This document shows, one piece after another, positions 1 through 11,624 of a stretch of DNA of 11,624 bases. The first letter of the stretch is position 1, and each line of letters opens with the position of its first letter. The notes under the pieces were generated by a model that was not told the origin of the DNA, did no database searches, and saw only the letters and a program-made list of their open reading frames with translations. The translations under genes were made by a program, and so were the position numbers. The stretch lies in the IMG/VR virus record IMGVR_UViG_2799113095_000002. One strand, 5' to 3'. The DNA is from a virus. Lineage: Duplodnaviria > Heunggongvirae > Uroviricota > Caudoviricetes.

Positions 1-978
1 ATGACGGTGCGTGCAACCTCAGGACCGGCACCGCTACCGGTCCCGCGCGAGTGGCAGCCGCTCGTAGACCGTTACCGGCTCACCCTCCAGGCCGCCGGGT
101 ATCCGAAGACCACCATCGGCACCCGGATGTCCCACATGAACCGGATAGCCAGGTCCTTGGCGATACCGCCCGAGGCGGTGACACACGATCTACTCGAGGT
201 TTGGTTCGCTCACCAAACCCAGTGGGCGCAAGAGACACGGCGCGGCTATCGCACGTCGGCGACGAAGTTCTTTGGCTGGGCCCACGCGGCAGGCCATATA
301 CCGATCGACCCGTCCACGAAGCTACCGTCAGTGAAGCCGGGGCTACCCGCACCGAACCCCGCGCCTGACCGCATCTGGAAGGAAGCCCTCCTCGCGGCCG
401 ACGCCAGAACCACCGTGATGCTGCACCTCGCCTGCGGGGCCGGGCTCCGGCGGGCCGAAGTCGCACAAGTCCACACCGATGACCTCCGGGAGGGCTTCTC
501 CGGGTACCAACTGCTCGTGCACGGCAAGGGCGCCAAGGACCGCCTGATCCCGATCTCAGACGAAATCGGCGCGATGATCCTCGCCGGGCCGGGCGGCCAC
601 ACCCCCGGTCACGGCGACAGGGGATTCCTATTCCCTGGGGCGGATGGCGGCCACCTCTCCGCACGGTGGGTCGGAAAGCTCTGCGCGGCAGCGATGCCGG
701 GGGTTTGGACGATGCATAAGCTGCGGCACCGGTTCTCTACCCGCGCATACCAGCGCACCCGGAACCTCCGCGCCCTCCAGCAGCTCCTCGGGCATGCGAG
801 CGTCGCCACGACGCAGATCTACACTGCGGTCGATGACGACGAAATGCGGGAGACGATGCTCGCCGCTACTGACACCAGCCCGCGCCCTTGGACGCGGTGG
901 GCGAGCTCTGCGGCAGGAGTTGTAGTTGCGGCCAGCGCCGCGACACTAGCCAGTCATGCGGTGTCGCTAGTACCTTAA
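1..978 (+). CDS. int: Tyrosine recombinase/integrase, short XerC-like type with no arm-binding domain
   Basis: The full catalytic set is present: R150 (GLRRAE), K176 (HGKG), H239-x-x-R242 (HKLRH), H265 (LLGH), Y274 (TQIY). The N-terminal ~110 aa fit a core-binding (SAM-like) domain. The ATG is base 1 of the window, so upstream context cannot be seen. Confidence 0.93.
   Translation: MTVRATSGPAPLPVPREWQPLVDRYRLTLQAAGYPKTTIGTRMSHMNRIARSLAIPPEAVTHDLLEVWFAHQTQWAQETRRGYRTSATKFFGWAHAAGHIPIDPSTKLPSVKPGLPAPNPAPDRIWKEALLAADARTTVMLHLACGAGLRRAEVAQVHTDDLREGFSGYQLLVHGKGAKDRLIPISDEIGAMILAGPGGHTPGHGDRGFLFPGADGGHLSARWVGKLCAAAMPGVWTMHKLRHRFSTRAYQRTRNLRALQQLLGHASVATTQIYTAVDDDEMRETMLAATDTSPRPWTRWASSAAGVVVAASAATLASHAVSLVP
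971..976 (+). promoter_or_regulatory. Putative SigA -10 box (TACCTT) for a leaderless lipoprotein mRNA
   Basis: A TANNNT hexamer lies 7 nt before the ATG at 984. No Shine-Dalgarno is visible. It overlaps the last codons of int. Confidence 0.45.
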
Positions 979-983
979 CCGCT

Positions 984-1415
984 ATGGACCTGCGGAAACT
1001 CGGCTTGTGTGCGCTCTCAGCGGTGGCGCTGGCTGGATGCAGTCAGCCTGCCGGCCAAACTGCTGCCGGCGGAAGCACGGTCGTCACGTCGGTGATCGTG
1101 TCGGTACCGGCGGCGGCGCGGGAAACTGTCACCGTGACGGCGCAACCAACTTCCGTAACCCCGGAAGAGGGCGACCCTAACGACCAGGCGTTCATGGCCG
1201 TACTTGTACAGCACGACATCAACGTGGGCAGCCGCGCGCAGTCGATCGCACTGGGACACAGGGTCTGTGAGTGGTTCGAGGAGCGGCCAGACAATGACTT
1301 GGCCGCCGCCGTGAAGGGCATCGTCCAGAGCTACCCGAAGATCTCCCAGGAGCAGGCTGCACTCTTGGCTGGCGCGGCGGGCCGCGCGTACTGCCCGGAC
1401 ACTCAAATCAGGTAG
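984..1415 (+). CDS. DUF732-like lipoprotein, 143 aa
   Basis: The start is re-assigned to ATG 984 within ORF 888..1415. It has a signal peptide MDLRKLGLCALSAVALAG|C with lipobox LAGC (Cys19), a Thr/Val/Ala-rich linker (ETVTVTAQPT), and a C-terminal domain DQAFMAVL...GHRVC...AYCP with the two Cys typical of DUF732. Confidence 0.82.
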   Translation: MDLRKLGLCALSAVALAGCSQPAGQTAAGGSTVVTSVIVSVPAAARETVTVTAQPTSVTPEEGDPNDQAFMAVLVQHDINVGSRAQSIALGHRVCEWFEERPDNDLAAAVKGIVQSYPKISQEQAALLAGAAGRAYCPDTQIR

Positions 1416-1430
1416 CGCCCATAAACGACA

Positions 1431-1463
1431 AAGAGGGCCAGCCCGTAGCGGGCTGGCCCTCTT
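1431..1463. terminator. Intrinsic terminator between convergent genes, probably bidirectional
   Basis: A perfect 14-bp inverted repeat AAGAGGGCCAGCCC-gtagc-GGGCTGGCCCTCTT lies between stops at 1415 (+) and 1477 (-). The minus strand has a T-rich tail (CTCTTTGTCGTTTAT); the plus-strand tail is weak. Confidence 0.85.
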
Positions 1464-1476
1464 GCGGATCTCGGCG

Positions 1477-2664
1477 TTACCGGCGAGCTGCGGTGAGCAT
1501 CGCGTCTACCCCGGTGGCCGCGAAGTCGTTGGAGCGGTCAACGTCCTCGATCTCTTGAGCGTAGGAGGTAACCGCGTGCATCACTCCGCCAGCGGTGAGC
1601 TGGCCGCCCTTGATGAAGTGATCGAGGATGCCCTTCATTTCGTCCTGCGAGTAGGCAAGCTTCTTGCCTACGGCCTCGATGGCGCCCTGCGCGTCTTCCA
1701 GCGGAACGGTGCTGGTCTGCTCCAGCTTGGCGACGGTGCGGGTGACGTAGTCCACGTTCATGAACGAGGTGACTGCGTCCTTGACCTGCTGCTTGACCAG
1801 CTCGTTGGATGCGTCGATGGTTTCGGTGGACCATTCGATCTGTCCTTCATCGAGCTTCTTACCGAGGTGGACTTTCCGCATGGCGTCGGCGTTGATGGTC
1901 ATGCCGTTGTCGCACACCAGGACCCGCAGCTCTGGGGTGATGGTGAGTGCGCCGCCACCGGTTTCGCTGTTGGTGACGAGGAGGCCCGCGTACACCAGCT
2001 TGGGGTTCTCGGCGGCCTCGCCACCGTGGCCGGTGCCCTGGAACGGTGAGCGGTAGTTCTCCAGCAGCTTCTCCGCTTGAACGCCGTACTCGCGGGCCGT
2101 GACGCGGAGATACAGCCGGTCATCGGTGAGGTCGCAGCTGCGGATGTGGGTCTCGTTGAGACCGGCAGCCTGCATCCCGTCCAGCAGCGCGAGCACGGTG
2201 TCGAGGTTGTCGCGGATGCCGTACTTGTCCGAGAGCACCGCGCGGACGATTCCGTTCGAATCGGGGTAGAGGGGGTCGGTGCCGTAGAGGGTGCGGACGA
2301 GAACCTTCTTCTCGGGATCGGCCATGATGGCCAACTCGTTGAAGTTGGTGTCCAGCAGCTCGACGTGCTGCGCGCGCAGCTTGCGGACGTACTTGGTGGG
2401 GATGTCGAGCACGTTCCCCAGCTGAGCGTCGGCCAGTCCGGTCATGCGGAACGCGCCGTTTACCTCGGTCACCCCGCGCTCATCGATGTGGGGCTCGAAG
2501 CCGTCGAGGATGAGTTCGCCGTGCTCGAAGTGGATACGGGACATCGGGACCACGAGGTCGGCCTTGTGGGCGTGCTGGTGTTGGAGGAGTTCCACCAAGG
2601 AGGCGAGGTCGCCCCGGCGGAGGGTGCGTTGCGGGAGAGCCGGGAGGGTGGCGGGAGCGGTCAT
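1477..2664 (-). CDS. DUF932/DUF945-like phage/plasmid protein, 395 aa
   Basis: Long ORF with strong GC3 bias and SD AAAGGA 8 nt upstream. The motif LLVTNSETGGGALTITPELRVLVCDNGM matches the NSxxG...R.vC.NG signature I recognise for this family. Function unknown. Confidence 0.72.
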   Translation of the reverse strand: MTAPATLPALPQRTLRRGDLASLVELLQHQHAHKADLVVPMSRIHFEHGELILDGFEPHIDERGVTEVNGAFRMTGLADAQLGNVLDIPTKYVRKLRAQHVELLDTNFNELAIMADPEKKVLVRTLYGTDPLYPDSNGIVRAVLSDKYGIRDNLDTVLALLDGMQAAGLNETHIRSCDLTDDRLYLRVTAREYGVQAEKLLENYRSPFQGTGHGGEAAENPKLVYAGLLVTNSETGGGALTITPELRVLVCDNGMTINADAMRKVHLGKKLDEGQIEWSTETIDASNELVKQQVKDAVTSFMNVDYVTRTVAKLEQTSTVPLEDAQGAIEAVGKKLAYSQDEMKGILDHFIKGGQLTAGGVMHAVTSYAQEIEDVDRSNDFAATGVDAMLTAARR

Positions 2665-2723
2665 CTGAGCATTCCTTTCGAGTATTCAGCGAGGCAGCGA
2701 ACCATTCGCTAAACTGACTTGAA

Positions 2724-2742
2724 AAGTATAGCGCGCTTTACC
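2724..2742 (-). promoter_or_regulatory. Promoter/operator 1: -10 TATACT (2730-2725) inside palindrome GTATAGC-GC-GCTTTAC
   Basis: AAGTATAGCGCGCTTTACC is an 18/19 match to 3112-3130. It sits about 60 nt upstream of the DUF932-like start. There is no clear -35. Confidence 0.7.
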
Positions 2743-2842
2743 GACGCAGCGCTATCTTGCTGCATAAACAACTCATTTCCCCAGTTCGCATTATTGCCTT
2801 GTCCCTATTTGCCCTGAGCAGCACTCACCCAGCCACGGAGGG

Positions 2843-2865
2843 CCTGTCGCGGTAACGCGACCAGG
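2843..2865. other. Small stem-loop downstream of the HTH gene
   Basis: CCTGTCGCG-GTAA-CGCGACCAGG forms a 9-bp stem with one bulge. No U-tract follows on the minus strand. Confidence 0.45.
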
Positions 2866-2898
2866 AGGGGGTGGTAGAGGACGGAGCGGGGCCGGTGG

Positions 2899-3105
2899 TT
2901 ACCGGGTGCCGCGCCAGATCTGCCCAACGCGCTGCTTGGTCAGGCCAGCGGCCTCACCAATCTCAGGCTGGGTCAGGCCGAGGTTCTGGCCATCCTTGAT
3001 CGCTTCAATGAGCAGCGACTCAGCGCTCTCGCGGCGCGCACGACGCCGGGCGATGAGTTCCAGGTGTGCCACCTGCTCCTCGCTCAGCTTCCGCTCACGC
3101 ACCAT
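2899..3105 (-). CDS. Small helix-turn-helix DNA-binding protein, 68 aa, probable repressor
   Basis: C-terminal HTH LTQPEIGEAAGLTKQRVGQIW is preceded by a long amphipathic helix. The ATG lies 7 nt downstream of a TATACT box, consistent with a leaderless mRNA. Confidence 0.82.
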   Translation of the reverse strand: MVRERKLSEEQVAHLELIARRRARRESAESLLIEAIKDGQNLGLTQPEIGEAAGLTKQRVGQIWRGTR

Positions 3106-3111
3106 GCGGCG

Positions 3112-3130
3112 AAGTATAGCCCGCTTTACC
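3112..3130 (-). promoter_or_regulatory. Promoter/operator 2: -10 TATACT (3118-3113) inside palindrome GTATAGC-CC-GCTTTAC
   Basis: AAGTATAGCCCGCTTTACC differs from operator 1 only in the palindrome spacer. The geometry is TATACT-N7-ATG. A weak -35-like TTTGCT lies 16 nt upstream. Confidence 0.72.
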
Positions 3131-3137
3131 CATCAGC

Positions 3138-3181
3138 AAACGAACGAAGTCCGCCCCCCGGCCCGAAGGCCAGAGGGCGGA
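3138..3181 (-). terminator. Rho-independent terminator ending the late/lysis operon
   Basis: The minus-strand RNA UCCGCCCUCUGGCC-UUCG-GGCCGGGGGGCGGA is a 14-bp stem with two G.U wobbles and a C(UUCG)G tetraloop. It is followed by CUUCGUUCGUUU and lies 37 nt after the stop at 3219. Confidence 0.85.
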
Positions 3182-3218
3182 TCAACCGGGACAAGATCAG
3201 CTGAGGGCGGTCACCGCG

Positions 3219-3578
3219 TCATGTGCGGGTCTGAATACGCCGTAGCGCCACTATCAGCTTGACGAGCGCGTAGCCCAGCCCCACGTATAGGACGCCGCGT
3301 ACCTGACCCCGCCACGGGTAGTCCTGTCCCCACCACACGGAAACTGAATTCTGAGTGAGCACTAGCGACAACGCGAGGTAGATGCTCACCGTAACCCGCC
3401 CGAGAGGCCTCACCCACCACGCCGACCGAAGCACGTACAGGAGGGTGAACATCCAAGAGAACACCGCCGCCACCGTGAGCGCGACATCGGCCACGGTCTC
3501 CGGGTTCAGCCAGATCATCGGTACGAAGGCCAACGCCGCGACCACCGCCGCGTGCCGCAGGCGTACCGGGTTCCTCAT
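3219..3578 (-). CDS. Multi-pass membrane protein, 119 aa, about 4 TM, holin-like or accessory lysis protein
   Basis: The start is re-assigned to ATG 3578, which forms an ATGA overlap with the upstream stop (3575-3577). It has four hydrophobic stretches and a basic C-terminus, and is the last gene of the lysis operon. Confidence 0.75.
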   Translation of the reverse strand: MRNPVRLRHAAVVAALAFVPMIWLNPETVADVALTVAAVFSWMFTLLYVLRSAWWVRPLGRVTVSIYLALSLVLTQNSVSVWWGQDYPWRGQVRGVLYVGLGYALVKLIVALRRIQTRT

Positions 3579-3775
3579 CTTGCCAGCCTCCGTCTCATGG
3601 TTCGTTCCCACGCTTCCGCAAACCCGTTGCTCTCCATGAGCATTTCGGCGCGGCGCTCAATTTCTGCGGCCTGGTCCAACCGCTGCTGCGCGTCGTGCCG
3701 CTGCGCCAGCGCATCCTCCACCCCCGCCTCGTCCGGGCGGAGCCGCTTCCCCCACATCAGGTTTCGCCATTTCAT
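3575..3775 (-). CDS. Small helical protein, 66 aa, post-lysin accessory gene
   Basis: ATGA overlaps occur at both ends. The C-terminal NGFAEAW..MRRR resembles small proteins seen after actinophage lysis genes. Confidence 0.7.
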   Translation of the reverse strand: MKWRNLMWGKRLRPDEAGVEDALAQRHDAQQRLDQAAEIERRAEMLMESNGFAEAWERTMRRRLAR

Positions 3776-4095
3776 GGCCGCTCCTGCTGAATAGACTCAA
3801 TCGCCCTCACCGCGAGCTGCGCCGGGGCCGCGTACTTGTCCACAGCTCCAACCAGATTCTTGGTCGCTTCGCGGAGGTATTCGATCTCGTCGTCCTTGGA
3901 GGCAACGAGCCTGTCCACCGCGCCTTTCGGCACCAGACGGTCAGTCATGATCGCCCACACCACAGTGATTGCGAGGAAGAGGAACGCCCCGGCGAACATG
4001 AAATCGTCAGGGCTATTCAGGAGGGGCGACATCGGCCCGATGGCGAACATGTAATCCTCTCCGGGGCGGTTGAACAACCGCCACATCGCCCTCAT
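3772..4095 (-). CDS. Single-TM membrane protein, 107 aa (92 aa if it starts at 4050), accessory lysis or holin partner
   Basis: The ATG directly abuts the lysB stop. One TM segment (FMFAGAFLFLAITVVWAIM) is followed by RLVP and a coiled-coil-like tail. An alternative start at 4050 has SD GGAGAGG. Confidence 0.72.
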   Translation of the reverse strand: MRAMWRLFNRPGEDYMFAIGPMSPLLNSPDDFMFAGAFLFLAITVVWAIMTDRLVPKGAVDRLVASKDDEIEYLREATKNLVGAVDKYAAPAQLAVRAIESIQQERP

Positions 4096-5082
4096 CTACG
4101 CGGCCACCAGCGCTTCCAGGCGCTTGGTCGCCACGTCACGCATGTGTTTGATGCCGTACTGCCAGTACGTCATTCCTGTCCCCGGGCATTCGTTCAGGTG
4201 GTAGGTGACGTGCGGGCCGGTACCGCGAGCCACGAACAGGCCGCCGTTCCAGATGGCCTTAGCCAATGCGGGAATCTCGCGGCCGGGGTTCGTGATTAGC
4301 TCCAACAGCTGCTCTGGCACAGTGTCTTTACCGGTCCAGCGGCGGAACACCGCGTTGAAGATGGCGCGCTCCATCTCGCCGACATCACCGTCCGGGCAGG
4401 TGGTGTACAGGTCGCCGCGCTGCGCCAGGTTGATGCAGTACGACTCCTCGGCGAGTTCCAACTGCGGGTCGATCCCGTGCCCGCCGGGGTCGGTGTTGCC
4501 CGCGTAGGCCCCTGAGGGCCGCATCGGGTTACCCCAACTGGCAGCGGCAATGAAGTCCCTATACCGGGGGTGGAGGTCGCCAGCGCGGAGCCGGTTACGG
4601 ATGCGTCCGCCGACGATGCTGCCCTGGCTGTAGTCGAACATCGCGAACGGGCCGGGGCAGATGCTCCGGTCATTGATGAGGCGGAGCAACTCCGCCTCGC
4701 CCTCATTCACGGAACCGTCCATGGGTACGGCAGTCGCCGGGTAGTTTCCAACCGGCTGCCACCAGAACAGGTCCAGGCATTCCCGCGCGGCGTCCGCCGG
4801 CAGGCCGATACCGAATGGGTCCGCCTGCCCTGTCCCGTGGATGGAGAACAAGGTCGGGAAAATACCGAGGCGGTGCAGGTCTGCATCCGTGACCACACCC
4901 GTCTGGGGTTGTCCGGTGCGGCTCTGGTATTCGCGCTGCACCTTGTCGTCGTCGTAGCCGAAATACGAGTCCACCTTCAACGTGCTGCCGTCCGCCGAGA
5001 GCGCGTATCCCCGGTATCGGTTGACCATCGTCTTCTGCCAGGCCGCAGTGACGAGGCCGTTCGATCCGACCTTGAGTGGCAT
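4096..5082 (-). CDS. lysB: Lysin B (mycolylarabinogalactan esterase) with an N-terminal peptidoglycan-binding-like domain
   Basis: The N-terminus LKVGSNG..W...VDSYFG...VQREYQ...TGVV is PG-binding-like. The cutinase-like domain has nucleophile motif DYSQG, GNPMR, GDLYT (Asp) and GPHVTY (His). Its position in the lysis cassette agrees. Confidence 0.9.
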   Translation of the reverse strand: MPLKVGSNGLVTAAWQKTMVNRYRGYALSADGSTLKVDSYFGYDDDKVQREYQSRTGQPQTGVVTDADLHRLGIFPTLFSIHGTGQADPFGIGLPADAARECLDLFWWQPVGNYPATAVPMDGSVNEGEAELLRLINDRSICPGPFAMFDYSQGSIVGGRIRNRLRAGDLHPRYRDFIAAASWGNPMRPSGAYAGNTDPGGHGIDPQLELAEESYCINLAQRGDLYTTCPDGDVGEMERAIFNAVFRRWTGKDTVPEQLLELITNPGREIPALAKAIWNGGLFVARGTGPHVTYHLNECPGTGMTYWQYGIKHMRDVATKRLEALVAA

Positions 5083-5471
5083 CAGTTGCCCGGCAAGATC
5101 TGGTCGAGTGCCTGCTTCGCCAGCGGGCCGACACCGGGAACGCTGCCGAACGCGTCAGTGGCTACCTTCTTCACACGGTCGAGGTCAGCCTGCGCTTGCG
5201 CAGCTGTGTCGATCAGCACGGGGATACCGTTGAGGACTTGGTCCACGGGTGAGGCAGCCGCGTCGTGGATTCCCTTCTTGAGCTGCTTGCCCAAGATGAC
5301 GCCCGCCGTACCGGAACCGACAGCGCCGATCAGGGTGCCGAGGGTGACCACGAGGTTGTTCCATTGGCCCCCTTGGTCGGTGCTCAGGACACCGAGCGCA
5401 ATCAGGATCGGCACCACTGCGCCAACCAGGCCGGAGAACAGGTAGTAGTACTGGCGAATCTTGTCGGTCAT
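5082..5471 (-). CDS. Holin, 129 aa, 2 TM
   Basis: Two N-terminal hydrophobic helices precede a soluble tail. The gene lies between lysA and lysB with ATGA and TGATG overlaps. Confidence 0.8.
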   Translation of the reverse strand: MTDKIRQYYYLFSGLVGAVVPILIALGVLSTDQGGQWNNLVVTLGTLIGAVGSGTAGVILGKQLKKGIHDAAASPVDQVLNGIPVLIDTAAQAQADLDRVKKVATDAFGSVPGVGPLAKQALDQILPGN

Positions 5472-6940
5472 GACGAAGCTCCGTTCTGTGAGATAAACGC
5501 GTGTAGTAGTTCGGGATTCGTTGACTCCAGGTAGGCAAGGCCCTCCTGGAGGTAGTCGGCAGGAACCTTCTTCAACATCCGCTTGGCGTTGGCGATGAAC
5601 TCGGGCGAAGTGTTCGCGCCCAGTCCCGCTGCCGAGCGGACAAGGCGCCGAATGGAATCCAGGTCACCGACCTGAACGGCCTTCCACTCGGTGTACAGCT
5701 CGTGCAGCATCAGGTCCTTGTTGCGGTCGATCCGGCACCAGGTGCCGATGTTTCCTTCGCCGGGGTCGCGATAACCGGAGAGGGATTCGTGTTCCTGGGT
5801 CTGCTCCCGGAACACTCGGTCCCATTGGTCTTGTGGTACTTGGGCCATGTCGTCTCCTTCCTGGATGAGTTCGAGTAGCCGGTCGCCCAACGCGGTTGCG
5901 CGGTTGTACCGGTTCTGGCGGTCGGGCAGGCCGTTGTAGCCGCCGTTGATGAGGTAGGTGACGCCGTTGAGATCGGCGCGATCGCAGAGCGCGTTGATGT
6001 TGGCCCGGGCCACGGTCCAGTACCAGGCCGGGCCAATACCCGCGTACTGGAGTTCGGCCAGCTCGCGGGGCCGGTCCACGAAGTAGGTGGGGGTAGGGAT
6101 GAGGCCATTCTGGAAAGCCCACCGGGAGAATGCCGCGTAGTTCTCGCGCCAGGTGATCTGAATCCAGGTACGCCCCAAGTATTTCCACCGCTCGGTGGCT
6201 CCGCCGTCGCCCTTCTCGTACTCTTCTGTGGCGTTGAAGTTGTCGGACTCATGGCCTATCTGAGCGAGCCACATTGCGATGCGTCGGGGACTCACGCATT
6301 CGCTCAGGCGTAGGCCCTCGGCCACCTGCGGCAGGATCGCCGCCGCTCTGGCGATAGGCAGGCCCGTGGCCTCGGCCAACACCTGAGCGTTCCAGCTGCC
6401 GTCAGTGGTTCCCCGTTTGTACGTCGAGAAGCCGTCAGCGCGGATGAACTTCGCGATGAACTCGCGGCAGAGGTCTTGGTTGGCGTAGGTCCCGTACCCC
6501 ATCTGGAAGTGCATGCTGTCCTTGGGCGTGGACCAGTCGTTGCCCCAAAACACGAGCTGCACACCCTTGTAGGTGTAGAACTTGAGCAGGTCACGTATCG
6601 CGGGTACTTGGTCGCCGTGGATCAGGCTGGAGCCCTTCCACCCGGCAGTAGGGTCGCTGGCCTCCGGGCCCATGGGGTGATCGGTCCAGTTGTAGTCAAA
6701 GGCTGTTCCGCCCAGGTGGTTTGAAGTGGCAACGCTGTTGGTGGGTGTCCATCCGCCTTCGTCTGTGCCGCCCCGCGCGTTGTATACGGATTCGATACGG
6801 GCGTTGAGGTCTGCGGCAAACGTCTTCAAGATGATGTTCGGGATGCCCCGTTGGAGCGGGATTCCTACATCTGTTCCAGGGATGGGGTTGGTGTCGCATT
6901 CCGCGATACTGCATGAGGGCCAACCGTTTTCGGTGATCAT
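5468..6940 (-). CDS. lysA: Lysin A endolysin: M15-like Zn peptidase + GH19 glycosidase + C-terminal (probably cell-wall-binding) domain
   Basis: Peptidase motifs SNHLGGTAFD and DSMHFQ are present. GH19 motifs include WLAQIGHES, EEY, YLGRTWIQITWRENY and INGGYNGLPDRQNRY. It is the first gene of the lysis cassette. Confidence 0.93.
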   Translation of the reverse strand: MITENGWPSCSIAECDTNPIPGTDVGIPLQRGIPNIILKTFAADLNARIESVYNARGGTDEGGWTPTNSVATSNHLGGTAFDYNWTDHPMGPEASDPTAGWKGSSLIHGDQVPAIRDLLKFYTYKGVQLVFWGNDWSTPKDSMHFQMGYGTYANQDLCREFIAKFIRADGFSTYKRGTTDGSWNAQVLAEATGLPIARAAAILPQVAEGLRLSECVSPRRIAMWLAQIGHESDNFNATEEYEKGDGGATERWKYLGRTWIQITWRENYAAFSRWAFQNGLIPTPTYFVDRPRELAELQYAGIGPAWYWTVARANINALCDRADLNGVTYLINGGYNGLPDRQNRYNRATALGDRLLELIQEGDDMAQVPQDQWDRVFREQTQEHESLSGYRDPGEGNIGTWCRIDRNKDLMLHELYTEWKAVQVGDLDSIRRLVRSAAGLGANTSPEFIANAKRMLKKVPADYLQEGLAYLESTNPELLHAFISQNGASS

Positions 6941-7074
6941 CAGTAGTTCGCTTCCATGTCGTGCTTTGACTCGTACACGAAGAGAGCGACACCCAGCGCC
7001 ACGCCGAGGAGAGCGCCGATAGCGACGCCTCCGACTATCGCGAGCGCCTTGGGGTAGTTCGAGGTGCCTATCAT
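6940..7074 (-). CDS. Small single-TM protein, 44 aa
   Basis: The start is re-assigned to ATG 7074 (SD GGAG 6 nt upstream). It has one TM helix (ALAIVGGVAIGALLGVALGVALFVY) and a TGATG overlap with lysA. Confidence 0.7.
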   Translation of the reverse strand: MIGTSNYPKALAIVGGVAIGALLGVALGVALFVYESKHDMEANY

Positions 7075-7091
7075 GTTGTTCTCCAGTCGTT

Positions 7092-7289
7092 TTAGGGGAG
7101 ACGCCACAGGACTAGGGCGCTGAACAGGACAGCGCGGCGGTGGGGCCACTTCGCGGCGCTTCCGCCTCGGCAGGGGTGATCGACCACGGGCCGCTCGCAG
7201 ATCGGGCAGCGGTCCTCGGGGTGGACTTCGTTGAAGGCGGGTAGGTCGGTTCCGTACTCGTCGCAGAGGGCGAGCACTTCCCGGATCAC
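7092..7289 (-). CDS. Hypothetical protein, 65 aa, with a C-x2-C-x6-H-x-C motif
   Basis: GTGA overlap with the upstream gene; it fills the gap in the operon and contains CPICERPVVDHPC. Confidence 0.55.
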   Translation of the reverse strand: MIREVLALCDEYGTDLPAFNEVHPEDRCPICERPVVDHPCRGGSAAKWPHRRAVLFSALVLWRLP

Positions 7290-7636
7290 GTTCCTGCGCG
7301 TTGTATCTCGTTGGAGACGAACAGGTCTCCGTTCTTGATTGGCCGGATATCGACCAAGGTCCGAATGTCGAATACCAGGGGATGCTCGGGCTGGGACATT
7401 CCCACCGGGGCGCCGCCTACCGGCTCCATCCAGTAGGTGAAGAACGGGTACCGGCCTGCGGGGGCGTGTGCGACTGCCGAACCCTCGATGGTGCCGTTGG
7501 GGGTTGGCTGCCAGTTGATTTGTCCGCGCTGGTAGTCGGGGTGTAAGGGTTCGCGTCCGTCTTCCAGGGCCAACCCGATGTACACCGGCCAGACGACGAT
7601 CTGGAGCAGGCCATCGGCTTTCGAGGGGGCGGTCAC
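7286..7636 (-). CDS. Small virion/tail-associated beta protein, 116 aa
   Basis: GTGA overlaps occur at both ends. It shares the motif E-x5-Y-x-R-x-Q-x2-W-x5-G-x3-GSAV with the neighbouring gene. Confidence 0.7.
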   Translation of the reverse strand: MTAPSKADGLLQIVVWPVYIGLALEDGREPLHPDYQRGQINWQPTPNGTIEGSAVAHAPAGRYPFFTYWMEPVGGAPVGMSQPEHPLVFDIRTLVDIRPIKNGDLFVSNEIQRAGT

Positions 7637-7983
7637 GCCACGCCCAGCGAGGGCGTGAGTACCAGGTTTCCGGCGGTGGAGAAGATGGCTTGGGTGACAG
7701 CGCAGTTGTCGATCATGTTGGCGGCACCGACCGCCGAAGCAGACGCCAGGATGGCGTAGTTGATCGTGGATGCAGGGACCGGGATGGTCACCGCCGAGCC
7801 GGTTACCGCGCCGCCGGAGCCGGATGTCCAGGTGGTTTGTGCGCGTGCGTAGCCGCCGCCGGTAGATTCATTCGCGGGTGTTTGCGAGGTTCCCGGTGAG
7901 GCGGTTGCCGAGCCGATCCAGTTGCCGAGTGCCTTCCACGCGTCAGCGAGCGATTGGCGTGTCTGGGGTACTTGTATTGCCAC
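7633..7983 (-). CDS. Minor tail protein, 116 aa
   Basis: GTG start with SD GGAGG. The ESTGGGYARAQTTW motif is typical of small actinophage tail-fibre-associated proteins, and the gene lies in the tail module. Confidence 0.75.
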   Translation of the reverse strand: MAIQVPQTRQSLADAWKALGNWIGSATASPGTSQTPANESTGGGYARAQTTWTSGSGGAVTGSAVTIPVPASTINYAILASASAVGAANMIDNCAVTQAIFSTAGNLVLTPSLGVA

Positions 7984-8001
7984 GTGGGTTGCCTCCGTTG
8001 T

Positions 8002-9156
8002 CTATTGGTATGCGCGGCACCAGGCTTGGCCGTTGCCGCCTAGTCCGCCTTGGGTGCGTGAGCCGAAGATTCCGCCGTTGCCGCCCGCGCCTCCGGCGCC
8101 GGGCTGGGCTCCGGCTCCTGCGTTGCCTGTTCCGCCGTTGCCGCCCGTGTAGCCGACCCCTTGAAAGGTGAAGTTGCCTGGACTGCCACCGTTCTGGCCG
8201 GACTGGGTGCCGCTTCCGCCGGTCGCGGTGACGGTGACGGTTTGGCCCGCAAGGTTCTGGTATGTCAGTACGGTGTTGGTGCCTGCGGTGGGCCCGGCGT
8301 TATCGCTGTTCGCAGGCCGTGCCCCGCCCCCTCCGACATTGATGGTTAGTGTGGTTGCGGTCCAGGAAATATCGACGCCGCGTTCCAACCGCACGCCTTG
8401 CCACTGGCCGGGGTTGCCGCCCTTACCGGCGGTGTTGACTGCGCCGTTGCCTGTTTGGCCGGATGCCCCGCCGCTGATGAAGACGACATCTATGTAGCGG
8501 CACCAGTAGGGGATGTTGTAAGTGGCGGAGCCGGTGCTGCTGAATGTCTGTGTGGCTGGAGACATTGCGGGGAATGCTGCGGAACAGGCCATTGTCCCGA
8601 CGCCTGCGAGTGGGGCGCTGAGTTGGTATTTCTGGGCGACTTGGGCAGCGAGTGTGCCTACCCCGGTGAGGGCTGCTCCGAGGGCGTACGCCTGTGACAT
8701 CTGGGCGGCCATCGTGCCCGTCGCCGTGGCTCCTGCCGGCCGGAGGAGCTGTTGGAGTAGCTGCACAGTGAGTGAGCCCGCAGCGGCGAGCTGCGCGCTG
8801 CGGTCGAGCCGAACCCTTGCGTCGGCGGACATGGTTCCGGCACCGGACATATCGGCTTGTCGTGCGTAGATCTGCCGGATATCGACTGTGAGGGCGCCCG
8901 CGCCTGCGAACTCTGCCGTGAGGCTGTATATCTGGGAGACTCCGGCGGACAAGTTGCCCGCGCCCGCCATATCGGCGCCGATGGTGTACACCTGCCCGAC
9001 CTGGGCGGCCATTTGCCCCTCGGCGTGGAGCGTGCCTAGCCGCTCGGGTATCCAGAACCAGCTCTGGGACGGTTTCGACGGGTCATGCGGTGGGTCCTTC
9101 CACCAACTCCGCTGCGGCTCTCGGCTTTCCGCTGGCGGATTGGGGGACCAGGACAT
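8002..9156 (-). CDS. Minor tail/fibre protein, 384 aa, with internal 20-aa repeats and a glycine-rich C-terminal domain
   Basis: It has a Trp/Pro-rich N-terminus (MSWSPNPP), eight 20-aa repeats, and a Gly-rich domain (YIDVVFISGGASG...GGNGQAW) typical of mycobacteriophage minor tail proteins. Confidence 0.82.
   Translation of the reverse strand: MSWSPNPPAESREPQRSWWKDPPHDPSKPSQSWFWIPERLGTLHAEGQMAAQVGQVYTIGADMAGAGNLSAGVSQIYSLTAEFAGAGALTVDIRQIYARQADMSGAGTMSADARVRLDRSAQLAAAGSLTVQLLQQLLRPAGATATGTMAAQMSQAYALGAALTGVGTLAAQVAQKYQLSAPLAGVGTMACSAAFPAMSPATQTFSSTGSATYNIPYWCRYIDVVFISGGASGQTGNGAVNTAGKGGNPGQWQGVRLERGVDISWTATTLTINVGGGGARPANSDNAGPTAGTNTVLTYQNLAGQTVTVTATGGSGTQSGQNGGSPGNFTFQGVGYTGGNGGTGNAGAGAQPGAGGAGGNGGIFGSRTQGGLGGNGQAWCRAYQ
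8566..9045 (-). repeat. Eight degenerate 20-aa (60-bp) tandem protein repeats
   Basis: Residues 38-197 align without gaps, for example TIGADMAGAGNLSAGVSQIY, SLTAEFAGAGALTVDIRQIY, ALGAALTGVGTLAAQVAQKY and QLSAPLAGVGTMACSAAFPA. Confidence 0.8.
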
Positions 9157-9363
9157 CTATTCCTCGACGGGTGGCGTGGGGTCCAGAAATTCGAGATACT
9201 CCTCAACGCTGCCTTGAACTGTCAGGGTGTACGGACCCGCGAATACCAATTCGACGCCGCCCGAGTCGTTGCGCATGCTCAGGTTCAGTGGCTTGAACCA
9301 CACGTCCGACCCATCAAGGCCCTTAGCTTTGATAAACCCAAACTTTCCCTGCTCGAAATTCAT
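9157..9363 (-). CDS. Hypothetical protein, 68 aa, possibly a tail-fibre assembly helper
   Basis: The start is re-assigned to ATG 9363 (SD GGGGAG, 10 nt after the upstream TAA). The longer start at 9516 would overlap the tail gene by 143 nt. Its stop abuts the next ATG. Confidence 0.65.
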   Translation of the reverse strand: MNFEQGKFGFIKAKGLDGSDVWFKPLNLSMRNDSGGVELVFAGPYTLTVQGSVEEYLEFLDPTPPVEE

Positions 9364-9373
9364 TGTCTCCCCT

Positions 9374-11624
9374 TTAAATTTGGCTTCGGTTGAGCAAGGC
9401 CAGAGACAGATAGGTCGCGGTACCAGCCGAGTCTCCGGTGACTTGCCGAGTGCTCGCATTGGACCCGAGGACTTGACCGCCGCGCACAACGTCCCCGGCG
9501 TTGAGGTAGATGACAAATGAGTCCGACAATGACAGGACGGGAATGGTCAAGTCTACGCTGCCGTCGCTGGAGTTTGACCGCGAATACTGCTGCGGTAAAC
9601 CAAGTTTCGATGGTGTTGTGGTGCTATTGACGAAGATCGCCGGGTTCGCCTGTCCTGAGCTATTGGTCGAGTTCGTGAAGATATTCGATTTGGTGGAGAG
9701 CTTCGCCAGATACCATCCGCTCAGCGATACCGTCATGGTGCCGTTGGTCAAGTTGCATGCGATGTCGGGGGTCGCTGACTGAACCACCGAGTAGAAGCTG
9801 TTGGGCAACACCGTTGTGCCGGTGGCGATTGTGACGTTCGTCGCGCTGGTGCGTGCCATGGTGGCGCCGGAGCCCAGGTATACAGGATCGACATAGTCCG
9901 ACAAGGTGATCGCCGCGACCCGGAAGCTGTCGTAGGTGGTGGTGCCTTGGAACCATCCGTTGCTCACGGTGGCGCGTTGCATGACGAACCCGCCGCCGTA
10001 TCGGGCGCTGGCGCCGAACGTCACAGCAGAAGAGGTGACCGAGAGGACTGTGTTGCCATTAACGGCCAGCGTCCATGTCGTGCCGACGTTGTGTACCTCT
10101 ACCAGGGAGCCTTGCCCCAGCGCCCCCGACCAGGTACCACCGGAGAAAGCCGTGAATGTGATGCTGGCGCCTGATCGGGTGTAGCTGCCGATGGTGGCGC
10201 TAGCGTTGTCGATCTTGAGGCATGCGCCCGCCGTGTATCCCGAATCTGAGTGGAACAGGTGGTATTCCGGCGCGTTGAGTGATCCACCTTGATCTCCCAA
10301 CACCACCGCGAGACTCTGATCATCGGTGCTGTACTGCTTGTTGCAGGTGGCAACATACGTGCCGTCTGGCTTGGAAGCGGCGATACCGGCGTACCCGTTG
10401 TTGCCACGCACTTTCAGATCCGAGCCGGTGAACACGGCGGGAAGGGCGGCACCATCGGCGCCGCCGAAGACCGTCGTGTAGTTGAGGCCACCCCCGGCTG
10501 CATTCTGCTGCCCCTGCGATTTCGCGAGCTGCGCGTTGGCCGCAGCAGCGGCGGCCCCGGCTTGGTCCGCTATCTGCTTGACCCCGATGAGGCTGTTCAT
10601 GACCGCCACCAGATCGAAGCCGCTACCGTTCTGCCCTGTGGCCGCGTTGACGATGCCGTCCTTGAGCGATCCGATACCCGTTGCAGCTTCGCTGATCAGT
10701 CCGGTGATCGCAGAACCGGCCAGCTGCCCTGAGTTGTTGAGCCCCTGAGTCTTGTTGTTGTTGCCCGTGAACCAGTCTTTGACTGACTGGATTGTCGAGT
10801 TGATCGGCGTGACAACAAGACCCGCGAAGATGTCACGGATTTGGTTGAGCTGGGCATTCAGGTCGGGTAGGTCAGTGACCTTGTTCTGTGGCAGAAGCGG
10901 GATGTTGCCGAGGCCGAGGAGTCCGAGGACCTCTGCGGCGTCGATCTTGCCGTCCGCGCCTATCGCTTGGAGGCGGCCTGTGATGTCAGAGATTTCGGCG
11001 TTGATCTTCCCGCCGACAGTGTCGAAGAACTCCTTGAAGCGGTCGAGGCCAACCTTTTCGGCAAGCTGGGTGAATGCCTCACCGATGTCGTCGGTGAACT
11101 GCTGGAGTTGCCCGACGAGGTCTTGCACGTAGTCCAGCGGTAGCTTGCCGACCTTGATGGCGTTCGCGTCATCGAACCAGACGAGACCGGCTGTGGCGTC
11201 TGCTGTTACCTGGAGGCTGACCCTGATGGCGTCCACACCTGCTGGTACCGGGAAGGAGCCGGTGAGGTGTTCCCAAGTAGTTGAGTCGGCGGTGGACGGC
11301 TGGAACGAGGCTATGACGGTTCGGACGGGTTGTCCGCCGGACATCACCGGGGCGCCGTTCAGGTAGTGCGAGGCGATGAGCCGTATCGGGTTGGTTCCGG
11401 CTGGCGCGGAGAAGCTGGACCACTGCGCCCACGACTCCAGCGTCATCTTCTGCCCCGCGACTACCGGGATGTCGTTGGAGTGCAGGATCTTCATGACGCC
11501 GGAGACGACGGCCTTCACTGAGCCGAGCGGCCCGGAGCGTCCTACCGTGCCGTCCCAGGACCAATCGGGGTTGTCTTGAAGGGTTTTCGCGTCATCGAAC
11601 CCGCCGTTGAGGATGAGGTTCGGG
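9374..11624 (-). CDS. Large minor tail / receptor-binding protein, 5'-truncated by the window edge
   Basis: The frame stays open from 11623 to 11519 (PNLILNGGFDDAKTLQDNPDWSWDG...), so 11518 is not the true start. The NLILNGGF motif begins a CBM4/9-like domain. A helical stalk follows, then a beta-sandwich and a C1q/TNF-like C-terminus (...FVIYLNAGDVVR...TYLSLALL). Confidence 0.85.
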   Translation of the reverse strand, partial: PNLILNGGFDDAKTLQDNPDWSWDGTVGRSGPLGSVKAVVSGVMKILHSNDIPVVAGQKMTLESWAQWSSFSAPAGTNPIRLIASHYLNGAPVMSGGQPVRTVIASFQPSTADSTTWEHLTGSFPVPAGVDAIRVSLQVTADATAGLVWFDDANAIKVGKLPLDYVQDLVGQLQQFTDDIGEAFTQLAEKVGLDRFKEFFDTVGGKINAEISDITGRLQAIGADGKIDAAEVLGLLGLGNIPLLPQNKVTDLPDLNAQLNQIRDIFAGLVVTPINSTIQSVKDWFTGNNNKTQGLNNSGQLAGSAITGLISEAATGIGSLKDGIVNAATGQNGSGFDLVAVMNSLIGVKQIADQAGAAAAAANAQLAKSQGQQNAAGGGLNYTTVFGGADGAALPAVFTGSDLKVRGNNGYAGIAASKPDGTYVATCNKQYSTDDQSLAVVLGDQGGSLNAPEYHLFHSDSGYTAGACLKIDNASATIGSYTRSGASITFTAFSGGTWSGALGQGSLVEVHNVGTTWTLAVNGNTVLSVTSSAVTFGASARYGGGFVMQRATVSNGWFQGTTTYDSFRVAAITLSDYVDPVYLGSGATMARTSATNVTIATGTTVLPNSFYSVVQSATPDIACNLTNGTMTVSLSGWYLAKLSTKSNIFTNSTNSSGQANPAIFVNSTTTPSKLGLPQQYSRSNSSDGSVDLTIPVLSLSDSFVIYLNAGDVVRGGQVLGSNASTRQVTGDSAGTATYLSLALLNRSQI

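Follow-up and report, generated by a model that had tools for sequence, protein, structure and literature searches.

Two neighboring genes of a Mycobacterium abscessus-type temperate phage, one for a small helix-turn-helix (HTH) protein and one for a DUF932-like protein, carry the same palindrome over the -10 elements of their promoters. We favor, with reserve, the reading that they form an immunity-independent, negatively autoregulated establishment circuit, which would give a burst of expression on DNA entry followed by shut-off. Repression of both promoters by the HTH protein appears likely, whereas the activity of the DUF932-like protein is the least certain part of the explanation. The window (the whole stretch of DNA analysed, 11,624 nucleotides) is part of the phage genome. 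Its minus strand carries tail, lysis and membrane genes, then the HTH gene and the DUF932-like gene; its plus strand carries a tyrosine integrase and a DUF732 lipoprotein gene, convergent on the HTH and DUF932 genes. The features under discussion are as follows.

1431-1463: hairpin of 15 bp separating DUF932 from the convergent DUF732 lipoprotein gene
1477-2664, minus strand: DUF932-like gene, 395 aa, phrog_1362 (E 2e-95), DUF932/TIGR03299 structural family
2665-2718, minus strand: conserved DUF932 5' leader of about 60 nt, with the ribosome-binding site at 2672-2679
2725-2730, minus strand: -10 hexamer TATACT of the DUF932 promoter
2726-2741: operator copy 2, covering the spacer and -10 of the DUF932 promoter
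2899-3105, minus strand: HTH gene, 68 aa, phrog_686 (E 7e-9), putative autorepressor
3113-3118, minus strand: -10 hexamer TATACT of the HTH promoter, 7 nt before the ATG
3114-3129: operator copy 1, covering the spacer and -10 of the HTH promoter
3138-3181, minus strand: terminator-like hairpin after the lysis genes (stem 3150-3181), U-rich tail interrupted

Judged by codon changes against one relative of 88-92% nucleotide identity, both reading frames are real and under purifying selection (synonymous to non-synonymous changes 13:3 in the HTH gene and 105:22 in the DUF932-like gene). The module lies between the lysis cassette and the integrase and is kept in four complete relatives of 74-76 kb, in which the immunity repressor and cro lie beyond the integrase; an identical 395-aa protein, in the same gene order, occurs in an integrated prophage. 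Some features of the neighborhood deserve mention in their own right. The integrase ORF (1-978, plus strand) has an alanine-rich tail and is a few codons longer than in relatives (321 aa). Behind it, the lipoprotein gene (984-1415, plus strand) is convergent with DUF932, has a terminator in common with it and occupies a typical lysogen-cargo position; one relative has an extra 52-codon ORF between these two genes (L019:7215-7373). Between integrase and attachment site, and divergent from the integrase, lies an unannotated att-proximal pair encoding a 98-aa HTH protein and a 228-aa membrane protein (minus strand; genome C1 540-837 and upstream, left of the window; L019:9038-10020).

The two genes had been predicted to be bracketed by strong terminators and so cut off from the late operon. 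Both hairpins do exceed shuffled sequences: the one at 1431-1463 (z -5.9 on the minus and -7.0 on the plus strand) is probably a bidirectional terminator, and the stem at 3150-3181 (z -3.4) is conserved in four relatives. However, the U-tract of the upstream hairpin is interrupted, and neither “strong” nor “cut off” was borne out; insulation of the two genes from late read-through is plausible. The tail of this hairpin overlaps the -35 region of the HTH promoter. No terminator was found between the two genes, the stretch past the HTH stop (2840-2898) having no significant hairpin (z -0.75), and consequently the HTH transcript may run into DUF932.

Two copies of the 16-bp palindrome are present in the window against 0.03 expected, and none of 200 shuffles reached two. 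The copies differ at one central base, each is imperfect, and each ends in TATACT, as expected from the predicted identical -10 elements under a common palindrome. Both sites are nearly invariant in five aligned relatives, whereas the DNA from the HTH stop to the second promoter diverges. The left half falls in the promoter spacer, a part on which polymerase places no sequence demand, and yet it is conserved; we count this in favor of a repressor operator. From the spacing of 7 nt between TATACT and ATG, the HTH mRNA is predicted to be leaderless. Neither promoter has a consensus -35, and a promoter scan of the window found no site. A bidirectional promoter was rejected as the source of the symmetry, there being no -10 or gene on the plus strand, as was an extended -10 (TGn), which is absent in the window. 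Aca2-like RNA control through a conserved 5' leader hairpin was also rejected: the small hairpin in the DUF932 leader is not above chance and is absent from other lineages.

The original prediction proposed a search for the operator beside homologous HTH genes together with a list of their cargo, and in this search the arrangement recurred in three other temperate lineages. All eight aligned HTH homologs belong to phrog_686. Each of the four temperate lineages has a leaderless HTH gene whose -10 is overlain by GTnnAG-N4-CTAnAC, and this motif is found again in the DUF932 promoter; on sequence grounds, this upholds the regulatory half of the prediction. The window lineage has two good sites per genome (four complete 74-76 kb relatives), exactly at the HTH and DUF932 promoters; the L023 prophage has 3, the MabK prophages prophiGD43A-5 and prophiT37-1 have 5-7, and the cluster Y phages Bipper and Typha have 9. 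In the collection scan, nothing but the four close relatives showed paired operator copies. The HTH and DUF932 genes of MabK and cluster Y are 4-6 kb apart, and what links them is therefore the operator and not adjacency. Seen among its relatives, the module is not self-contained, or “insulated”, as had been supposed, and is the smallest form of a dispersed regulon. This two-gene form is the minimal one and isolates DUF932 as the core output; among the cargo found, only DUF932 is common to all four lineages. The other cargo is variable: alongside many small genes of unknown function, MabK, cluster Y and L023 have a BrnT-like toxin gene under the operator. No BrnT-like gene was found in three complete window-lineage relatives, where the positive control was detected, and no recognised anti-defence or anti-restriction family was found among nine co-regulated proteins scanned.

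The lytic C2 phages Myrna, Phabba and ScoobyDoobyDoo have an HTH homolog and 4-6 exact sites, and the circuit is thus not tied to lysogeny; the Myrna sites inspected lie inside promoter-like TTGCG...TATA(C/G)T. In Phrappuccino, a phage carrying DUF932, HTH gene and site are both absent. The Myrna promoter sites, of the form TTCTAG-N4-CTATAC, are at L115:2996, 4591, 9328, 13343 and 20166, and its HTH homolog is gp249 (L114:2396-2722). Eight promoters of Bipper (L013, L014; 32997-36952, 66897-71347) share the operator and a conserved leader of ~20 nt past the start site. A short Bipper-like remnant (integrase, DUF932 and two more genes) is present in a Mycolicibacterium fortuitum chromosome (L079:4946-8422), its DUF932 protein identical and its operator intact.

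The best PDB match of the HTH profile is RelI (PDB 9SDC), which we take to be the M. tuberculosis antitoxin Rv2664. Helix and HTH align without gaps over 52 residues at about 35% identity, a match that is not significant (E 0.017 with the profile, 0.29 with the single sequence). The protein differs from RelI in lacking an acidic N-terminus, and the window lineage lacks a BrnT-like toxin gene. Taken together, the toxin among the regulated genes and the likeness to RelI provide a lead to an origin of the HTH protein from an antitoxin DNA-binding domain. Behind the BrnT-like toxin genes under the operator (L023:5363-5848 and L017:4890-5323, both minus strand) follow short partners of 59 and 64 aa, unrelated in sequence and with no Pfam match, and the GD43A-5 partner is without an evident DNA-binding domain; it is as if the antitoxin were split between the short partner and the HTH protein.

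We hypothesize that phage DNA would enter a cell without HTH protein, that host RNA polymerase would fire both TATACT promoters, and that leaderless HTH mRNA and DUF932 mRNA would be made at once. The HTH protein, presumably a dimer via its N-terminal helix, would then bind the two palindromes, covering both -10 elements, and turn expression down for the remaining lytic cycle and in the lysogen. DUF932 would be needed briefly and most likely would act on or for the newly entered DNA, through protection from a host barrier or through processing. Binding, repression and timing we infer from the observed anatomy and conservation, the family and fold, and the co-occurrence of HTH gene, operator and DUF932. 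Six sequencing runs contain the stretch; of the four examined, two are DNA-like and one, with flat contig depth, is only guessed to be RNA. A raw RNA run had no reads on the stretch.

The name DUF932 for the 395-aa protein, proposed in the original prediction along with a check by HMM and structure, rests on homologs and structure, because the HMM alone is borderline. The PF06067 score falls below threshold (E 0.08, 13.1 bits against a gathering threshold of 23), but the chain of homologs and the predicted fold agree: PF06067 is matched by 17 of 117 homologs (E<0.01), and the structure model (pLDDT 92) matches BFVD folds named DUF932/DUF945/TIGR03299 (TM 0.3-0.7, E down to 4e-19) and an Atlas cluster with PF06067 members (TM 0.87). 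Against the PDB, Foldseek of the model returned nothing at E<=0.001, and the best VIA hit of the whole model had Z 5.3. With residues 1-150, VIA returned mostly OB folds (RPA, SSB, Cdc13) at Z up to 4.7, below the tool threshold and a lead only, so that the N-terminal part may be described as weakly OB-fold-like in the model. A PDB sequence search gave no match below E 0.2, the family searches gave no Acr-type name, and neither sequence nor structure searches revealed similarity to a solved Acr or anti-restriction protein. DNA mimics such as Ocr and ArdA have a strong acidic excess, unlike the present protein (pI 5.2, net acidic fraction 0.04; family median 0.03). Its conserved residues include R124, R141, D152, N232, S233, C251, N253 and H266. 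The family is large (5,880 clusters at 50% identity), and no biochemical function of DUF932/DUF945 was found in the literature searched.

Plasmids offer an indication of when such proteins act. Among the families of plasmid leading regions, YubP/DUF945/PF06067 ranks third in size, with a median position of 1 from oriT (PMC11541004, Suppl. 3), in keeping with the original prediction. Its “anti-restriction” label rests on one of 4,661 members that matches P1 Hdf by structure (PMC11541004). In F, ygeB, named within the YubP/DUF945 family, is under the single-stranded promoter Frpo1, deletion of which lowers conjugation, and the genes under Frpo1 matter for conjugation (PMC9849209). On Streptomyces plasmids, 8 of the 9 DUF932 matches listed lie within 2.4 kb of the record end and read inward, against 0.22 expected, although these matches are related (66-86% identity) and not independent. 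The terminal position fits an “end first” transfer model (PMC11707576). On three linear plasmids the gene lies 1.5-2.3 kb from the ends, reading inward (L118:2171-3349; L119:1493-2656; L120:1988-3163), and heads runs of hypothetical genes that may be a terminal leading region. Other homologs lie near ssb or relaxase genes, and a further one lies upstream of primase-polymerase, DUF3799 and RecT genes. These positions support an early role for incoming DNA and do not separate anti-defence from DNA processing. We regard an anti-defence activity as possible, and DNA binding or processing as possible to the same degree.

Our preferred reading, a circuit for establishment, should be interpreted with some caution. 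The C2 DUF932 promoter has a half-site and no full site, Avani (cluster F) has an HTH homolog without a site, and the site at the HTH gene of Typha is degenerate. Moreover, cargo genes expressed in the lysogen typically occupy such a place, between lysis genes and integrase (PMC8092301). It is conceivable, though unlikely, that the module is att-proximal cargo of this sort, the HTH protein holding prophage expression steady and low and DUF932 conditioning the lysogen, perhaps to fend off other phages. Regions placed in this way are expressed in lysogens (PMC8092301), the operator of MabK, cluster Y and L023 precedes a toxin gene as well, and in Variovorax, exposure to phage attack led to selection of DUF932 variants (10.1101/2025.06.20.660599). 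However, the Variovorax change destroyed the start codon, which does not resemble a gain of defence. About 240 phage records contain the gene, with many from lytic cluster C phages, the lytic C2 phages have both HTH gene and operator, and there was no match in PADLOC. A search of NCBIfam also gave nothing.

Further observations that count against an establishment circuit come from the repressor-cro region. In all four relatives the intergenic stretch between repressor and cro has a degenerate third copy of the operator, matching at 10 of 12 informative bases. In relative G001 it is upstream of the repressor start (L019:10507-10522, outside the window's contig), and only 0.3% of shuffles of the 116-bp stretch do as well. 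In addition, prophage G005 has DUF932 without phrog_686, yet sites resembling the operator, though degenerate, are present at its cro gene and its DUF932 operon; its DUF932 may be wired to the immunity switch. It could therefore be argued that the immunity repressor or Cro is what binds the palindromes, that the HTH gene is one more cargo gene, and that derepression on entry is tied to the lysis-lysogeny switch. We consider this improbable. At 11.7 bits the degenerate copy reaches about half the score of the two main sites (24-25 bits) and stays within the maxima of shuffled 13-kb sequence (top 14.9), and the repressor-cro regions of cluster Y (Bipper, Typha) and MabK (prophiGD43A-5) gave no copy. 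The lytic C2 phages carry the sites too, and the repressor-cro region of the window lineage has its own 9-mer, repeated up to three times and absent from the HTH and DUF932 promoters. Through the degenerate copy the HTH protein could be coupled to the lysogeny switch, tuning the immunity promoter as well; alternatively, the ligand could be an immunity protein. The 9-mer, RTWACTCAC around the cro start (L019:10530-10625; L128:1060-1155), is a candidate immunity operator of the prophage group. Judged from the integrated copy L081, the attachment site is probably inside the repressor gene, as in integration-dependent immunity.

It seems quite improbable that the motif arose by duplication of a promoter cassette, or serves an activator, rather than being a repressor operator. 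The right half of the motif is the -10 itself, the window has no consensus -35, so that an activator could be needed, and the sequence shared by the Bipper copies extends into a longer leader, which would fit duplication of a cassette. On the other hand, the symmetric left half is kept across lineages with different flanks and leaders, a protein on the -10 would block polymerase, and no divergent gene or opposite-strand -10 accounts for the symmetry. A toxin-antitoxin-like pair, with the HTH protein as RelI-type antitoxin and DUF932 as its toxic partner, is very improbable: the RelI match comes first among PDB hits, and in F deletion of ygeA alone cuts conjugation more than loss of the promoter with both genes (PMC9849209), which on our reading could mean that YgeB is harmful when unopposed, but the RelI match is not significant. 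The two genes have separate promoters and lie 4-6 kb from each other in MabK and cluster Y, and there are phages with DUF932 that have no HTH gene. PDB structure searches found no known toxin fold in the DUF932 model, and the adjacent, co-transcribed toxin of known fold expected of a type II system was not found at the locus.

Aca proteins are small HTH repressors that bind palindromes in anti-CRISPR promoters and allow a burst on DNA entry followed by shut-off. The original prediction of Aca/Acr-like logic held insofar as a small HTH protein is encoded with its cargo and an inverted repeat lies in both promoters; like Aca1 and Aca2, the system combines a palindrome in a strong host-type promoter with putative autoregulation and an expected burst and shut-off on entry. 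It did not hold as to membership of the Aca/Acr group: the cargo is a 395-aa protein of DUF932 fold and not a known Acr, there are two promoters instead of one acr-aca operon, the HTH gene is upstream and leaderless, and the regulon is dispersed in relatives. No Aca chain was found among the PDB matches of the HTH protein up to E 5, a comparison with solved Aca proteins only. Furthermore, we know of no CRISPR-Cas in M. abscessus.

Reg576 is a ribbon-helix-helix protein. Together with CUP/ArdK/ArdR of pKM101, Reg576 of p576 is the closest functional analogue, one small element-encoded regulator acting on several dispersed promoters whose genes are briefly expressed in a new host (PMC6294495, PMC8708921). 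Likewise, the phages have one putative regulator and an operator repeated at several promoters including its own, with 2 to 9 sites per genome. The analogues are on plasmids, however, and include proven anti-restriction genes, of which none was identified here. The nearest described mycobacteriophage case is ESAS of cluster K, where an inverted repeat is embedded in the SigA-like promoters of accessory genes, a toxin gene among them (PMC11373665, PMC3203893). Its regulator, given as unknown in that work, is believed to differ from the immunity repressor (PMC11373665); the sequence and spacing of the present motif differ, and a candidate regulator is encoded behind one of the sites. The DUF932-like protein resembles DUF932/DUF945/TIGR03299 proteins (YubP/YgeB of F, YafZ) in predicted fold and mobile-element distribution, but is about 120 aa longer than YubP and would be controlled through a repressor, not through a single-stranded promoter. 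The putative establishment switch is conserved across relatives; no description of the repressor-operator pair was found in the literature searched.

In conclusion, the two-gene form offers the simplest test system, with one regulator, two sites and one cargo, and cultured phages with the circuit exist in Bipper, Typha and Myrna on M. smegmatis, in which DUF932 is gene 49, 51 and 67, respectively. DUF932 ranks among the commonest proteins without explanation in plasmid and phage DNA that enters first; speculatively, it may be an establishment factor against a host barrier, or a shield for incoming DNA, timed by a dedicated repressor derived from an antitoxin DNA-binding domain. If it does not counter a host barrier, the module would be an ordinary second repressor circuit. 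If it does, the finding would give a function to a large family and would bear on the differing phage susceptibility of M. abscessus strains. The operator would then mark candidate counter-defence genes in temperate and lytic mycobacteriophages alike, and would be usable for guilt-by-association discovery, as Aca genes were.
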